In this document: positions 1 through 64,000 of the stretch, piece by piece
Layout of the letters: each line of letters begins with the position of its first letter
How positions within the stretch are numbered: position 1 is the first letter of the stretch
IMG/VR virus record: IMGVR_UViG_3300020577_003668
Coordinates: 32,001-96,000 of that record
DNA: 64,000 nt
Direction: 5' to 3' (one strand)
DNA from: a virus
Lineage: Duplodnaviria; Caudoviricetes
The notes under the pieces: generated by a model
The model's input: the letters and a program-made list of their open reading frames with translations, nothing else
The model's database searches: none
What the model was told of the DNA's origin: nothing
Position numbers and translations under genes: made by a program

Positions 1-125
1 CCCTAACATGCTTAAGTCTTTGACTCGCACTGTACAAAACCTGCGTATTTGTGTAGCCTGATATACAACCAAGTATCGCCATGTAATCCAAGCATACCCT
101 ACGGGGTATGCAGTCGCGCCGAAAA

Positions 126-156
126 TGTAACAACCTGTAACTTACAGGTTGTTACA
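126..156. repeat. 31-bp palindrome TGTAACAACCTGTAA-C-TTACAGGTTGTTACA
   Basis: Identical copies at 126, 1713, 7850; half-sites near 1824, 3344, 8041. Confidence 0.95.
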
Positions 157-272
157 TTTGCGCCTAAATTGTACCACACAATTTAGGCCCGCGTCAATAA
201 AAAAGTTGTAACAACCTGTAACAACATGTAAGATGTAACAGATTGTAATAAATTGTATTAATTTGTAACATT

Positions 273-407
273 GCATACCCTACGGGGTACAGTACATGAG
301 CATACCCTACGGGGTACAGTACATGAGCATACCCTACGGGGTACAGTACATAGGCATACCCTACGGGGTACAGTACATAGGCATACCCTACGAGGTACAG
401 TACATAG
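273..407. repeat. 27-bp tandem repeat x5 (GCATACCCTACGGGGTACAGTACATRR)
   Basis: Five near-identical units starting 273, 300, 327, 354, 381, each with a TACCC-TACG-GGGTA hairpin; single copies near 92, 1171, 5716, 5737. Confidence 0.95.
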
Positions 408-505
408 ATGTAACAGTTTGTAAAAGCACACACAGACGGACTAGGATGCGCTATATTAGGTACATGGATTCTTCATCTACCCTCACCCTGACGGAAGGAC
501 TTGCC

Positions 506-1165
506 ATGTCTTCATTCTTCAAGCTGCAAGCGTATCACACTGCTGTTGCCAACGGCAGCATTAAGACTACACGCGCACAATGGGACATGCTGAATGCGCA
601 CTATCATCGCATGGTTGCGATGTACATCCTCGGCTTCTAAGGACCATCATGCAAGAAGAAGTTATGAGCGCATACATTGAAGGCTTGGACACTGAGACAA
701 TTATGCGCATCTTTGACTTGACCTACCCCGAATTGTGCGCGATAATCATGGAGTACTAAGGAGATCATCATGTATGCACTGCGCTCTGTTTCTTCCCCTC
801 TGTTGTTACTTGCTGCCCACGGCAAGACCTATCCCACCATGGTAGCGATGCGCGCTGGCTGGGCGCGTGGCGATGACTTCAAGATGTATGGCTCCAGTTC
901 GTACACTAGCATCCGTGACTTGGCCCGCCTGCAATGTGACAGCTCTAGCATCACACTGCATGACGTGCGCACTGGTGTTTCAATTGTTGTTGGTTAACCA
1001 CTAGGAGAAATGAGAATGAACCTTAAGCAGATCAATGAGTTCCGCGTGTCGCACGGTCTGGCCCCCCTGCCTGCCCCTGCGCGTAAGGCGAACAGCGGTA
1101 ACGCTGCGAAGCGTGCCCAAGAATGCCGCGATCTGAAGGCCCGCCGTAGCAGCAACAAGAAGTAA
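506..1165 (+). CDS. Cluster of four small pre-early hypothetical genes (506-640, 649-759, 770-997, 1010-1165)
   Basis: Consecutive short ORFs, each with an AAGGA/GGAG Shine-Dalgarno and host-like codons. Confidence 0.6.
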
Positions 1166-1885
1166 GGATAGCATACCCCTAGGGGGTATGCGGGCGCCAT
1201 TTTACCATAGTAAAATGGGCCGCGTCAATCACTGTTACAAAGATTTACAACGTAAAGAAATGTAAAACCGCTGGACAGGTGGTTACCTAGCATATACTAT
1301 ATTAGATGCATGGACACGAAACAAACCCGCAGCGAATACCTGGCAAACTTGCGGCTTGCCGAAAACGTGGATGCTCGGGCCAGCAGTTGGCGCGTGGCAT
1401 CTCCCTCCTGGGCTGATCCTGCTCCTGCGCGTGTTGTGCATCGCACTGTCAAGCGTAGCGCGTTGATTACCCTGAAAACCCTGTTCACATTCTGGAGATA
1501 GTCGAATGTTTAAACTATTGCATAATGGTAAGACCATTTTGCGAGGTACGTATCGGCAATGCGTTATGCGACGTGCTGAGTTGCGCTCTGGTGATGGCGC
1601 ATTCTTTAATTCTCTAACTATCGTGCCGTGCGATATTGATTTTGACGGTTTCACTGGCTATTCACTGTAACAAAAGCCGACCAATTTGGTCGGCTTTTTG
1701 CGGCGCCGAAAATGTAACAACCTGTAACTTACAGGTTGTTACAAGTTTTACAGTTTGCGCCGATTTTATCATAGAAAATCGGGCCGCGTCAATAGGGTAA
1801 CTACCTATTGACAGCAGAAAGTTGTAACAACCTGTAACTTGAAGGGGTATAAGCATATAGGCCGAAAATGCGCTAGAATCGCGGT

Positions 1886-2275
1886 ATGGCACAGACACTG
1901 GCTCACCTGATCGCACTGGCAGATATTCGTCGCAATATCGTATGGGATAAGTTGCGCAAGATTTACCCCGATATTCAAATTCGTTACCCTGCCATTATCA
2001 TCAATAAGCGGCTGAAAACTACTGGCGGGCGGGCATTTACTTGGAAGAATCCCCAGTATATTGATTTGAGCCATGATTTGCTTTTGGAGCATGGCGAATC
2101 TTTTATTAATTGGGTAGTACCCCACGAATTAGCCCACTTGGTTGCCTATACTAAATACGATGATAATGGGCACGGTAATGGCTGGAAAACAGTAATGCAA
2201 AAGGATCTGGGTATCCTGCCAGAAAGATGCCATCCTTTTGAAAATACTAAATGGGTGGCGAGTCGCGCAAAATGA
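1886..2275 (+). CDS. SprT-like zinc metalloprotease
   Basis: HELAH...GHGNGWK motif and upstream RLKTTGGRA segment. Confidence 0.85.
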   Translation: MAQTLAHLIALADIRRNIVWDKLRKIYPDIQIRYPAIIINKRLKTTGGRAFTWKNPQYIDLSHDLLLEHGESFINWVVPHELAHLVAYTKYDDNGHGNGWKTVMQKDLGILPERCHPFENTKWVASRAK

Positions 2276-2528
2276 AAAACTTTCCTAGTTTGTTGGCGGT
2301 AATTGGCGCATGGCTTTGTGCCATTGGTTTGATTCTGCCGGGTATTATTGCGTTTTTGTGCAGTTCGCTAGTCGCAATATATATTAATGAGGATCATTCG
2401 ATTTTCACGTTTGCATTCTTTGCTGCTAATATCGTCGCATTTTTCAGGCTGATTTAATATGCTGCAATATACATTCTTGATTGTTGTTGTTTACGCATTT
2501 GCTCCAATCATCATCATTTATTTCTGCG

Positions 2529-2783
2529 ATGAACACTGAAATTCTCGGCTGGATTGGCTCCCTATTGTTCGCAGTATGCGGCGCACCGCAAGCGTGGCAA
2601 TGTATGCGGGATGGACATTCTAGGGGGCTGAATTGGTTTTTCCTTTTGGCGTGGCTAGGGGGTGAGATACTGACAATCATTTATGTTATTCCCAAAATGG
2701 ATTTGCCTTTACTGTCAAACTATTTTGCGAATCTTTTGTTTCTAGGCGTGATGATACGTTATAAACTCTGGGAAAGAAAATGA
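2529..2783 (+). CDS. PQ-loop / SemiSWEET-like membrane protein
   Basis: LGWIGS..FAVCGAPQAW PQ motif, three hydrophobic helices. Confidence 0.75.
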   Translation: MNTEILGWIGSLLFAVCGAPQAWQCMRDGHSRGLNWFFLLAWLGGEILTIIYVIPKMDLPLLSNYFANLLFLGVMIRYKLWERK

Positions 2784-3025
2784 AACTATTTGAGATTGTT
2801 TTCGCTGACGGTCGCAGCATTATTCAATTCGCAAATACTCGGCGCGAATTGCGTATTAAGTTTGCCGGGTATATGATTCGTGAAATTAACCGCGTGGATA
2901 TTCATTAATGGCTGAATACATTTTTACCACATTATTGTGGGTATTGATTGTGTATATGTGTTGGGGTTATCGCAAATATATGCACAGATAATCAAAATTA
3001 CCCGACTGATTTAGTCGGGTAATTT

Positions 3026-3063
3026 GCGCCAAAATTATATCATATAATTTTGGGCCGCGTCAA
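3026..3063 (-). promoter_or_regulatory. Repeated leftward sigma70-like promoter with -10 inside a hairpin (representative copy)
   Basis: Reverse strand reads TTGACG-18bp-TATAAT with extended TGn and GGCGC downstream; copies at 160, 1194, 1757, 3026, 4319, 5647, 7885; variants at 6698, 8177, 10347. Confidence 0.75.
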
Positions 3064-3492
3064 CAAAAAAGTTGTAACAGTTTGTAACAGCATAAGCAAG
3101 AAGCGTGCCAGGTTTCTGTATACCCCTACGGGTACCCATATATACCATACGTGGTAGGGTACACTGGCCACCTAAGAAGATGGATACCCTACGGTGTATT
3201 AATTATGGATACCTAAGAAGGCGTCGATCTTTTTGTGCCGATAGGTGGGGGGCTTGAACCCGAAAATCGGCACGATTCGGCGTGTGAGGCGTTTATGGGG
3301 CCAAGCAAGACGTGTGCCAGAAATTAGAAATCCGCGCCAAAATTGTAACAACCTGTAACTTGTAGGGGTAAGGGTAAACACCTATTGACATGTAATAGTT
3401 TGTAAAACCACTTGACCACACAATTTAGTAGGACATTGCGCACACTGGCTGGAAACGTGCTAAGATCGTCACTCAACAACGGAAGGTCTTAA

Positions 3493-3969
3493 ATGCCCGC
3501 AATTACTAAGGTTTCCATCTATGATATGGATGGCACTATCGTGGATTCAACCCACAGATATCGCACAGTTACTGTGAATGGTATTGAAAAGATTGATCTG
3601 GAATACTGGCGTGCAAATGAATATCGCGCGATGGATGATGGTTTGCTGCCATTGGCTGAACAGTATCGCAGAGAATTGCGCGATGAAAATACATATGTGA
3701 TTATTGCCACTGCGCGGGTTATGGGCGCGGCAGATTGGCAGTTTGTCGATGAAATTCTCGGCAAACCCGATTATTTCATTAGTCGTCGCGCAGGTGAAAC
3801 TATTTCTGGCGGTCAATTGAAAATCAACGGCCTGCAAAAGTTTTTTAACCTGAAACAGTTTCGCAAGGCTGACGCAGTATTTTATGAAGATAATACTTCA
3901 TACTTGAAAGCAGTTTGCGATCATTTCCAAATCCGTGGCGTTTATATTCCTTCAAAACAGGGTCATTAA
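3493..3969 (+). CDS. HAD-superfamily phosphatase (nucleotidase/PNK-phosphatase-like)
   Basis: DMDGT motif I, ATAR motif II, YEDN motif IV. Confidence 0.8.
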   Translation: MPAITKVSIYDMDGTIVDSTHRYRTVTVNGIEKIDLEYWRANEYRAMDDGLLPLAEQYRRELRDENTYVIIATARVMGAADWQFVDEILGKPDYFISRRAGETISGGQLKINGLQKFFNLKQFRKADAVFYEDNTSYLKAVCDHFQIRGVYIPSKQGH

Positions 3970-4501
3970 TATGTGGAAAATGCTCAATTTTAAAAGAGAT
4001 AAGCGCACTGTTAAAAATGTGCTCAAGTTTCCATTTATCATTATGGGGGGTTTTGTGACTATGTTTTTCTGGCTTATCGAATATATTCATTTTGAATGGT
4101 CTGAGGTAGTTTGTGATAAACTACCTAAATGGGATATGTAATATGTCATTAGTTATTTTCTTGGTTGTTTGTACTGCGATTCTCGCAGTATTTGGAGCAG
4201 TATTCTTTATTAAATGGCTATATAACGAATATATTATATGGGCGTTTGAACAGTAAATAATAGCCGCAATATGCGGCTATTATTTTGCCCATACTCTGTT
4301 ACATTCTGTTACATATGGGCGCCAAAATTATAGCATATAATTTTGGGCCGCGTCAAGCGGCAAGGTGTAACAGTTTGTAACAGCAACAGGGCGAGTTGTA
4401 ACAATTTGTAATAACGCTTGACAGACTGATTTAGTAGGACATTGCGCGGGCTGGCTGGAAACGTGGTACACTCAGGTTCCCTAAACAACGGAGTTTCTAG
4501 C

Positions 4502-5200
4502 GTGGCTGCAAAACAGTATTTTCTGATTGTCGATACTGAAACTAGTATTTCAGATAAGGTTGTCGATTTTGGCGCTGTTATCTGTGATCGGCAAGGCAAT
4601 ATATATTCTCAATGTGCGGTTTTGATTAATACCGTTTTCGGCGTAGATTCTCTATTCTACGACAAAGCCGCTTCGGGTATCTGGTCTGTTAATAGCGTGC
4701 AGCGTCGCATGGATAATTATAATAATATGCTGAATACTGGGTCTAGAATGCTTGCCTCAGTTAATGCTATTAATCGCTGGCTTGATAAGGCAAATGCCAA
4801 GTATAGCCCCGAACTTACCGCTTATAATCTGGCTTTCGATATGGGTAAATGCCGCAATACTGGTATCGAACTGGATATCTTTCAAAAGCGGTTTTGCTTG
4901 TGGGCTGCGTCTATCGGCAATATCTGCAATACTAAGGCATACCGCGAATTTGTTTTGAATAATCACCTTTTCAATGCTCGTACTGATAAGGGAAACATGA
5001 CTTATTCGACTACCGCCGAGAATGTCACGGGGTTTCTCACTGGTACTCTGACCGATGAACCCCATACTAGTATCGAGGATATTATCGGTTATGAATTGCC
5101 GACCCTGGTGCATATTGCCAAAAAGGCAAAATGGCGAGATAAGATTACTCCGTATTCGTGGAATCACCATCAAGTTAACCAACATTTCAAGGTGAAATAA
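4502..5200 (+). CDS. DEDDh-type 3'-5' exonuclease-like protein
   Basis: VDTET (ExoI), AYNLAFD (ExoII), HTSIED (ExoIII); GTG start after GGAG. Confidence 0.75.
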   Translation: MAAKQYFLIVDTETSISDKVVDFGAVICDRQGNIYSQCAVLINTVFGVDSLFYDKAASGIWSVNSVQRRMDNYNNMLNTGSRMLASVNAINRWLDKANAKYSPELTAYNLAFDMGKCRNTGIELDIFQKRFCLWAASIGNICNTKAYREFVLNNHLFNARTDKGNMTYSTTAENVTGFLTGTLTDEPHTSIEDIIGYELPTLVHIAKKAKWRDKITPYSWNHHQVNQHFKVK

Positions 5201-5201
5201 T

Positions 5202-5582
5202 ATGATGGATATTGGTACTATGATTCTCACAGCCTGTAAGGCTTTGAATATCAATATACCCGTGAGGGTTACTCTGGTCAATAAGTTTACTAAGAAAATG
5301 AAGGACACCGCTGGAATAACTTATACCATTTACCGCAAAAACAAAATCCAGTATTTCAAGATATCCATTTGCTTGAGTGAATGCCTTATGTCTGGATATT
5401 CGGTGAGTGATACCATATTGCATGAACTGGTACACGCTAGTATGGTCGAGAATAATAAGTTTAATAATGACTACCATCACGACGCCGTATTTCAGGATAT
5501 CTGCGAGAAACTCAAGACCTATATGCAAGAAATGGGTTTCCCGGTGGGGGTACTATATAATCCTGATATTGATAAGAGTTAA
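5202..5582 (+). CDS. Second SprT-like/HExxH metalloprotease
   Basis: TILHELVH...HHDAVF. Confidence 0.7.
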   Translation: MMDIGTMILTACKALNINIPVRVTLVNKFTKKMKDTAGITYTIYRKNKIQYFKISICLSECLMSGYSVSDTILHELVHASMVENNKFNNDYHHDAVFQDICEKLKTYMQEMGFPVGVLYNPDIDKS

Positions 5583-5588
5583 TTTCAC

Positions 5589-5611
5589 AAACCCGCTCCG
5601 GCGGGTTTTTT
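5589..5611 (+). terminator. Intrinsic terminator
   Basis: AACCCGC-TCCG-GCGGGTT then T-run. Confidence 0.85.
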
Positions 5612-5962
5612 TATTATCTCGATACTATACCCCCGGGGGTACCCGGGCGCCAATTTTACCACGTAAAATTGGGCCGCGTCAAGCGACTGTTACATCTGTT
5701 ACGTACGGCGGCGGATACCCTACGGGGTACCCTATATACCCTACGGGGTAGGGCAATACCCGACTGAATTACTCAACAATGCGCACAGACTGCGAAAGTC
5801 TGTTATATTTATGTCTCTGGATTACGCAACGCAGCAAAGGACGCAAAAACCCTACACTTGACTCGGAATTGAAACCTGAGTTATACTAGTTTCAACGGTT
5901 ATCGGTGCTACCGGCAAAACGCAAAAGCCCCGATTGTTCCTAGTTTTTCTGGAGTATTGAAA

Positions 5963-6454
5963 ATGGCGAAGACTGAAAAGGTTGTGAATTACACTGACGC
6001 GCAAGCGTCCGAACTCAAGGCGGCGTATGTTGCGAATCCTACCAAGGAAACCGTGGCAACTTTTGCTGCGAAGTTTGGTAAGACTACACGGAGCATCGTT
6101 GCCAAACTGGCAAAGATGGAAGTTTACCAAAAGGCTGAATATGTCAGCAAAACTGGCGAAAAGCCTGTCAAGAAGGATGCCCATGCCGATGCTATCGCTA
6201 AGGTGCTGGGCCTGTCCGAAAACGATGCGGAATCGTTGACCAAGGCGAATAAGACCGCACTTGTTAAGGTGTTTTCCGCTTTGGCAAATTCCGTGCCAGT
6301 TGAAGCGGAAACTCCCGAGGAAACGGCCGCAAAGCCGGATTCTATCGCGGTGCTGGTGCGAGTCGCGGGCTTGACTGCCGAGGATGCTAAGAGCATCGGT
6401 CGGGTGCGCGGTGCGGTGCTGGCCAAGTTGGCAGCGGTTTTCGCTGACGAATGA
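5963..6454 (+). CDS. A2: T5 A2-like DNA-binding protein, paralog 1
   Basis: RSIVAKLAKMEVYQK...IAKVLG...ESLTKA pattern resembles T5 A2 as recalled. Confidence 0.7.
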   Translation: MAKTEKVVNYTDAQASELKAAYVANPTKETVATFAAKFGKTTRSIVAKLAKMEVYQKAEYVSKTGEKPVKKDAHADAIAKVLGLSENDAESLTKANKTALVKVFSALANSVPVEAETPEETAAKPDSIAVLVRVAGLTAEDAKSIGRVRGAVLAKLAAVFADE

Positions 6455-6839
6455 CAATAGGGGGAAACCCCTATTGCAAAAACGGGCAACGCACTCGGAA
6501 GCTAATTGCATGCGTGTAGGTGTTGGAAATCCGCAACACTGAACTATTCGGTAGAATAGCCGACTAATATAGTCGGCTATTTTTTGGCCGCGCGCTGTTA
6601 CAAACTGTTACACTTTAATGCTTGACACGGCACGCTGCGCGTGCTATAATGAAAGCGCTGGCGCGCCAAAATTTTGTTACAATTGGTTACAAAGGCTAAT
6701 TATACCATCAAAATCGTGCCCGTGTCAAGAAATATAAATAGCCCTGCAATCTGGTCAACAATGCACACAGGCTGCGATTCTGGCTTATACTGTGTTCCTG
6801 GGTTGGCGATGTTGCTGCCCCTAACTTGAAAGGTTCGAT

Positions 6840-7148
6840 ATGATCTCCAATTCCAAGCTTACCAAGGAACAAAAGGAAGCTCGCAAGGTGCATAAGGCTA
6901 CAATCGTTGCTCAGGGTGGTGCGATTGTCACTAGTTCCGATGGCTCAGTTACCGTTGCTTTCATGCCTGAGTTTCAGGGTTCACGCATGCTGGCTGTCGG
7001 CGTTTCCGTTGCTTCACCGTATGAACGCAAGATTCGTGCCAAGGTGGGCGAATATCATGCGCTGGACAATTTGATGTTCGGCAATGCGATCAAGGTGCCC
7101 GATGGCGTAGATATGTACGCGCTGGCTGATGTAATCGCGGATCATTAA
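6840..7148 (+). CDS. Hypothetical phage protein (related to 36093-36434)
   Basis: Shared RML.V.VS..SP.....K.G.Y.AL motif. Confidence 0.6.
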   Translation: MISNSKLTKEQKEARKVHKATIVAQGGAIVTSSDGSVTVAFMPEFQGSRMLAVGVSVASPYERKIRAKVGEYHALDNLMFGNAIKVPDGVDMYALADVIADH

Positions 7149-7447
7149 TCAATAGGGGGAAACCCCTATTCTAGCGGCGCATCAGACTGCTAGAATAGGT
7201 GCTTCACTTGGGAGTAAATGATGCTTTCACCTTACGAATATCCAGTTGACCGTGTTATCGGTCAGGTCAATACTAGCGAAATGAATCCGCAATTGCCAGT
7301 CGCTGAAATTCAGGGTTTGCACAATTCCGGCTTGTCAACTGACGAGGATGGCGAAACCATTTTCGACGTTGATGATCCCGAAATCCCTTTCGGCTGGCGT
7401 ATTATTGAAGCCGATGATCTTTCCCTTTTCTTTCCCTCGGAGATTCT

Positions 7448-7807
7448 GTGATGCGTGAATATGTACCCTTTTCGGCTCTGTTGGGCCTGACGTTTGCCAA
7501 TGTCGTGGCTGAAGATGATAAGGTTATCTTCACTCATGCCGATGGCCGCGTTTTCACTTTGGAACATATTCAAGATTGTTGCGAGCATGTATACATTGAA
7601 AGTATCGTCGGTGATCTGCCTGATCTGGTGGATAGCGAGATTCTGCGCGCTAATGAGGAAACGCAGTATGATCCAGATACTGAGTATGGCGAGTGGACCT
7701 TTTACAAACTGGCTACCTGTAAAGGTTATGTCGATATTCGGTTCTATGGTTCCAGTAATGGTTACTATGGCGTAGGCGTGGACCTTTGGGTAGATATTCC
7801 CGAATAA
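7448..7807 (+). CDS. Conserved phage hypothetical protein
   Basis: HIQDCCE...WTFYKLAT.KG.V.IR..G.SNGYY motif. Confidence 0.7.
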   Translation: MMREYVPFSALLGLTFANVVAEDDKVIFTHADGRVFTLEHIQDCCEHVYIESIVGDLPDLVDSEILRANEETQYDPDTEYGEWTFYKLATCKGYVDIRFYGSSNGYYGVGVDLWVDIPE

Positions 7808-8545
7808 CTAGAAAAACCCGAGATAATCGGGTTTTTCAATACTTTAAATTGTAACAACCTGTAACTTACAGGTTGTTACAATTTGCGCCAAAATTATACC
7901 ATAATTTTGGCACCCGCGTCAAGCGTTGTTACAAACACTTACACGCTGTTGTTTTTGCGCAACTGGCACGATTCTTGCTTGCAGGCCTGAATGCGAATCA
8001 TTCTCGTTCGCATTGTTAGTAAGCGCTAACTGGGGCGATATGTAACAACCTGTAACTTGTAGGGTTATTCGGAAGTTAGTGAGCACTAACTAACTTTTTT
8101 CACTACCAAAATTGCGCACGCTTTCGCGCGGCGCCAGTGGTAGATCTTGGCAAGTGCAAAATCTCAGATGCGATTTGCGCCAAATTATACCAGTGGTAAA
8201 CCTTGGCAGTCAAGTAAGAATTTTCAATCGTAAAACACAGCCTCTGCAACCATCAAACTTTTTTTCTTGAAGAATTTTATGTAATCGGGCATAATAATGA
8301 AATGCGTTAGGGAATCAAGGAAAGCATAGCCAGCGCGACCATAAAACGTGCGGGCGGAACTATCCGAAATTATCGAATGCATCAACATAGCGGCGAAATT
8401 TCTTTCTTGATTGCCGCGGTTCTCTTCTCTATAATAGATATATCGGATGGGGAAACACCCTGGAAGTTACCCTCAGTAACCATCTGAATTTCTCTGTTGA
8501 TCCTCAACCTGTTGTGTTATATAATATTTCTTTGAAAGGGAATAT

Positions 8546-8908
8546 ATGGCTACCGAAAAGACCGTGAACTACACTGAAGCCCAAACCACCGAACTGGTGC
8601 AGGCCTACGTTGCTACCCCGACTGACGAGACCGTCAAGTCGTTCGCCGAGAAGTTCGGCAAGACCACTCGTTCGATTGTTGCCAAGCTGGCTAAGGAGAA
8701 GGTTTACGTCTCCAAGGCTAAGGAAGCTGGCAAGCGCGATATGCTGAAGAGCGAAATGATCGCGAAGATCGCCGGCCTGGTGGGCCGTAGCGAAGAACAG
8801 CTGGAAAGCCTGGAGAAGGCTACCGGTGTGGCTCTGAAGGCAGTGATCGAGGCGCTGGAAGCGCGCGACGCTGAGATCAAGTCGCTGACCGAAGAAGTCA
8901 CCGCTTGA
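8546..8908 (+). CDS. T5 A2-like DNA-binding protein, paralog 2
   Basis: VNYTEAQ...FGKTTRSIVAKLAK near-identical to 5963 protein. Confidence 0.75.
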   Translation: MATEKTVNYTEAQTTELVQAYVATPTDETVKSFAEKFGKTTRSIVAKLAKEKVYVSKAKEAGKRDMLKSEMIAKIAGLVGRSEEQLESLEKATGVALKAVIEALEARDAEIKSLTEEVTA

Positions 8909-9220
8909 TTAACGGCAGGTGCCAGCCAGGCGGCTGGTTAAATGAACAAGGCCTGAACAGCCTGCCAAAATTTTCACTTGATTTGTGTCCCCGATTTCTA
9001 TATAATAGATATATCGGATGGGAAAGCAGCGACAGACTCCAGCGTGAAGCATTAAAAATTCTGTCTTGATTCGCTGCTCAAATCCCTGTATAATGAATGT
9101 ATGGCCGGCGCATGACCATCGGCAAACGTAGCAGGATGGGCTTGAAGCCACAGCCATTTTATGCCCCGATAGCAGGGGCGCGTAGCCAGCAAGTCGCGCT
9201 GGATGTGATACTAGTATAAT

Positions 9221-9453
9221 GGGTGGACAGCGGTATGTAGGGTTGATACGCCCTCGTAAGCGTCCTTAATTGCCGGGAATTCTAGAGAGGTAGCCTGCAG
9301 CTACAAACCTAGGGCCGAGCGTCAGCCCTCACGTAGATTTAATATGGGTGGACAGCGGTGCGCAGTACGGTTCCTCAATCTGTACATAGCAAGCGTCCTT
9401 AATTGCCGGGAAGATGCCAGATCAGAGGCTAGTGCATCGCCGATCGTCAGCCC
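9221..9453 (+). ncRNA. Tandem pair of structured RNAs (9221-9328, 9346-9453)
   Basis: Conserved GGGTGGACAGCGGT / AAGCGTCCTTAATTGCCGGGAA / GCCGA.CGTCAGCCC blocks with variable hairpins between. Confidence 0.7.
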
Positions 9454-9653
9454 TTCACAGACTTTCCAAGTGAGCCTAGCAGCTCTATACCTTCGGTAGC
9501 AAATGTTCTATCGGCAACAAACTAATGCTAGGCTCACTTGGGTGGTTTGAGACCAGTATGTATCTGGATAAAAGCTTAATTGTGATTGAAGCTCAGATCA
9601 CAGCCTAGCTCGTTAGTCACTCAGCAAGTCTGTTTTCTACTGAGTCTATTTTT

Positions 9654-9729
9654 GCCCTGTTCGACTTCAGGTTGAGGTCAACGTCCTTTCAAGTCGTGCA
9701 GATGGGTTCGATTCCCATACAGGGTACCA
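9654..9729 (+). tRNA. tRNA-Glu(UUC)
   Basis: Cloverleaf, TTC anticodon, TTCGATT T-loop, CCA. Confidence 0.9.
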
Positions 9730-9730
9730 T

Positions 9731-9829
9731 TCCTCTGATGAGTCCATGCAAGTTGGACGAAATCCTAGCGGCCCCAGGCAGGCCTCCTGATCCTTCCCAG
9801 GATCAACCTGCCCGGAGCTAGGATCAGGA
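9731..9829 (+). ncRNA. Type I hammerhead ribozyme
   Basis: TCCT-CTGATGA-GTCC..GGAC-GAAA-TCCTAGC..GCTAGGA-TC^AGGA; complete core, predicted cleavage after C9825. Confidence 0.8.
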
Positions 9830-10861
9830 TATTCATACATATTGATGCTACGGCTGGCGTATGTACGAAATCTACTCGCGACCCAGAGTATAAATATGGT
9901 TAGTGTGCACACTATAAATGCCGGCCTGTGCCGTGAACACAAGGACCTAATATCCTGCTCGTGGGACTAGGTAGCGATACACGAGCGTTAGCCTACTCAG
10001 TACGGACGCTAGCAGTAGAGGTGAAGTTTAGAAGCCGAATAGGGTGAGAAGCCCTTATTAGAAATAATGTACGCGTGTGTGCATTTATTGCCTTGAATGT
10101 ATAGTTTTGCAAGACTCTACAGCCAACTATTATTTCTAGCAAAATCCTGAGCAGAGGTTTGATCACCCGAGCAATATGGTGGGACACCAGGGCCCTTGCA
10201 CCTGGCTAGTACGAGTAATTTACTATTCCAACGTATCTAGTAACAAAATCGGTGGTACGATTTACAGCCCCTGCAGCAGAAATGCTCAGGGGCTGCTTTC
10301 ATTCGCGAGTCTCTTTTCTACGTGCGGCACCCAAATCCGCATAGCGGCGCCAATTTTACAGTGCTAAACCTTGACTGTCAAGAGAGAATTTAGAAACGAC
10401 AAAAGCCCTCAACAGCTAAACTGGAGGGCGAGGTAGGGCCTTGAAGGTTTGATAAACTAGCAAGGTATAGGAAGTTATGTGCTGCTTGAGGGTGAGCCAA
10501 CCCAGGTGCGCAGGCAAGAGCCGAAGGCTCAGATTGCGAGGCTAGAGTAATTTAATAAGGCGCTATTTTATAGTTACTAGAATATTCACTGGGGCCATAC
10601 TTTACGTATCATTTCCCACCGGATAGGTTCGATCGAGTTTGCAGTTAATTTAAGGCTTACAGCCACCAGTAACTCTCAATAAGTTATTCCGATCTCTCAG
10701 TATCAATTCTTCAGTCTTGTAGTGATGGTCCTAGAGAAAAAGTCCTCTGGCCAATGGGCCGAACATAAAATCTGTGCGGTTAATATATTATAACCTAGGG
10801 GCAAAAAAATTGCAAGTTTAAATTTAAAAAGCCACCAAATTTCACAATTTGGTGGCGTTTT

Positions 10862-11173
10862 TCATTTATCAGCCGTTAAAGCGTCTTCTAACAACTTAAG
10901 TACGTTTTTATTGACTTTCTCTAGAGATTCTAGTCGATCAATGTTGACGTTAAGTAATATGGCGAGCCTATCGATGTACTCTTCCTTCTTAATCGGTACC
11001 TCACCGCGTTTGTTGAGGTAGGACTTCTTCTGGTAAACACCTAGGGAGGATAATTTAGCAATTACCGAGCGTACTGGTACGTCTAATTGAGCTGCAAGCT
11101 CCTCGGTTGACGCACCTGCTTGGTAGTCTGTTACCAGTTTGGCAGTTACTTCAGGAGTGTACTTCATTACCAT
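10862..11173 (-). CDS. T5 A2-like DNA-binding protein, paralog 3
   Basis: RSVIAKLSSLGVYQK...LESLEK. Confidence 0.7.
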   Translation of the reverse strand: MVMKYTPEVTAKLVTDYQAGASTEELAAQLDVPVRSVIAKLSSLGVYQKKSYLNKRGEVPIKKEEYIDRLAILLNVNIDRLESLEKVNKNVLKLLEDALTADK

Positions 11174-12138
11174 GGCAGATTCGCGTCTGTGTACTTAGAA
11201 GCTTTACCACTTGCAATAGGATCCATAGTGATAAGGGGATCAGGCATACTATCCCAGTCCAACGGGTTTAGGATCATATACTTAGTACGGTTGTTAGGGT
11301 GAGCACACCAGGTCTGGCACATCATGATCCTAAGCAGTAGTGGTGTGCCACTTAACGCAGTTCCAGCTGGAGTATACAGTGAGTAAGTAGTCAGGGCGCT
11401 ACGTAAGGTGCCAGCGTCGTTACCTGTCTTAACCTTAAGACTCTCATCACGAATCGCTAGTACCTCATCTACACTAACTTCTGGAAGCGTAGTCAAGGTC
11501 ATAACCTCAGCTAGTCCCTTCTCAGTAATACCGTGAATCTCGCTAGGATCCCAGTCCATGTAAGGCACGTTCTGATAGCGTTTAAAGGCACTCATAATCA
11601 AAGGCACTAGTGAGCAGTAATTACGATGTTTGATATCCGTTTGCTTATCTAGGAAGGTGGACCTAGTGGGGTGCCTACTCAGTAGCCACATACCCATCAT
11701 AGTGTCATTACTCTTAAAGTGGTCTAGAAATAAGTGTTTGGCACTGTATTTGCCAGAGTCGTTCTTACGCAGTTCTAAAGTGCCGATCTTTGCTAGCATC
11801 TGAGATAGGAACCACTCAGCATTCTTCTTCAGCTGATAGTCTGTGGCAAACTTCTCCACTAGTGCAGTCAGTTCCGACCCTAAGCCGGGCCAACCTGCGA
11901 ATCTATTCGCAACCTGGCCTTCTAGATCAAACTCTGAGTAATCACCTTCGTAGCTCCCTTCACCACCGTGGCTAGCATCAATCTGTAGCTTTAGTTTAGC
12001 TAGAAACTCCTGTTTAGCTTGTGCTAGTCGCTCTTGATTGTCAGCCACTAGATCACGGTAATCCCGTCCCAAGTGCTCAAGCGGAATACTTGATAAATCA
12101 GAAATACGTGTGTTGTATACTTTAGTCTTAGAATACAT
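11167..12138 (-). CDS. Hypothetical protein (323 aa)
   Basis: Long ORF with phage-like codon use. Confidence 0.75.
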   Translation of the reverse strand: MYSKTKVYNTRISDLSSIPLEHLGRDYRDLVADNQERLAQAKQEFLAKLKLQIDASHGGEGSYEGDYSEFDLEGQVANRFAGWPGLGSELTALVEKFATDYQLKKNAEWFLSQMLAKIGTLELRKNDSGKYSAKHLFLDHFKSNDTMMGMWLLSRHPTRSTFLDKQTDIKHRNYCSLVPLIMSAFKRYQNVPYMDWDPSEIHGITEKGLAEVMTLTTLPEVSVDEVLAIRDESLKVKTGNDAGTLRSALTTYSLYTPAGTALSGTPLLLRIMMCQTWCAHPNNRTKYMILNPLDWDSMPDPLITMDPIASGKASKYTDANLPW

Positions 12139-12753
12139 TAAAATCCCGGAAAAATTGGGTCAGTCGGAGCGGCTCTTAAAGGTAAAAAGCCGTTAAATTC
12201 GGATTATTTCTTAGTAAAAAATTATTTGGGGGTTAAAAAAAAAAAATACGCTCCGCGTTTAGATCACTTGATTAAAATACTCTACGGAGTGGTTTCTCTA
12301 GAACGTGCAAAACAATCAAAACAACGCAGTGGTTTTGTGGTTGTTTAGACGTTCTGAAGAGAACCCCTCCGTAGGTGGAGGGCTATTTATTGTCATTATA
12401 GATATATTATATCACAACTTCCCTGCCGAAGTCAAGGTATAATTTTTTCTACCGGGTAATAGCTAGGATCAGCCCTGTCACTCAGTAAATCGGCAATTTC
12501 GTCAGCGATATAGCTGTTGGGCTTCGCATAGTCTAATAAGTGCTCTAGTACCAAGTATACTAGCTTACCAGCCCTAGGAGCAAGGTTAGGGGCCGCGTAC
12601 CCTGCTTCTTGCATCAGCTCGTACAGCTTAGAGTTCATTTATACCACCTTTTTTACTTACATGCAAACAGGGATAGGCAGGGCAACAATAGTAATCGCAC
12701 TTACCATTGTTGTAAAATCCCAGTAAGAAAAAGTTTAAATATTAGTAGTACAG

Positions 12754-13518
12754 TCATAGTTCAATCACCAGAGGTTCATAGGGTTCCTTACACTCGCCTG
12801 GGTAGCCAACTGGCCGCGCTAGGCAACGTACCTGGCCTACAGTCACATCCACGGCATCGTGAGTATGACCAAATAGCCAAGTCGCGTCATCTAGCGTTGC
12901 TAACCACTCGCCCAGGCTAGAGAAAAAGTACTGGTTTAAGATGCTAGAAGCCACATCCACATTTTTCCAGCGTTCAGAAATACATTCCTGGGCTGGACCA
13001 AAGTGACTGAAGAATACTTGCTTCTTATCACGATCCCTATTCTCATAGGCCGTCTTAAAATACTCTGTATGGTGCTTGTTGATACTTCTAAGATTATAAG
13101 CCGTACCATCGGGAATACGACGGTAGTCTTGAATGAACTTTTGGTACATTAGCTCAGTATGAGGATGACTACCAAAGTCTGTCCACAGCGTGGCACCGTG
13201 GAATTCCACGTCATCGATCACAATACTACCCGGGTTAAGCATACGCACATTGCTGGGCAGCTTGTTAGAGAACTCATGGGCAATATTAAAGCCGTTAAGC
13301 TCTAGACCACCGTAGTACTCGTGGTTGCCTGGACAATACAGAACCTGCTTGTAGTGCCGAGCAAGCATCTTTAGGGTCTGGAGCGTGTTAGTACGCCCCA
13401 CGTTAATGTCGCCAGCGGCGACTAGTACGTCGGCTGGGCGAATGAGAGCCTCAAGCCTTTCAACTTGATCTTCTCTCCAAAATTCGACGTGAATGTCACT
13501 TAATAGTTGAATCTTCAT
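12754..13518 (-). CDS. Calcineurin-like metallophosphoesterase
   Basis: SDIH, AGD, GNHE, GHTH motifs. Confidence 0.9.
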   Translation of the reverse strand: MKIQLLSDIHVEFWREDQVERLEALIRPADVLVAAGDINVGRTNTLQTLKMLARHYKQVLYCPGNHEYYGGLELNGFNIAHEFSNKLPSNVRMLNPGSIVIDDVEFHGATLWTDFGSHPHTELMYQKFIQDYRRIPDGTAYNLRSINKHHTEYFKTAYENRDRDKKQVFFSHFGPAQECISERWKNVDVASSILNQYFFSSLGEWLATLDDATWLFGHTHDAVDVTVGQVRCLARPVGYPGECKEPYEPLVIEL

Positions 13519-13841
13519 CTTAGTTGGTACCATACGGTAATTTCTTCGTCTTTTGATATTGGCTGTTTAGAATAGAAGTCTAAATGGCCTTCGGGATTTA
13601 GTTCCATCCTAGCATTTGGTGTTATACTACTATTAGTAAACATAAGTTCATCTGGCGAGCCATAAAAATCTAGATAAACATTGTCCGATATACGTAAAAT
13701 TACATATGGATCCACAACTTTTCTAGCCTCTTCTAGTGTAATACGCTTACCATGCATCTCCCCGATCTTGGTATCCGCAGGTATATCTTCAGTAGCAAAT
13801 ACACCGTTGCCATGAATTGGACTTGGTTTAACTGTTATCAT
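13515..13841 (-). CDS. SET-domain protein (putative lysine methyltransferase)
   Basis: SPIHGNGVFA, FTNSS.TPNA, EEITVWY motifs. Confidence 0.8.
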   Translation of the reverse strand: MITVKPSPIHGNGVFATEDIPADTKIGEMHGKRITLEEARKVVDPYVILRISDNVYLDFYGSPDELMFTNSSITPNARMELNPEGHLDFYSKQPISKDEEITVWYQLR

Positions 13842-14598
13842 TTTTCTTAAAAAGGTTAATAATTCTATTTTTCAGAGTAGGTTCCCAGTATTTACCATTA
13901 GGTCCGCAGCCGTATAAAGTAGTCCGCTCCTCTAGCGGAAAAGTATCTTGCAAGGGTACATAGGTACTGCCGTATATCAGGTCCGGGTACTCTCTAGGTA
14001 TTGGCCTTTCACACATATCACGCAGACTACTATGACGTAACAATATACGAGTAGTAAGATGTTTACAATCTTTACACAACTTCATAATATTTTCCAGTCT
14101 GGCTGCACATATTCTCAGATACTCTAGCGGTAACTGCTGCTACCCTACCTTCATATTTATCAGAGAATAATTTACACAATCCTTTATAGTAATAAGTACA
14201 GTTACTACAGCTTATTAAAGTAATAGGCGTCTTTTCCACACTTTCCATTTGCGCTCCTAGCTCGGCTACATAAAACAAGTTGTGATCTCCCATAGACAGG
14301 TTCAGGTGGGTTTACGGATGGATGTGTACAAATAGCTCTGAATAAAGTAGTGTTGTGAAAATGTTTGCAATCTTTACACAATTTCATTTAGTGTATACCT
14401 TACAAAGTCATTCTTACCGTTACACCCGCCGAATATTCTCCATGTGGTACGTCTAGTGATCACCAATGGAAAGATGGCCTCTCCCGTGATCCTACTATGA
14501 CCCCTCTCTTTTCTGTAGCAGTACGGTTGTAGGGCAACCGTACCATCCTTGTTACGCTCCACATAGGCACAACGATAGCAAAAATCTCCATCCTTCAT
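13828..14598 (-). CDS. Cluster of four small Cys-rich proteins
   Basis: CxxC..C..CG.GKY pattern repeated; two begin MKLCKDCKH. Confidence 0.65.
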
Positions 14599-14610
14599 GA
14601 TATAGTCCTA

Positions 14611-15042
14611 TTATTCATAAAATATATGATTGTTAATTTGAGTTACCTTGTTAAGAGATTTAGACCATTTAGGTCTAATTTTAGTTGTATGGTAGTGAGT
14701 AGCTTCTAATGGGTAGTCTCTACTCATCCAGGCAGCATGCCATGCTACAGCATATGCTCGCTTATCCTTTATACTTCTATCTTTCTTTGTGGTCCAAGAG
14801 AATTGAGCATGTTGATAAACTGTCTCACAAACGGTTGAAGCCCATTTCCCGACACGATTAAGTGTGACTCTAGCCACAGCAATCTGACCTTCAAAAGGTT
14901 CTCCACGAGCTTCATGATACACATTCTCCACTAAACATTTCAATTCTTTTCGATCAAGCCAGGTAATTTTTTGATCGTTCTGCGCCCACCCCGAAAATAG
15001 CGGTAGTGCGACAAGAGCGGTAGCAACTATGAGTTTGCGCAT
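14611..15042 (-). CDS. SleB/Hydrolase_2 cell wall hydrolase
   Basis: Signal peptide, YHEARGE, AVARV.LNR, QFSW, HIFY. Confidence 0.9.
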   Translation of the reverse strand: MRKLIVATALVALPLFSGWAQNDQKITWLDRKELKCLVENVYHEARGEPFEGQIAVARVTLNRVGKWASTVCETVYQHAQFSWTTKKDRSIKDKRAYAVAWHAAWMSRDYPLEATHYHTTKIRPKWSKSLNKVTQINNHIFYE

Positions 15043-16380
15043 GGTCGAAATCTATCAGCCTCGCTAGTAAGCCATCTGCCATGCACAGCGGGATTTAGAT
15101 TCCTCCACATCCCGTGCTTACGTTGCGAAGCTAGTCCAATAATTGAGTGCTCATTAGCTATTTTCTCTAAGCGCGTAATGTGGGAGGCCACTGTATCCAA
15201 ATACAACCTAGAACGATCAGTAAGTTGGTTCTCTTGAATAACTACTTCAAGTAAAGTTAGCAGTGTATTCTTCATTCATAACCTTTCTATACTCTTCCAG
15301 GGGGTTCGAGGTATCTAGTACCGTCATCTCCCTAGTTTGTAATTGTTGTAATGTACGGGATGCAGAGTCGTTCAGCGCAGCTAAATGCTGAATTGCTTTA
15401 GCTGCGCGTAACATGACTGCGGTAGGAGTTCTAATACCACTGGGGGTAATAACCGGCTCATTTAATTCTTTAATTAGATTTTGCATATACTGCATTCCCA
15501 TAGTTTAATAAAACATTATAGACTGTTTTGGGGAACAAATCAAGTGCAAGTTTTTCAGGTATCGAAAATTTATATTTGCGCGACGATAGCCCACATGCTA
15601 TAATATAAAAAGATCATGGAGGAATAATGCAAGATTATACTAGGCAATTAGAAACGCTCATTATTGATGTGCTACTACCAGTGTACTTAGAGCATGCCCG
15701 CCGTACAGGAGATACAGAAGCCTATAGGAAGATTAATTCCGAACTTCTAGCAGCTATGAAAGCTAAAAAGAAGGTTCCTAGGCTATTGATGAAGGATAGT
15801 TATGGATGAACCCGACCCAAAGTTTACTAGTAGGAAGTTTGGCTTAACCTGCATAATTATAGTAACCTCTATAACTTTACTAGTATGTAAGATAATTACT
15901 CCAGAGATATATCTTACCCAAACCTCGGCCGCAATGGCTTTGTACTTTGCTAGTAATGTAGCCGAGAAATATATACCAAAAACTTAGCGTGGTGTTTAGT
16001 GTTGACCACGAATGAGGATAGAACCCAAGAAACAACTCAACTACTATAACGTCGATGTATGCCCAACGTCTAGAAGCCGCGGGAGTTTCGATGTGTAAGG
16101 GCGCAAGCAATCTCATTCTAGTGAGTGTGCCCGGACTGGCGACAAGAGTTATGTGAATAAGAGAAATGCTCCGTGACAAACAAGACTCGGACCAGAATAT
16201 CAACATAATACCTGCCACCTATTAGTCCTACAATGCAAAGTAAATCCTATAATGCAAGTGCGAAAGCAGCCAACCGTCGAAGATAACCAGATTGTTCGGT
16301 GCATAGGTTAGTAAAGAGTCTGATGCAATGTTAGACTGATCCCCTTCTCGGGGGATCACTCTAGCAACAACCCACCAACC

Positions 16381-16917
16381 ATGAAAAAGAAAATGAATAA
16401 GTTACGTCGCAAAGAAGATTGGCCGTTCCCACCAGTAGAGCCTAGTGAAGAAGTACATGTAAACCCAGTAGGTAATACCGCTAAGAATTATACGGACGGC
16501 TTTTATGATAGCTCCAATCATCTAAGTATACCAGCATATTTAAAACCAATAGCAACTACTGTATTGCCACCACTAGAAACAGACCCTACGGGCGGATCAC
16601 TCAACGAGCCAGGCAAGAAAGCAGATGCGGGTAAATTGTTGCCATGGTTATTCTTCTCAGGCTTTGCCAATGCACTAGAAAAGGTAGCTGAAGTTACTAC
16701 ATTAGGTGCTAGAAAATATACACCCAATGGTTGGGCCAATGTTCCTAACGGACCCGAGCGCTACATGGAGGCCGCAATGCGTCATCTGATCTATCTTGGA
16801 CAAGGTGAGAAGCTAGATAACGGCAAGGGCGGGATCGGAACGCTGCACAAAGCACAAATTATATGGAATCTTCTAGCCTCCTTAGAGCTAGAACTACGCG
16901 AAGAGAAGAAAACGTGA
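16381..16917 (+). CDS. dATP/dGTP diphosphohydrolase-like (DUF5664-type) protein
   Basis: K.DAGK, GARKY..NGW, AAMRHL, H.AQ..WN. Confidence 0.7.
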   Translation: MKKKMNKLRRKEDWPFPPVEPSEEVHVNPVGNTAKNYTDGFYDSSNHLSIPAYLKPIATTVLPPLETDPTGGSLNEPGKKADAGKLLPWLFFSGFANALEKVAEVTTLGARKYTPNGWANVPNGPERYMEAAMRHLIYLGQGEKLDNGKGGIGTLHKAQIIWNLLASLELELREEKKT

Positions 16918-17237
16918 AAATTGAACCAGTGGCCTATAATAATCCTAGAAAGAATAACAATAGGCATCCTAAGATTGAAGCCGTAGCTGTTCTAGATGTG
17001 GATCGTGAACACATGTTCGTGTTACCTCCGCCAAATAGGCATCACCATGTTATACGTGGAATGATGGAAAATGGTATTGTAGCTGGCAAAGAAGGGTTTA
17101 TCACAGACGAGCTGAAATTCGTGGATCGTGAAGTTGCTTTAATCTACGCAATGTCTAACAAGCAATTACGTATTCGCCCCGCTGCAAGTCCTACTGACTA
17201 CGCTGGTAGCGAGTTGTTTAGCGAAGATCTATGGTAA
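16914..17237 (+). CDS. Hypothetical phage protein
   Basis: RHHH, EGFIT..FVDRE.A, LFSEDLW motif. Confidence 0.65.
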   Translation: MKIEPVAYNNPRKNNNRHPKIEAVAVLDVDREHMFVLPPPNRHHHVIRGMMENGIVAGKEGFITDELKFVDREVALIYAMSNKQLRIRPAASPTDYAGSELFSEDLW

Positions 17238-17921
17238 AGCTTAATTCTCTAGACTATGTCCTATACAAGACGCATAAATCCGTGCTTGAAGCCTGTCGTG
17301 AATTGATGATAGAATATCATTCTGAAGTCGAAATTCATCTAAAGCAATGCACATCTTGCGGCATCTGGCTCAAACCGGAACAGCTCAAGAAGGATTTAGA
17401 TGGGCTAGATATTTGCAATACTTGTTTAACAGCTTACGGACCCTAAAATGCTTTGGCTTATTAATTACGAATCTTCTGAGTGGTGTGGTGGAGAATCGCA
17501 CGTCGTTGTAGTTGCTGAAACCGCCGACGAGGCAAACTATCTTGCCGAAGACCACATGGAATCGACCATGCGTGAACTTTTTAGCGATGAGTACGCCGAA
17601 CTGGAAGCAGAATACGCAGAATACGCAGAAGACGGTATAGACGCAGTTTTTGACTGTGCTTATACTATCAACAGTATTGAAGCGTTTGACGAGAATCATG
17701 AACACTGGAAGTTCTATTGCGATCCTAGTCAAGAACAGTTCTATCCTACTATTGGTAGGTTCTGATGCCTGAAGATGTAAAGTCCCGTATAGAAGATATT
17801 GAGAACCAGCTGCGATATCTGGATCAGCGTCTAGAAGAAAATCCTCTAAATGCTACGGCCAGGGCTAGATATACGTATCTAGAAACGCTACTTAAAGAGC
17901 TAACTAAATTTCAGAATTAAT

Positions 17922-18001
17922 ACGACTGTACCTCAACGCTCTTCTAAAGCGTAGCAGAGTAAGTGGAGTCAATGTAGGTTCGAATCCTATCAGTCGTGCC
18001 A
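17922..18001 (+). tRNA. Atypical tRNA-Arg(UCU) lacking canonical D-arm
   Basis: Acceptor ACGACTG/CAGTCGT+GCCA, ASL ACGCT-CTTCTAA-AGCGT, perfect T-arm; only 7 nt between acceptor and ASL. Confidence 0.7.
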
Positions 18002-18015
18002 AATATTACGTATAC

Positions 18016-18091
18016 GCCTCGTTAACTCAATGGATAGAGTACTGCGCTCCTATCGCAATAGTTAGTCGTTCGATTCGACTACGAGGCTCCA
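18016..18091 (+). tRNA. tRNA-Arg(CCU)
   Basis: Cloverleaf, CCT anticodon, CCA. Confidence 0.85.
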
Positions 18092-18772
18092 TCCTTTAGT
18101 GCTTTTAGCCTTTCCATTTAATACTTCGTTAAGGTGAGAATTACTCAAGTTATAGGCTCTAGCAATTTCACTAATATTGGTTATATTACTAATAATTTCC
18201 CCCGTTTTATTATTTATAATGGCGGGATATACTTTACCCTTTGCGATGGTATTACGAGTAACTAATCTATTGGTGGTATTAAGCTGTGTATACTTTTCAG
18301 GAAACTTATCAGATAACCAAGTATGGCGTTTTCCTAGATTAATATCTCTAACTAAAGACACATTAGTCTCTGTAATATCTGCTATTTCTTGATATAGTAA
18401 TTCTGGCATTTCGGTAAGATAGTAAAATATTTCTATAATTGTATCGTTATCAAATTTAGAGCCAGGATGACTATCACCTACTAGCCCTTTACCGTTACAT
18501 ACTTTATTTCTACTATTAAGACCCGAATTATAGGAATCGTATTTACTAATCATTAGCTCCTCTAAGTTATCTAATTCATGTTCTAAACATTCAGTCAATA
18601 TTTCATAGGTAAATGGGCCGTACCTATTATATGCGTCCTGTAACTTAATGCTAGAAGCTCCTCCCTTAAGTTTTGTTTTATGCGAACTAATTCTACGCTC
18701 TATATTTACCGCTTGTCCGATATAGACACTATCTGAACCTTTAAACCTCAAAATATAAATACCACATGTCAT
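18062..18772 (-). CDS. GIY-YIG homing endonuclease
   Basis: GIY..VYIGQA...R..H; C-terminal NUMOD-like KGW. Confidence 0.9.
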   Translation of the reverse strand: MTCGIYILRFKGSDSVYIGQAVNIERRISSHKTKLKGGASSIKLQDAYNRYGPFTYEILTECLEHELDNLEELMISKYDSYNSGLNSRNKVCNGKGLVGDSHPGSKFDNDTIIEIFYYLTEMPELLYQEIADITETNVSLVRDINLGKRHTWLSDKFPEKYTQLNTTNRLVTRNTIAKGKVYPAIINNKTGEIISNITNISEIARAYNLSNSHLNEVLNGKAKSTKGWSLVVESND

Positions 18773-18858
18773 TTTCAACCTCCTTATGTTATCCTATAAT
18801 TATATAGTTTTAGGATAACATAAGCAAGTGGAAAATTTTTGACCCTGGACCAATTAAA

Positions 18859-19692
18859 ATGAATGATTTTCATAAGCATTTCCCTGCTAATACTAAGGGA
18901 AGAGATTTCGTGGTTGGCGACCTTCATGGTAGCCTATCTATTCTTGAGCACATGCTTAAGGAACTTAATTTTAACGAACAAACAGATCGCCTGTTTAGCG
19001 TAGGCGACATTGTAGATCGCGGGCCGGATAGTATAGGTTGTCTACGTTTGCTACGTAAGCCTTGGTTCCACGCTATCATGGGGAATCATGAAGACATGAT
19101 GCTTCGTGGGCTATCTGGAGAAGATTTGGGCCTGTGGCTAGCTAACGGTGGGAATTGGTACATTTACCTTACTCGTGACGACGTGTATGATACTAAAGAT
19201 TTGTGCATTGAGCATGTACAGCATCTGCCTTTTGCAGCTACTGTTGATATGACAGACGGCCGCAAGTTCCATCTAGTACATGCTGAGTTTGATAACGTTG
19301 AGCCGATCAACGACAATGATCTTGCGCAGCGTATGCCGGAACTAATGAATGAGTTTTCTTTCGATGGTCCATTTCCTCTTTGGGGGCGTAAGCTATTTGA
19401 ACTTATTTTTTGGCGCGATTTAAGTGCTAAAGATATAGAGGAATACGTGGTGCAGATGAACAGCTTTAGGGCTATGGAACACTTTGGTAATCTGTCCACT
19501 ATTTTCTCAGGACATACTCCAGTTCGTAAGCCAACACAAATTGGTCCCCAGATTAATCTGGATACCTTTGGGTACAGAGCATATGAAGGTATGGAAGATG
19601 CGGCTCTAACTATCGCAGAGCCCTTTACAGGCAAGTTCTGGTCGTCAACCGGCGGTCCAGTGGTCGAAGTTAACAAATTGGTAATCGTATGA
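18859..19692 (+). CDS. Ser/Thr protein phosphatase (lambda NinI/PphA-like)
   Basis: GDLHG, GDIVDRG, GNHE, GHTP, LDT. Confidence 0.9.
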   Translation: MNDFHKHFPANTKGRDFVVGDLHGSLSILEHMLKELNFNEQTDRLFSVGDIVDRGPDSIGCLRLLRKPWFHAIMGNHEDMMLRGLSGEDLGLWLANGGNWYIYLTRDDVYDTKDLCIEHVQHLPFAATVDMTDGRKFHLVHAEFDNVEPINDNDLAQRMPELMNEFSFDGPFPLWGRKLFELIFWRDLSAKDIEEYVVQMNSFRAMEHFGNLSTIFSGHTPVRKPTQIGPQINLDTFGYRAYEGMEDAALTIAEPFTGKFWSSTGGPVVEVNKLVIV

Positions 19693-20709
19693 AAGAAACC
19701 CCAGAAGAACGTGAAGAACGTAAGCAACGTGAAAAGGATCGTCGCAATGCCAGACGTACAAAACGACCTCCGGTGGAAGAAGCCGTTCAACTGGGATGAG
19801 TTGTTAAGTTCCACCATTAGGTGGAACGACGACTTACCAGAAGTAGTGCATCTTGATGCTGACGAAGAAGAATGGAAGGCTGGCTGGAATCAGTATTGTT
19901 TAGCCGCAGGTCTTCTGCAGGATACTGATTGGGCAGGATTAGAAAACGAGACTTGCGGGCCCGAATTGATTGTTCTATAATAGATATTCGATTGGGGGAA
20001 ACAGCATGATTAATCAAGCCACACTAAACCAAGTTAATTTGCTTACTACTAAGCAACTTATTAAGCAGATTAAATCTGCTATTTCTTTCGAGGAAAAGCA
20101 TCCGGAATTTAAGCATGGTTGGCACAACGAATACGTCCAGCATATGAAGATGATTCTAGCTAACCGTATAGGAAAGAAATAGTATGGCTAGTGGATATAC
20201 AAAAGACTTTCTAGTATCGGCTTTTCTAAGTCGATACTACTCGCTTCCAGAAGATAAGTTTGACGCACTGGAAAAGATGGCTAATAGTTTCTATGATGAA
20301 GTGGGGCGCGACAAGTTCCGCGTTTCGTGCTCTCTAGATGCTGATGCTATCAAGACCGCTAAAAATTCTGGCTTGATCTGATTGGTCTTTATCTATATAA
20401 TAGATATATCGGATGGGAAAACAAGCCAAGCGCATAGATGTTATATCGAACGTGTAACTCATAGCATTCCTATCCTACAGCCGTTACTGCTTAGGCTTGA
20501 TTAAGCTGCTCCCTGACTTCGTGGAGTGAAAGTTGTCCTTAATGGGAGACTAAACCATTAAGTCTGAATACTACTAGAAGTAGTTTACGCAGAGAAACGA
20601 AACACTGCCACCTATAGGACACACGTATTTGTGTTCTTTGTGAGAGCATGATCCGATGGTATCTGTATCGCTAACTCTAACGCTGGCCAGCATAGTGTTC
20701 AGACTTAAT

Positions 20710-20796
20710 GGGACCCTTTCCTGCCGGGAGTCTGTAAAACTCTTGCTATATAAGGCGGGTTGGCTGCGTGAGGATCGAAACCTCGGGGGCCCACCA
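20710..20796 (+). tRNA. Atypical tRNA-Tyr(GUA) lacking canonical D-arm
   Basis: GGGACCC/GGGGCCC+ACCA, ASL GGAGT-CTGTAAA-ACTCT, T-arm; CCTGCC pairs with GGCGGG downstream of the ASL. Confidence 0.7.
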
Positions 20797-21202
20797 GAAT
20801 GTGGCTGTTGAATAGGGTGCCTTTACCGGCAATTCAACATAAGTGAGACTAACAATTGGCAGTGGACATGCCTTACAGCGCACGTTAGACCTTTCCTAGT
20901 TGAGCCCATTAGTTAAATCTAAGAGTTATGAGCATGTTACTTAGGATCAAAACGGCTCGCCTGCCCCGGGCGCTATTCTAGATGTTCTCTAGGGGACGTA
21001 TAGCAAGTACGAAGAAGTGCTCACCCGCTGGTTTAACGCGGTAATCCAGCCCCAGGACGCGCGGTAACCTGGAACTATAAATTAGTATACTTAGGCTATG
21101 CAGAGAATGTTATAAAGCCTAGTGACCACAAAGCTGGTAGTATACTAACTTATAGTTAGAGAGTAATTAACTTTAACTGTAGCTGGGAGTCATGAACCTA
21201 GT

Positions 21203-21297
21203 GATCCGTGGTGATGAAATGGCAAACATAGGCCCCCGATAGGGTCGGCGTAGCTAAATAACGCTTGCAGGTATCGTAGTCCTGCCCACAATGGATC
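21203..21297 (+). ncRNA. tRNA-like RNA (Leu/Ser-type D and V arms, degenerate anticodon, no CCA)
   Basis: GATGAAATGGCAAACAT D-arm, GCAGG/CCTGC T-stem. Confidence 0.55.
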
Positions 21298-22339
21298 AAT
21301 TATATTTTAGCAGTTTACCTCTACCAGTCCAGCTGGCTCGGTAGGATAAGTACGGATAAAGAAGAGGTCCGTGCCTGCTAAAATATAATTAGGAATAGTA
21401 ATGAAAGAAGAGTTTCCAAGACAACTAACTGAGGACTACTACGACGATGGTAGAGGTCCGTCATTGACCTATCACGGGTACAATCTGTATAAAACCTGTA
21501 TCGCGTGTCCTGAACAGTACGACGTGTTTAAGGATGGAAAGCTTGTAGGATATATTAGGCTTCGTGGTGGTTGGCTTCAGGCTTTTTGCCCTGATGTTTT
21601 CCTTGAGCGAGTTTACTTCCACGAGTTTCCTAACGACGAGTGGAAGGGTTGCTTTGAAACTGACGAAGAACAGGACTACTATCTAGAGTACGTAATCATA
21701 GCGATTGATGATTGGGTACGAAAAAACGAACTTGAATCGCAAAGCCTTTCTTGATATAATAATTGTTCGATATGTGATAATACCAAGCATACCGCTGAGG
21801 TACAAGGCGTAGTATGTTAGCCGGATCGCAAGACGCAAAACGAGTAATGCGGCGCACTCGGGTATATTTACTAGAGGATGAGCGCTCTAGTATCTTAATG
21901 TAGCTTCGATACCCAGGAAGACTGGTCACGGTCCTGGCAGTAATATGTGACCGTCTACAGACCCAGAGTTGAGTTTACAACTCTTCAAAAAGAAAACTGG
22001 TGGAACAGTCTAACTATCGACATTAAATTTAGTCAATCTGTGAAACACCAGGTTGGTCCCGACAGTCGCAAGTCTTTAACACGCGAGTAGGTAATATGTC
22101 TGACTATTCCGTCGAAAGATACGGTGCATTGGGGAAGACACGCTTTAAGCTGCTAACAGGCGTTTTCTATTGAGTTAGCCCAGGACCGAGTAACCTGGAC
22201 CTTTATACGAAGTAATTAAGGCTGGACGGATACGACGTACTTGAACTACGTCCGATAACGACCGCTGAGAATTGGTTGGTCCCTTTTCTACAGCTTCTAG
22301 CACGACCACTTAGTTGCTTCCTATAAAGGTTTTGAATTA

Positions 22340-22444
22340 CCCTGTATTGCTAATATTGGTAAAGAGCGACCCTTATAAAGTCGTAGTAAGCACTCAATAG
22401 ATAATTGAGCTTCAATCTTGGTTCGATTCCAAGTGCAGGGACCA
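22340..22444 (+). tRNA. tRNA-Ile(UAU) with long variable arm
   Basis: CCCTGTA/TGCAGGG+ACCA, TAT anticodon, ~33-nt variable region. Confidence 0.75.
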
Positions 22445-22448
22445 CAAC

Positions 22449-22515
22449 AGGCGAAAAGGGTAGCTCCCCTGACAGTGCCTATATCACTGTATAGCCTATC
22501 TTATATAGGAAGAGT
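22449..22515 (+). promoter_or_regulatory. Conserved pseudoknotted leader of endonuclease genes, copy 1
   Basis: GAAAAGGGTAGCTCCCC core; loop CCTATAT pairs with ATATAGG at the RBS. Confidence 0.75.
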
Positions 22516-23106
22516 ATGTATACTAAAGAAATAGTCCCATTAAAGGGCCTAAAAGCTGGCTATGTAATATTCAGAGATCATAGCCACCCCTTAGCCTATG
22601 ATGATGGCGCTGTATATTTGCACAGACATGTTGCAAGTATTAAGTTGGGGAGATGGGTTACAAGCGAAGAGTATGTTCATCATATTGATGAAAATAAGTT
22701 AAATAATGAACCTTATAATCTAGAAATACTATCTAACTCAGAGCATAGTAAGATACATAATCCAAATAATTTAAGTAAGATTATTTGCCCAACATGTAAA
22801 AAAGAATTCCAACCCATTAGTTGCAAAATACAATATTGTTCTCCTAAATGTTACGCAGTAACAACTATTAAAAATACAAAGATAACAAAAGAATTATTAG
22901 ATGAACTTATACCTAAGACTTCTTGGAGAGATTTAGGTAATATGTTTGGATATTCAGATAACGGAATAAAGAAGCGTGCTAAGGCTTTAGGGTGTGACAC
23001 TTCTAATGCAAAGAATAAGCGAATGCCAGCTAGACCGAATGGGGGGTACACGCTTGATAAGCGTGCTGTACTTGGATCGAAACCAAGAGTTGGTACCAAA
23101 GGATAA
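22516..23106 (+). CDS. HNH homing endonuclease
   Basis: YLHRHV, VHHIDENKLNN, NL..L...EH, CPTC/YCS..C. Confidence 0.9.
   Translation: MYTKEIVPLKGLKAGYVIFRDHSHPLAYDDGAVYLHRHVASIKLGRWVTSEEYVHHIDENKLNNEPYNLEILSNSEHSKIHNPNNLSKIICPTCKKEFQPISCKIQYCSPKCYAVTTIKNTKITKELLDELIPKTSWRDLGNMFGYSDNGIKKRAKALGCDTSNAKNKRMPARPNGGYTLDKRAVLGSKPRVGTKG
23025..23098 (+). tRNA. tRNA-Ile(GAU)
   Basis: Cloverleaf, GAT anticodon, CCA; lies inside the 3' end of the HNH ORF. Confidence 0.85.
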
Positions 23107-23107
23107 T

Positions 23108-23190
23108 GCCCCTGTGACTTATGCAAATTGGCACAGCTACGAGTCTTAGAAGCTCGGTTTTTCCCGGTTCGAATCCGGGCGGGGGTACCA
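23108..23190 (+). tRNA. tRNA-Leu(UAG), short variable arm
   Basis: CGAGT-CTTAGAA-GCTCG, CCA. Confidence 0.85.
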
Positions 23191-23235
23191 AATTTTCAGA
23201 TTGATTTTAGAATCCATCCATAGTATAATTATATT

Positions 23236-23874
23236 ATGGAGGACTCAAAAATGATCGAAGAATTAGTATACAAAATATGTACAGTAATCGGGGAGGACCC
23301 CGATAAAAAAATAAAGAGACCTATAAGAGGTCTACCAGGTATAACTGTATTTAGTCTAATAGAGGCGCTATTAGTAGCCGGTACCCTTAATAAGGCTGCT
23401 GAATATTTAGGATATACCACCAATCCCGTAAAACAGGCAATTAAAGAGGTACTAATACCTACCTTTAGTACTAGGCATAAAGAATATGGTAGTGGAGGTG
23501 GTCTAACCCCCTGGAAATACGAGTTACTAAAGTGTATTAACTATAAGTGTTGTGGCCAATGTAATAGAATATTGCCACATAGCGAATATTACTCTAATAC
23601 GTCTAGAATAGTAGATGGGCTTGCAAGTTTTTGTAAATCGTGTAATATAGCTGCTTCAAAATCCCACAAGTATTATATAGTACAAAGAACCCCTTCCTGG
23701 TCGGAACTAGACTTAATAGCCGAATTCTATAGAAACTGTCCTATAGGTTATCACGTAGATCATATATTACCCCTCAGAGGGAATAACGTAAGTGGCTTAC
23801 ACGTATTAAGTAATCTACAATATCTCTCCGCCACAGAAAACATGAAAAAGGGTAATAAGTTTAGTATTGAATAA
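23236..23874 (+). CDS. HNH endonuclease
   Basis: GYHVDHILPL...GLHV..NLQ...EN.KK.N. Confidence 0.9.
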   Translation: MEDSKMIEELVYKICTVIGEDPDKKIKRPIRGLPGITVFSLIEALLVAGTLNKAAEYLGYTTNPVKQAIKEVLIPTFSTRHKEYGSGGGLTPWKYELLKCINYKCCGQCNRILPHSEYYSNTSRIVDGLASFCKSCNIAASKSHKYYIVQRTPSWSELDLIAEFYRNCPIGYHVDHILPLRGNNVSGLHVLSNLQYLSATENMKKGNKFSIE

Positions 23875-23876
23875 TT

Positions 23877-23961
23877 GCCAGAGTGGAGTAACGGTAGCCT
23901 CTGCGGACTTAAAATTCGCCGTCCTTGTGGCGTACGGGTTCGATTCCCGTCTCTGGTACCA
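23877..23961 (+). tRNA. tRNA-Leu(UAA)
   Basis: Cloverleaf with V-arm, CCA. Confidence 0.9.
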
Positions 23962-23967
23962 AATAAT

Positions 23968-24043
23968 ACGAAAATAACTCAAATGGCTAGAGTCCCGCCT
24001 CTTAAGCGGTGAGATCCTGGTTCGATCCCAGGTTTTCGTACCA
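23968..24043 (+). tRNA. tRNA-Lys(CUU)
   Basis: Cloverleaf, CCA. Confidence 0.9.
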
Positions 24044-24160
24044 AGAACAGCGGAGTTGAGACCCGAAAACTAGAACCAACCGTATAAGTTACCTTATACG
24101 ACTTAGGTGGTCGAATTCTAGCACGATAGTTGAAGCCTTAGACTATCCTCTTACGTTTCT

Positions 24161-24306
24161 AAAACCGCGGGCTAGTTTAATAGGAAAAACACCGCGCGCG
24201 AAACTCCCTACCCTATGGCAGTATGTACGGTCTGCAGCCGACTATATACGTAAGCAATGGGACATACATGTGAGATACATCTTTCGAAGGATGTGCCCAC
24301 GGTTTT
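24161..24306 (+). ncRNA. tRNA-like RNA with expanded anticodon domain
   Basis: CCGCGGGC/GCCCACGG closing stem, TAGTTTAATAGGAAAAAC D-arm, ACATC-TTTCGAAG-GATGT T-like arm. Confidence 0.5.
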
Positions 24307-24322
24307 AGGAACTTAACATAAA

Positions 24323-24757
24323 ATGATTACATATACAAAAGGTAACGTAGCTTTAGCTAGAGAAGCTCATATTGCTCATGGCTGTAATGCTCAAGGCGTT
24401 ATGGGTTCTGGCGTAGCTAAGGAAATTCGTAGGCTATACCCTGATGCATATACTGCATATCGTATGGCGTACTTGCGTACAGGGCTTGAACTTGGTTCAG
24501 TTGTTGTAGCTACTCCTATTGACGGTAAGATCATCTATAACTGCATTACTCAGCAGTATTATGGTAATGATGATAAGGTATACGCTTCGTATGAAGCAAT
24601 TGCTAAATGCTTCGCCTTCATGAACGGTTGGGTAGCGGGCAGAGCTGCTTTAGCAATTCCACGTATTGGCTGTGGGCTTGGTGGACTTGAATGGGATAAA
24701 GTAGAAGCTATTATCTTGAAGGCTGCACGTTACGACGTTGTAGTCTACGATATTTGA
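24323..24757 (+). CDS. Macro domain (Poa1p/DarG-like) protein
   Basis: HGCNAQGVMGSGVA, PRIGCGLGGL.W. Confidence 0.9.
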   Translation: MITYTKGNVALAREAHIAHGCNAQGVMGSGVAKEIRRLYPDAYTAYRMAYLRTGLELGSVVVATPIDGKIIYNCITQQYYGNDDKVYASYEAIAKCFAFMNGWVAGRAALAIPRIGCGLGGLEWDKVEAIILKAARYDVVVYDI

Positions 24758-24812
24758 TCTTGATTTCAGCGCTTAGACAGTATATAATATTGTCTAATCA
24801 GTGAGATTTTGA

Positions 24813-25124
24813 ATGACTAAAAAGAGATTTGGCGTGACCGCTATCATTTATGATAAGCGTGGTCGGGTTTTGAGTGTTGGTAGTAATAGTTATGTAAAGA
24901 CCCACCCGCTTCAAGCGGATCACGCTCGTCGTGCCGGGGAACCCAGTAAGATTTACCTACACGCGGAAATTCATGCGATTACTCGCTGCCGCGACATTTC
25001 TAAAGCCTATCGTATGGCTATTTTTAGGTATCTTGAAGATGGTTCCCCGGCGAGGGCGTGTCCTTGTAATATCTGTCGTAGCGCTATTGACGCTACCCCT
25101 ATTAAGATTGTTGAGCATACATGA
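24813..25124 (+). CDS. Zn-dependent nucleotide/cytidine deaminase-like protein
   Basis: HAE and PC..C motifs. Confidence 0.8.
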   Translation: MTKKRFGVTAIIYDKRGRVLSVGSNSYVKTHPLQADHARRAGEPSKIYLHAEIHAITRCRDISKAYRMAIFRYLEDGSPARACPCNICRSAIDATPIKIVEHT

Positions 25125-25319
25125 CCACTAATACTAAAGGTACCCCCAAGTCTTGTTCGTGTTCCCAATGCCGTAGAGGCAAACACGACGGAGCAAAAGA
25201 TATTGTAAAAGCAGATGAGCGGGCTTATCGGCACGCTGCAAAAATTGCTCTAGCTAATATGGATCTAGAAGAAGGCGTTGTGCTTAATTCTGGGCCCATT
25301 GGAAATTACTACGATTAAA

Positions 25320-25395
25320 CTCTCATAAGTGTTGCCTGATGGCATACTGCGTTTGGGGCGCAGTGGGGAAGGTTTGAATCCTTCATGGGAGACCA
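25320..25395 (+). tRNA. tRNA-Pro(UGG)
   Basis: Cloverleaf, CCA. Confidence 0.85.
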
Positions 25396-25453
25396 ATTAA
25401 AAAAATTAACTTGATTTTGTGCTGCATTTCAAGTATAATGATTACTAATCAGT

Positions 25454-25529
25454 GGGATTGTGGCGAAAGGGTTATCGCATCACCCTTTTAAGGTGTAAGT
25501 TATTGGTTCGAATCCAATCAGTCCTACCA
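25454..25529 (+). tRNA. tRNA-Lys(UUU)
   Basis: Cloverleaf, CCA. Confidence 0.9.
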
Positions 25530-25751
25530 AAGAATTACCGAGCATTTTAGCTGGCGCTTCCGACAACCTCCGGATAGGCTACTATGTGTGTTAGAGGTGA
25601 CGCGAGTAAGTGGCGATCTCAAGGGCCTAGCGTTAATGCAACGTATAGGATATCCAAGTATCAAAACCTCGTTCGGTGTAGTGAGCTAATTTTGTATTTT
25701 TTACGAGTTCACTTTAATCTCTAGACGTTAAAAACCCTTAGTTCGCTAAGG

Positions 25752-25827
25752 CGTGATCTTATCTCAAGTGGAAGAGAGCAAGGCTGTGAACCTTGTAAGT
25801 ACGATTTCGACTATCGTAGATCACCCC
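25752..25827 (+). tRNA. tRNA-His(GUG)
   Basis: Cloverleaf, C73; CCA incomplete. Confidence 0.8.
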
Positions 25828-25845
25828 TTAACGAATTAAATTTAT

Positions 25846-25921
25846 TGCGGGCGAGGAAGACGGCAATCCAGCAGGCTCATAACCTGAAAATACTCAGTTC
25901 AACTCTGAGGCTCCGCAACCA
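25846..25921 (+). tRNA. tRNA-Met(CAU), possibly initiator type
   Basis: CAGG-CTCATAA-CCTG, CCA. Confidence 0.8.
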
Positions 25922-26140
25922 ATAAATAGCATAGGCGGTAGCATTATGCGTAGGTGAGACTCCTACAACTAATTAAAGACTTAAGGTAACGAATATACGT
26001 AGGCAGGATGACCGGATCAAGTCGCTTCGGCGAATGAGAGTTCAAATCGAACTTGTTCTTGTGAATAAGCCCATGCGCGGTGACGTACTTTTCGCGGAAC
26101 TGAGGATACTGCGCTGGTAATTGTCGCCCTCATTATTTTA

Positions 26141-26212
26141 GCGGCTAAGGTGTTTATGGACGCACGTTAGTCTTCCAAACTTAAGGAGTCGGATCGTTAC
26201 CGACTAGCCGCT
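26141..26212 (+). tRNA. tRNA-Gly(UCC)
   Basis: GCGGCTA/TAGCCGC-T, TCC anticodon; CCA not encoded. Confidence 0.8.
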
Positions 26213-26219
26213 CATCTAT

Positions 26220-26289
26220 AAGACGAAAAGGGTAGCTCCCCTGTCATTGCCTATATCAATGACTAGTCTTTTCTTATATAGGAAGAATT
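26220..26289 (+). promoter_or_regulatory. Conserved pseudoknotted leader, copy 2
   Basis: Same core with compensatory stem changes. Confidence 0.75.
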
Positions 26290-27009
26290 ATGACAATAGG
26301 AATATACTCTCTTTATTGGGAGAAAGAAGACTTAGTTTATGTTGGGCTGTCTCAGAATATAGAAGATAGATACAGAGAACATATTCTAAAAATGAGAAAA
26401 TTAAAGCATTCTAACTATAAAGTGCAGAATGCATATAATTTATATGGAATACCCAGACTAGCTATATTAGAAGAATGTAGTATACCAGAATTAAACGATA
26501 AAGAAATCTTTTGGACAAAAGAATTTAATTCTATTAATGCTGGGTTAAATATAGTAGAGGCAGGCGAAGTAGGTTGGGGTGTTAATTCGAATGCATCCAA
26601 ATATACTAAAAGACAAATATTAAAAGTATTTGCTGTATTATACAATACTTTTAATTCTGCCGAACAAATAGCTAGTAGGTGCGGAGTCCCTACGTCTTTT
26701 GTGCACACTATCTCTAAAGGAGATAGTCATAAGTGGTTGGAAGATGAATACCCGCAACAATTTGCAAAAATGCGTAAAATTGCTGAGTCGAGGGTAAGAC
26801 AGAAATTTTCTTCTGATATTATCTATATTAAAAACAATATAGTATATCTAAAAAGTCCTACTGGTGAAATAGTAAAAATAGATACCTCTATACGTGAGTT
26901 TTGTAGAAAACATAATTTAAACTCAGGCCCTATGTCTGAAGTTATAAAGGGCCAGAGAAATCAAAATAAAGGGTGGACTTTACATGCCCATTCTAAGAAA
27001 GAGGTATAG
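26290..27009 (+). CDS. GIY-YIG homing endonuclease
   Basis: GIY..VYVGLS...R..H; paralog of 18062. Confidence 0.9.
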   Translation: MTIGIYSLYWEKEDLVYVGLSQNIEDRYREHILKMRKLKHSNYKVQNAYNLYGIPRLAILEECSIPELNDKEIFWTKEFNSINAGLNIVEAGEVGWGVNSNASKYTKRQILKVFAVLYNTFNSAEQIASRCGVPTSFVHTISKGDSHKWLEDEYPQQFAKMRKIAESRVRQKFSSDIIYIKNNIVYLKSPTGEIVKIDTSIREFCRKHNLNSGPMSEVIKGQRNQNKGWTLHAHSKKEV

Positions 27010-27048
27010 TACGACCCGCAAATCAGTACTGCAAATAGAGATATTTGC

Positions 27049-27133
27049 TCCAAGGTGGCCAGAGTGGTAATGGTCCTCGCTGTTAACGAGATATGGTTAA
27101 CTACCTTCGTAGGTTCGATCCCTACCCTTGGAG
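27049..27133 (+). tRNA. tRNA-Asn(GUU) with long variable arm
   Basis: TCCAAGG/CCTTGGA-G, GTT anticodon. Confidence 0.85.
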
Positions 27134-27322
27134 CAAATATCTTTAGATACTACTAATAATTAAGTATTCTTTTGGGTATGAGTGTTAGACGTAACACCTA
27201 TGGGCCTGTTCTGGCGAGGAACTACCCTGATATAACTGTCTAGTCGCTATGGGATGAAAGCATCAGACCCCTAAATAGGACATAAGAATACTTAATTATT
27301 GGGCTTGTAGTATAGAATTATA

Positions 27323-27397
27323 GGGCTGTTCGTATACTGGGTATTACTTCTGTTTTGCATGCAGAAAAAGGCGGATCGTAACCGCCACGGTCCACCA
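27323..27397 (+). tRNA. tRNA-Ala(UGC)
   Basis: G3:U70, TGC anticodon, CCA. Confidence 0.9.
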
Positions 27398-27400
27398 TAT

Positions 27401-27473
27401 TAAGCGAAAAGGGTAGCTCCCCCGCTGTTGCCAACTCAACAGCTAGCTTATTAGTTTCTAGTTGGAGATAAAA
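27401..27473 (+). promoter_or_regulatory. Conserved pseudoknotted leader, copy 3
   Basis: Loop CCAACT pairs with AGTTGG overlapping the GGAG RBS. Confidence 0.75.
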
Positions 27474-27974
27474 ATGATTATAAAAGAATTTGTATCTAAG
27501 GATACATCTAATAGAACTCGTATGTTTTTAGAACTTCAATGCGAAGTTTGTAAGACTATATTTAGTAGGCAAAAAAGACTAGTAAATACACATACGTGTT
27601 CTGCTAAATGTAGAAATGCCTTTACAGGTATAACTGTAGAATTACAGTGTGATAACTGTGGGGTACCTTTCTTTAGAGCTAAATCTAAACTAGATAATTC
27701 TAAGTCTGGTAAGTATTTTTGCTGTAGACAGTGTAAAGATACTGCACAAACATATATGGAAGAAATAAGGCCGGAACATTATGGTAATGGTAGAGCTTCC
27801 TATAGAGAAAAAGCTTTTAGACATTATAAACCTATTTGTACAAAATGTGGTTTTTCTAATAGATTAGCCCTAGAAGTTCATCATAAAGACAAAGATCGTA
27901 ATAATAACGAAATAGATAATTTAGAAATATTATGTGCTAATTGTCATAATATTTCTCATGCTCTTTTAGCTTAG
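27474..27974 (+). CDS. HNH endonuclease with Zn fingers
   Basis: CTKCG..LEVHHKD..R.NN...NL..LC.NCH. Confidence 0.9.
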   Translation: MIIKEFVSKDTSNRTRMFLELQCEVCKTIFSRQKRLVNTHTCSAKCRNAFTGITVELQCDNCGVPFFRAKSKLDNSKSGKYFCCRQCKDTAQTYMEEIRPEHYGNGRASYREKAFRHYKPICTKCGFSNRLALEVHHKDKDRNNNEIDNLEILCANCHNISHALLA

Positions 27975-28034
27975 TGGAAAAGCCCCTACTTGGTATGTAG
28001 GAGAGCGTTAGTTCGATTCTAACATAGAGCACCA
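27960..28034 (+). tRNA. tRNA-Thr(GGU)
   Basis: Cloverleaf, CCA. Confidence 0.85.
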
Positions 28035-28679
28035 TATTACTATTATTCGATCTGGATTCGTCTCGCTAACTACTGTAGTTTATGAGTCAGTATCGCAAAT
28101 AGCTCATGGCGATAGAGTTACTATGCCAACTAATTAAATACTATGAAAATTAAAGACTTGATCGCTGAACTGGAAGCATTGTATAATACATATGATGATG
28201 AATACAAAGAGATTATGGGCGAGCCTGGAATCTCTTTGGATGTGTTTAGACGAAAGTACCCAGGCAGTCCTAACCCTGATAGGTTATATGCTGGTATTAC
28301 TGCTGATATCAAAATAGAAAAGTATCCACGTAACTGGTACGAACCAGTTATCAACGCTTTTGCGGAACCTTATGATGAAGATCACGATAAAACTGAAGAA
28401 GGCAAGAAACGTATTGGTAGTCCTTGCCCGTGGCCGCAAAGCTGGCAAACATAAAATTTCTGCTAGAAAGCTGGCACGTAACGAAGTATGAAAAGAGCTC
28501 TAGGATTTATTTTTATAATAGGCTCAGCGTTAGCTAGCTAGTTACAAAAGGGTTGCTGCACTCCGCAACTGTATTCATTATTCTAGCCTGCTCGTCATTT
28601 ATATTGGCCGAGCTAGAAGATATTAAGGATAAACTAAAATGAAAGATTTATCGCGACAGCAGTCGATCGCCGCATCTAA

Positions 28680-28754
28680 TGCCGGTAAATCGACTGTATC
28701 AGATACTTGGCTTTGACCCAAGGTAAGTAGGTTAGATTCCTACACCGGCTGCCA
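28680..28754 (+). tRNA. tRNA-Gln(UUG)
   Basis: TTG anticodon, U1:U72 mismatch, GCCA. Confidence 0.8.
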
Positions 28755-28760
28755 AACATT

Positions 28761-28837
28761 CCCACCTTCGTATAACGGATTTATTACACAACGCTACGAA
28801 CGTTAAAATTGGGGTTCGATTCCCTAAGGTGGGTCCA
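28761..28837 (+). tRNA. tRNA-Arg(ACG)
   Basis: Cloverleaf, CCA. Confidence 0.85.
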
Positions 28838-28848
28838 TTAATTTTTAC

Positions 28849-28877
28849 TTGAATACGCCAAGTTATTAGCGTATAAT
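28849..28877 (+). promoter_or_regulatory. sigma70 promoter of the Y-RNA/Ro unit
   Basis: TTGAAT-17bp-TATAAT. Confidence 0.75.
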
Positions 28878-28916
28878 AGATTTATCGGTTGAGAGATCAG
28901 CCAGCTAAAGTAAGCT

Positions 28917-29121
28917 CCTATTGTAGCGAGGTATTCAGTTACTTCATATAATAGAACTGTCCTGTAAAACCTTGGAGATAATAAACTCTTTAAAGTTGGG
29001 ACAAAAACAAGAACCTTGACAAACGCATGAAATAAAGCAAAGCTAATGGAATACCGCTAGCTAGATAAGTGGTCAAGCAAAAATAACACTTATCGGTCCT
29101 GAATCGAATAATCTCGATAGG
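28917..29121 (+). ncRNA. Y-RNA-like unit 1
   Basis: CCTATTG-TAGCG...TTCAG-TTACTTC...CTGAA...CGATAGG. Confidence 0.65.
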
Positions 29122-29131
29122 AACTTACTTT

Positions 29132-29269
29132 AGCTGTAGCGACATAGATAGTTACTTCTTGGTTCAACTCCAAGTTTCGGGGCTTTGAGTATTATGTACT
29201 CAAAGCCCCGAAACTGAGCATGGTGCTCAACAGCCAGCAATGGCTACTATTTATAAATTTTACTCAGCT
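29132..29269 (+). ncRNA. Y-RNA-like unit 2 (YrlA-type tRNA-like domain)
   Basis: Shared motif plus T-arm TTGG-TTCAACT-CCAA, 18-bp capped acceptor-like stem, D-like TGAGC-ATGGT-GCTCA. Confidence 0.8.
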
Positions 29270-29278
29270 TCTTAATAT

Positions 29279-29430
29279 TGTGTGGTGTTAGAAACGGTTA
29301 CTTCATTTTGGATATGACTGTATGTGGGTTCGAGTCCCGCCGGCCCTAATAAATGTACTAAGTATATTTATTAGGGCCGTAGGCAAATTGGTAAAGCCGG
29401 TAAAAAGCTCTGTTTCGCCTTGTTCCCACA
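29279..29430 (+). ncRNA. Y-RNA-like unit 3 (YrlA-type tRNA-like domain)
   Basis: T-arm GTGGG-TTCGAGT-CCCGC, capped stem CGGCCCTAATAAAT/ATTTATTAGGGCCG, D-arm GGC-AAATTGGTAAA-GCC in T-acceptor-D order. Confidence 0.85.
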
Positions 29431-29442
29431 GTTTTTAAATAC

Positions 29443-29550
29443 GACATAGCGTATTATTAGTTACTTCACTCACCACTTTAGAGTATGAACTGGTTCAATC
29501 CCAGACAGAGCTAGTCGGAATTGCTCATTACTAATAAGTTTGTTCTTGTC
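29443..29550 (+). ncRNA. Y-RNA-like unit 4
   Basis: GACA-TAGCG..TTATTAG-TTACTTC...CTAATAA-GTTTGTTCT-TGTC; internal T-loop-like hairpin. Confidence 0.7.
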
Positions 29551-29577
29551 ACCTTCTAATTAATTAAAGAAAACAAA

Positions 29578-30909
29578 ATGTCTAGCCTAAATCGTACTGT
29601 ATATCGCCAAAATATTACTGGTGCCCAAATGGCCCAGAATCATCACGGCCTGAAGGTTACTGCCCTATCTCCTGAAGCCAAGCTGACTCGCCTAACCATG
29701 GCGCACATGCTTTGGGAAAAGCAATTCTATGTTGACGGACAGAAGTCCGCCGACCTAATGGCGTCCCTTGTTACCAAGGTGTCACCATCGTTCGTGTCCA
29801 ACCTGGCTCGCCAGGCGCGCGATAAGTTCAAGCTTCGTCACGTGCCTCTGCACCTGATGCGTTCACTTGCGAAGTCAGGCGCTCTCAAGGCGGCTGATCT
29901 AGCTGAAGTGATCCAACGTCCGGACGAACTTTCCGAGTTCGTTTCCCTTTACTGGGCCGACAAGAAGCAACCTCTGTCCAACCAGGTTAAGAAGGGTCTT
30001 GCACTTGCCTTTGGTAAGTTCAACGAATACCAACTTGCTAAGTGGGATAAGAACTCCGCAGTGGTATCGCTGCGCGACGTGATGTTCCTAGCACACCCAA
30101 AGCCTGCTAACGCAGAGCAAGCTGCCCTTTTCAAGAAGGTAGCAGACCAAAAGCTAGAAACCCCTGATACTTGGGAAACCAATCTATCTGCGGGTGCGGA
30201 TAAGAAGGCTACTTTTACCACCCTAATGCAGGATGGTAAGCTAGGTGCGCTTGCGTTCCTACGTAACCTTCGTAACATGGTGGAATCTGGTGTATCCGAA
30301 TCTCTGATTCGTGATTACTCCAAGACAGTTAACACTGATCGTGTTCTACCTTTCCGTTTCCTTGCGGCAGCCCGCATTGTTCCTCAATTTGAGGACATGC
30401 TAGAAGCAATGATGTTCCGTTCCTGCGAAGGTATGGAAAAGCTGCCAGGCAAGACTAAGCTATACGTAGACGTTTCCGGCTCCATGTATACCCCTAAGGT
30501 TAGTGAAAAGTCCGACCTAACACGTCAGGATGCTTCGCTTGCCCTAGCTATTCTGTGTCGGGAACTATGCGAAGAAGTAGAAATCTACAGCTTCAGCGGA
30601 AAATCTCTACGTATTGCCCCTCGCCGAGGGTTTGCTCTAGCAGACGCTATCAAGACCAGCCAAGGCTGCTCTGGTACTCAGCTAGGACATAGTCTGAAAG
30701 AAACCGAATCTAAAGCTGATCGCATCGTTGTAATCACTGATGAACAATCTAGTGATATGCCTTCTGCTCCTTTTGGTGGAGCCAAGGGTTACCTAATCAA
30801 CGTAGGTAGCTATCAGAACGGCGTTAACCATAACGCCTGGACTAGCATTACTGGCTTCTCCGAAGCTGTATTTAGCTATATCCAAATGTTCGAACGCGAA
30901 GGCGTTTAA
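29578..30909 (+). CDS. Ro60/Rsr-like TROVE-domain RNA-binding protein
   Basis: TROVE motifs (F.EYQLAKW, LRDV..L.HPKP, TWE..LS, A.LRNLRN, LPFRF) and vWA MIDAS DVSGS..T..ITDEQ. Confidence 0.93.
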   Translation: MSSLNRTVYRQNITGAQMAQNHHGLKVTALSPEAKLTRLTMAHMLWEKQFYVDGQKSADLMASLVTKVSPSFVSNLARQARDKFKLRHVPLHLMRSLAKSGALKAADLAEVIQRPDELSEFVSLYWADKKQPLSNQVKKGLALAFGKFNEYQLAKWDKNSAVVSLRDVMFLAHPKPANAEQAALFKKVADQKLETPDTWETNLSAGADKKATFTTLMQDGKLGALAFLRNLRNMVESGVSESLIRDYSKTVNTDRVLPFRFLAAARIVPQFEDMLEAMMFRSCEGMEKLPGKTKLYVDVSGSMYTPKVSEKSDLTRQDASLALAILCRELCEEVEIYSFSGKSLRIAPRRGFALADAIKTSQGCSGTQLGHSLKETESKADRIVVITDEQSSDMPSAPFGGAKGYLINVGSYQNGVNHNAWTSITGFSEAVFSYIQMFEREGV

Positions 30910-31174
30910 TACCTTTTCCCAGTAATCGACGAGGCTAGTGCCGCACTAGTACTGGGAATAAAAACCACCTCCGGATAGGTCGGGGTTCGACTAAACTAAG
31001 AAGCGATAAGAAACCACACGCTGGCCGGTGACATTGGTGGAAGCCTTAGGGAAGGGGTCGACAATTAGGGTCAAAGCCTTATAAATAAATCTCCATTAAT
31101 GACTGACCTGTAGTCAAGCAGGACGTACCCCCCAGATGGGGGTGAGAGAACCCAAAGCTTTAGGGCTTTGGTAA

Positions 31175-31241
31175 GTATTTAGCGTATGGAATAGGTACTT
31201 CACTTGTAACGAAACCCACCCTTTTCCGCTTGTTCTAATAC
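31175..31241 (+). ncRNA. Y-RNA-like unit 5 (minimal)
   Basis: GTATT-TAGCG..GGAA..GG-TACTTC...TTCC-GCTTGTTCT-AATAC. Confidence 0.65.
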
Positions 31242-31249
31242 TTTCCAAA

Positions 31250-31334
31250 GCCTTAGCGATATAAACAGTTACTTCAATTTTTCCTTCCACGAAAACTCGC
31301 CGAAAGGCAGTACGCTGTTTAGCCTGATCTAGGC
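31250..31334 (+). ncRNA. Y-RNA-like unit 6
   Basis: GCCT-TAGCG..TAAACAG-TTACTTC...CTGTTTA-GCCTGATCT-AGGC. Confidence 0.7.
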
Positions 31335-31345
31335 CCCTATTAAAT

Positions 31346-31462
31346 CCTTAGCGAATTTATCAGCTACATCCGCCAGTGGGTAAGACCACACTAATCATCT
31401 AGAGGCTGTCAATGGAATAAACAGTCCAGTCGAAAGACTATCTCTGATATAATTGTTCTAGG
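31346..31462 (+). ncRNA. Y-RNA-like unit 7
   Basis: CCT-TAGCG..TATCAG-CTACATC...CTGATA-TAATTGTTCT-AGG. Confidence 0.65.
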
Positions 31463-31573
31463 TGTATATTTATTATGAAAAGAACTATTCTTGATTACTG
31501 CATCTACTTATTCATTCTAGCAGTAGCAATTTTTAGTGTAATTTATCCCTTATGGCCGAAGTAAGTAATTAAT

Positions 31574-31666
31574 GGATGGCTGCTAGAGCGGCAATAGTCT
31601 GGTTTGCTAAACCAAGGATATTCGGGAAGACCGGGTACATAGGTTCGATTCCTATGCCATCCTCCA
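31574..31666 (+). tRNA. tRNA-Ser(GCU)
   Basis: Cloverleaf with long V-arm, CCA. Confidence 0.9.
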
Positions 31667-31743
31667 AGCATTTAAAATTTAATCTTGATTTATTTGGCCC
31701 ATTGCAGTATAATGATTACTCAATGGGCCAAACTATTTTTAGA

Positions 31744-31914
31744 ATGACTAAACTAATCAACGATTTTAATACTAAATTTAAGGGCTCAACGGCTCCTAAA
31801 CCAAGACAAATCTATACAGGCACAGAAATGATCGGCATCGCTCAGATTCCTAAGTCTAATGCGGTACCAGTTTTTAGCGCTAAAGAAGCGCAAGGCACTG
31901 TGAAGGTGAAGTAA
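31744..31914 (+). CDS. Small hypothetical phage protein
   Basis: IGIAQ.PKSNAVPVFS motif; downstream of a TTGATT/TATAAT promoter. Confidence 0.55.
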   Translation: MTKLINDFNTKFKGSTAPKPRQIYTGTEMIGIAQIPKSNAVPVFSAKEAQGTVKVK

Positions 31915-32220
31915 GATTGTCGTAATTCGGATCAAGCAGATGTGGGCCAGACGGGGCTTCGCCGCCCCCACCTCCACCAGTTAGTATAGAGTATAGATGC
32001 GCATCTAGTAATAGGCTAAGACCTAACAGAAATGTTCTCTGTACTAACTAATGGGGGTGAATATGTTTTCGATGGCGCAAATAAGTGAGATACGCGACAC
32101 GGTAGGCGATGACCGTTAATCAAGCAAAACCTTTAAATGCAGCAAACGATGCATACTTCGGAGAAGAACGCCTAGCGGCGTAATCCCGATGTAGGAGCTA
32201 TCCTATATCAAACAAAATAG
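31915..32220 (+). ncRNA. ssrA: Circularly permuted (two-piece) tmRNA
   Basis: Acceptor piece ending CACCTCC-ACCA (31979) precedes coding piece starting GGGGGTG (32053), giving G3:U70; tag (A)ANDAYFGEERLAA* ends 32183. Confidence 0.9.
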
Positions 32221-32339
32221 TTGGAGCGGCCCTGTCCATAAACAGGGCTATATAAGAAATTAGTCTAGATGTAGGGTTGCGGTAACTTCCTAGCATCGAA
32301 CAATCTAGAGCCGCAGGGTTTACCGACCAAAATACGAAA

Positions 32340-32412
32340 TAGAACGTCAGACTTGTAATCTGAAAATCCCATAAAGGTACGAAGGGCTTGCCTAGGGCAT
32401 GTAGTTTAATGG
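32340..32412 (+). ncRNA. Circularly permuted tRNA-Thr(UGU)-like element
   Basis: GAAC-ASL(TCAGA-CTTGTAA-TCTGA)-CCC..GGG-CTTGCCT-A-GGGCATG-TA-GTTT-AATGG. Confidence 0.55.
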
Positions 32413-32792
32413 ATCGACTAATTTCTTATATAAAAAAATACATTACTAAAACTGAACTATACTTAACTTTCCTCACTAGGCAGGACTCTTACATGGAGAA
32501 AGTACCTGCTGGTACTATTCTTACATTAGTAAATGGAGATTTGTGCTATAATGGAAAAATTAGTATAGATAACCAAATTGGGCTTCTCTATCATGGATAT
32601 ATCGCAGAGTACCCAAAGACTCTTTCAGATGTTGCATCAGGATGATGATCCTAATTGGCGTAGAGCTAGTGGCAATATGTATTGCTACAAATGTTTAGCA
32701 CAATATAGGAAACATCCATACTTTGACGAGCAGTTAAGTACTGGGCATCCTATAGATCACCGTTTATGTAATGGTGATGTGGTACACTTATA

Positions 32793-32880
32793 GGGTAGTT
32801 AGCCAAGTGGTTTACGGCACCTGACTTGAAATCAGACGGTTCGAAAGGGCCCGTGGGTTCGAATCCTACACTACCCGCCA
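32793..32880 (+). tRNA. tRNA-Ser(UGA)
   Basis: Cloverleaf with V-arm, GCCA. Confidence 0.92.
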
Positions 32881-33220
32881 GAATTCTCACTTGATACTAG
32901 TAGTGAATCAGTTTATAATAATTCTTTAATTGATCGAGAAATACCGATGAAAAAGTATGCAGTGGCGCTATACTCCAATTTTGACAGCGACGTTCAAATG
33001 GATATAGTATATGCCAAGTCTGAGCTAGAAGCAGGAAAGCAATTCCTACTATCCCAGGGAGATAATACTGTAGGTAACATGTTACATATTAAGACCTTTG
33101 AAGATCTAAAGAGGTTTGTGTTTGACCAGGACCATGCCATTGGCGTGCTAGCTGTAAACGAGACTGACTGGAAAAGATTCTCTAATGCAAATTCAGCAGA
33201 AATGCCAATTTCAATTCAAT

Positions 33221-33295
33221 AATACGATGACCGAGCGGCTTAGGTATCTGTCTGCAAAACAGAGCAGCCCGGTTCGATTCCGGGTCGTATTTCCA
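33221..33295 (+). tRNA. tRNA-Cys(GCA)
   Basis: Cloverleaf, U73, CCA. Confidence 0.9.
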
Positions 33296-33374
33296 TGCTA
33301 GATCACACTCCTAAACCTACAGTTTATCTAGTGTGGTCTGTAGATAAATACGGATTTGTATCCGTTGAAATTTT

Positions 33375-33449
33375 GCGTGTGTAGTTCAATGGTAGAATAG
33401 GACGTTGCCAACGTCTAGACGAGGGTTCGATTTCCCTCCACCCGCACCA
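33375..33449 (+). tRNA. tRNA-Gly(GCC)
   Basis: Cloverleaf, CCA. Confidence 0.88.
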
Positions 33450-33544
33450 GATAGATGAGATTATAGGAAGTACAACTATAATCTGAGCCGAGGAAGTTAG
33501 TCGAAGGAGTGTTCGGCCCACAAAGGATTAGACTGATTCATCTA

Positions 33545-33615
33545 GAGTACGTTAGCTCAGTTGGCAGAGCGATAGCGACGGCATAGGTCAGGGGTTCGAA
33601 TCCTCCTACGTACTC
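33545..33615 (+). ncRNA. tRNA-like RNA lacking a normal anticodon arm
   Basis: Good acceptor, D-arm TAGCTCAGTTGGCAGAGC and T-arm; collapsed ASL; no CCA. Confidence 0.6.
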
Positions 33616-34221
33616 ACTTTAGAAAATTTGAACTTGATTGTTCGGTTTTCAATCTGTATAATCTATTTATAGATTGAAAAAGGAACAAAGAAATGAAGCA
33701 TTATATTGTGCACATGCACGTTGGTTACGCAGGTATGGACGGCCACGACATTTTGTCTATGCCGGACGATGCTACTATGGAAGAAGTTCAAGATGAAGCG
33801 CATCTGATGGCTTTGGAGCATGCAGAGTCTTACGGATACTATCCGCCTAGCGATGAGTATCCTGAAGAAGATGACGATGATTCTGATTGGAACTCTGATA
33901 AGATTTCTGACGGCATCGAAGGATGGGCTGAACCTTATGACCCTGTTAAGCACGACGGAAAGCGTGCTGGCGGTGGTTCTTTCATGGATGACATTGCTAA
34001 GAACGAGGCACGATAATGGGTTGCGTAGCAAGTATTACTAAGGATACTTTCCCTAAGCAGGGAGAGTATCTCAATCAAAGAGCTAAGGTTTATTTCCATT
34101 ACGATACCCAGACTGAATTTCTGGGTACTATCGTACGCGATGATATGGAATCGCCCTGGCATACTATTATTAAGCTAGATGACGGCAGAGTTGTACTAAC
34201 TACTGAGTGTCAATACTCTCC

Positions 34222-34298
34222 GGTTCCTTAGCAAAGCAGGTCAATGCAGCGGTTTCATACGCCGCCACGCAGTGGTTCGAATCCACTAGGAACTACCA
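34222..34298 (+). tRNA. tRNA(CAU), Met or Ile2
   Basis: GCGGT-TTCATAC-GCCGC, CCA. Confidence 0.85.
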
Positions 34299-34966
34299 AT
34301 AATGGCAATAAAGTTCAGTAAGCTCAAAAATAAGCTCGGTCTTGACGATACGCTACCATTCGGTAGGCATCAAGGATATACAGTAGAGGAAGTTCTAAAG
34401 GATAGACCAGAGTATATATCCTGGCTAATGCGGAATACTAGCCTTAAGTTCTACCCTAGTGTACATGATATGCTTAAAATAATGAAAGCCAAGCATGTAC
34501 CACAATATACAAGTCTAAAACCAGTATATTTTTATGATGGTACTGCTCATGGTGAACAGGCTCATTATGAATTAACTATTAGAGACGAATCATATAACAT
34601 ATATTCGGACCAGGACGATTGGTTTGACGATGTTCCATTTTAATTGAAAGAAATAAATAATGTCTAACGACTCTTTTGCACAACTATTCGACAACGCACT
34701 AAACGCTAACCAAGTTAAGGTTGACCCTGCCTCTGCCCTTCTTAACCATGTTAAGAATCGCGGCTTCATCGTAGGTTCCGTAGACGAACTTGGTAACGTA
34801 TCTTTTGCATCTAAGCCAGTTGTACATCTAACCAAGGCTGACGCAGCTAAGGAAGCACAACGTCTAAGTGGCGTTAATCCTGGTAAGGCGTTTATCTATG
34901 TGCAGTTCGCTGGTGGATACCTAGTGCCACGTATTACTAACGCATACGTATTCTAAAAAAATTTTT

Positions 34967-35042
34967 GGGGGGTTGGTGTGAGAGGTTAGCCGCCATCCTT
35001 ACAAGATGACTGATACTGGTTCGAGTCCAGTACCCCCTACCA
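34967..35042 (+). tRNA. tRNA-Val(UAC)
   Basis: Cloverleaf, CCA. Confidence 0.85.
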
Positions 35043-35250
35043 AAAATTCGTCAGTACGTCGTGACGTTAATCAATAGACGGCATCTAGCTAGGGGAGAAT
35101 TGCCCTAGTAAAGTCCAAGGGAGCTCTGGGACCACGCGAGGATGGCTTTGACTCGCACTCTAGTAATGCATATAAGAGTATAATCTATTGCATTTGACAG
35201 CCGGAAAGTAAAAGGACGGCGGGGTCTGGGTGGAACCAGCAGACCACTTT

Positions 35251-35326
35251 CCTTACTTAGCTCATTAGGTAGAGCGGCATCTTGAAGCGTTGCGCGTGGG
35301 TGGTTCGAATCCATCAGTAAGGACCA
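35251..35326 (+). tRNA. tRNA-Phe(GAA)
   Basis: GCATC-TTGAAGC-GTTGC, CCA. Confidence 0.8.
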
Positions 35327-35392
35327 TAAGTTTAGTAGTATTCTTTAATGCGCAAGTCGACATAAATTATACTAGAATACTACTAAACTTAT

Positions 35393-35468
35393 GGTGCTAA
35401 AGTGTTTATGGACGCACACTACACTGTCAATGTAGTAGAGTCGGGATCGTTACCCGCTAGTACCGCCA
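35393..35468 (+). tRNA. tRNA-Asp(GUC)
   Basis: Cloverleaf, GCCA. Confidence 0.88.
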
Positions 35469-35475
35469 GATAATT

Positions 35476-35563
35476 GGAGTCTTAACGCGTATGGACCGCG
35501 GCACGCTTGGAAAGCGTTGCGCTCGGGCAACCGGGCGGGGTTCGATTCCTCAGATATCCGCCA
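35476..35563 (+). tRNA. tRNA-Ser(GGA)
   Basis: GGA anticodon, V-arm, GCCA. Confidence 0.82.
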
Positions 35564-35575
35564 AAAAGTAAAAAC

Positions 35576-36088
35576 ATGAGTTATAATATATTTTTAATTA
35601 GTGACTACCATTTTGGTCATGAAAAGCCCTATAATACATTTCTAAGAAAAGACGGGCGCTTTCTTAGATACGAGTTTGCAAATTCGGAAGAAGCAGACCA
35701 AGCTATGATTGATAGGCATAATAACGTAGTTAAAGATCAAGATAGAGTATATATTTTAGGGGATGTTTGCTTTCATAAAAAACATCTATATAAGATAGGT
35801 CAAATGAAGGGTCGCAAAGTACTAATTAAAGGAAATCATGATCTTCTAGAGACTAAAGACTATCTGGAATATTTTGATGATATACGGGGGATTCATCAAT
35901 TTAAAGGACTTATTATGTCTCATATACCTATTCATCCCGATTGTCTAGGTAGATGGAATTTCAATGCGCATGGGCATACTCACAACAATAATATGTCAGA
36001 TCCTAGATATTTCAACGTATCAGTAGAACAAATTAATTACACGCCGATTTCACTAGATGAAGTCAAGAAATTTAAACCAAAGGAATAA
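35576..36088 (+). CDS. Metallophosphoesterase
   Basis: SDYHFGH, LGD, GNHD, SH.P, HGHTH. Confidence 0.9.
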   Translation: MSYNIFLISDYHFGHEKPYNTFLRKDGRFLRYEFANSEEADQAMIDRHNNVVKDQDRVYILGDVCFHKKHLYKIGQMKGRKVLIKGNHDLLETKDYLEYFDDIRGIHQFKGLIMSHIPIHPDCLGRWNFNAHGHTHNNNMSDPRYFNVSVEQINYTPISLDEVKKFKPKE

Positions 36089-36942
36089 AAAAATGTCTTG
36101 TTTTGATAAGAAGGCTTATAAGTATCTCAAGCAGGCTGCAAAGAGCGCTAAAGACGTTCACGTAATCAGCGATCCTTGCTATCTGGATGGTGCGGTAGGT
36201 GTTAGTATCGCGTATCGCCCCTCTATTGAAAATACTAACTGCCGAATGCTGGACGTCGCTGTTTCTTATTGCTCACCGGAAGATAAGTACAAGCGCAAGC
36301 ATGGGAAGTACCAAGCACTAAAACGCTTGGCAGCGGGTGAGGTTGTGAAGATGCCACATGCACAATTACTATTTAATGAAGGTCCTGAAGCAGTTAACGA
36401 AGTTCTAATTGCTGCTTTTACAGTTGATTATTAAAGAATACCCGCCTAGTGCGGGTATTTGTATTTGTGGAAAGACATAACGTGCAAGATATTACAACCA
36501 TTGTAAAGGCACAGGAACAAATTGAAGGCCTGCGCCAAGCTTCAAAAATCCACGAGGCAGAGATATCCACTAATCTAAAGAAAATAGTGGAACTTCAGGA
36601 CTTTATAGTTAAGAACTGCCCCCATTCTACTGTTAGTAGAAAGTCTAAGTACTCAAGTGGTGGATACGACTATAGATCCGAAACTACTAACTGGCAAGAG
36701 TGTACAATTTGCGGTCAACGATTCAATGAAAGAAAAACATATGGCGGCTTCCAATAATAGGTTTGCATTAGTGGATATTCTTGGTAAGACATTGACAGTA
36801 TATGAAAAACGCAAGCCACTAGCAACCTATCACTTTGTCGATGGAAAGGTCCCTTCTGCCGAAGACATTGAATGGGCACGTACCGAAGAATATAAGGACA
36901 GAGCATAAAATTTGCTTGAATATAAAGGTAAAAAGTAATATA

Positions 36943-37602
36943 ATGAGTGAATGTTCAGTAAAATTAGTTGCCGTAACTAAGCCAGTAATTGAAGGACTAG
37001 AAACCGCAGAAGACTTTGTAGCTTATGCAGCTAGAGTATCTAATCCATCTAATCAGATGAATACAGAGACCTCTAGTAGGTTGCTAAAGTATCTGGTTAA
37101 AAACCAGCACTGGTCGCCGTTCGAAATGGCACATGCTGTCATGGAGATCAACACTACTAGAGATATTGCTAGACAGATTTTAAGGCATCGTAGTTTCTCC
37201 TTTCAGGAGTTTAGCCAGCGGTATGCTAATGCGGAAGATTTAGGCTTTCAACTAAGAGAAGCTAGACTGCAAGATACCAAAAATAGGCAGAATAGTCTAG
37301 AAGTAGAGGACGCTAATTTAGAAGCTGAGTGGGAGTACTTCCAGGAAGAGCTTCTAGAAGAGGTTAAAGAAATTTATCGCTGGGCCATTGATAATGGTAT
37401 TGCTAAAGAACAAGCTCGCGCAGTACTACCTGAAGGCTTGACTAATAGTCGTCTATATATGTCTGGTTCTCTACGCTCCTGGTTACATTATTGCGCAATT
37501 CGTACAGATAAAGCTACTCAGAAAGAACATCGTGAAGTGGCGGATCAAGCTCTGCTAATTCTAAAGAAAGAATTCCCCTCAATCTCGGAATTAATCCTAT
37601 GA
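36943..37602 (+). CDS. thyX: Flavin-dependent thymidylate synthase
   Basis: HWSPFE, RHRSFSFQEFSQRY, EQARAVLP. Confidence 0.95.
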   Translation: MSECSVKLVAVTKPVIEGLETAEDFVAYAARVSNPSNQMNTETSSRLLKYLVKNQHWSPFEMAHAVMEINTTRDIARQILRHRSFSFQEFSQRYANAEDLGFQLREARLQDTKNRQNSLEVEDANLEAEWEYFQEELLEEVKEIYRWAIDNGIAKEQARAVLPEGLTNSRLYMSGSLRSWLHYCAIRTDKATQKEHREVADQALLILKKEFPSISELIL

Positions 37603-38779
37603 TTATAAATAGTTCAGACTACAATCCTTTTCCTGCTATTAAAGAGCGCATTGTTGATAAAGCGTATTCACTAGCAGATATGGACTTTATCCGGCGGGAA
37701 ATGTTTAAGGGTGGAATAGCCACTGAAACAGATGAAGAGTTTGACCAAGTTCTCAACATGCTAGCAGAAATGGATATTATTTAATGGCACAAAAAACCAG
37801 TAAGTCTAATGAGGCTTACTTTGCACGTTACAAGCAGAGCAACCTATATGCTGCTCACAGGAAAACTAAGCTAGAAAAGCTAATTAAGCTACAGCCTAAC
37901 AACCTACAGCTACCCTTAGCATTGAAGAATGTAGCTAACTATAGGCGTAAAGCGTCTAATACTCCGGCTTGGAGTCATCAACAAATTGCGACGGCAAAAC
38001 TATTCAAGTATTTCGTAGGCAAGTTCGATAAACTCATGTTTAGTCAGAAAGACGAGGACGCATTCGCGGCACGAAAGACTCGTAACGAAAACCTTTTCCC
38101 AGTCGAAAAGAAATCTTATACTAATAAGAAACGTATTAGTGAGTTCTCGCTAGCTGCTCGTGCGCATGATGGTAAGGGTAATCTAGTATGGAGTTGATCT
38201 ACATTTATATTCTATTCGCTGTTACTACCGGTATCTGGTCAGCATATGAGTTATTTAGTCCTATTCTATCTGAACTTAGCGTAACTAATCCCGATGATAT
38301 TTTAGTAAAGAATAAGTGGTTAACCATGGTCACAATGGCTGGATTAGCTGCATTATTTGCTCCTATCTTTATTGGCTTAGTAATGACACCAGGTATGTCC
38401 GAAGCTTTTAAGGATACACTGCTAAAGCAGGTATCTGAGCAACCCGAGAAAATTTGATATTGACTTTGCGGTGCTAAACCGCTATAATATATACTCAATT
38501 CGGAAATCTATATGAAAACCATTACATTTAAGTACACGAAGAAAGACGGATCTGTTTCGGAACGCACTTTACTCGCTATGGTAACTCCAGGCGACAAGTA
38601 TGCTGGTATTGATGTTAGCGAACTTGACCCGTATATGGCAGGTAAGTTTATGGAAGCTGCAGAACAACTGCATGCTAAATATGTCGAATCACTTGCAATT
38701 CTACAAGAAGGGTTCGATCTTAAGCATAACTACCGTCAATTCCTAGCTTCAGGTGTTTCAGAATTGAGTGAAATTTAAT

Positions 38780-38853
38780 AACTCGCAAGTGTTCCGGTAG
38801 CACAAGACACTCCAAACGTCTTTGACGGGGTTCGATTCCCTGGCGGGTTGCCA
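38780..38853 (+). tRNA. tRNA-Trp(CCA)
   Basis: AACTCGC/GCGGGTT-GCCA, CCA anticodon. Confidence 0.85.
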
Positions 38854-39029
38854 CCTAGGAGATTTTATGGCCACAAAACCGAAGTTCCCACCAGTTAAGC
38901 CTGAAGATAAGCCTGAAGATAAGCCAGTAAAGCCGGTAAAAATGCCGCCTAAGAAACCTGGTTGTTAAATTTTAGCTTGATTTTCGAATCCTTAAGTGCT
39001 ATAATATTTATAGTTAGAGGACTCGAAAA

Positions 39030-39642
39030 ATGGATTATGCCTTAGATATTTGTAATAAGTTAAACCTAGATCCTAATTTTGTATTAAAGAAAAAGATACG
39101 TGGATTAAGCGGAATAACCATTTATAGTTTAATACATGCTTTAATACATAATAGTTCAATTGCCGAGGCATCTAAATTTTTAGGGTATAGTGATAACCCT
39201 ATTAAACAAGCAATTAGAAATATATTAAAGCCAATCTTTTCTAACAGAAAAGAAAGTTTCTGTGATGGAGGTTCCCCAGAGTGGCGAAATACTTTACTAT
39301 ATACTATAGGATATAAACATTGCCCTAGTTGCAGTGATATATTGAGTATTGACCAATATACTAATGATTCTAGTAGTGCTACCGGTAAAACCTATAGATG
39401 TAGATTTTGCCTATTACTTAAATCTAAGGAAGAAAAGCAGTATATAATACAACGAACCCCTGCTTGGAGCGAGATTGATTTAATAGCAAAATTCTATAAA
39501 AATTGTCCGAAAGGGTATCATGTAGATCATGACTTACCCCCTAAGAGGGGAACTAGTATCAGGATTGCACGTATTATCTAATTTAAGATATTTACCTGCA
39601 CTAGAGAATATTAGTAAGGGTAATAAATTTAATATAAGCTGA
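39030..39642 (+). pseudogene. HNH endonuclease with +1 frameshift (paralog of 23236)
   Basis: After GYHVDHDLP an extra C in run 39537-39541; +1 frame continues LRGELVSGLHVLSNLRYL..EN..KGNKF. Confidence 0.8.
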
Positions 39643-39720
39643 AGTCCCATAGCGGCGATTGGAACGGTTTTGTAAGCCGTTATAAAAACATCGTGAGTTC
39701 GAGTCTCACCTTCAGCACCA
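39638..39720 (+). tRNA. tRNA-Thr(UGU), extended variable loop
   Basis: ACGGT-TTTGTAA-GCCGT, CCA. Confidence 0.85.
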
Positions 39721-39987
39721 CATAATGTCAAAAAAATTCAGAGCTTACGATACTAAAATAATCGTAGATACATTCTCTCAAACAGCTCAAATTGAGCAAA
39801 CTATCACAGGGATGCTGGGAGGTAAATCAAATATTGAAATAGTTGATTTACCTGTGTCTACAATACCTACTACTATGTTGTATGCGATAGTAGTATGTTA
39901 TAATGCTATGTTTAACATGCTAGAAGAAGCTCAGCTAATTCAAGACGGGCATGTTAAACCCTCCGCGACCATTCATTAAGGAAACAA

Positions 39988-40359
39988 ATGTCAGACGACA
40001 CAAACGAAAAACTAAAGCAAACCATTATTGATAAGTACCTAGCCGCGGAGCCTACTCCAGAGACTAGTACTGAAATTGTTAAAGAAATCGCAGAAGAACT
40101 AGATCAGTCACCTAATAAGGTGCGAATGCTACTTGTGAATGCACAAGTATATGTTAAGAAGGACGCTACCTCTACTTCCAAGGAAGGAACAGCTAAGAAG
40201 ACAGTTGGAGAAGGTACCAAGCGCGTATCAAAGGAATCTCAGATTGCTGCTCTGAAGGCCGCTATTGTGGCGAAGGGTGCAACCGTAGATGATGATATTC
40301 TTGACAAGCTGACTGGTAAGGCTGCGGCATACTTTACTACTGTTCTAGGTAGTAAGTAA
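39988..40359 (+). CDS. D3: T5 D3-like protein
   Basis: S.EIV.EIA...SPN.VRM.L..A.VY.KK, LDKLTGKAA. Confidence 0.8.
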   Translation: MSDDTNEKLKQTIIDKYLAAEPTPETSTEIVKEIAEELDQSPNKVRMLLVNAQVYVKKDATSTSKEGTAKKTVGEGTKRVSKESQIAALKAAIVAKGATVDDDILDKLTGKAAAYFTTVLGSK

Positions 40360-40455
40360 TCAAAGGCTGCCTTAGTGCAGCCTTTTTGCTTTATAAAATT
40401 TGAATTTGCTTCGCTATAGCTAATATGCTATAATGATGCATTAAGGAGAAATTTT

Positions 40456-41064
40456 ATGGCAACTAAGCGCAGCAAATCCGCAGATAGTGAAAAACTAGAC
40501 AGTGCACATATTGAGCATGTAATTAAGATGCTCAAACCAGCAGATGGCAGTAAGCCTTGGACTAAGAAAGAATGTTGTGCCTATCTAGGTATGACATATA
40601 ATACTACGCGTCTAGGTAACATTATTGAGAAGTACGAGGAAAATAAGGCTAAGGATGCCGCCCGTAGAGCTGAAAAGCGCGGAAAGCCAGCTACAGAAGC
40701 TGAGATTTCCTACATAGTAACAGGATACCTAGAGGGAGCAGCGATTGATAGCATTTGTTCAGCGTTGTATCGGGGGCCTACTTTTGTACGTAGCATTCTG
40801 GATGGTCTTTCTGTTCCTATCCGTCAGTCTGCCCATAGTTATTTTCGCCCTGGTATTGTTCCCGACGAAGCTGTTAGGGATAGGTTCGCAGTAGGTGATC
40901 TAGTATATAGCATGAGATATGATTCTCTAGCTAAAGTACATAAAGAATTCTCGCCGGGCGTGTATCGGCTATATTTACTATCAGATAAGTGGTTACAGTA
41001 TTGCTATCAACCAGCATATGAACTAGCTTCTCTAGAACATCTAAAGAAATACATTCATGTCTGA
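40456..41064 (+). CDS. D2: T5 D2-like protein
   Basis: TKKECC.YLG, KRGK, YLEG..ID.I...LYR. Confidence 0.7.
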   Translation: MATKRSKSADSEKLDSAHIEHVIKMLKPADGSKPWTKKECCAYLGMTYNTTRLGNIIEKYEENKAKDAARRAEKRGKPATEAEISYIVTGYLEGAAIDSICSALYRGPTFVRSILDGLSVPIRQSAHSYFRPGIVPDEAVRDRFAVGDLVYSMRYDSLAKVHKEFSPGVYRLYLLSDKWLQYCYQPAYELASLEHLKKYIHV

Positions 41065-41383
41065 TGCACCGCTATACGAAAAAATTCTATCTGAAAACCC
41101 TGAAAAAGGTTCGCAACTACGACTTGTAGTAAGTCTATTTCGCGATGTAGAATATTTGCATATCCGTAAATATTTTCTGTCATATGATGAAGGGTACGTA
41201 CCGACTAAGGAAGGTATCTCCATGCCGGCCACTATTTCTAGTATTTATGCGTTATTGGACGGGCTAGTAGAAATTTGCTCATACGAAGAAAGCATTGACT
41301 CGGTAATTAAACACTTTGGCGAAAAGATAGAAGCACTAAAAAATGAACAAGCTAACAGAGTTCCTGAACCTAGCGGCTCGTAA
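41057..41383 (+). CDS. PC4-like nucleic-acid-binding protein
   Basis: LVVS.FR..EYLHIRKY....PTKEGISMP; T5 synteny. Confidence 0.75.
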   Translation: MSDAPLYEKILSENPEKGSQLRLVVSLFRDVEYLHIRKYFLSYDEGYVPTKEGISMPATISSIYALLDGLVEICSYEESIDSVIKHFGEKIEALKNEQANRVPEPSGS

Positions 41384-42299
41384 TTATTACGCCGGAAATC
41401 CGATTATTTCCGATGAAGTATTTGATAGGTTATCTGAATCGGCAGGATATGACAAAGTTGGGGCTAAACAACATGAGCATCTTGAAAAGCACCTATACCC
41501 AATGTATAGCCTTCAAAAACACTATGAAGGAGAGGGCACTAGGCCTGTGCTACCAGGAACCCGAATTGATACAAGTCCTAAGCTGGATGGCGCTGCTATT
41601 AGCGCTCTCTATATTAATGGTGCTCTTGTACGTGTACTCACTCGTGGCGATGGCGTAGAGGGTACCATTGTAACTGATAAGTTTTTAGTTACTAAACTTA
41701 TCCCACATTATATTTCTGATTCCTCGATTCCAGATATACTGCAAATTACCGGAGAACTATGTGCTCCAAAGCATGTGGAAAATGCTAGAAACTATGCAGC
41801 AGGTGCATTAAATCTAAAAGACGTGAATGAGTTCCGCACACGTAGTGTTGAATTCTTTGCCTATGGAGTTAATCCTGTCCTCACGGATTCTTTTCAGCAC
41901 GATATGATGATGCTGAAGTCGTGGGGTTTCAATACAGTAAAAGACCCTGAACTGTGGAATATCTTCCCAACCGACGGTATCGTTCATAGACTGGATTCAA
42001 ATAAAGAGTTCTACGAAGCAGGATACACTTCCAAACATCCTAAGGGAGCATTGGCAGTAAAAGAGCGTGGAGCTAGTGTTGAAACTAAATTACTAGATGT
42101 AATTTGGCAGACAGGAAAATCCGGTAAAGTGACTCCTGTAGCAATCCTAGAGCCAGTACTAGTAGGTGATGCGATGGTCTCTAGAGCAACACTGAATAAT
42201 ATTGCGTTCATTAAAGCCCTGGAAATTAAAATCGGAGACACTATTGGGCTCATTAGAGCGGGTGAAATCATACCCCAGATCACGCACAAGGTTGTATAG
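41343..42299 (+). CDS. ligA: NAD-dependent DNA ligase subunit A
   Basis: PKLDG, TRGDG, RNYAAG, OB domain. Confidence 0.95.
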   Translation: MNKLTEFLNLAARNYYAGNPIISDEVFDRLSESAGYDKVGAKQHEHLEKHLYPMYSLQKHYEGEGTRPVLPGTRIDTSPKLDGAAISALYINGALVRVLTRGDGVEGTIVTDKFLVTKLIPHYISDSSIPDILQITGELCAPKHVENARNYAAGALNLKDVNEFRTRSVEFFAYGVNPVLTDSFQHDMMMLKSWGFNTVKDPELWNIFPTDGIVHRLDSNKEFYEAGYTSKHPKGALAVKERGASVETKLLDVIWQTGKSGKVTPVAILEPVLVGDAMVSRATLNNIAFIKALEIKIGDTIGLIRAGEIIPQITHKVV

Positions 42300-42376
42300 C
42301 TGATAAAATTTGTACTTGCAGCAGCAGTCCTTATGCGTTATAATTATATCATACTAAGTAAAAAAGCAACATAAAT

Positions 42377-43126
42377 ATGGAAATTATTGAGCCTCAGCAT
42401 TGCCCCTCCTGTGGTTACACATTAGAGAAAGTGCAAGACCAGTTATTCTGTAGAAATGTGTCATGTACCGCTCAGGTTAATGGTAAGCTGGTACATTTTT
42501 GCAAGACACTTGGTATTAAAGGTATGGGCCCAAAAACTGTAGAAAAGCTACAGTTGGGCGATATTACAGAGATTTTTTATCTTGATCCTAGTGAACTAAG
42601 TGAGCTACTCGGCGACAAGATCGCCACTAAGCTTCTTGATGAAATTGAACGAGCCAAGGAAGCTAGCTTCGCAACAGTTCTTGAGTCAATGTCTATACCA
42701 TTAGTAGGAGGAGTAGCTTCTAAAAAGTTAGCCGCATTAGTATCCAATTTTGAAGAGATTACAGAAAAGAAATGCGAAGAAGCCGGATTAGGTCCTAAGG
42801 TTACTCAAAACCTAATGAGCTGGCTAGAGAACGAATACCTACAAATACAAGAATTTTTACCGTTCTCATATACAGAAGCTGAAATAGAATCAGCTGGAAA
42901 AACAGTTTGTATTACTGGTAAACTAACATCTTACAAGAAGAAAGCAGATGCCGAGGGCGACCTAAGGGCAGCAGGCTTCAGGCTAGTAGATTCAGTGACT
43001 AAATCGCTGGATTATCTAGTGGATGAGGGTGATGGTACATCAGCAAAACGTAAGAAGGCCGAACAATACGGCATTACTATTATAACCGATCTAAACGATC
43101 TATTGAAAGAAATCAACAATGAGTGA
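42377..43126 (+). CDS. ligB: NAD-dependent DNA ligase subunit B (Zn finger, HhH, BRCT)
   Basis: CPSC..C..C, IKGMG, VCITG..VTK BRCT; split as in T5. Confidence 0.92.
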   Translation: MEIIEPQHCPSCGYTLEKVQDQLFCRNVSCTAQVNGKLVHFCKTLGIKGMGPKTVEKLQLGDITEIFYLDPSELSELLGDKIATKLLDEIERAKEASFATVLESMSIPLVGGVASKKLAALVSNFEEITEKKCEEAGLGPKVTQNLMSWLENEYLQIQEFLPFSYTEAEIESAGKTVCITGKLTSYKKKADAEGDLRAAGFRLVDSVTKSLDYLVDEGDGTSAKRKKAEQYGITIITDLNDLLKEINNE

Positions 43127-43871
43127 AACAAAGAGCAAAAAGTGGAATGACGAAGCCGTAGCAACTCTTATGAGTGTTGTAGGTGGTGAATCTCCTGTAT
43201 CAGCAGCTACCGTAGAAAAGGCTGCTGCCGCACTAGAAGTTAGTACACGCTCAGTAGCTGCTAAGCTACGCCAGCTAGATATGGAAGTTGCTTCCCTAGC
43301 CAAGGAAAAGGTATCAACCTTTACTCCCGAAGAAGGTGAAGCGCTAGCTAAGTTTGTAACCGATAACGCTGGACAGTATACCTATAAGGAAATCGCTGAA
43401 CAATTCCCAGGTGAATTTACTGCCAAGCAAGTACAAGGTAAGCTTCTAGCACTAGAACTTACTGACAAGGTTAAGCCTACTGAAAAGATTGAAGTAGCGC
43501 GTACCTATACTCCTGAACAAGAAGCAACCTTCATCAAGATGGCAAATGCTGGTAAGTTCATCGAAGAAATCGCTATTACTCTGGGTAAAGAAGTAGCGTC
43601 TGTTCGTGGTAAGGCCCTAAGCCTAACTCGCAGCGGTGCAATTACTCAGATTCCTAAGCAAAAGGAAAGTCATGCTAAGGATGTAGTTGATGCTGTAGCC
43701 GCTCTAGGCGACGCTGTTAAGACTATGACTGTAGAAGCCATTGCAGCCGCTGTAGACAAAACAGAACGCGGTGTTAGGACCCTCCTTACTCGCCGTGGAA
43801 TTACGGTAGCTAACTATGACGGAGCCGCTAAGCAGGCTAAAGCCCGCGCTAAAGCTGAAACTGTAGCGTAA
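43119..43871 (+). CDS. D5: T5 D5-like DNA-binding transcription regulator
   Basis: RSVAAKLR, VQGKLLALEL, SVRGKALSL, KTERGV.TLLTRRG. Confidence 0.88.
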   Translation: MSETKSKKWNDEAVATLMSVVGGESPVSAATVEKAAAALEVSTRSVAAKLRQLDMEVASLAKEKVSTFTPEEGEALAKFVTDNAGQYTYKEIAEQFPGEFTAKQVQGKLLALELTDKVKPTEKIEVARTYTPEQEATFIKMANAGKFIEEIAITLGKEVASVRGKALSLTRSGAITQIPKQKESHAKDVVDAVAALGDAVKTMTVEAIAAAVDKTERGVRTLLTRRGITVANYDGAAKQAKARAKAETVA

Positions 43872-43889
43872 TACTTATATATAAGTATA

Positions 43890-43920
43890 AAGCACGGTAG
43901 AGAAATCTACCGTGCTTTTT
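43890..43920 (+). terminator. Intrinsic terminator
   Basis: AGCACGGTAGA-GAAA-TCTACCGTGCT then T-run. Confidence 0.85.
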
Positions 43921-43940
43921 CATGTAAAGGATTGACTACG

Positions 43941-44660
43941 ATGGAGATAGATCAGTTACCAAAAAATAGCGGTATTTACTGTATGTATTTTGAACAGATA
44001 TACAATAAAGTATATATAGGATGTTCAATAAATATTCATAAAAGAATAACGGATCATTTAGGTGATTTAAGAAGAAATAATCACTGTAATTACTTATTAC
44101 AAAATGCATACAATAAATATGGTTGTCCCCAGGTAGAAGTATTAGAGTTATGCTCAGGTGAATTTTTAGCTGAAAAAGAAGTTAGTTATATTGAGGAGTT
44201 TGATTCATTTTATAATGGATTTAATCTTACCCCCGGCGCAGAAGGAAGGTGTTTTGGTGAAGATAATGGCGCAGCCAAATACACTGAAAAAGTATATAAA
44301 GCAGTATTATTTGAATTAGCCTATACTAATAAATCCTGCCAGCAAATAGCAAATGAAATAGGTGTCACTAGAGGTATTGTAAAACAGATAAGTGGGTTAA
44401 AAACACACCACTATTTAAAAGAATCTTATCCTGAAGAATATAGTATGATAGAGCGGAAACACAATACTAAGGATAACTCTGCAAAAAGCAAGGGCATAAG
44501 CTACCCTATTTTAATATCTCCTATCGGAGAAGAATTTCAGGTAGAGAATATACATAAATTTGCCGAAGAGCACAGTTTACAGTATCAAAATCTACATAAG
44601 GTATTAACAGGTAAGAGAAAGCATCATCTTAACTGGCACCTAAAAGGAACAGTTTTATGA
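43941..44660 (+). CDS. GIY-YIG homing endonuclease
   Basis: SGIY..VYIGCS...R..H. Confidence 0.9.
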   Translation: MEIDQLPKNSGIYCMYFEQIYNKVYIGCSINIHKRITDHLGDLRRNNHCNYLLQNAYNKYGCPQVEVLELCSGEFLAEKEVSYIEEFDSFYNGFNLTPGAEGRCFGEDNGAAKYTEKVYKAVLFELAYTNKSCQQIANEIGVTRGIVKQISGLKTHHYLKESYPEEYSMIERKHNTKDNSAKSKGISYPILISPIGEEFQVENIHKFAEEHSLQYQNLHKVLTGKRKHHLNWHLKGTVL

Positions 44661-44960
44661 AAGTACACATTGAGTATTACGATGGGGATAGCTTTACAGT
44701 TGAAGAAGTAGTAAAGTTAGCGCAACATAATTATGGCAAGTCCGCCCATGTAGAAGTGCAGGCGGACTCTCCCGCGCCACACGACGAAATATACTTCGCT
44801 TTACAGCAGATGGTTACGTATAGACAGTTATCTTTATTGTATGATAATAAAGACACGTATCAGAAGGATATTAAGATGCTGAGAGCGGAAGTACTAAGTA
44901 AACTAGAAGATATTCTTGACTCAGTAATTATTGATAATGAATCAAGGGTAGCATAGTATA

Positions 44961-46349
44961 ATGGATACTAGTGCAATTGTACTTAACAAATTGCTACTAG
45001 ATCGCAACCTTGACGTATGGGCTAAACTAAAATTATCCTTCCTAGATTCGGCATATGCTACTCTATATAGTGCTATTTCTAGACACTATGACAAATACTC
45101 AGCAGTACCTTCATTCGAAGAATTAGAGTTAGAAGCTAGGGATCAGAGTTGGACCAAGACATTAGCTGCAATTAAGCTAATAGACGAACCAGATATTAGT
45201 GCCGAGGTTGCACTAGACGCATTACTAGACCAATATACACAAAACCAGGCAATAAATCTATTAGATAAATTCGTAGACAAACTACCAATTTACGATAGCG
45301 CAGAAATCAAAGAATCATTAGCTAACATAGTATTAACACTAGACGAGAAGACGCTAACTACAGAAGGCGTATATACCATGGCGGATATTATGTTATTCAA
45401 GAATAGTGCCGATCTAGCAAGGGATCGGGTATTCTTAGGGCTAAATAACCAATTCGACTCGGTATTGGGCGGAGTTGCGCGGCAAGAACTTATCTTAGTC
45501 GGAGGTCCTCGTGGAAGTGGAAAATCTATTACTTCCAGCAATATAGCAGTTAATCAATATGAAATGGGAAATAGCAGTGTGCTGTTTACTATTGAAATGT
45601 TGGCCCACGAAGTACATGAACGTAACTGTGCAATCTTGGCTAATGTACCCTATATGGGACTGAAACAAGGTACACTTAGTGCGGAAGACTGGCTAAAAGT
45701 AGTTAAAGTACGCGCAGGAATGTTCGTAGATGCGGATGACCTAGTACGCGAATACATTTTACATAGAGATAGATTCAAGTTTGAGTCTACTCTAGTCAAA
45801 GAAAAGTTACTAAAGCCAGATAATCAGATAATTATTATCGACGACAGAGCTTTAACTCTTAGCTCTATTGACTTGCATTTAGGAAAACTAAAAGCAAGAT
45901 TTGGTGATAAACTAAAGGTAGCAGTAGTAGACTACTTGAATCAGATTATTCATGGAGAAGCTCAAAGAGATAGTAAGTTTGATTGGAAGAACCAAGTAGA
46001 GATATCCGGGGGGCTTAAGAACCAAGCTAGAAAGCATGATGTAGTACTATTTAGTCCTTATCAGATTGATGCTAGTGGCGAGGCTCGCTTCGCTAAAGGC
46101 ATATTAGATGCTGCTGATATTGCTATGATCTTACAAGCTCATGACAAGGAAACAGGTGCTATGTCTTTCGATACTACTAAGATTCGTGGAGGTCCTCCGC
46201 TGAAGTTTACTAGCCCAATCAACTGGGAAACTTTGAGAATTAGTCCTGAATCAATTGAAAAGCCTGAAGCTAAAGAAACCGTTAAACGCGCAAAGAAATC
46301 AGAAAAAACTGGAGAAAGTGCAACTGATACTCCTCCATGGGGTGTATAA
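44961..46349 (+). CDS. D6: DnaB-like replicative helicase
   Basis: GPRGSGKS Walker A, IEM, VVDYLN, PYQ. Confidence 0.9.
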   Translation: MDTSAIVLNKLLLDRNLDVWAKLKLSFLDSAYATLYSAISRHYDKYSAVPSFEELELEARDQSWTKTLAAIKLIDEPDISAEVALDALLDQYTQNQAINLLDKFVDKLPIYDSAEIKESLANIVLTLDEKTLTTEGVYTMADIMLFKNSADLARDRVFLGLNNQFDSVLGGVARQELILVGGPRGSGKSITSSNIAVNQYEMGNSSVLFTIEMLAHEVHERNCAILANVPYMGLKQGTLSAEDWLKVVKVRAGMFVDADDLVREYILHRDRFKFESTLVKEKLLKPDNQIIIIDDRALTLSSIDLHLGKLKARFGDKLKVAVVDYLNQIIHGEAQRDSKFDWKNQVEISGGLKNQARKHDVVLFSPYQIDASGEARFAKGILDAADIAMILQAHDKETGAMSFDTTKIRGGPPLKFTSPINWETLRISPESIEKPEAKETVKRAKKSEKTGESATDTPPWGV

Positions 46350-47204
46350 ATGAGTGATGCAGTAGCAAATCTATTATCAGCCAATAACATTAGTTTTATT
46401 CCATCAGGGAAAGATTACCTAATTAGGTGTTTAAATCCTGACCACGATGATAATAATCCCTCGTGTAGGGTAGACAGACTAAGTGGAATTACACACTGTT
46501 TTTCGTGTGGTTGGAAACGAAACATATTTAAACACTTTGGGGTATTCAATAGTAACACTCCAGTAAAAGTAGCAAAGTTAAAACAGAAATTACAAGACTT
46601 AAGAGACGCTAATATAGAAATCGGGCTACCTGATGGAGCTACTCCTTATACCCAGGTATTTAGAGGACTCAGTGTAGCGACTCTTAAACACTTCGGCGCT
46701 TTCTATACGCATAAGGTAGAAGCCCTAGAAGATAGAGTAGTTTTCCCAATTAAGGATATAACAGGAAGACTAGTAGCTACTATCGGTAGACACGTATTAT
46801 CGGATGCAAATCCTAGATATAAGGTTTATCCTAGTGGCAAGCCTTTACCTCTATACCCTGCTTTACTCGAAGACAGTAATAAAAAGCTAGTCTTAGTAGA
46901 AGGCATACTAGATATGCTGAATCTATTCGATAAAGGAATGCGTAATGTAGTATGTACATTCGGTACTAGTACTATTTCTACTGAAAACGTATCCACTAAG
47001 CTTATGCCTTACAGAGTACAAGGCGTTGAGAAAATCTACATAATGTATGATGGAGATAACGCCGGACGAGAAGCAGCAAAACATATAAAACCTATCATAG
47101 AATCAGATGGATTCATTGTGGAGGTTTTAGAACTAGAAGAAGGTACTGATCCTGGAGATATGTCTCAGGAATCGGTAGATATGATGAAGGAATATACAAG
47201 TTGA
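46350..47204 (+). CDS. DNA primase (Zn finger plus TOPRIM)
   Basis: CLNPDH..HCFSCG, VEGILD, YDGD.AG. Confidence 0.92.
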   Translation: MSDAVANLLSANNISFIPSGKDYLIRCLNPDHDDNNPSCRVDRLSGITHCFSCGWKRNIFKHFGVFNSNTPVKVAKLKQKLQDLRDANIEIGLPDGATPYTQVFRGLSVATLKHFGAFYTHKVEALEDRVVFPIKDITGRLVATIGRHVLSDANPRYKVYPSGKPLPLYPALLEDSNKKLVLVEGILDMLNLFDKGMRNVVCTFGTSTISTENVSTKLMPYRVQGVEKIYIMYDGDNAGREAAKHIKPIIESDGFIVEVLELEEGTDPGDMSQESVDMMKEYTS

Positions 47205-49486
47205 AAATAGTACTAATAGACAAAGCACCTTCTCGCAATGATTACACTAAATACTTTCCTTTCGAATTCGAACACTATCATATGAGTAGTGTTCCTATTG
47301 CTAAGTTATTAAAGAAAGACGTAGACTTAGATATTGATCTTGATCTATACGATCTAGTAATCTTAGTAGGGTCGGAAGCTGCTAAGGAATACGCTAAGAT
47401 CACTAGTGTAACGAACTATGCAGGGCAGCTAATGCATGATAAGTTTGTTTGCATTAGTAATCCCGCGATGTTAATATTCAAACCAGAGGGTAAGCCAGAG
47501 TTTGAGCGCGCAGTAGCTAAAATAATTGGTTATGCCAATGGTAAGCAAGGCGATGTAGTAAGTGGTGACTTCAAAGGAATTGATAATGAAGAAGAAGCCT
47601 ACGAGTTTCTTTGGGAAGTTCTAAATAACGGAACTAAGTTTGTAAGTATAGACACAGAAGGTACAGCATTATATCCTCGCGATGGATATGTACTGGGAAT
47701 TTCGTTTACTTATAAACCAAAACAGGGTAGGTACATACTTACTGATGTTTTAACCGATAGACACTTTTATCTAATACAACAAATTGTAGATAAGTTTGAA
47801 ATCATATTTCACAATCTAAAGTATGACGTGAAAATGATTGAGTACCATACACCTATTCGTTTCCGTAGAGATCACTCTCATGATACGATGGTTATGCATT
47901 ATGTACTAAACGAGAATAGTCCACACGGTCTAAAGCCCCTGGCACTAAAGTATACTAACTACGGTGATTATGACTCGCCTTTGGAGGAATTTAAGAAGTC
48001 TTACTGTGCGCAGCACGGTATACTGCAAGAAAACTTTACTTATGACTTAATTCCCTTCGATATTATCTGCGTATATGCTAGTGTGGATACCGCGGTTACT
48101 TTTGAATTGGCAATGAAATTCTTGCCAATTATTGAGCAAAACGATAAACTACGATCAGTGTACTACAATATATTGATCCCAGCCACATTCTTTCTGAATG
48201 ATATTGAAGAAGTGGGTATTCCTATTTATAAAGCACGCATGACTAATGCTGAAAAGTATTTAAATGATGCAATAGACGAGGCAAAAAAGCAGATCTATGA
48301 ATATGAGGAAATTAAGGCGTTCGAGGCAGCTGAGGGTATTATTTTCAACCCTAACTCTGTTCAGCAGTTACGCAAAGTACTCTTTGATTATATGGGGCTC
48401 ACACCCACGGGCAAGCTTACGGCGACGGGGGCCATCAGTACGGATGCAGAAGTGCTTGAGGAACTTAGCGATGAGCACCCTTTACCGGCAGCTATACTCA
48501 AAGTTAGACAACTAGGAAAGATTAAGAATACTTATATCAGTAAGATTTTACCGGAGTTAGACAGAGATGAGCGTATTAGGACCAATTTTAATCTTATTTT
48601 TACTACTTCCGGTCGTCTTAGCAGTAGTGGTAAGTTTAATGCCCAGCAAATTCCCAGAGACGATCCGATTATTAAAGGCTGCATCGCTGCCCCCGAAGGC
48701 TACTCGATTGTAAGTCAAGACTTACAGACGGGCGAGATGTTCTTTGCGGCCGTATTATCAGGAGACAAAAATTTACAAGCAGTATTTAAGTCGAAAGGAG
48801 ACTTCCACTCAAGCATTGCGAAGATGGTTTTTGAATTACCTTGCGCAGTCGAAGATGTTAAGGCACTATATCCTGCTATGAGGCAGAGTGCCAAAGCTAT
48901 TAGTTTTGGTATATTGTATGGGTCAGGTAAGAAAAAGGTAGCTGAAACAGTCAGTAAGGCTACTGGAGAGTATTATGGTGAAGATAGGGCTCAAGACGAC
49001 ATTGACGCATACTTTACTAAGTTTAAGCAATTAAAGAAGTGGCTTAAGTCTCGGGAAGAATTTATTAAAGCTAATGGCTTTACTTACTCATTCTTCGGGC
49101 GTAAGCGTCGCCTAGTAAACGTATTCTCAGCTGACAAGGGAATTGCCGCACACGAAGTTCGCTCAGGAATTAACTCCGAAGTACAGTCTATTTGCTCCGA
49201 CGTAAACCTACTCGGAGCCATGGACACAGCAAGTGCAATCAAGCATCTAGATGCTAAGATATTCGCACTAGTACACGACTCTATTGTAGCTATTGTTAAA
49301 GATGAGCATGTTGAAGAGTACTGCCAAATTTTAAAATATAACACCCAAAAAGATAGGGGCTGCTCCATAGAGGGCTGTCCTATCGGAGTAGACCAGGAAA
49401 TTGGAAAGGACTATTCCTTTGGAAAGTTTGACAAAACCTATAAGCTTGATGGAGATAAGTTATCCCGTATTCCGACTGGGAAGTGA
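47201..49486 (+). CDS. polA: Family A DNA polymerase with 3'-5' exonuclease
   Basis: IDTE, HNLKYD, SGRLSS, RQSAKAISFGILYG, VHDS. Confidence 0.96.
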   Translation: MKIVLIDKAPSRNDYTKYFPFEFEHYHMSSVPIAKLLKKDVDLDIDLDLYDLVILVGSEAAKEYAKITSVTNYAGQLMHDKFVCISNPAMLIFKPEGKPEFERAVAKIIGYANGKQGDVVSGDFKGIDNEEEAYEFLWEVLNNGTKFVSIDTEGTALYPRDGYVLGISFTYKPKQGRYILTDVLTDRHFYLIQQIVDKFEIIFHNLKYDVKMIEYHTPIRFRRDHSHDTMVMHYVLNENSPHGLKPLALKYTNYGDYDSPLEEFKKSYCAQHGILQENFTYDLIPFDIICVYASVDTAVTFELAMKFLPIIEQNDKLRSVYYNILIPATFFLNDIEEVGIPIYKARMTNAEKYLNDAIDEAKKQIYEYEEIKAFEAAEGIIFNPNSVQQLRKVLFDYMGLTPTGKLTATGAISTDAEVLEELSDEHPLPAAILKVRQLGKIKNTYISKILPELDRDERIRTNFNLIFTTSGRLSSSGKFNAQQIPRDDPIIKGCIAAPEGYSIVSQDLQTGEMFFAAVLSGDKNLQAVFKSKGDFHSSIAKMVFELPCAVEDVKALYPAMRQSAKAISFGILYGSGKKKVAETVSKATGEYYGEDRAQDDIDAYFTKFKQLKKWLKSREEFIKANGFTYSFFGRKRRLVNVFSADKGIAAHEVRSGINSEVQSICSDVNLLGAMDTASAIKHLDAKIFALVHDSIVAIVKDEHVEEYCQILKYNTQKDRGCSIEGCPIGVDQEIGKDYSFGKFDKTYKLDGDKLSRIPTGK

Positions 49487-49973
49487 AAAACCACTAGTTG
49501 AGGATGGAGTAGTGTTATATCTATCTAGAGTTCGCGATGAAGATTCTTCAGAGATAAGAACTACTTATAAAATTATCGATGACCAGAATGTGCCAGGTGA
49601 CTCCCTGGCAGCCAGAAGGCTCCGCCTTCTAAGCGATAGCGTACCGCTTAAAAAGCTTAGTGTTGCTATATTTTTTCTCGGTGATCTTATCAAACTTGCC
49701 AAAAGCTCGACGTGGTTTATAGATTCAATGGGCAACGTTTTTCGTTATCTAAAATCAACAAGAGTAGTTCTAGAAATCAAACGTATTACTAGAACTATTC
49801 TTATTCCTAGTGGTGGGGCAATAATAGAAGTTGAAGGTTTACCTTCGAGATTTAAGTGTATGTACAAACCTGCTGCGGACGAAAAATACGCAGGGATAAT
49901 TAAATATGGACTGTCCTATATCTTATACGGGTTCTATACCGAGAAACTGGACAATACCTGGAGATTAATATGA
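49401..49973 (+). CDS. Conserved T5-like hypothetical protein between pol and D10
   Basis: YPVFRL, IDD.N..G, FIDS.G; synteny. Confidence 0.7.
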   Translation: MERTIPLESLTKPISLMEISYPVFRLGSEKPLVEDGVVLYLSRVRDEDSSEIRTTYKIIDDQNVPGDSLAARRLRLLSDSVPLKKLSVAIFFLGDLIKLAKSSTWFIDSMGNVFRYLKSTRVVLEIKRITRTILIPSGGAIIEVEGLPSRFKCMYKPAADEKYAGIIKYGLSYILYGFYTEKLDNTWRLI

Positions 49974-50199
49974 AAATTAGCGAAGTTACTATCTACAAAC
50001 TAGAGGCTACTGATACGGAAGTAGAAAATATATACTATTTAATAGAAGGACCGTATTATCGAATTGATAGTAAATGGTACTATACTGAACCAAATAGGAA
50101 TAGAATATATCCATTAGGTAATGGTGAAGAATACTTACCTGAGAAACTAGAGACTAATTTTCAAGATATGATGCCATTTAAAGGTCAATTGGAGTTGTT

Positions 50200-52515
50200 T
50201 TGAAAGCTGTAATATCAGATCGTATCTATCTAAAAGGTACGCCTGAGCTAATAGATAGTATTAAGAAGAAACTTACTTATCGTATTGAAACTAAAATATC
50301 TGGTAGAGGAGGTAAAACTCAACTATCTGTGGATATTATTCGTAACTACAAACAACTACCGCGCGATGTACTGTCTATCCCACGCGGACGCATTGATCTA
50401 GTACCAACAGATTATGAGATTGTAGATAAGCGAGTATTAAACTTCGCTGACTTTCCGGAACCTAGGCATAGTTTGCGGGAAGGGCAGCAAGCAGTATACG
50501 ATGAAGTAGATAGCGATTGCTTCATTAATGCTCTAGTTGGCTGGGGTAGCCCGATCAAGTCTTGCCCTCTTAATAAGTAATTATTAAGTAATTAAACTCG
50601 CTCAATTGCTGGAAGGCCTTCGGGATAATCAGCAGCCAGAATAGGTAGGAATACTTATAAATGGTTCAGAGACTGACAGTATTTCCAGAACGGAAATAGC
50701 TGCGATACTAGAAATAGTATAACACGGCGAGCATCTTTTACGTATTCAATCCACATATGGGAATACAACATGAATGAATTAACAAAAGAATATTTTCTAT
50801 CTCTAAGAGAACAAGGTCTAACTTTTAAACAAATAGGAGAACTATTTGGGTTAACGGAGAGACAAGTCAACTATAGAACAGTTAATAAATGGGGTTTAGA
50901 TTATTCAAAGAAGAAAAAACTAAATGAGTTCTTCTTTAGTAGTGGTACTAAAGCTTCCTATTATTGGGCAGGTATGCTGGCTGCGGATGGTTGGATAGAG
51001 GGAGATAGGAATAGAATTGGTTTAGCTTTACAGAAACAAGATATAGATCATTTATATAAGTTTAAGGAAGCAGTATCTTCAGAACACGATGTATGCCCAT
51101 TCATGAATGGTAGTGCATATAGAATTAGATTTAATAGTATACAAATGGTGGAAGATTTAAAAAATATTTTTAATATTACACCAGCAAAGACGCATACTTA
51201 TAGTATGCCTTTATTCGAAGATACTTATCTAATGTTAGAATTCCTTAGAGGATATATAGATGGAGATGGTCACTTACAGAAAACGGATTCTGGTAAAGTA
51301 GCACTACATCTTTGTTCTGCTAATAGATTATTTCTGGTAGAGTTTAAAGAAATATGTGAATACCTACTAGCTAGAACTATTAACCAAGAAGTAAATCTTA
51401 ATGTTAATTCAAAAGGACAGGTATATACTATCAGATTAGTTTTGGAGGATAGCAAAGAAATTATAAAACTTCTTTATGCTAATTCTACGGAAAAAACTAG
51501 ATTAAATAGAAAATATATAACCGCTTTATGTGTATTAAAAGATGAAGGTATAGTCCAATAAAAGAAGACCTTTACTGCACTGCATATTGCTAGAAAGCTA
51601 GGTCAAAAGACTCTAGTAATTACTCATACTACTATGCTTCGCGATCAGTGGATCAAAGAAGTACAGGAACTATACGGATTTACACCTGGTACTATTGGTG
51701 CAGGTATATTTGATATTGATAGTCCTATAGTAATAGGCAACGTACAATCTGTAACAAAAAATGTGCTAACTATTGCTAAAGAGTTCGGTACTATCATAAT
51801 GGATGAGGCTCATCATGCTCCTGCTTCTACTTTTACTAGTATTATTGATTCTAGTCATGCCCGGTATCGTATTGCTCTTAGCGGCACTATGGTACGCAAA
51901 GACGGACGTCATATTCTATTCCCCGATTATTTCGGGCAATTAGTTCTCAAGCCGCCCCAATCGCACACACTCAATCCTACGATTAAGATTGTGAAAACGG
52001 GGTTACAGTTAACGCCTGGAGAAACCTGGGCTAGGAAGATTAACAATCTGTTATACGACCCTGACTATCAGGAGTATGTCGCAACTATAGCGGCCACTCA
52101 GATTAGTATAGGACACCGAGTGTTAGTAATTGCAGATAGAGTGGAGTTTCTAGAAAATGTACAGAAATGGCTTGGAGAAGAAACCTGTGTGTTGGTTACT
52201 GGACAAACAAGTTTCGAGGACCGAGAACGAGTTAAAGACCAAATCAATTCCGGCGAAGTGTTGTGCATTGCTGGCAGTAGACAAATCTTCTCAGAGGGAA
52301 TCTCGGTCAATAGCTTAAGCTGTGTTATTTTAGCGACTCCTATATCTAACGAGGCACTACTAGAACAGATTATAGGTAGAATTATGCGAGACTTTCCTGG
52401 CAAACTTACTCCAGTTGTAATAGACCTACAGTTTGCAGGTGCAGCTGATAAAAAGCAGAATAATCTTAGGCTTTCTTTCTATTTGGGCAAAGGTTGGCAA
52501 ATTTCTTACTTGTAA
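50200..52515 (+). CDS. D10: D10 SF2 helicase, spliced (exons 50200-50547 and 51565-52515, ~432 aa)
   Basis: Walker A GWG|KT rejoined by splicing; DEAHH, LSGT, QIIGRIMR. Confidence 0.9.
50548..51564 (+). mobile_element. Group I intron in D10 helicase
   Basis: Exon ends in U, intron ends in G; P AATTGCTGGAAG, Q AATCAGCAGCC, R TTCAGAGACTG, S AAGGTATAGTCC. Confidence 0.9.
50770..51561 (+). CDS. Intron-encoded LAGLIDADG endonuclease
   Basis: WAGMLAADG and FLRGYIDGDG. Confidence 0.92.
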   Translation: MNELTKEYFLSLREQGLTFKQIGELFGLTERQVNYRTVNKWGLDYSKKKKLNEFFFSSGTKASYYWAGMLAADGWIEGDRNRIGLALQKQDIDHLYKFKEAVSSEHDVCPFMNGSAYRIRFNSIQMVEDLKNIFNITPAKTHTYSMPLFEDTYLMLEFLRGYIDGDGHLQKTDSGKVALHLCSANRLFLVEFKEICEYLLARTINQEVNLNVNSKGQVYTIRLVLEDSKEIIKLLYANSTEKTRLNRKYITALCVLKDEGIVQ

Positions 52516-52570
52516 TTTTTTTACCCTACATGTTATAATATAAAGAGTGGTAAAATTTTATAGGATATTT

Positions 52571-53491
52571 ATGGGAACTATTTATTGCTTATATTTTGAA
52601 TCAGATGATAATAAGTATTACATCGGTCAATCCATAAATACACCTGGTAGGTATACTAAACATAAGCGATTACTATTAACTAATACACATACTAATAGTA
52701 AGTTGCAAGAAGCTTATAATAAGTATAAGTACTATCCCTCTATATACTTATTAGAAAAAAACATATCTAATATAGAATTAGATAATAGAGAAGTATTCTG
52801 GATTAAAGAATTCGACTCCTATTATAATGGTTTTAATTCTACACCTGGTGGTAAATATTATGAGTTCGGCGAAAATCTTATTGCTAGTCGTAAATATCCA
52901 GAATATGTATATGTTAATATATTATTCGATTTAGTATACACTGATAACACCTCTGCTGTAATAGCAGAAGAAAACGGGGTACTAGAACATACTGTAAGTA
53001 GTATCAGACAGTTAGCTAGCCATAATTATTTAGAGGACACGTATCCAGAAGAATATGCGATACTGAAAAATAAAGCTAATGTTAATAGTAGTATAAAGTA
53101 TGATACTACTATCTGTGCTCAGATATTTACAAAAGTTATAGACAGAATACCTTATAAAGATATCTGCCAGGAATTATCTGTACCGTATACTTTGGTGACA
53201 TCTATAGCGTATGGATTAACTCATAAAAATGAGTTACTAAACATATTTGGAGAAGAACTTTATACTAATACTATATCTATTAGGGATAAGACAACCTCTA
53301 ATAGAAAAAACAAATATCCAAATATATGTGATCCGCAAGGTAATATACATATAGTTACGGTAGCTAATCATTTAGCTAAGAAATATAGTTTAGATCCTAG
53401 CTCTTTAGCTAAAGTATTAAATGGTAAACTTAAGCAATATAAGGGATGGAAGTTGGATATAGGCAGTACACGTACAATACAAGCTCTATAA
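52571..53491 (+). CDS. GIY-YIG homing endonuclease
   Basis: TIY..YYIGQS...R..H; KGW tail. Confidence 0.88.
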   Translation: MGTIYCLYFESDDNKYYIGQSINTPGRYTKHKRLLLTNTHTNSKLQEAYNKYKYYPSIYLLEKNISNIELDNREVFWIKEFDSYYNGFNSTPGGKYYEFGENLIASRKYPEYVYVNILFDLVYTDNTSAVIAEENGVLEHTVSSIRQLASHNYLEDTYPEEYAILKNKANVNSSIKYDTTICAQIFTKVIDRIPYKDICQELSVPYTLVTSIAYGLTHKNELLNIFGEELYTNTISIRDKTTSNRKNKYPNICDPQGNIHIVTVANHLAKKYSLDPSSLAKVLNGKLKQYKGWKLDIGSTRTIQAL

Positions 53492-53549
53492 AATTTGTAC
53501 TTGTACTGTTACATCATTTCTGATATAATAATTGTTCATAGGGCATATT

Positions 53550-53927
53550 ATGACCTTGTTCTTTAACCTAGAAACTTTGGAGGCGCAATGTAAGGGCGAC
53601 TACGGCAAGTTCATAACATACTTACATCTACATTTACAGCGAAGATTGTTCAAGCCTTTCAACTTACATGGCTTAAGCTTTCTACTGAATCCTGAACCGC
53701 TTTTTAGAAAAGACAACAAAGTGGATATACTGTACAAAATACAGTATATAAAACTAGCGGCCAGGCGCGATTACGGCTTATATAAACTATACGGACAGAA
53801 AACCTTAGACTTATCTTATTTCCCCGATATAAATATATCTGCTATACGCACAAATCCACTAATATCAATCAAGAATAACCAAATATTCTTCCTCTATGAG
53901 GAAGCCAGCACGAAAAAAGGAAATTAA
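53550..53927 (+). CDS. Conserved T5-like hypothetical protein
   Basis: G.SFLLNP, Y..LAARRDY; synteny before D11. Confidence 0.7.
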   Translation: MTLFFNLETLEAQCKGDYGKFITYLHLHLQRRLFKPFNLHGLSFLLNPEPLFRKDNKVDILYKIQYIKLAARRDYGLYKLYGQKTLDLSYFPDINISAIRTNPLISIKNNQIFFLYEEASTKKGN

Positions 53928-54575
53928 ATGGCTATTAGCTTTTCAAACACTAAGGGTACCGCTATTAAGGGCGCAGAAGCCTATAAGTACAAGGACGACG
54001 AAAACGTTGTTCGTATCGTAGGTGGAGTTCTTCCACGTTATGTATACTGGCTAAAGGGCACTAATGGCAAGGATATTCCCGCCGAGTGTTTAGCATTCAA
54101 CCGCGATAAGGAAAAGTTCGACAATAAGGAAGTTGACTGGGTTCCTAAGTATCATCCAACCATTAAATGTGGGTGGGCTTATGCGGTTAACTGCATTGAT
54201 CCAGCAGACGGTAAGGTCAAGGTACTAAACCTGAAGAAGAAGCTGTTCCAGCAAATTATGGATGCAGCTGGTGATGGTTTAGGCGATCCTACTGATCCAG
54301 ATACCGGATGGGACCTAGTATTCAAGAAGAAGAAGACGGGCCCACTAGCTTTCAACGTAGAATATACGCTTTCTGTTCTAAAGCTAAAGAAGCGTCCTCT
54401 TACCGAGGAAGAGCGAGCAGTAGTAGCGGCGGCTGATACAATTGACGTAAAGATTCCACGTCCTACAGCCGATGAAATCAAGGCGCTACTTGAGAAGATC
54501 AAGAACGGTGAAGAAGAAGAAGCCGCTCCTGAAGGCTCAGCTGCTGGCGAAGCTATCAACGAACTAAACCAGTAA
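53928..54575 (+). CDS. D11: D11 (putative ssDNA-binding/annealing protein)
   Basis: VRIVGGVLPRYVYW, ECL.F, KKTGP..FNVEY, acidic tail. Confidence 0.88.
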   Translation: MAISFSNTKGTAIKGAEAYKYKDDENVVRIVGGVLPRYVYWLKGTNGKDIPAECLAFNRDKEKFDNKEVDWVPKYHPTIKCGWAYAVNCIDPADGKVKVLNLKKKLFQQIMDAAGDGLGDPTDPDTGWDLVFKKKKTGPLAFNVEYTLSVLKLKKRPLTEEERAVVAAADTIDVKIPRPTADEIKALLEKIKNGEEEEAAPEGSAAGEAINELNQ

Positions 54576-54580
54576 CCCTC

Positions 54581-54617
54581 AAAAGCCCCCACAGGGTATA
54601 CTTGTGGGGGCTTTTTT
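54581..54617 (+). terminator. Intrinsic terminator
   Basis: GCCCCCACAG/TTGTGGGGGC then T-run. Confidence 0.8.
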
Positions 54618-54630
54618 AACGAAAGTGCAG

Positions 54631-55593
54631 ATGAAAGTATTATTTACAGCTGACCTGCACATTAAGCTGGGTCAGAAGAACGTACCAATAGATTGGGCTA
54701 AAAAACGCTACGATAGTTTATTTAAACAGATATGCAATCTTGCCGCTAAAGAAGATATTGAACTTATGGTACTAGGCGGAGATATATTTGATAGAGTACC
54801 TACTCTGGATGAGTTAGAGCTATACTTCGATTTTATGTTTCGTATTAGATGCGATACTGTTATCTATAGTGGTAATCACGAAGCAACTAAGCGTAATGAG
54901 ACATTTCTAAGTAATTTAAAGGATATTACTTATCAGATTTCTTGTTCTGCCATGGCTGGGCATAGAATACATATCATAGACGATTTTAAGTCTATGTACG
55001 GTATTGACTTTATCCCCTATAATAAATTAAAAGAGTTTGAAAAACATGGGTATACTCCTACTAGTAGCATTCTTTGCACTCATTGTCGCGGTGAAATTCC
55101 TCCCCACGTAAAACCAGAAATCAATCTAGGGCTATTTAAACCATGGAAGCTAGTTCTAGCAGGAGACTTACATAGTTACGAAAATTCGCAGGGTAACATC
55201 CTATACCCCGGCTCACCTATCACCACTAGCTTTCATAGAAATAGAGTTGATACTGGTGTTATTATCCTTGATACTGATACACTGGTACACCGGTGGATTC
55301 AATTGGATCTCCCTCAGCTAATTAGAAAGACTATTAAAGCCGGAGAAGATATGATTCCAGGCGACATAGATCACGTGATCTATGAGGTAGAGGGTGACTT
55401 AGCCGAACTGGCTGGCATAGATAATAATGATCTCATAGATAAAAAGGTAATTAAGAGAGAAAGTGATAGCGCTCTTATATTAGACTCTACTATGACTATA
55501 TTGGAAGAAGTAGAAGAATACTTGCGCTATATTCAAAATCTTAAAGAAGAACAAGTAGCAAGTGCACTAAAGGAGTTACAGAACTATGTCTAA
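54631..55593 (+). CDS. D12: SbcD/Mre11-like nuclease
   Basis: ADLH, GGDIFD, GNHE, GDLH, YPGSP. Confidence 0.92.
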   Translation: MKVLFTADLHIKLGQKNVPIDWAKKRYDSLFKQICNLAAKEDIELMVLGGDIFDRVPTLDELELYFDFMFRIRCDTVIYSGNHEATKRNETFLSNLKDITYQISCSAMAGHRIHIIDDFKSMYGIDFIPYNKLKEFEKHGYTPTSSILCTHCRGEIPPHVKPEINLGLFKPWKLVLAGDLHSYENSQGNILYPGSPITTSFHRNRVDTGVIILDTDTLVHRWIQLDLPQLIRKTIKAGEDMIPGDIDHVIYEVEGDLAELAGIDNNDLIDKKVIKRESDSALILDSTMTILEEVEEYLRYIQNLKEEQVASALKELQNYV

Positions 55594-55819
55594 TAATGCC
55601 ACTATGTGGAGTCAGTCAAACTGTCCATATTGCGTCATGGCTAGTAAACTACTGTGGGATCACGGATATACAGTAGTTGAGCACAAAATCGGAGTAAATG
55701 CTACTAAGGAAGAATTTCAAGAGATCCATCCAGGAATTCGTTCTGTACCTCAAATATGGTTAAATGGTGAATTAGTACCAGGTGGATATGTAGGTTTAAA
55801 GGCCATGCTAGATGATTAA
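55586..55819 (+). CDS. Glutaredoxin
   Basis: CPYC, SVPQI, GG. Confidence 0.9.
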   Translation: MSNNATMWSQSNCPYCVMASKLLWDHGYTVVEHKIGVNATKEEFQEIHPGIRSVPQIWLNGELVPGGYVGLKAMLDD

Positions 55820-57605
55820 ATTCGGATTACTAGAATGGTCTCATGCTTTCTCTTATGGTGCAAATAACAGTATTGATCTATCTAAGGAGCCTCTCTTACA
55901 GTTAGTAGGTAAGAACGGTCATGGTAAAAGTAGCATAGCCTTAATATTAGAAGAAGTTCTATATAATAAAAACTCTAAGGGCACAAAGAAAGCTAAGGTG
56001 CTAAATCGTTATTCAGGAAGTAAGAATTATACTATTACTCTTACTTTTCAGAAAGATAACGATGTATATAGAATTAAAACGGTAAGAGGAATTACACAGA
56101 GCGTAGAACTTACTAAAAATGGAAAAGATATTTCTTCTCACACGTCTACGTCTACATACAAGCAAATAGAAGAAATTATTGGATATGACCATAAGACTTT
56201 CTGTCAAATTGTATATCAAAGCAGTGCTTTTAGTTTAGAGTTTTTAAAAGCTACAGATACTACTAGAAAGAAGTTTTTGATTGAGCTGTTGAAGCTTAAC
56301 AGATATACTGAAATATCCGAACTTATTAAAGCAGATATTAAATCTGTGGACAATGATTCCAAACTACTCAGTATGAAAATCGATTCCATAGATAGTTGGC
56401 TAGCTAAGTACTCTAATACTGATTTAATAATTAGAGAATTAGTACATGTACCTGAGCAACCAACTGTAGCAACTCAACAGTTGGCGGCGCTAGAGGAGAA
56501 GCTACGTACTTTAGCGGACACTAATAGAAAGATTAGAGCTAATAACAAATATATTGAGCTGCGTAATAGTATCGACTTACAAATTTTACCCGCGCCAACC
56601 ACAGACATTGTAAAGTTAAAAGTTACGGAAGCAGAGTACGCAGCCAAGATAAAAACTTTGAAAGCCGTAATTAATAATACTGGCCCTATAGTTACTAAGT
56701 GTCCTTCATGTGGCCAAGCTGTAGATAATAGTCACAAAGCCTTAATGTTGGAAGAAGCAAAGCAGGAGTTACCAGCTCTAGAAATTTTGAAAAGAAATGT
56801 TAGTTCACTTATACTGTTAGCCGAAGCAGACCTAAAAAAATATAATACTGCTGTTTCTAATACTTCTGAGTGGGAAAAGTATTCTGCTTTAATAGATAAA
56901 AGTTTACCTACTGAAATAATTGAGCAGACATTAGTAGAGGCAGAAATTACCAAAGTAGAACAGGCAATTGCTACTGCCACAAAAGCAATATCTACAGCTA
57001 ATAGCCAAAACGTAGCGATAGAAGCTCATAATGCTAAAGTTAAAGTAGTATTAGAACAGATGGATTCTATGATGGAAGATAAGAAGTTTTTATCAGGGCA
57101 GCTCGAATTAGTACAAGCTAGACTAAGTACATTACAGATTCTAGCTAAGACATTCAGTACTACAGGGTTCATTGCATATAAGATAGAATCACTGGTCAAA
57201 GACTTGGAAGAACTTACTAATAAGTATTTAACTGATATGAGCGACGGTAGGTTCCAGATTCAGTTCAGCGTTAGTTCATCAGACAAGCTAGATGTATTAG
57301 TTACAGATAATGGAGAGGATGTAGATATCTCCGACCTTAGTAACGGTGAGTTAGCCAGAGTTAATATTTCCACACTACTAGCTATTCGTAGTTTAATGCA
57401 ATCGCTGTCCAACGTGCGCTCCAATTTATTGATTTTAGATGAAACAATAGAGAACTTAGACGCCTTCGGTAAAGATAAGTTAGTAGAAGTTCTACTCAAA
57501 GAAGAAGCACTAAATACTGTGTTAATTAGCCACTCATTTACACACCCCTTAATTACTAAGGTAGAGATAGTAAAAGAGAAGCGCATATCAAGGATACTAG
57601 AATAA
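55812..57605 (+). CDS. D13: SbcC/Rad50-like ATPase
   Basis: GKNGHGKSS, CPSC hook, LSNGE, LILDE. Confidence 0.93.
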   Translation: MIKFGLLEWSHAFSYGANNSIDLSKEPLLQLVGKNGHGKSSIALILEEVLYNKNSKGTKKAKVLNRYSGSKNYTITLTFQKDNDVYRIKTVRGITQSVELTKNGKDISSHTSTSTYKQIEEIIGYDHKTFCQIVYQSSAFSLEFLKATDTTRKKFLIELLKLNRYTEISELIKADIKSVDNDSKLLSMKIDSIDSWLAKYSNTDLIIRELVHVPEQPTVATQQLAALEEKLRTLADTNRKIRANNKYIELRNSIDLQILPAPTTDIVKLKVTEAEYAAKIKTLKAVINNTGPIVTKCPSCGQAVDNSHKALMLEEAKQELPALEILKRNVSSLILLAEADLKKYNTAVSNTSEWEKYSALIDKSLPTEIIEQTLVEAEITKVEQAIATATKAISTANSQNVAIEAHNAKVKVVLEQMDSMMEDKKFLSGQLELVQARLSTLQILAKTFSTTGFIAYKIESLVKDLEELTNKYLTDMSDGRFQIQFSVSSSDKLDVLVTDNGEDVDISDLSNGELARVNISTLLAIRSLMQSLSNVRSNLLILDETIENLDAFGKDKLVEVLLKEEALNTVLISHSFTHPLITKVEIVKEKRISRILE

Positions 57606-58057
57606 TGGTTGATTCAAGAGTTAAAGGTGCAACTGGGGAGACGAAAGTAAGGGATACGCTTCGTAGCTATACTAAACTACAGTGGGAAAGGGTCCCGGGC
57701 TCTGGGGCTCTTGATCCTAAACATGGTTTAAAAGGCGACTTATACGTACCAGGGAAAATAAATAGATACTGTATAGAAGTAAAGAATTATAAAGACGATC
57801 ATCTAACTTCTAAAGTACTTACTTCTAAGAACCCTCAGTTAATCGAATGGTGGGAACAAACACTTAGAGAATCTGCACAAGTATCAAAGATTCCTTTATT
57901 AATCTTCAAGTTTGATAGAAGTAAGTTATTCGTAGCTTATGAAGACTTCCCTCCAGAAGACCTATGTTATATGTCGATACATACTGACAAACACGACTTT
58001 TATGTAAGCATGCTAGAAGACTTACTAGTATTATACACACCAAGGTTTATAGAATAA
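57605..58057 (+). CDS. D14: D14 Holliday-junction-resolvase-like nuclease
   Basis: SR.KG..GE, RVPGSGA, KGD, IEVK. Confidence 0.88.
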   Translation: MVDSRVKGATGETKVRDTLRSYTKLQWERVPGSGALDPKHGLKGDLYVPGKINRYCIEVKNYKDDHLTSKVLTSKNPQLIEWWEQTLRESAQVSKIPLLIFKFDRSKLFVAYEDFPPEDLCYMSIHTDKHDFYVSMLEDLLVLYTPRFIE

Positions 58058-58902
58058 TGGCTACAAGTTTTAAACAAATGGCAACGTTAGACCCTAATAC
58101 TATTATGATAGTAGATAGCTTTAACCTAGCCTTCCGATACTGGCATAAGAGACAATTCGACTTTTTAGACGATTATGTACGAACAGTGGATAGTCTTCGT
58201 AAGTCTTATAAAGCTGGCAACGTTATTATAGCTTGCGACCAAGGTAGCAGTTCTTATCGCAAGAATATCTATCCTGACTATAAGATTGATAGAAAGAAGA
58301 AACAGGAGTTACAAACCGATCAAGAGTCGAAGGACTTTAGCGAGTTCTTCGCAGGCTTCATGAAGGTAATTGATACGTATACTGAAGTAGACGATTATCC
58401 TGTATTAAGATTTGAGAAATGTGAAGCTGATGATATTGCTGCATATATTGTAGGTAAATATCGTAAGACTTACAAAATATGGCTAATAAGTTCTGATCGA
58501 GACTGGGACTTATTAATTCACCCAAATGTATCTAGGTTCTCGTATGTTACTGGAAAGGAAATAACCTATGATAATTGGGCTGAGTACTATGATTATCCTA
58601 TGGATGATCATATCTCTATCAAGTGTCTTATGGGTGATTCTGGGGATAGTGTTCCTGGTGTCACAGGGATCGGACCAAAAAAGGCCCAAGCCTTGGTGGA
58701 AGAATTTGGATCAACCTATGATATTATCGCTAATTTGCCAATTTCTAGCAGGTATAAACATATCGCTAATCTTAATGAGTTTGGTGCTGATAACCTTCTT
58801 CGTAACTATAAGCTAATGGACTTAGTGTCCCACTGCGACGAGGCATTAGGTAAGGAAAACTGTAATAAAATTGATGAGGTATTATGCACGTATTTAAAGT
58901 AA
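58057..58902 (+). CDS. D15: Flap endonuclease / 5'-3' exonuclease
   Basis: YRK..YPDYK..R, EADD, SSDRD, GDSGD.VPGV.GIG.K. Confidence 0.94.
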   Translation: MATSFKQMATLDPNTIMIVDSFNLAFRYWHKRQFDFLDDYVRTVDSLRKSYKAGNVIIACDQGSSSYRKNIYPDYKIDRKKKQELQTDQESKDFSEFFAGFMKVIDTYTEVDDYPVLRFEKCEADDIAAYIVGKYRKTYKIWLISSDRDWDLLIHPNVSRFSYVTGKEITYDNWAEYYDYPMDDHISIKCLMGDSGDSVPGVTGIGPKKAQALVEEFGSTYDIIANLPISSRYKHIANLNEFGADNLLRNYKLMDLVSHCDEALGKENCNKIDEVLCTYLK

Positions 58903-59327
58903 AAGTAAACGCTGAAACTCCAGAGTTTATACCAGTAAGAGCCCATCCCTGGGATGCAGGAGCCGATCTTAAATCTAGTGAGGATCATACCTTGCTACCA
59001 GGAGAACAACATATGTATGACACAGGTGTTGCTATCGCAATCCCTCCTAGTTTTGTTGGATTAGTATTCAATCGCTCCAGCCAGGGTAAAAAAGGTATAA
59101 CTATACCTAATTCAGTAGGAGTTATAGATAGCGAATATCGAGGTAATGTCAAGGTATTACTCAGGAATGACTCTAACGCACACTATACAGTAAATATTCT
59201 GGATAGAATTGCACAACTAGTAATAGTACCTATTGTAGTTCCTGTACTGGAACAGTATGAGGGCGACCCAGACGATTGGAATGACACGGTGCGTGGTACT
59301 GGAGGATTTGGGAGTACAGGACAATGA
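58884..59327 (+). CDS. dut: dUTPase
   Basis: AGADL, RSS, GVIDSEYRG, RIAQL, RG.GGFGSTG. Confidence 0.95.
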   Translation: MHVFKVKVNAETPEFIPVRAHPWDAGADLKSSEDHTLLPGEQHMYDTGVAIAIPPSFVGLVFNRSSQGKKGITIPNSVGVIDSEYRGNVKVLLRNDSNAHYTVNILDRIAQLVIVPIVVPVLEQYEGDPDDWNDTVRGTGGFGSTGQ

Positions 59328-59747
59328 GCACATATGCTAGTAGTGCTAGTCAGATGTACTTAACATTAGAGACTCTTGTGCAAAATGCAGTAAAGAATAG
59401 CGGCGAACGTAAAGTATTAATTGGGAAGATGATGAATGCTTTGAATAAAACCGCGGAGGAGATGATAAATTTAATAGGTTTATTAAATTTGGTAGATTCA
59501 TATATTATACAGGATAACATTACATGACTAAACATATTCATATTATTAATGCAGATTCATCTTCTTGGAAAGTAAAAGTACTGATACAAGATAAGTGGTT
59601 TAAGTTCGATGAAGATGGGAAAGTACTACCATGGGATAATACTTGGAAAACTGTAGAAACTATTGCACTAAGTAATCCTGGCCAGTTATTAACGAAGTAT
59701 ATCACTAATAGTAGACGTTTAGTAATTGAGGAAGATGGTGTAAATAC

Positions 59748-62700
59748 ATGATTGATGGGGTGTATGAAACATTCATTGCTAAGTCTAGATACGCAAGATA
59801 TTTAGACGAAGAGGCCAGGCGAGAAAATTGGTCGGAAACTACTAACCGATATCTAGAATTCATACAAGAACACCTTCTAGAAAAGCACGAATATCTTATC
59901 CCTGAAGATGTCCTGGAAGAACTACGGGGTGCTATTCTTAACAACGAAGTATATCCTAGTATGCGTGCATTGATGACTGCTGGTGAAGCTCTGGAGCGAG
60001 ATAATACCGCGGGATTCAATTGTTCTTACTTGCCTGTTGATGATATTAAATCATTCGACGAAGCAATGTATATCCTTATGTGCGGCGTTGGCGTGGGCTT
60101 CAGCGTGGAAAGGCAGTATATTTGTAAGCTTCCAGAAGTACCAGATAGAATCTATCCTTCCGAGAGCTATATCATGGTACACGACTCTAAGGAAGGCTGG
60201 GCTAAAGCGCTACGACAACTCATTGCCTTACTGTATTCTGGTGAAGCTGCCAAATGGGATGTTAGTGAGGTTAGACCTGCAGGCGCAAGACTTAAAACTT
60301 TTGGAGGCCGCTCTTCAGGACCAGGTCCTTTGGTCGACTTATTTAGATTCGTTACAAAAATATTTAAAGGCGCGACAGGACGAAAACTAACCTCCCTAGA
60401 ATGTCATGATATCATGTGCAAGATCGGCGAAGTTGTTGTAGTTGGCGGTGTTCGCCGATCCGCAATGATCTCGCTATCTAATCTGTCTGATGATCGTATG
60501 CGTCATGCTAAGTCAGGTGCATGGTGGGAGGCTAATCCACAACGTGCTTTAGCAAATAACAGTGCTTGCTATACTGAACGTCCTGAAGTGGGCGTATTTA
60601 TGCAGGAGTGGTTATCTCTATATGAGTCAAAGTCTGGTGAAAGAGGAATCTTTAATAGAGAAGCAGCTACTAAAGTGGCTGCTAGGAACGGACGAAGAGA
60701 AACGGAAGGGCATGAATTTGGCACTAATCCATGTTCCGAAATTATCTTACGGCCATATCAGTTTTGCAACCTATCAACAAGCGTTGTAAGAGCTACAGAT
60801 ACACGAGAGGATTTACTTAGGAAAGTCCGTCTAGCAGCGATATTTGGTACGTATCAGTCCACTCTAACTAATTTTCCTTACTTAAGAAAAATCTGGCAAA
60901 AGAATACAGAGGAAGAGCGTCTATTAGGCGTTTCAATGACTGGACCTCTAGATAATCCCCTGCTTAATAATCCAGATGATCCTGGGTTAGAGAAATTACT
61001 AGAAGAGCTGAAAGCTGAAGCTGTACGCGTCAACAAGGTGCTTGCCATGCAAATTGGCATTCCTCAGGCGACGGCTGTAACGGCTTAACAAAATTTAGAC
61101 TTGAAATTTTTCAACAACTGTTATATAATTATTATACTGGTATAAAAATACAGGAATAATAAAATGATAGATGTAGAAAAAGTATTAAATGAATATGGTA
61201 TTGACAAGGCTAGAGACCTATTTTTAAGAGAAGGATATACTCTTACTCAGTTTCATTTAGAAACTAAATTAAGTACTAGTAAAAATAGAACTTCGCAGAG
61301 AGTGTATGAAGAAGTATATAGAATACTCGGTATTACCGAGATTCCTTATAAAGAAGATACACAGCCTGTTAGAAAATTTAAATTAGAATTTGATAGAGTC
61401 TCCGGCAAGTACTGGGAGTCTGACTATATAGTAGAGGTTCTACTAGATAAGCTACAAAATCCAATACTTAATAAGGCGGAGAATAGAGAGAGATACGTAA
61501 TAGGTTTCCCTAAACACCCTAATTCGGATCCTACGTCTAATCAAATTAAAGCACATATTGTTCAATGGGAAATATTAAATGAACAATATGTGCCTAGTAA
61601 TCATTGGGTAATACCCGTAGATGATGATTATACTAACTTAGATATGGATAACTGGGTTTTGGTAAATACGACCGAATTTAAGTCAGATAGATTTACCAGT
61701 GAAGGTAACCCTTCATATAAGCACGGAAAATCAGGAAGACATAAGTTAGGCGGCTGGGCGTTAATTAGTAAAAATAGTATTAATAAGCATAGATTCTGTA
61801 CAAGATGTAATACAGATAAAGGTTTAATAGTGCATCATATTATTAACTATCATCTATTTACTAATCCCATGGAAGCGCATAATATAGATAATTTATTAGT
61901 ATTATGCCAAAGTTGTCATGCCAAAATACATCTAACTAATCTAAATATAAAGGCCCTTATTGAGGAAACTCAATATAGCAAATTACTTAAATTGCTGGAA
62001 ACTCTCAAGAGCCAAGTTCCAGACTCCATGAAGGAAACTTACGTGGACGTAGAAAAGCAACTTGGACTAACAGACAATCAGCAGCCAAGCACCTAAAGAA
62101 AAGTATCTAAGGTGAAGGTTCAACGACTATCCATTTATGGAGTAGGACCGAAGACGGTTCGAAAAAGGTAATACCCTATTAATTATGGGTAATGATATAG
62201 TCTGAGCTATATAGAAATATATAGAGAGAATACGGAATCGGTATTCTCGTAACATAACTGATCAAACCAGAAGGAACAACTAGCGAGCGAGCTGACTCTG
62301 CTAGTGGTCTGCATACACGACACGCTAAGTTCTATATTCGTAGAGTACGTGGAGATGTAAAAGATCCACTTACACAGTTTATGATGGCTAGCGGTGTACC
62401 TTGGGAACCGGATGTAATGAAACCGGATTCTACTGTAGTATTTAGTTTCGCAAAGAAGGCTCCAGAAGGTGCTCTAGTAAAGGCCGACCTATCTGCTATT
62501 CAGCATCTGAAGCTATGGCTAGCGTACCAACGATTCTACTGCGAGCATAAACCATCTATTACAGTTTCTGTAAAAGAGAAAGAGTGGCCTTCCGTTGGTG
62601 CATTCGTATGGGATCATTTCGATGAAATGAGCGGGGTTAGTTTCCTACCGGATGATGGTGGCAGTTATAGACAAGCACCGTATGAAGAGTGTACCGAGGA

Positions 62701-62827
62701 AGAATATAACGAGTTACTAGCTAAGATTCCTACTAATATAGACTGGGATTCTATTATTGAAACAGAAGACAATGTCGAAGGTTCACAAACCTTGGCATGT
62801 GCAGCCGGAGGATGTGAAATCAGATGA
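59748..62827 (+). CDS. nrdJ: Class II (B12) ribonucleotide reductase, spliced (exons 59748-61085 and 62261-62827, ~634 aa)
   Basis: PSMR, FNCS, GGVRRSA, TNPCSEI, VTA|IKPEGT rejoined, C-terminal C..G.CE. Confidence 0.92.
61086..62260 (+). mobile_element. Group I intron in nrdJ
   Basis: P AATTGCTGGAAA, Q AATCAGCAGCC, R TTCAACGACTA, S ATGATATAGTCT; terminal G at 62260 restores the frame. Confidence 0.9.
61164..62096 (+). CDS. Intron-encoded HNH endonuclease
   Basis: CTRC..LIVHHI...NL..LC.SCH; own TTGAAA/TATAAT promoter. Confidence 0.88.
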   Translation: MIDVEKVLNEYGIDKARDLFLREGYTLTQFHLETKLSTSKNRTSQRVYEEVYRILGITEIPYKEDTQPVRKFKLEFDRVSGKYWESDYIVEVLLDKLQNPILNKAENRERYVIGFPKHPNSDPTSNQIKAHIVQWEILNEQYVPSNHWVIPVDDDYTNLDMDNWVLVNTTEFKSDRFTSEGNPSYKHGKSGRHKLGGWALISKNSINKHRFCTRCNTDKGLIVHHIINYHLFTNPMEAHNIDNLLVLCQSCHAKIHLTNLNIKALIEETQYSKLLKLLETLKSQVPDSMKETYVDVEKQLGLTDNQQPST

Positions 62828-63123
62828 ACGATAAAGAACTAGAGCAACTAATCCAGTATAAACAGTTAACAGCTCCTAGACTAACCCCTGAGGATATAGA
62901 TGCCAAAATCAAAAGTGTAACTTACACTATACTGCCTAGTGGTAAAGTTATGGTTTGCGAAATTACACTAGCTAATGGCTACAGCGTTAGAGGGGAAGCG
63001 GCAACAGTTAGCAAAGCTAACTTTGACGAAGAGATTGGTCAAATAATCTCCTTAAAGAATGCTAAAAATAAAATTTGGCAACTCGAAGGTTATCTGCTTC
63101 AGGAAATACTAAGTAAAGGATAA
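62824..63123 (+). CDS. Gp49-family-like phage protein
   Basis: L.NG.SV.G.A..VS..NFD.EIG...NA..KIW.LEGY. Confidence 0.75.
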   Translation: MNDKELEQLIQYKQLTAPRLTPEDIDAKIKSVTYTILPSGKVMVCEITLANGYSVRGEAATVSKANFDEEIGQIISLKNAKNKIWQLEGYLLQEILSKG

Positions 63124-63124
63124 T

Positions 63125-63161
63125 AAAAAAGCCCCGTTAACGCGAGTTAACGGGGCTTTTT
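63125..63161. terminator. Bidirectional terminator between convergent genes
   Basis: A-run-GCCCCGTTAAC-GCGA-GTTAACGGGGC-T-run. Confidence 0.9.
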
Positions 63162-63177
63162 ACTTTCTATCTACAGA

Positions 63178-63684
63178 TTAGGTTCCTAGAAGACCCTTAC
63201 CCTGCATAGCTTGTGCAGGGGAGGTTTCAGGTAGATCTAGAGGATCTACTAGTACTACGTAGTCGTCAATGAACTTCTCAGCCTTGTCTAGGATAGCTAC
63301 GAAACGTGTGGCATCGAAGGCAATTAGGTTGGAGCTCATGCGGCTAGATTGGCTAGCAGCTAGCTCATCGCGAGCTAGTTCGAACAGAGTAGCTACGTCA
63401 TATAGAGACTCGTTTTCGATCATAGGAATTACCGGAGAAACAGGTAGCTCGGTTGGACGAGGACCAGTTTCTGGTAGATCTAGTTCGGGTTGTGTAGTAA
63501 CCCAAGTTAGATAAGCACGCATTGCAGCGATGTAGCTGCGCATACGAGCAACATCAAACGTAGAAGTCTTAGAAACACCAGAACTTTGACTCTTTACTAC
63601 TTCCATAATAAAGCGGTTAATTCGGCGCACTAGACCATAAACGTCTGTGTTGTAAGTGATATTTACTGTTGCCATGTATAGCAT
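63178..63684 (-). CDS. Hypothetical protein (end of a leftward, probably late, operon)
   Basis: ORF with strongly biased codons ending at the terminator. Confidence 0.75.
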   Translation of the reverse strand: MLYMATVNITYNTDVYGLVRRINRFIMEVVKSQSSGVSKTSTFDVARMRSYIAAMRAYLTWVTTQPELDLPETGPRPTELPVSPVIPMIENESLYDVATLFELARDELAASQSSRMSSNLIAFDATRFVAILDKAEKFIDDYVVLVDPLDLPETSPAQAMQGKGLLGT

Positions 63685-64000
63685 CCTTTGTTGTCTTATT
63701 TCGCTGGCGAAATAAAATTGAAACAGCTAAGGGGCCAGCCCCGACTTAAACTAAAGAGTCGCATCGTGCGAGCTATCTTTTGTTTTTACTAGAAACGGAA
63801 AATACAGAATTCTCCATGGTAGGTATTTAGCCTTACTTCTATGAATAGGAAACGAGTGCTCTACCTCTGCGGTACCTAGCGACTTGATCCATATGGCATG
63901 AGGTACTCTTAGTTTACCAAATATACGAATATCATCTGCGTATCTAATTCCTAAATATCCACCATGTTTAAACCATCTTGGTCCTACAAAGGACCAGCAG

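What the first reader, a model, noticed from the sequence alone, without database searches (positions are those of the whole stretch)
9221..9453. Tandem duplicated multi-way-junction RNA of unknown class
Seen: two 108-nt units conserve GGGTGGACAGCGGT, AAGCGTCCTTAATTGCCGGGAA and GCCGA.CGTCAGCCC while the hairpins between them differ completely. The ends pair (GGGT.GAC/GTC.GCCC, CGGT/GCCG). No ORF; they lie downstream of strong promoters near 9000-9095. Conserved junctions with variable stems suggest a ribozyme, aptamer or protein-binding RNA that I cannot assign.
Basis: seen in the sequence. Interest (0 to 1): 0.7.

Follow-up and report, generated by a model that had tools for sequence, protein, structure and literature searches.

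The report
Unassigned phage three-way-junction small RNA
The two 108-base repeats are real copies of a small structured RNA, absent from Rfam, that I found only in one clade of T5-like phages; its core is more conserved than the neighbouring tRNA gene, but its function is still unknown.

Summary
U1 (9221-9328) and U2 (9346-9453) share three exact blocks of 14, 22 and 15 nt, and the two segments between the blocks are unrelated.

No Rfam family matches, even at E<=10. No conserved ORF is present.

I found 10 further full copies and one partial copy in 2 viral and 9 metagenome contigs. None turned up in the prokaryote genome collection (one genome each of about 185,000 species), in 50,697 GenBank phage records, or in T5 and pVp-1.

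All copies fold as a three-way junction. The invariant 5' and 3' blocks form a closing helix of 12-13 bp. Two hairpins are exchangeable, and their closing pairs covary. An invariant 22-nt strand joins the two hairpins.

The core stays unchanged while the adjacent tRNA-Glu falls to about 59% identity and the adjacent protein to 45%.

The RNA heads a roughly 1.75-kb untranslated operon: unit, long hairpin, a related "unit-2", tRNA-Glu, a hammerhead, and about 1 kb of further RNA. Only this genome carries two units in tandem.

My best reading, at 0.35, is a stable trans-acting RNA that binds a protein. The phage encodes a Ro60 protein, but the evidence linking it to this RNA is mixed. A ribozyme or a cis-acting switch remains possible. 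This scan noted the same stretch once before, on this genome only.

The parts
8978..9006 (+). Promoter P1 (TTGATT-17-TATAAT) with the conserved start AGATATATCGGATGGGAAAGCAGC
   Evidence: The same promoter and start sequence occur upstream of the unit in all relatives and at 8430, 20396 and 28872 in this genome.
9066..9094 (+). Promoter P2 (TTGATT-17-TATAAT), about 120 nt upstream of U1
   Evidence: conserved in relatives.
9221..9328 (+). Unit U1: block A 9221-9234, hairpin H1 9235-9257, block B 9258-9279, hairpin H2 9280-9313, block C 9314-9328
   Evidence: (127.9 bits). Its H2 is the type found in L003, L270 and others: CUAG-AGAG-[stem]-AAAC-CUAG.
9346..9453 (+). Unit U2: block A 9346-9359, H1 9360-9390, block B 9391-9412, H2 9413-9438, block C 9439-9453
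   Evidence: (115.3 bits). Its hairpins match the single unit of the close relative L272.
9455..9552 (+). Long hairpin (27-nt arms). Its base pairs AGACUUUCC, just 3' of the unit, with GGGUGGUUU of unit-2.
   Evidence: Present in relatives with different interiors.
9540..9606 (+). 'Unit-2', a smaller related RNA: GGGUGGUUUGAGAC-[hairpin]-GAUAAAAGCUUAAUUG-[hairpin]-CAGCC
   Evidence: There are 10 homologues, and 9 of 19 predicted pairs show changes on both sides. It shares GGGUGG, AAGC..UUAAU and GCCC with the unit.
9654..9729 (+). tRNA-Glu(UUC), co-transcribed downstream
   Evidence: A tRNA-Glu (tRNA model only in L275) lies downstream on the same strand, 130-310 nt from the unit, in 9 of the 10 loci that extend far enough; L269 lacks it and L272 ends inside it.
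9729..9830 (+). Hammerhead ribozyme abutting the tRNA CCA end: CUGAUGA 9735-9741, predicted cut after C9825
   Evidence: 21 bits, below the Rfam cut-off. Stem II changes in a compensatory way in 8 relatives.
10831..10856 (+). Two-way intrinsic terminator that ends the untranslated operon

Best explanation
U1 and U2 are two copies of an RNA of about 100-140 nt that has no Rfam family, carried by a small clade of distant T5-like phages.

Shown: each copy folds as a three-way junction. The invariant blocks A and C form a closing helix, GGGU-G-GAC-A-G-CGGU with RCCG-AN-C-GUC-A-GCCC. That helix contains a G.A mismatch, a bulged A and a 2-nt bulge. Two exchangeable hairpins close right at the junction, and an invariant 22-nt strand (block B) joins them.

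Shown by sequence scans only: two tandem sigma70-type promoters lie upstream. The unit is the first conserved element of a roughly 1.75-kb untranslated operon that also holds a tRNA and a hammerhead.

Inferred: the unit is cut out as a stable RNA that acts in trans. Its sequence-invariant helix and block B are read base by base by a protein partner, as in the modular design of Y RNAs: a handle at the paired ends and an effector part beyond. The hairpins would be tolerated or swappable decoration.

The phage's own Ro60 (29578-30909) is the most concrete candidate partner. I give that specific pairing only about 0.2.
For: Real family: covariance-model hits of 65-128 bits in 12 loci, 9 of which were not used to build the model.

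Fold: RNAalifold gives the A:C helix. The first two closing pairs of H1 are standard in 12 of 12 copies, with 4 pair types each, and pairing falls to 25-58% in shifted registers. All four pairs at the base of H2 show changes on both sides, and the covariation score beats all 500 shuffles.

Variable block positions fit the A:C fold. U14 pairs with G or A. Position N6' (G, U or C) lies in the bulge. The G/A in GCCG(G/A)GAA is unpaired.

Strand: the U-G pairs fit the + strand only, and the minus strand folds worse.

Sequence-level constraint: blocks A and C were not part of the search pattern. Apart from block C positions R1' and N6' noted above, they are unchanged in all 12 copies, and block A does not vary at all. 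Meanwhile tRNA-Glu falls to 46/78-72/76 identity and the adjacent protein to 45-96%. A helix that only had to pair would have covaried, as the tRNA stems and H1/H2 did.

Operon context.

Ro60 lead: a TROVE protein is encoded in the window. All characterised Y RNAs have a long stem made by the 5' and 3' ends, whose 5' strand Ro60 reads (10.1101/312249). GGAC[A]GC/GCGUC has a one-base bulge where, from my memory, vertebrate GGUC[C]GA has one; the motif itself is cited in PMC4201824. Predicted Y RNAs of phage CcrColossus, whose Ro60 is 44% identical, begin with (G)GGUGGCGUAG.
Against: There is no expression, end-mapping or binding evidence.

The closing helix never varies, so covariation cannot test it.

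Block A can also pair with block B (GGACAGC/GCGUCC) at nearly the same energy, which suits a switch as well.

Against Ro60 as partner:
- The unit lies 20 kb from the Ro60 gene.
- The phage has its own YrlA-like RNAs with a different handle (GUUACUUC box, UUGUUCCC 3' strand) right beside Ro60. Mvi-JY20 has the same kind.
- The relative G003 has Ro60 (61% identical) and GUUACUUC RNAs but no unit.
- The Rfam models YrlA, Y_RNA and Dictyostelium Class I do not hit the unit.

The invariance of block B is partly due to the search, since the metagenome search required it to match exactly.
Confidence: 0.35

Rival explanations
1. A cis-acting switch or antitermination element. The unit would sit in the nascent transcript and control RNA polymerase read-through, or the folding of the downstream stable-RNA operon. 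It could do this by binding a ligand (riboswitch-like) or by binding the transcription machinery (put-like or boxA-like).
For: It is the first conserved structured element after two strong promoters and heads 1.75 kb of untranslated RNA. Block A is complementary to both B and C at near-equal energy. A second exclusive pairing links the sequence just 3' of the unit with unit-2. Needing to pair two ways would also freeze the helix sequence.
Against: No ORF or clear intrinsic terminator follows. No known riboswitch family matches. The three variable block positions favour one fold, A:C, over the alternative. The block B sequence is absent from the prokaryote genome collection, which is unusual for a metabolite sensor. 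The distance from the promoter varies from about 60 to 250 nt.
Confidence: 0.2
2. A new class of small self-cleaving ribozyme that helps cut the polycistronic stable-RNA precursor into pieces.
For: It has a three-way junction with a highly conserved core. The same operon already uses a hammerhead for processing. The several RNAs in the operon must somehow be separated.
Against: No match to hammerhead, twister, twister-sister, pistol, hatchet, hairpin or HDV models at E<=10. About 47 invariant positions, including a whole closing helix, is far more sequence constraint than known small ribozymes show, since their stems covary. No cleavage-site signature could be identified.
Confidence: 0.15
3. 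A passive structural module. It would be a stable fold that serves only as a processing spacer or as a block to exonucleases for the neighbouring RNAs, with no partner of its own.
For: The operon is a mosaic of hairpins that are swapped between close relatives. AU-rich stretches typical of RNase E sites precede most copies.
Against: A spacer needs structure, not sequence. Here about 47 of 51 block positions are frozen while everything around them, tRNA included, drifts.
Confidence: 0.12
4. A DNA-level site, such as an origin, a recombination site or a protein-binding site, rather than an RNA.
For: Exact sequence conservation is typical of protein-DNA sites. Homing endonucleases are frequent in this genome.
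Against: The hairpin closing pairs covary and include G-U pairs that work on the + strand only. The element lies inside a promoter-to-terminator unit together with other RNAs. The minus strand folds worse.
Confidence: 0.03

Closest known systems
Y RNAs, partners of Ro60/Rsr (metazoan Y RNAs; bacterial and phage YrlA/YrlB/Yrn1; phiLo Yrl1/2)
   Same: Modular design. A long stem made by the 5' and 3' ends has a conserved, bulged, sequence-specific helix, and a separate inner module lies beyond it. Often several copies occur per genome. They are encoded in phages that carry a Ro60 gene and many tRNAs (PMC4201824, 10.1101/312249, PMC12135203).
   Different: No GNCGAA motif and no tRNA-like T and D arms. 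The unit lies 20 kb from the Ro60 gene rather than within 4 kb. It is not hit by RF02553 or RF00019. This phage has separate YrlA-like RNAs with another handle next to Ro60.
Stable RNAs of unknown function co-transcribed with phage tRNAs (T4 species 1 and 2 RNAs; from my own knowledge, not checked here)
   Same: A small structured RNA inside a phage tRNA/stable-RNA transcription unit with no known role.
   Different: No sequence relationship was tested or is expected, and the phage family differs.
Hammerhead and other small self-cleaving ribozymes with three-way junctions
   Same: Three-way junction, conserved junction nucleotides, variable stems, and the same operon as a genuine hammerhead.
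   Different: No model match. The closing helix is invariant in sequence. The joining strand is 22 nt long.
Clamp-helix-plus-ACAGCAA RNAs beside Ro60-like genes, and Dictyostelium Class I RNAs (RF01414). The link comes from earlier AI notes of this scan.
   Same: A 6-nt clamp (GGGUGG/CAGCCC) is followed directly by ACAGC, then a variable interior.
   Different: Only 2 of the 5 near-invariant motif positions fit (PMC7919456). RF01414 finds nothing in the genome at E<=10. The protein here is a canonical TROVE protein.

Membership tests
Any Rfam 15 family | Covariance-model score at or near the family threshold | tested here: not met
   Nothing falls on 9221-9453 at gathering score or at E<=10.
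YrlA (RF02553) | GNCGAA(N)G motif near the 5' end | tested here: not met
   Block A reads GGGUGGACAGCGGU. It resembles GNCG..G only if A9 is treated as bulged. Motif taken from PMC4201824.
YrlA (RF02553) | Permuted tRNA-like domain with near-invariant T and D arms | tested here: not met
   No T-loop or D-arm is present. ARAGORN and the tRNA model are silent. RF02553 hits 29317-29401 and not the unit.
YrlA (RF02553) | Within about 4 kb of the Ro60 gene, on the same strand | tested here: not met
   Same strand, but 20 kb upstream of 29578-30909.
Y RNA in the broad sense | Long stem formed by the 5' and 3' ends that carries a conserved bulged helix | tested here: met
   The A:C helix of 12-13 bp has a bulged A and a G.A mismatch, and is invariant in 12 copies.
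Y RNA in the broad sense | Binds Ro60 | not testable with these tools
   A Ro60 gene is present. G003 has Ro60 without the unit. The genomes of the other unit-bearing phages are incomplete or not held.
Metazoan Y_RNA (RF00019) | Covariance-model match | tested here: not met
   No match at E<=10 in the whole genome.
Dictyostelium Class I RNA (RF01414) | 6-bp terminal stem plus the 11-nt motif | tested here: not met
   No match at E<=10. Only the pentamer ACAGC is shared.
tRNA or tRNA-like | Cloverleaf with T and D loops | tested here: not met
Known small self-cleaving ribozymes | Class-specific conserved core | tested here: not met
   One search lists only the separate hammerhead at 9719-9768.
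Riboswitch | Aptamer followed by an expression platform and a regulated gene | tested here: inconclusive
   Alternative A:B and A:C pairings exist. However, no ORF or terminator follows and no known aptamer matches.

The most novel reading that the evidence does not exclude
The unit is a new functional RNA class: either a new self-cleaving ribozyme or ligand-sensing fold, or the RNA half of an undescribed phage ribonucleoprotein. In the last case its invariant helix and 22-nt strand would recruit a host or phage protein. It would operate together with unit-2, the hammerhead and the 1-kb RNA as a dedicated phage RNA operon.
Probability: 0.15. Interest if true: 0.85.

Novelty: new variant of a known kind. 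Interest (0 to 1): 0.55.

Why it matters
Phage tRNA clusters hide small stable RNAs whose roles have stayed unknown for a long time. This one has a core of about 50 nt that is more conserved than the tRNA next to it, between hairpins that are swapped freely among near-identical phages. That pattern points to a specific molecular partner or chemistry, not a mere fold. It sits in a compact operon that can be cloned, has its own sigma70-type promoters, and also contains a ribozyme. The phage encodes Ro60 as well. Simple expression, cleavage and binding assays could therefore decide between a Y-RNA-like particle, a new ribozyme and a transcription switch.

Tried and rejected
- Known families: Rfam at the gathering and E<=10 thresholds gave nothing for the unit. 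It gave nothing for the downstream 1.5 kb either.
- tRNA-like readings, whether cloverleaf, anticodon arm or T-loop in block B, were rejected by inspection and by ARAGORN.
- Small peptide: rejected. The ATG is not conserved and the frame is not kept.
- 14-mer scans of viral contigs gave only chance hits inside genes.
- An A+C gapped pattern and a unit-2 anchor found no new viral contigs.
- The prokaryote genome scan found none.
- GenBank phages by blastn: none.
- Model R2 on T5, pVp-1, Mvi-JY20, G003 and G004: only one chance hit, inside a pVp-1 gene. A weak Mvi-JY20 hit with model R1 also lies in a gene.
- Antisense targets of blocks A, B and C in the phage genome: only chance-level matches of 9-10 nt.
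- Copies of the H1 and H2 sequences elsewhere in the genome: none.
- Loop-loop kissing as a general feature: found only in U2 and L272.
- Co-occurrence with Ro60 could not be settled. G001 and G002 end before the region, and the contig behind L267 is not held.
- Literature searches on T5 stable RNAs and phage hammerheads gave nothing specific.

Full report
**Observation**

The window is part of a 105.5-kb virus record with direct terminal repeats. U1 (9221-9328) and U2 (9346-9453) share three exact blocks:
- block A, GGGTGGACAGCGGT;
- block B, AAGCGTCCTTAATTGCCGGGAA;
- block C, GCCGA(G/T)CGTCAGCCC.

The two segments between the blocks are unrelated. Shuffles expect none of these repeats. Two sigma70-type promoters lie at 8978-9006 and 9066-9094, and a terminator lies at 10831-10856. 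The only ORF that overlaps (51 aa) is not conserved.

**Not a known family**

Rfam 15 gives nothing on the units at the gathering score or at E<=10. ARAGORN calls no tRNA there. Single-family searches with YrlA, metazoan Y_RNA and Dictyostelium Class I RNA also miss the units.

**Homologues**

- An exact search with block B, and a search for the neighbouring 120-aa protein, found single units in two viral contigs, L003 and L005.
- One metagenome scan plus model R1 added nine more, at 65-111 bits: L267-L272 and L274-L276. L271 is partial, and L273 is a chance hit.
- Nothing was found in the prokaryote genome collection or in GenBank phages.
- Model R2 found nothing in T5, pVp-1, Mvi-JY20, G003 or G004. 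The one weak hit lies inside a gene.
- The DNA polymerase is 47% identical to those of Vibrio Demerecviridae, so the host phage is a distant T5-like phage.

A caveat on bias: the metagenome search required block B to be exact, so the invariance of B is partly built in. Blocks A and C were not in the pattern.

**Structure**

RNAalifold pairs A with C: GGGU.GAC/GUC.GCCC, then G-C, then CGGU/RCCG. In 12 full copies these pairs never vary, except that U14 pairs with G (8 copies) or A (3 copies). Covariation therefore cannot test this helix.

The variable parts do give evidence:
- The first and last two bases of H1 form standard pairs in 12 of 12 copies, with four pair types each. Pairing drops to 25-58% in shifted registers.
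- All four pairs at the base of H2 change on both sides.
- In seven copies H2 has the form CUAG-AGAG-[5-6 bp stem that differs in nearly every copy]-AAAC-CUAG.

The RNA is thus a three-way junction, with block B (22 nt) as the strand joining H1 and H2.

Block A can also pair with block B (GGACAGC/GCGUCC), at an energy within 0-5 kcal/mol of the A:C fold. The three variable block positions fit the A:C fold better. U-G pairs and weaker minus-strand folds point to a + strand RNA.

**Constraint**

About 47 of the 51 block positions are identical in all copies. Over the same set of phages:
- tRNA-Glu drops to 46/78-72/76 identity;
- the adjacent protein drops to 45-96%;
- H1 and H2 are replaced outright.

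G000, L003 and L272 are near-identical in the flanks but carry different hairpins. U1 has the L003 type of H2. U2 is the L272 unit. The tandem pair therefore looks like two alleles brought together in one genome. A helix that only had to pair would have drifted, so its sequence is being read, either by a partner or through a second pairing.

**Context**

The order is conserved across loci:
1. the p120 gene;
2. two promoters with a conserved start sequence;
3. a variable leader;
4. the unit;
5. a long hairpin;
6. unit-2;
7. tRNA-Glu;
8. a hammerhead;
9. about 1 kb of conserved RNA with no assigned family;
10. a terminator;
11. the convergent genes p103 (a paralogue of p120) and p323.

Unit-2 (9540-9606) shares GGGUGG, AAGC..UUAAU and GCCC with the unit and has well-supported covarying stems. 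Its 5' part also pairs with the sequence just 3' of the unit. Individual modules come and go: L269 lacks the tRNA, L274 the hammerhead, and L267 unit-2.

**The Ro60 lead**

ORF 29578-30909 carries TROVE and Ro60-vWA domains. It is 44-54% identical to Ro60 homologues of CcrColossus, RsoM2USA and Mvi-JY20. Y RNAs are defined by a terminal stem that carries the Ro60 site, which is read mainly on the 5' strand.

The unit fits that design. Its GGAC[A]GC helix has a one-base bulge at the place where, from my memory, vertebrate GGUC[C]GA has one. Predicted Y RNAs of CcrColossus begin with (G)GGUGGCGUAG.

The phage, however, has its own Y-like RNAs beside the gene. Five elements carry a GUUACUUC box, and two of them carry permuted tRNA-like modules with weak YrlA hits. 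The same handle occurs in Mvi-JY20 and in G003. G003 has Ro60 but no unit. I therefore rate Ro60 as partner at about 0.2.

**Verdict**

This is a real, apparently undescribed and narrowly distributed structured RNA family. The most likely role is a stable RNA that binds a protein (0.35). A cis-acting switch (0.2), a ribozyme (0.15) and a passive structural module (0.12) remain open. No expression data could be obtained.

Noticed in passing
window 9729-9830: A hammerhead ribozyme starts right at the CCA end of tRNA-Glu. CUGAUGA lies at 9735-9741, stem III carries a 47-nt insert, and the predicted cut is after C9825. Rfam scores it only 21 bits, but stem II differs in a compensatory way in L003, L005 (two copies), L267, L268, L269, L270 and L276.
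   Followed up: partly
window 9540-9606: 'Unit-2' is a smaller RNA related to the finding (GGGUGGUUUGAGAC ... AUAAAAGCUUAAU ... GCCC). It is present in 10 loci with strongly covarying stems. Its second hairpin loop always starts with UGAA.
   Followed up: yes
window 9830-10830: About 1 kb of ORF-poor sequence follows the hammerhead. It contains islands conserved in L003, L005, L268 and L269 (for example CUACUCGCGACCCAGAGUAUAAAUAUGG) and has no Rfam match. It is a candidate large structured RNA released by the ribozyme.
   Followed up: partly
window 28838-29577 and 31268; gene 29578-30909: A phage Ro60 (TROVE) gene is accompanied by five GUUACUUC-box RNAs. Two of them carry permuted tRNA-like modules (T arm, long hairpin, D arm) that give weak YrlA hits. 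The same handle lies near the Ro60 genes of Mvi-JY20 and G003, and CcrColossus has six tandem relatives.
   Followed up: partly
window 8430, 9001, 20396, 28872: Four promoters share the motif TATAATAGAT(A/T)TATCGG, covering the -10 box and the start of the transcript. Two of them head RNA-only operons: the one containing the finding and the Y-like RNA array.
   Followed up: no
window 9627, 9643, and many sites in related loci: The motif AGTCT(A/G)TTTT recurs between the RNA modules of the operon in all relatives. It may be a processing or termination signal.
   Followed up: no
window 8546-8908 (+) and 10862-11173 (-): Paralogous proteins of 100-120 aa with no Pfam match flank the RNA operon on both sides in all relatives. 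L006 has the same flanking genes but different non-coding content between them.
   Followed up: partly
window 9373-9382 with 9418-9428: In U2, and in L272, the H1 loop CCUCAAUCUG can form 9 base pairs with the H2 loop CAGAUCAGAGG. No other copy shows this, so it remains unexplained.
   Followed up: partly
window 31918-32183; 61932-62224; 22516-27974: The window also holds a permuted tmRNA, a group I intron, and HNH and GIY-YIG homing endonuclease genes scattered among 22 tRNA genes.
   Followed up: no

What the first reader, a model, noticed from the sequence alone, without database searches (positions are those of the whole stretch)
17922..20796. Two tRNAs with a rearranged fold: no D hairpin, D-like strand placed after the anticodon arm
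Seen: Arg(UCU) 17922-18001 and Tyr(GUA) 20710-20796 have good acceptor, anticodon and T arms and encoded CCA, but only a short strand between acceptor and ASL. That strand can pair with a segment 3' of the ASL (CCTGCC/GGCGGG; CTC/GAG), which is followed by a GG-containing D-loop-like stretch. This is the only Tyr tRNA I found in an otherwise complete 20-amino-acid set. Inference: a functional non-canonical tRNA architecture, possibly resistant to host tRNases or modification enzymes.
Basis: partly seen in the sequence, partly recalled or inferred. Interest (0 to 1): 0.78.

Follow-up and report, generated by a model that had tools for sequence, protein, structure and literature searches.

The report
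Two rewired non-cloverleaf phage tRNAs
This T5-like phage carries an arginine tRNA and its only tyrosine tRNA in a conserved layout where half of the D-arm sits behind the anticodon arm, a non-cloverleaf design shared by many phages that gene finders miss and that I found in no paper.

Summary
Arg(UCU) at 17922-18001 and Tyr(GUA) at 20710-20796 have acceptor, anticodon and T arms and an encoded CCA, but no local D hairpin.

- **Both belong to conserved families.** I collected 47 distinct Arg sequences and 19 Tyr sequences from phage genomes and metagenomes.
- **The odd pairing is real.** The short strand before the anticodon arm (X) pairs with a strand behind it (Y). Compensatory changes support this: Arg X/Y is 100% paired with 2 of 3 pairs covarying; Tyr X/Y is 97% paired with 5 of 6 covarying.
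- **Tyr has extra features.** It has a second covarying helix (Z/Z', a variable-arm stem) that makes a pseudoknot with X/Y, and an 8/4 acceptor/T branch.
- **A D-loop-like stretch follows Y.** In Arg it reads A14, A15, U17, G18, G19, A20 and is invariant. Charging determinants are kept (Arg A20, C35, U36, A/G73; Tyr A73, G1-C72).
- **They fill gaps in the tRNA sets.** AGA is the phage's commonest Arg codon, and no cloverleaf AGA or Tyr tRNA exists here.

Most likely these are working tRNAs with a rewired core. Expression and charging are not shown. This scan has already found both classes on other DNA. I found no published description.

The parts
17922..18001 (+). Rewired tRNA-Arg(UCU), whole gene, 80 nt, CCA encoded
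   Evidence: Rfam tRNA model 38.3 bits with the D arm deleted. Family model R2 scores it 101.7 bits, though it was a training member. 47 distinct relatives.
17922..17928 (+). Arg acceptor 5' strand; pairs with 17991-17997
   Evidence: 7 of 7 pairs covary in alignment A4.
17929..17931 (+). T8 A9 C10 linker
   Evidence: T and A are the same in all 47 sequences; C in 46 of 47.
17932..17934 (+). Arg strand X (CTC). It stands in for the D-stem 3' strand and runs on through A17935 into the anticodon stem.
   Evidence: Pairs with 17957-17959. 100% paired in 47 sequences; pair types GC24/AU13/UA10 and CG23/GC19/UG4/AU1.
17936..17952 (+). Arg anticodon arm, loop CTTCTAA, anticodon TCT at 17943-17945
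   Evidence: All 5 stem pairs covary. Anticodon is UCU in 45 of 47 sequences.
17953..17956 (+). AGCA, a variable-loop-like linker
   Evidence: A in 46 of 47 sequences, G in all 47; then 1-2 variable nt.
17957..17959 (+). Arg strand Y (GAG). It stands in for the D-stem 5' strand.
   Evidence: Covaries with X.
17960..17973 (+). D-loop-like stretch TAAGTGGAGTCAAT. I read it as 13, A14, A15, 16, U17, G18, G19, A20 ... U48.
   Evidence: Near-invariant in 47 of 47 sequences, apart from one optional nt. It resembles the D loop AATGGATA of the neighbouring cloverleaf Arg(CCU).
17974..17990 (+). Arg T arm, loop TTCGAAT
   Evidence: 3 of 5 pairs covary.
17991..18001 (+). Arg acceptor 3' strand, G73, CCA
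   Evidence: Position 73 is G or A in 44 of 46 sequences; CCA is encoded in most.
20710..20796 (+). Rewired, pseudoknotted tRNA-Tyr(GUA), whole gene, 87 nt, CCA encoded
   Evidence: Family model R1 scores it 70 bits, though it was a training member. Independent relatives score 67-68 bits. It is a conservation island against L157.
20710..20717 (+). Tyr acceptor 5' strand (8 nt); pairs with 20785-20792; A4-G mismatch
   Evidence: 8 of 8 pairs covary, including pair 8-83, which supports the 8/4 branch.
20720..20725 (+). Tyr strand X (CCTGCC)
   Evidence: Pairs with 20754-20759. 97.4% paired, 5 of 6 pairs covary. A C-G to A-T compensatory change is seen in L157.
20727..20743 (+). Tyr anticodon arm, loop CTGTAAA, anticodon GTA at 20734-20736
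   Evidence: 100% paired, 3 of 5 pairs covary. The loop is the same in all 19 sequences.
20744..20746 (+). Tyr strand Z (TGC), 5' half of the variable-arm stem
   Evidence: Pairs with 20766-20768. The family helix has 3 of 4 pairs covarying.
20754..20759 (+). Tyr strand Y (GGCGGG), inside the variable-arm loop
   Evidence: Covaries with X.
20760..20765 (+). TTGGCT, a GG-containing D-loop-like stretch (TGGTT in most relatives)
   Evidence: The GG is kept in all rows of A6 except the L018 lineage.
20766..20768 (+). Tyr strand Z' (GCG), 3' half of the variable-arm stem. It crosses X/Y, which makes the pseudoknot.
20770..20784 (+). Tyr T arm, 4-bp stem GAGG/CCTC, loop ATCGAAA
   Evidence: The same T loop occurs in the window's Ile(GAT) tRNA at 23025-23098.
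20785..20796 (+). Tyr acceptor 3' strand, A73, CCA
   Evidence: A73 in 18 of 19 sequences; G1-C72 in 18 of 19.

Best explanation
Both genes most likely encode working elongator tRNAs whose core is wired differently from the cloverleaf.

**The rewiring.** The D-stem 3' strand (X) stays in front of the anticodon arm. The D-stem 5' strand (Y) and the GG-bearing D loop have moved into the variable region behind the anticodon arm. X pairs with Y around the anticodon arm, so a D stem can still stack on the anticodon stem, and the GG can still reach the T loop.

**Why an L shape is still plausible.** The three new chain joints are acceptor-8-9 to strand 22-25, 44-45 to strand 10-13, and D-loop end to 48-49. 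All three link residues that already touch in an ordinary tRNA.

**The two versions.**
- In Arg (class I), the linker behind the anticodon stem is 3-4 nt.
- In Tyr (class II-like), a short variable-arm stem (Z/Z') carries Y and the GG in its loop. This gives a pseudoknot. The acceptor/T branch is 8/4.

**Proposed function.** Host RNase P and 3' processing release the RNAs. Host ArgRS and TyrRS charge them through the retained determinants. They read AGA and UAY for the phage.

**Shown versus inferred.** Shown: the helices, the invariant core and the distribution. Inferred: the 3D fold, processing, charging and use on the ribosome.
For: 1. **Arg helices.** On a MAFFT alignment of 11 sequences, RNAalifold predicts acceptor, X/Y, anticodon and T helices on its own. 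On 47 distinct sequences, 99.4% of cells pair and 17 of 20 pairs covary. X/Y is 100% paired. Slid controls pair at 36-45%.
2. **Tyr helices.** RNAalifold predicts X/Y on an unbiased alignment. On 19 sequences, 96.1% of cells pair and 21 of 27 pairs covary. X/Y has 5 of 6 pairs covarying and Z/Z' has 3 of 4.
3. **Window versus its relative L157.** The 87-nt Tyr gene differs at 4 sites, and these form two compensatory pairs, one in X/Y and one in the anticodon stem. The flanks diverge right after CCA. The chance of that pattern under uniform substitution is 2.6e-5.
4. **Invariant core.** The unpaired core of Arg is invariant in 47 of 47 sequences while the stems vary freely.
5. **Charging determinants** (listed in PMC9976931). 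Arg keeps an A right after the GG (A20-like) in 47/47, C35 in 47/47, U36 in 46/47, and A/G73 in 44/46. Tyr keeps A73 and G1-C72 in 18/19 each.
6. **Slot filling.** The window has no cloverleaf Arg(UCU) or Tyr tRNA. AGA makes up 38% of Arg codons. Of 56 Arg-bearing loci, only one also has a cloverleaf Arg(UCU). In the fullest clusters, Tyr is one of only two amino acids (L182, L189) or three (L179) with no cloverleaf tRNA.
7. **Co-occurrence.** Both rewired types occur together again in L157 and in L018/L120.
Against: - No RNA, mature ends, aminoacylation or ribosome use has been observed. The RNA-library data are contigs and cannot show transcription.
- The 3D fold is reasoned from canonical tertiary contacts that I recalled from memory. 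It was not modelled.
- The window's Tyr has an A-G mismatch in the acceptor stem, a non-standard T loop (ATCGAAA) and only 3 Z/Z' pairs.
- Single-sequence folding energies are unremarkable (z = -1.7 and +0.46).
- Conserved anticodon loops and identity elements would also be kept in a decoy that mimics a tRNA.
- Later checks recorded in this scan priced 'used by the ribosome as it is' at only about 30-34%.
Confidence: 0.7

Rival explanations
1. They are conserved tRNA mimics that are not used in translation. For example, they could be decoys that soak up host tRNA-targeting defence nucleases or modification enzymes, or partners of the phage's Ro60-like protein.
For: - Phage tRNAs are known counter-measures to tRNA-cleaving defences. 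tRNA-Tyr is degraded by retron-Eco7 PtuAB and is rescued by the T5 tRNA-Tyr (PMC11555353).
- A decoy would also need a conserved anticodon loop.
- The window encodes a TROVE/Ro60-like protein at 29578-30909.
Against: - A decoy does not need A73/G1-C72, the A20-like base, an exact 12-bp acceptor/T branch or an encoded CCA all at once.
- The genes fill exactly the AGA and Tyr gaps in otherwise full tRNA sets.
- From memory, YrlA-type mimics have their ends locked in a Ro-binding stem. These RNAs have free acceptor ends.
Confidence: 0.15
2. They are working tRNAs, but they fold like mitochondrial D-armless tRNAs. X/Y would merely lengthen the anticodon stem, and the GG stretch would be a floppy connector that does not touch the T loop.
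For: - X/Y is continuous with the anticodon stem on both strands in Arg (a 1-nt and a 3-4-nt internal loop).
- The L018/L120 Tyr lacks the GG.
Against: - The 14-nt stretch after Y is invariant in 47 of 47 Arg sequences and reads like a D loop with A14, A15, G18, G19 and A20. That level of conservation is not expected of a floppy connector.
- In L018/L120, the loss of the GG comes together with a changed T loop (AGCGTTA). That fits the two elements being partners (one lineage only).
Confidence: 0.1
3. They are decaying tRNA pseudogenes, or the pairings are chance.
For: - Default ARAGORN misses both.
- Folding z-scores are weak.
- The window does hold one degenerate tRNA-like remnant at 22371-22444.
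Against: - Compensatory changes occur in every helix across dozens of sequences from unrelated phages.
- The unpaired core is invariant.
- The gene-sized conservation island shows only compensatory differences.
Confidence: 0.02
4. The genes are rearranged precursors that are cut and rejoined into an ordinary cloverleaf after transcription, as happens with permuted or split tRNA genes in some algae and archaea.
For: All parts of a cloverleaf are present, only in a different order.
Against: - Restoring the normal order needs two cuts and two ligations inside the molecule.
- I saw no splice-site-like motifs flanking the moved segment.
- No such pathway is known in bacteria (from memory).
- The acceptor ends and CCA are already in place.
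Confidence: 0.03

Closest known systems
Ordinary class I bacterial and phage tRNA-Arg (Rfam RF00005), e.g. the window's own tRNA-Arg(CCU) at 18016-18091
   Same: 7/5 acceptor/T branch, T loop TTCGAAT, anticodon arm, A/G73, CCA, and a D-loop-like AATGGA motif with an A after the GG. The Rfam model scores it above threshold.
   Different: There is no local D hairpin. The D-stem 5' strand and D loop lie behind the anticodon arm and pair with a 3-nt strand in front of it.
Bacterial class II tRNA-Tyr(GUA)
   Same: Anticodon loop CUGUAAA, A73, G1-C72, and a stem that starts right after the anticodon stem and ends right before the T stem, like a long variable arm.
   Different: The variable-arm loop supplies one strand of the D stem and the GG, which makes a pseudoknot. 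The branch is 8/4, not 7/5. There is no D hairpin. Neither ARAGORN nor Rfam finds the window's copy.
(8/4) allo-tRNAs and tRNA-Sec-like tRNAs of bacteria and phages (Mukai et al. 2017, PMC5389517)
   Same: The Tyr family has an 8-bp acceptor stem, a 4-bp T stem, a 6-bp D-type helix and a long variable region. This class is also reported in phages.
   Different: In allo-tRNAs the D arm is an ordinary local hairpin with a tetraloop. No rewiring or pseudoknot is reported there.
Metazoan mitochondrial D-armless tRNAs, e.g. mt-tRNA-Ser(AGY) (PMC7609411, PMC9427863)
   Same: [quoted passage not shown]
   Different: The mitochondrial tRNAs have lost the D stem and the GG, and need adapted partners. 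Here a covarying D-stem equivalent and a conserved D-loop-like stretch persist, in phages that use bacterial machinery.
tRNA-like mimics: plant viral TLS elements and bacterial YrlA/Y RNA tRNA-like modules
   Same: Non-cloverleaf RNAs that imitate parts of a tRNA. Some TLS elements are aminoacylated (PMC9976931).
   Different: Those are domains of larger RNAs and do not decode. These are free-standing, gene-sized units inside tRNA clusters, with standard anticodon arms.

Membership tests
tRNA (Rfam RF00005 cloverleaf) | Acceptor stem closed by the 5' and 3' ends, discriminator base, CCA end | tested here: met
   Arg has 7 bp, Tyr has 8 bp. Every acceptor pair covaries. CCA is encoded in both window genes.
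tRNA (Rfam RF00005 cloverleaf) | Anticodon arm: 5-bp stem, 7-nt loop with U33 | tested here: met
   Loops are CTTCTAA and CTGTAAA. The stems are 100% paired.
tRNA (Rfam RF00005 cloverleaf) | T arm with a T-psi-C-type loop | tested here: met
   Arg has TTCGAAT. The Tyr family has TTCAATT. The window's Tyr has the variant ATCGAAA, also seen in the window's Ile tRNA.
tRNA (Rfam RF00005 cloverleaf) | Local D hairpin between the acceptor stem and the anticodon stem | tested here: not met
   Only 7 nt (Arg) or 9 nt (Tyr) lie there. Rfam aligns Arg with the D arm deleted.
tRNA (Rfam RF00005 cloverleaf) | Score at or above the Rfam gathering threshold (29 bits) | tested here: inconclusive
   Arg scores 38.3 bits (met). 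Tyr gets no hit at E<=10 (not met).
tRNA (functional class) | Aminoacylated and used on the ribosome | not testable with these tools
   The only indirect evidence is the retained identity elements and the filling of the AGA and Tyr slots.
Rewired-D-arm phage tRNA-Arg family (undescribed; defined in this scan) | A 3-bp X/Y helix around the anticodon arm, plus the invariant TAC...AG...G-TAA-(N)-TGGAGTCAAT core | tested here: met
   The window sequence has every invariant. R2 scores it 101.7 bits, though it was a training member. All 42 metagenome loci that matched the Arg sequence pattern score 75-105 bits.
Pseudoknotted phage tRNA-Tyr family (undescribed; defined in this scan) | An 8/4 branch, a 5-6-bp X/Y helix, a Z/Z' stem crossing it, and a GG stretch after Y | tested here: met
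   The window has X/Y of 6 bp, Z/Z' of 3 bp, and TTGGCT. Relatives that were not used in training (L157, L018, L120) score 67-68 bits.
Mitochondrial-type D-armless tRNA | D stem and D-loop GG lost altogether, replaced by a short connector | tested here: not met
   A covarying D-stem equivalent and a conserved GG stretch are present.
(8/4) allo-tRNA | 8-bp acceptor stem plus 4-bp T stem | tested here: met
   Applies to Tyr only. Pair 8-83 covaries (GC13/AU3/UG3).
(8/4) allo-tRNA | Local long D stem with a tetraloop | tested here: not met
   There is no local hairpin. The helix is formed with the variable-arm loop.

The most novel reading that the evidence does not exclude
Both RNAs are charged and decode AGA and UAY on bacterial ribosomes in their rewired form. 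That would make them natural non-cloverleaf elongator tRNAs outside organelles. In this reading, the rewiring was selected because it hides phage tRNAs from host anti-phage tRNA nucleases, or from other host factors that read the D-arm side of the molecule. That would explain why two unrelated rewired classes sit in one phage.
Probability: 0.2. Interest if true: 0.92.

Novelty: new variant of a known kind. Interest (0 to 1): 0.8.

Why it matters
- **It challenges a textbook assumption.** The cloverleaf is treated as universal outside organelles. A 2024 paper states that all known bacterial tRNAs adopt it (PMC11551756). If this is right, a conserved, widespread, topologically rewired tRNA working with ordinary bacterial synthetases, EF-Tu and ribosomes shows that the L shape can be built with a different chain path.
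- **It exposes an annotation gap.** All 11 GenBank phage records that hold the Arg gene leave it unannotated. Phage tRNA sets and codon-supply analyses therefore miss it.
- **It offers new tools.** These are possible scaffolds for orthogonal tRNA engineering.
- **It is testable.** Does the rewiring change recognition by tRNA-targeting defence systems? Cultured carriers exist, namely Pseudomonas phages PAK_P2 and vB_PpuM-Amme-3 and Limnohabitans phage DC31, so the bench tests are straightforward.

Tried and rejected
- **Megablast of 17700-21000 against phages:** no match.
- **blastn of the Tyr gene alone against phages:** no match.
- **Rfam at E<=10 over 20380-20950:** nothing.
- **Relatives through the neighbouring phosphatase gene:** only distant hits (at most 56% identity) with no useful synteny.
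- **Single-sequence MFE folding:** z = -1.7 and +0.46. The Tyr MFE fold is not tRNA-like. This is uninformative for a pseudoknotted RNA.
- **Relaxed ARAGORN calls candidate 1 'tRNA-Ala(agc)'**. I rejected this. It ignores the perfect UCU anticodon arm that covaries in the family.
- **Pattern GTAA(N)TGGAGTCAATG in viral contigs:** Only hits with a tRNA context were kept.
- **Tyr pattern in genome contigs:** 46 pattern hits, none passing model R1 at E<=1e-5. So there is no cellular copy under this exact pattern. This is not proof of absence.
- **Sequencing runs:** two metatranscriptome runs hold a related strain with both genes. They are kept as contigs, may contain DNA, and cannot show transcription, ends or level. 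I therefore claim no expression evidence. Their joints match the L157 arrangement and so are not independent of it.
- **A random-substitution simulation timed out**. An exact count replaced it.
- **Literature:** five full-text searches and reading of the two most relevant papers found no description of this layout.
Full report
**What is there.** The window is bases 32001-96000 of a single 105.5-kb contig with 41% G+C. Its family A DNA polymerase is 47% identical to those of T5-like Vibrio phages. It therefore looks like a distant T5-like phage. All its tRNA genes lie on the + strand.

Default ARAGORN finds 22 tRNAs and misses both candidates.
- 17922-18001 has a perfect 7-bp acceptor, a UCU anticodon arm, a TTCGAAT T arm, G73 and CCA. 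Only 7 nt lie where the D arm should be, and 21 nt lie behind the anticodon stem.
- 20710-20796 has a GUA anticodon arm, A73 and CCA. CCTGCC in front of the anticodon arm is complementary to GGCGGG behind it.
- The Rfam tRNA model scores the first at 38.3 bits, with the D arm deleted and an 18-nt insertion. The second gets no Rfam match at all.

**The Arg gene belongs to a large family.** Sensitive blastn (words of 11 bases) found unannotated copies about 80% identical in Pseudomonas phages (PAK_P2, JG003, five P. putida phages, phiPsa397) and in Limnohabitans phage DC31. Pattern scans of viral and metagenome contigs added many more.
- A covariance model (R2) scored all 42 metagenome pattern hits at 75-105 bits.
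- On 47 distinct sequences, 99.4% of cells pair and 17 of 20 pairs show changes on both sides. Slid controls pair at 36-45%.
- The questioned 3-bp helix X/Y (17932-17934 with 17957-17959) is paired in every sequence. Pair types are GC24/AU13/UA10 at one position and CG23/GC19/UG4/AU1 at the other.
- RNAalifold predicts the same four helices on an unbiased MAFFT alignment.
- The unpaired core is invariant while the stems vary: T8, A9, C10; an A before the anticodon stem; AG behind it; then, after Y, TAA-(N)-TGGAGTCAAT.
- That stretch reads like a D loop (A14, A15, U17, G18, G19, A20). It closely resembles the D loop AATGGATA of the ordinary Arg(CCU) gene next door.
- Anticodons are UCU in 45 sequences, CCU in 1 and ACG in 1. 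All are arginine.

**The Tyr gene also belongs to a family, and it is more elaborate.** A scan for its anticodon arm brought in ordinary Tyr tRNAs plus five with the same odd layout. A second pattern gave 16 distinct members.

The family has these features:
- an 8-bp acceptor stem;
- TT;
- a 5-6-nt strand X;
- one nucleotide;
- the anticodon arm;
- a 3-5-nt strand Z;
- 7-11 A/T-rich nucleotides;
- strand Y;
- TGGTT;
- strand Z';
- a 4-bp T stem.

X pairs with Y, and Z pairs with Z'. The two helices cross, so the core is a pseudoknot.

On 19 sequences, 96.1% of cells pair and 21 of 27 pairs covary. X/Y has 5 of 6 pairs covarying. Z/Z' has 3 of 4. Pair 8-83 covaries, which supports the 8/4 branch. 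RNAalifold finds X/Y on its own.

Z/Z' sits exactly where the stem of a class II variable arm sits. The simplest description is therefore that the loop of the variable arm supplies one strand of the D stem and the GG.

In the window:
- X = 20720-20725
- Y = 20754-20759
- Z = 20744-20746
- Z' = 20766-20768
- the GG stretch = TTGGCT

**A close relative gives an independent test.** Contig L157 is 77-93% identical to the window. It was not used to build the model, and it carries both rewired genes.
- Its Tyr gene differs from the window's at four sites. These form two compensatory pairs: C-G to A-T in X/Y, and G-C to T-A in the anticodon stem.
- The flanks diverge directly after CCA and a few bases before position 1.
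- Under uniform substitution that pattern has probability 2.6e-5.
- A second, unrelated lineage (L018/L120) also carries both rewired types.

**How it most likely works.** X runs through one nucleotide into the anticodon stem, as positions 22-25 and 26 do in a cloverleaf. Y is followed by the GG loop, as positions 10-13 are. The helix is therefore a D stem with its loop, joined to the rest of the chain differently.

From textbook tRNA structure (my memory, not tested here), the three new joints link residues that already touch:
- residue 9 lies on pair 12-23;
- residue 45 lies on pair 10-25;
- residue 21 lies by pair 8-14 and near residue 48.

An L shape with the usual elbow contact is therefore plausible.

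Charging determinants are kept. According to PMC9976931, arginine identity rests on A20, C35, U/C36 and A/G73. Tyrosine identity in bacteria rests on A73 and G1-C72.
- Arg family: A after the GG in 47/47, C35 in 47/47, U36 in 46/47, A/G73 in 44/46.
- Tyr family: A73 in 18/19 and G1-C72 in 18/19.

**The genes fill real gaps.**
- In the window, AGA is the commonest Arg codon (38%).
- No cloverleaf Arg(UCU) or Tyr tRNA exists in the genome.
- Of 56 loci with the rewired Arg, only one also has a cloverleaf Arg(UCU).
- In the fullest clusters that carry the rewired Tyr, few amino acids lack a cloverleaf tRNA, and Tyr is always one of them. L182 has 23 cloverleaf tRNAs and lacks only Thr and Tyr. 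L189 has 20 and lacks only Asn and Tyr. L179 has 19 and lacks Leu, Met and Tyr.

**What is not shown.** I have no evidence of transcription, processing, charging or decoding. Two metatranscriptome runs hold a related strain, but only as contigs. The 3D argument is inference. A non-translating mimic remains possible.

**Comparison and novelty.**
- The nearest described things are ordinary tRNA-Arg and class II tRNA-Tyr, the 8/4 allo-tRNAs (PMC5389517), and mitochondrial D-armless tRNAs (PMC7609411).
- None has a D stem made of strands on either side of the anticodon arm.
- Five literature searches found no description. A 2024 paper states that all known bacterial tRNAs are cloverleaves (PMC11551756).
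- Earlier notes of this scan report the same Arg and Tyr classes in other phages. I reached my reading before seeing them, and it agrees with them.
- New here: both classes together in one genome and in two further lineages, the compensatory differences against a close relative, and the slot-filling counts.

Noticed in passing
window 20555-20573 with 20693-20711: A long-range helix of about 19 bp lies directly upstream of the Tyr gene. Its 3' arm overlaps G1-G2 of the tRNA. L157 has the same helix with different, compensating letters (AAGTCTGAA/TTCAGACTT versus AATCAAGTA/TACTTGATT), enclosing a different insert. There is no Rfam match. It could be a leader or processing structure, or a separate small RNA.
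   Followed up: partly
window 21788-21864: A 77-nt island is 95% identical to L157 between diverged flanks. It lies mostly in non-coding DNA just after the ORF ending at 21754; the L157 match starts inside the 3' end of a minus-strand ORF (21696-21929). It gets no tRNA or Rfam hit. It looks like another small structured RNA gene.
   Followed up: partly
window 20797-21400 and 21755-22515: Two long stretches with few or no listed ORFs of 50 aa or more lie inside the tRNA cluster. They hold further short islands conserved with L157 (20904-20962, 21266-21310, 22141-22199).
   Followed up: no
window 29578-30909 (+): An ORF with a TROVE (Ro60-like) domain and a weak Ro60 vWA match. A phage-encoded Ro60-like protein suggests a Y-RNA-type partner somewhere nearby. 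Rfam found none.
   Followed up: no
window 31918-32183 (+): A permuted (two-piece) tmRNA, Rfam RF04321 at 96.7 bits, inside the phage tRNA region.
   Followed up: no
window 61932-62224 (+): A group I intron (Rfam, 79.6 bits) lies just downstream of an ORF with ribonucleotide reductase domains (59748-61088). The reductase gene is probably split by it.
   Followed up: no
window 28680-28751; 23025-23098; 23117-23190; 22371-22444: Other tRNA genes that default ARAGORN misses:
- Gln(UUG), found by Rfam.
- Ile(GAT) with T loop ATCGAAA, 96% conserved in L157.
- A 74-nt Leu(UAG) candidate with no long variable arm.
- A degenerate tRNA-like remnant (A at position 33, 4-bp acceptor) that has no match in L157.
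   Followed up: partly
L058:237-321 (-); L018:5134-5229 (-); L276:5232-5310 (-); L275:5876-5953 (+): The rewired layout also occurs with other arginine anticodons:
- an 8/4 version with UCG;
- an ACG version with an extra hairpin before the T arm;
- an ACG member and a CCU member of the Arg family.
   Followed up: partly
L018:988-1076 (-) and L120:6780-6868 (-): In this Tyr lineage the GG after Y is replaced (AAGTT) and the T loop is also unusual (AGCGTTA). This hints that the two elements are partners. It rests on one lineage only.
   Followed up: no
L191:8209-8303 (+): An ordinary Tyr(GUA) tRNA with a normal D hairpin sits about 700 nt upstream of the rewired Tyr gene in the same contig. The two forms can therefore coexist.
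   Followed up: no
window 18062-18778 (-) and 22516-23106 (+): GIY-YIG and HNH endonuclease genes lie inside the tRNA cluster. The GIY-YIG ORF, as listed, overlaps the 3' end of tRNA-Arg(CCU).
   Followed up: no

Follow-up and report, generated by a model that had tools for sequence, protein, structure and literature searches.

A covarying structured leader RNA of viral homing-endonuclease genes and its probable role as a portable translational brake

Among the selfish genes of large phages, those for homing endonucleases are the commonest, and apart from a small number of cases in T4 little is known of what restrains them from harming their carrier. Here, we report that three nuclease genes in a 64,000-nt window of a Caudoviricetes genome (IMG/VR record IMGVR_UViG_3300020577_003668, positions 32,001 to 96,000) are each preceded by one and the same kind of leader, a real, covarying structured RNA common to unrelated nuclease families. 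We regard the structure as real because all its variable helices covary, rare base-pair swaps occur in the otherwise constant hairpin P2, and the three window copies score 67–72 bits with model R1, against 12 bits for the next match in the window. The leader is probably a portable, cis-acting translational brake of ~70 nt that travels with homing-endonuclease ORFs, and its most likely effect would be to keep nuclease production low.

Results

Three leader copies between tRNAs and nuclease genes

The leader is recognized by a 17-nt core, GAAAAGGGTAGCTCCCC, which has three exact matches in the window, at 22453, 26225 and 27406, all on the plus strand; allowing up to three mismatches added no further site in the window (chance expectation 0.13). 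Each window leader starts 3–5 nt past a tRNA and runs up to the ATG of a nuclease gene (Table 1). This is the arrangement given in the first-pass annotation, with an HNH, a GIY-YIG and an HNH gene downstream, and both coordinates and Pfam matches agree with it; the pairings proposed there for P1, P3 and the P3 loop were likewise all found in the sequence. The tRNA(UAU) at 22340 was detected by Rfam and not called by ARAGORN. The nuclease ORFs also touch tRNAs at their 3' ends: the HNH_3 ORF overlaps an Rfam tRNA at 23025-23095, and the stop codon of the third ORF lies within tRNA-Thr (27960-28034). The C-terminal part of the GIY-YIG protein is I-HmuI NUMOD-like. A search of viral contigs with a neighbouring 144-aa ORF found no relatives and thus yielded no HEG-free allele of this phage.

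Table 1. Positions of the leader copies, their helices and the flanking genes, in window coordinates
Feature	Position	Strand	Sequence or evidence
tRNA, anticodon UAU, long variable arm, 5' of copy 1	22340..22444	+	Rfam RF00005, 35.2 bits, 22340-22441
Leader copy 1	22449..22515	+	Sequence; model R1 67.4 bits; family covariation
Copy 1 P1	22449-22452/22494-22497		AGGC/GCCT
Copy 1 core	22453-22469
Copy 1 P2 (inside core)	22458-22460/22466-22468		GGG/CCC
Copy 1 P3	22472-22477/22485-22490
Copy 1 L3	22478-22484		CCTATAT
Copy 1 P4	22499-22502/22510-22513
Copy 1 L4	22503-22509		ATATAGG
Copy 1 SD	22507-22510		AGGA
HNH_3 endonuclease ORF, 196 aa	22516..23106	+	Pfam HNH_3 39.6 bits; PHROG HNH endonuclease
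tRNA-Gly (UCC), 5' of copy 2	26141..26213	+	ARAGORN
Leader copy 2	26220..26289	+	Sequence; model R1 72.0 bits; minimum-free-energy fold is a three-way junction
Copy 2 P1	26220-26224/26266-26270		AAGAC/GTCTT
Copy 2 core	26225-26241
Copy 2 P3	26243-26249/26257-26263
Copy 2 L3	26250-26256		CCTATAT
Copy 2 P4	26271-26275/26283-26287
Copy 2 L4	26276-26282		ATATAGG
GIY-YIG endonuclease ORF, 239 aa	26290..27009	+	Pfam GIY-YIG 24.7 bits (cut-off 22.6)
tRNA-Ala (UGC), 5' of copy 3	27323..27397	+	ARAGORN
Leader copy 3	27401..27473	+	Sequence; model R1 69.5 bits; predicted fold is a three-way junction
Copy 3 P1	27401-27405/27446-27450		TAAGC/GCTTA
Copy 3 core	27406-27422
Copy 3 P3	27424-27430/27437-27443
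Copy 3 L3	27431-27436		CCAACT
Copy 3 P4	27457-27459/27466-27468
Copy 3 L4	27460-27465		AGTTGG
Copy 3 SD	27464-27468		GGAGA
HNH endonuclease ORF, 166 aa	27474..27974	+	Pfam HNH 26.2 bits (cut-off 21.4)

A common fold in which two loops kiss at the ribosome-binding site

Nearly every copy adopts the same fold, consisting of P1 (4–6 bp), the core with its 3-bp hairpin P2, P3 (7 bp) closed by a loop of 6–7 nt (L3), and a further hairpin, P4, which was absent from the earlier reading and whose 3' strand supplies the 3' portion of the Shine-Dalgarno sequence (SD). The loop of P4 (L4) is complementary to L3, so that the contact with the ribosome-binding site (RBS) is a loop-loop kiss. An RBS pseudoknot had been proposed earlier; the pairing of the P3 loop with the RBS stands, whereas a plain H-type pseudoknot does not, since L3 meets the loop of P4. 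The kissing strand ends 6–9 nt 5' of the ATG, its final two bases open the SD, and these two last L4 bases together with the P4 3' strand cover the SD of the nuclease gene, which thus lies within base-paired structure. P4 pairs 1 to 4 are formed in 89, 94, 89 and 73% of leaders, respectively (n = 66).

Analysis of a MAFFT alignment of 61 leaders revealed 90.2% paired cells, compared to 71.5% in shuffled and 40–53% in slid controls. Compensatory changes were found in 5 of 5 P1 pairs, 7 of 7 P3 pairs, 5 of 6 kissing pairs and 4 of 4 P4 pairs, bearing out, well above both controls, the covariation previously claimed for P1 and P3. The covariation claimed between the P3 loop and the RBS held as well: for 41 distinct L3 loops, the mean length of the uninterrupted Watson-Crick run between L3 and its own RBS region was 5.83, and fell to 3.46 ± 0.11 when loops were paired with the RBS regions of other leaders. 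Covariation in P2 is confined to rare variants, in which G-C is replaced by A-U at pair 2 (L177 and the second L037 copy) or pair 3 (L164).

A near-invariant core

More than 120 copies agree at all 17 nt of the core, in contrast to P1, P3, L3 and P4, which vary freely. Earlier described as invariant, it is indeed exact in all three window copies, but across the family it is nearly so, given that rare variants exist; those with several core changes retain the architecture. A variant scan found no copy altered at the middle guanine of P2 with the rest of the core exact, and a search with the variant core of L037 returned that copy only, plus three chance matches without the fold. The core includes CUCCCC and AAGGG stretches, for which roles as anti-SD or decoy SD were considered but not retained. 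Two candidate roles for P2 were rejected: dimerization through the AGCU palindrome of its loop, which the variants UCGCU and UUGCU destroy, and mimicry of a tRNA or anticodon arm, to which the likeness is limited to 7–9 nt.

The leader family is found almost only in viruses

Exact copies of the core are present on no fewer than 118 viral contigs of IMG/VR, drawn from many separate metagenome datasets, and in one cultured phage, Escherichia phage EP_H11 (OP688485.1, leader at 22496-22570). These searches yielded at least 120 viral loci, nearly all with the complete fold and scores of 45–77 bits. Across 185,579 prokaryote species genomes there were 21 exact core matches; 20 of them scored only 18–27 bits, lacked the fold and served as a chance control, and the sole full leader lies on a 4-kb MAG contig. 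A megablast search of cultured phages with 22300-28100 gave no match.

The proposed Rfam check of the core returned no match. No family of Rfam 15 reached its gathering score on the leaders: a scan of 22 kb at E ≤ 1 found nothing on them, and in two 101-nt scans at E ≤ 10 the top match reached 21 bits where the gathering score is 65. In a full-text literature search, this leader RNA was undescribed and the core sequence appeared in no biological paper.

The downstream genes encode four unrelated nuclease folds

We parsed 96 distinct leaders and found a downstream ORF in 93, encoding 92 distinct proteins; together with the 6–9-nt spacing of the kissing strand from the ATG, this extends the start-codon link beyond the window. 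Three copies (L001, L073 and L087) lack a matching ORF. Most of the proteins are of the HNH and endonuclease VII types, and the others of the GIY-YIG/NUMOD, T5orf172/MUG113, LAGLIDADG and PD-(D/E)XK (PDDEXK_5, DUF559) types. This survey across viruses upholds the claim that unrelated endonucleases share the leader, with four unrelated folds represented: His-Me finger (HNH, endonuclease VII), GIY-YIG (with T5orf172), LAGLIDADG and PD-(D/E)XK. For the ORF downstream of the EP_H11 leader, Pfam and PHROGs gave no match and a search of 5.8 billion proteins found no homologue; only a language model offers a lead, matching it to T5orf172/MUG113 with a score of 0.92.

Among the best 80 matches, taken as the closest HNH_3 relatives, only 3 carry the leader. 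Close leaderless relatives lie directly 3' of tRNAs and have a bare SD; these genes can therefore do without the brake.

Genomic context and mobility

The tRNA-operon setting seen in the window is not a general trait, as a tRNA precedes only ~12 of the 78 non-redundant copies, its 3' end lying 3–8 nt before P1. In about a third of copies a TTGACA-17-TATAAT/C promoter-like element ends 6–7 nt before P1, and some others follow a terminator hairpin. In one subfamily P1 is immediately followed by ACCA, which resembles a tRNA acceptor end.

Comparison of three genomic sites suggests that the leader moves together with its gene as a cassette, as expected from the portable module proposed earlier. 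EP_H11 and IME392 are ~99% identical until 8 nt 5' of P1, and the leader and its ORF are present only in EP_H11. The copies L006 (GIY-YIG type) and L055 (HNH type) share flanks on both sides, and BLAST homology between them is lost at P1 and regained at the RBS of the next gene. In the contig of a relative, the stretch beginning right after tRNA-Gly (26213) is replaced. ORFs have been exchanged behind identical or related leaders within a single genomic site (L004/L032 and L006/L055).

Discussion

A proposed clamp on the Shine-Dalgarno sequence

We propose that the three-way junction of P1, P2 and P3 would present L3 to the weak, 4–6-bp P4 directly 5' of the start codon, whose 3' strand is the 3' SD part. 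L4, ending in the first two SD bases, is the exact complement of L3, and the kiss between the loops would clamp an otherwise marginal P4 shut. With P4 clamped, the entire SD would be buried, and 30S binding and nuclease synthesis would be held low. The computed energies fit such a clamp: P4 alone has a median of −2.5 kcal/mol (−0.2, −1.0 and −3.0 for the window copies), compared with roughly −5.5 kcal/mol for the L3:L4 duplex and roughly −16 kcal/mol for the junction domain. Repression may be partial, because the kiss and P4 are only moderately stable. In this explanation, the core would be under strong purifying selection while L3 and L4 are free to co-vary; it is probably a tertiary scaffold that positions P3, and possibly a sensor.

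A simple brake does not seem to need 17 strictly conserved nt, among them a stem that was free to covary. We considered a regulated switch, in which the junction core, with its GAAMA, P2 hairpin, YU and UA, might serve as aptamer or binding site and recognize a small molecule, a phage protein or a conserved host factor (ribosomal protein or 30S subunit). Its occupancy would tighten the L3-L4 kiss or undo it, and nuclease synthesis would thereby respond to a signal. The constancy of the core amid variable helices, the absence of changes at the middle P2 guanine in the variant scan, a P1 as short as is typical for a switching helix, and an expression platform weak enough to tip both ways all point in this direction. 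However, no ligand logic is apparent for selfish, non-metabolic nuclease genes, a conserved, mutually exclusive alternative fold was not found, there is no similarity to Rfam riboswitches, and the architecture survives several core changes in rare variants. On balance we consider such a regulated switch unlikely.

P1 lies at the 5' end of the transcript, either behind a promoter or next to a processed tRNA, and may for this reason insulate the gene and protect the mRNA end in addition to the brake. It is improbable, in our judgement, that the leader is mainly such a 5'-end stabilizer, insulator or processing element, in which P1 shields the mRNA from 5'-end-dependent decay or marks a processing site beside tRNAs and RBS masking is secondary. 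The short distances from P1 to the −10 box or the tRNA 3' end, and the ACCA that follows P1, are consistent with it, but ACCA is limited to one subfamily, and neither the match of 41 distinct L3 versions to their own RBS loops nor a P4 built from the SD would be explained. Very improbable is a DNA-level element (an exchange homology patch, a homing target or part of a promoter) or a self-cleaving ribozyme. The ORF swaps behind leaders at one site would suit the former, but with compensatory changes in four helices, RNA structure is indicated rather than DNA recognition, and one target site cannot serve four unrelated nuclease folds. The GAAA and UA step of the junction recall hammerhead elements; a hammerhead was rejected, since next to GAAAA and UA the third junction strand is just C-U, the CUGANGA strand is missing, and no Rfam ribozyme matches.

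Implications

If confirmed, the translational brake would be modular and self-contained, combining a constant scaffold with a freely reprogrammable loop pair, and would move with four unrelated nuclease folds. Annotators could use it to recognize mobile nuclease cassettes and to place their true start codons, RNA biologists would gain an uncatalogued structured class with an unexplained near-invariant core, and engineers could take it as a natural model for RBS locks that can be tuned. Should the core be a sensor, which we think doubtful, the leader would form a riboswitch-like class, the first to serve selfish nuclease genes alone, and would time homing-endonuclease synthesis to a physiological signal across many phage lineages, the core acting as an aptamer or binding a factor that is either conserved in cells or specific to infection.

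Comparison with known systems

The leader resembles HEARO, the omega RNA of IscB, in that both are structured RNAs encoded on mobile elements beside a nuclease gene with an HNH domain. However, HEARO is a trans-acting guide RNA of 200–300 nt that works with one protein family, while the leader measures ~70 nt, stands before four nuclease folds, and has a variable loop that matches its own RBS and not a target. We rejected this assignment: Rfam gave no match, and the downstream proteins are small HNH, GIY-YIG, LAGLIDADG and PD-(D/E)XK proteins, not IscB.

The preQ1-II and SAM-II/V riboswitches bury the SD in a pseudoknot, and the purine riboswitch is a three-way junction with kissing loops. The leader shares with these classes a compact junction, highly conserved unpaired bases, a tertiary loop contact, an SD that takes part in the tertiary fold, and a short P1. 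Like a translational riboswitch, it joins a near-invariant 17-nt core to an SD-sequestering kiss and P4. It differs in having no sequence or model match to riboswitches, no known ligand and no association with metabolic genes; the genes downstream are nucleases only and offer no metabolic clue to a ligand. Moreover, its kissing partner is the expression platform itself, free to vary in sequence.

The closest functional parallel is with the T-even phages. The homing-endonuclease genes I-TevI, I-TevII, I-TevIII and segB, together with Aeh1 mobE, are controlled by RBS-sequestering hairpins, which precede free-standing and intron-encoded nucleases alike (PMC2988022), and T4 segB is located in a tRNA cluster (PMC2330249). 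In both systems a cis RNA buries the SD of a phage homing-endonuclease gene, limiting translation in the T-even case and presumably here. RBS sequestration is already known for such genes; the structured class described here is absent from Rfam and the searchable literature. In the T-even phages a late promoter within the hairpin circumvents the control, yielding late transcripts that lack the 5' arm and are translated. We found no such promoter inside the leader: where present, the promoter-like element lies upstream of P1, and transcripts therefore carry the whole leader. Finally, the T-even elements are single local hairpins of individual sequence, whereas the present leader is a conserved four-helix family with a near-invariant core, in which the RBS hairpin would be clamped by a programmable loop-loop kiss.

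Distribution of the leader RNA

The near-invariant 17-nt core of the leader, the ~70-nt 5' RNA ahead of the nuclease ATG, is present at three exact sites in the window (GAAAAGGGTAGCTCCCC), all on the + strand, with no further site there when up to three mismatches were allowed (chance expectation 0.13). These are also all the copies in the source virus genome, a 105,545-bp IMG/VR record with direct terminal repeats, of which the window covers bases 32001-96000. Copies 2 and 3 start 6 nt past tRNA-Gly and 3 nt past tRNA-Ala, respectively, and the ORFs starting at the 3' ends of the three copies exceed the Pfam cut-offs for HNH_3, GIY-YIG and HNH. The exact sites, tRNA calls and Pfam hits agree with the first-pass annotation, which placed each copy between a tRNA and a nuclease ATG; the stems and the loop/RBS complementarity that it named were all found in the window sequence. 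Two of the leader-bearing ORFs extend 3' into the next tRNA gene: the HNH_3 ORF shares its final 27 codons with a tRNA, and the stop codon of the HNH ORF falls within tRNA-Thr.

In IMG/VR, the exact core occurs at no fewer than 120 loci on at least 118 contigs from many different datasets. Nearly every match shares one layout: helix P1 (4–6 bp), the core, one U, and the 7-bp helix P3 with a loop (L3) of 6–7 nt, followed by UA, the 3' strand of P1, a short linker and an L3-complementary stretch leading into the Shine-Dalgarno sequence (SD), with the ATG 6–9 nt further. A covariance model (R1) built from 65 leaders scored viral copies at 45–77 bits and the window copies at 67–72 bits; the next-best match in the window reached 12 bits. 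Scanning 185,579 prokaryote species, one genome per species, yielded 21 exact core matches, 20 of which scored 18–27 bits, reflecting the core without the fold, and provide a good chance control. The sole full copy in this set comes from a MAG, on a contig of 4 kb. The leader family is large and almost confined to viruses. One 114-kb viral record (G001, IMG/VR 3300043464_001836) carries six clear copies (L152, L156, L160, L162-L164) and a weak seventh (13 bits). The core is canonical in three of the six and diverged in the other three; the diverged copies present CCUCC or CCUCA in L3, resembling the 16S anti-SD, with the entire SD (GGAGG or GUGAGG) inside the kissing loop.

The Rfam search proposed in the first-pass annotation returned no matching Rfam 15 family. 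The core sequence was not found in a biological context in the literature searched; for homing endonucleases in connection with kissing loops, pseudoknots or RNA motifs, that literature yielded only work on T4. The leader is a genuine structured RNA, widespread and uncatalogued.

Features of the window and of related loci (window positions unless a locus is named)
Feature	Position	Strand	Details
Leader copy 1	22449-22515	+	core at 22453
Leader copy 2	26220-26289	+	core at 26225
Leader copy 3	27401-27473	+	core at 27406
tRNA upstream of copy 1	22340-22444	+	Rfam 35.2 bits (22340-22441); anticodon UAU; variable arm ~30 nt; missed by ARAGORN
HNH_3 ORF/tRNA overlap	23025-23106
HNH ORF/tRNA-Thr overlap	27960-27974
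tRNA, Rfam only	23025-23095
tRNA, Rfam only	25847-25917
tRNA, Rfam only	28680-28751
Nuclease-like ORF	23195-23874	+	212 aa; leaderless
Inter-tRNA stretch	24044-24320
Inter-tRNA stretch	25540-25750
Inter-tRNA stretch	25920-26140
Inter-tRNA stretch	27135-27320
TROVE ORF	29578-30909	+	443 aa; TROVE (Ro60-like) 55 bits; weak Ro60 vWA match
Permuted tmRNA	31918-32183	+	RF04321, 96.7 bits (gathering score 47)
ThyX	36835-37602		Thy1, 150 bits
NAD-dependent DNA ligase	41343-42299
57-nt repeat, EP_H11	L146:1440-1496		just upstream of leader
Variant leader copy	L037:6785-6839	-	core GAAAAGAGUUGCAACUCC

Fold of the leader

When the junction domain was aligned with plain MAFFT, paired cells made up 94.7%, compared with 71.6% after shuffling, and no pair of P1 or P3 lacked compensatory changes. 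The contiguous Watson-Crick run between L3 and the RBS region averaged 5.83 over 41 distinct L3 sequences, against 3.46 ± 0.11 when L3 was compared with the RBS regions of other leaders. Anchoring the leaders on the L3 complement revealed a conserved CU just 5' and RGR just 3' of it. The 4–6 bases on its 5' side pair with the 4–6 bases on its 3' side to form a hairpin, P4, with a mean contiguous length of 3.88 (2.06 ± 0.13 permuted; ~1.0 slid); its pairs 1–4 were paired in 89, 94, 89 and 73% of 66 leaders. The L3 complement therefore forms the loop of P4 (L4), so that the contact is a loop–loop kiss, and the SD is divided between the last two bases of the P4 loop and the P4 3' strand. Of the RBS-sequestering pseudoknot put forward in the first-pass annotation, the L3/RBS match is retained; the form of the contact is revised by the pairing statistics of P4, which had been overlooked.

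Pairing was also counted across 61 full leaders aligned with MAFFT, in an alignment that was not fitted to any structure. The proportion of paired cells was 92.8% for P1 (compensatory changes at 5/5 pairs), 100% for the invariant P2, 95.1% for P3 (7/7), 82.0% for the kiss (5/6) and 82.4% for P4 (4/4). Over all helices it reached 90.2%, compared with 71.5% for shuffled and 40–53% for slid sequences.

The core is fixed by construction in the exact-match set, and diverged cores were sought with R1 in whole viral records. Rare variants were recovered: GAACAGGGUAGCUCCCU, GAAAGGG..., ...GGGUCGCUCCUC, GAAAAAGGGUUGCUCCUC, GGAUUGAUCC and GAACAGAGUAGCUCUCU, with GAGUUGCAACUC in a second leader copy of locus L037 when R1 was run on the fetched loci. 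Three diverged cores carry G-C to A-U changes on both sides of P2, twice at pair 2 and once at pair 3, which makes P2 a genuine helix of 3 bp and the domain a three-way junction. Base 2 of the P2 loop is free (A, C or U). The positions retained are the G, the AA, the U and G of the loop, and the UA of the junction. No copy altered at the middle P2 guanine alone was found in the scan. The canonical core dominates by far: the first 1.2 Mb contained about 126 copies, a single one of them a variant. The core, earlier described as invariant, is nearly rather than absolutely so. The minus-strand copy in L037 keeps the L3/L4 match, but none of ATG, GTG or TTG is found where the start codon normally lies; either ATT is the apparent start of its zinc-finger ORF or the copy is in decay.

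Downstream genes and genomic context

An ORF lies at the right distance in 93 of 96 distinct parsed leaders, giving 92 distinct proteins, which were assigned with Pfam and PHROGs. HNH_3, HNH and endonuclease VII types form the majority, accompanied by GIY-YIG/NUMOD and "homing endonuclease" PHROGs, T5orf172/MUG113, LAGLIDADG (L048) and PD-(D/E)XK (PDDEXK_5 in L084; DUF559 in L011). This survey bears out the proposal that unrelated nucleases share the leader. A survey starting from the genes shows the leader to be optional for HNH_3-type genes: among the best 80 viral relatives of the window HNH_3 protein, it is present at three loci only. The nearest leaderless relatives likewise lie directly after tRNAs, with a bare SD, so that adjacency to tRNAs is characteristic of these nuclease genes and not of the leader.

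Among 78 non-redundant upstream regions, about a third contain a TTGACA-17-TATAAT/C promoter ending 6–7 nt before P1, ~12 have a tRNA 3' end just upstream, and some a terminator hairpin. P1 would thus lie at or very near the RNA 5' end in differing settings. Three comparisons suggest that the leader belongs to a variable cassette. Loci L006 (GIY-YIG type) and L055 (HNH type) have flanks 83% and 82% identical around unrelated ORFs; homology ends at P1 and returns at the RBS of the next gene, and P3, L3 and L4 differ. In the cultured Escherichia phage EP_H11, a 303-aa orphan ORF is preceded by a canonical copy (74.4 bits); the related phage IME392 is ~99% identical until 8 nt before P1 and diverges from there on, although the upstream stretch is repeated in both phages and the sites may not be orthologous. 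In a related phage contig (from a run labelled RNA-Seq, probably DNA), 603 other letters replace the stretch right after tRNA-Gly (26213). Loci L004 and L032 have identical leaders and different HNH_3 ORFs; therefore, exchange points can also lie at the ATG. The 57 nt immediately 5' of the EP_H11 leader belong to a dispersed intergenic repeat, found at 6 places in EP_H11 and 5 in IME392 (L258).

Other features were observed around the tRNA cluster. The leaderless 212-aa ORF, a fourth nuclease-like gene, has an HNH-type DH..N..N motif by eye and no Pfam match; it is preceded by a promoter-like TTGATT...TATAAT, and a CCAUA/UAUGG hairpin beside its GGAGG overlaps the -10 box, resembling a T4-style arrangement. 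Four inter-tRNA stretches without an ORF of at least 50 aa are G+C-rich and pairing-prone and may hold other non-coding RNAs; Rfam returned nothing for them at E≤1. Because the TROVE ORF lies among tRNAs and near the tmRNA, which is itself inside the cluster, a Y-RNA-like partner may be nearby. The ThyX and ligase genes lie just past the cluster.

Proposed function

The analysis shows the fold, the covariation of its helices and its constant placement over the SD. P4 alone is weak, with a predicted median of -2.5 kcal/mol (-0.2, -1.0 and -3.0 in the window copies), the L3:L4 duplex adds about -5.5, and the junction domain contributes about -16. As the simplest reading, we propose that the stable junction would hold P3 in place and L3 would clamp the marginal RBS hairpin P4 shut, producing a moderate translational brake independent of genomic context. 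Most likely, the leader serves homing endonucleases as a portable brake on their translation, an idea that can be tested in EP_H11, which is a cultured E. coli phage.

Why 17 nt should be fixed in so many different phages, including a stem free to covary, is most conservatively answered by a tertiary scaffold. Direct contact of the core with a ligand, protein or ribosome would be the more novel answer, and we consider it unlikely. The proposed brake has a counterpart in T-even phages, whose nuclease genes have an SD buried in a hairpin (PMC2988022). The leader would likewise bury the SD of a nuclease gene, but its architecture differs and it has no internal late promoter as a bypass.
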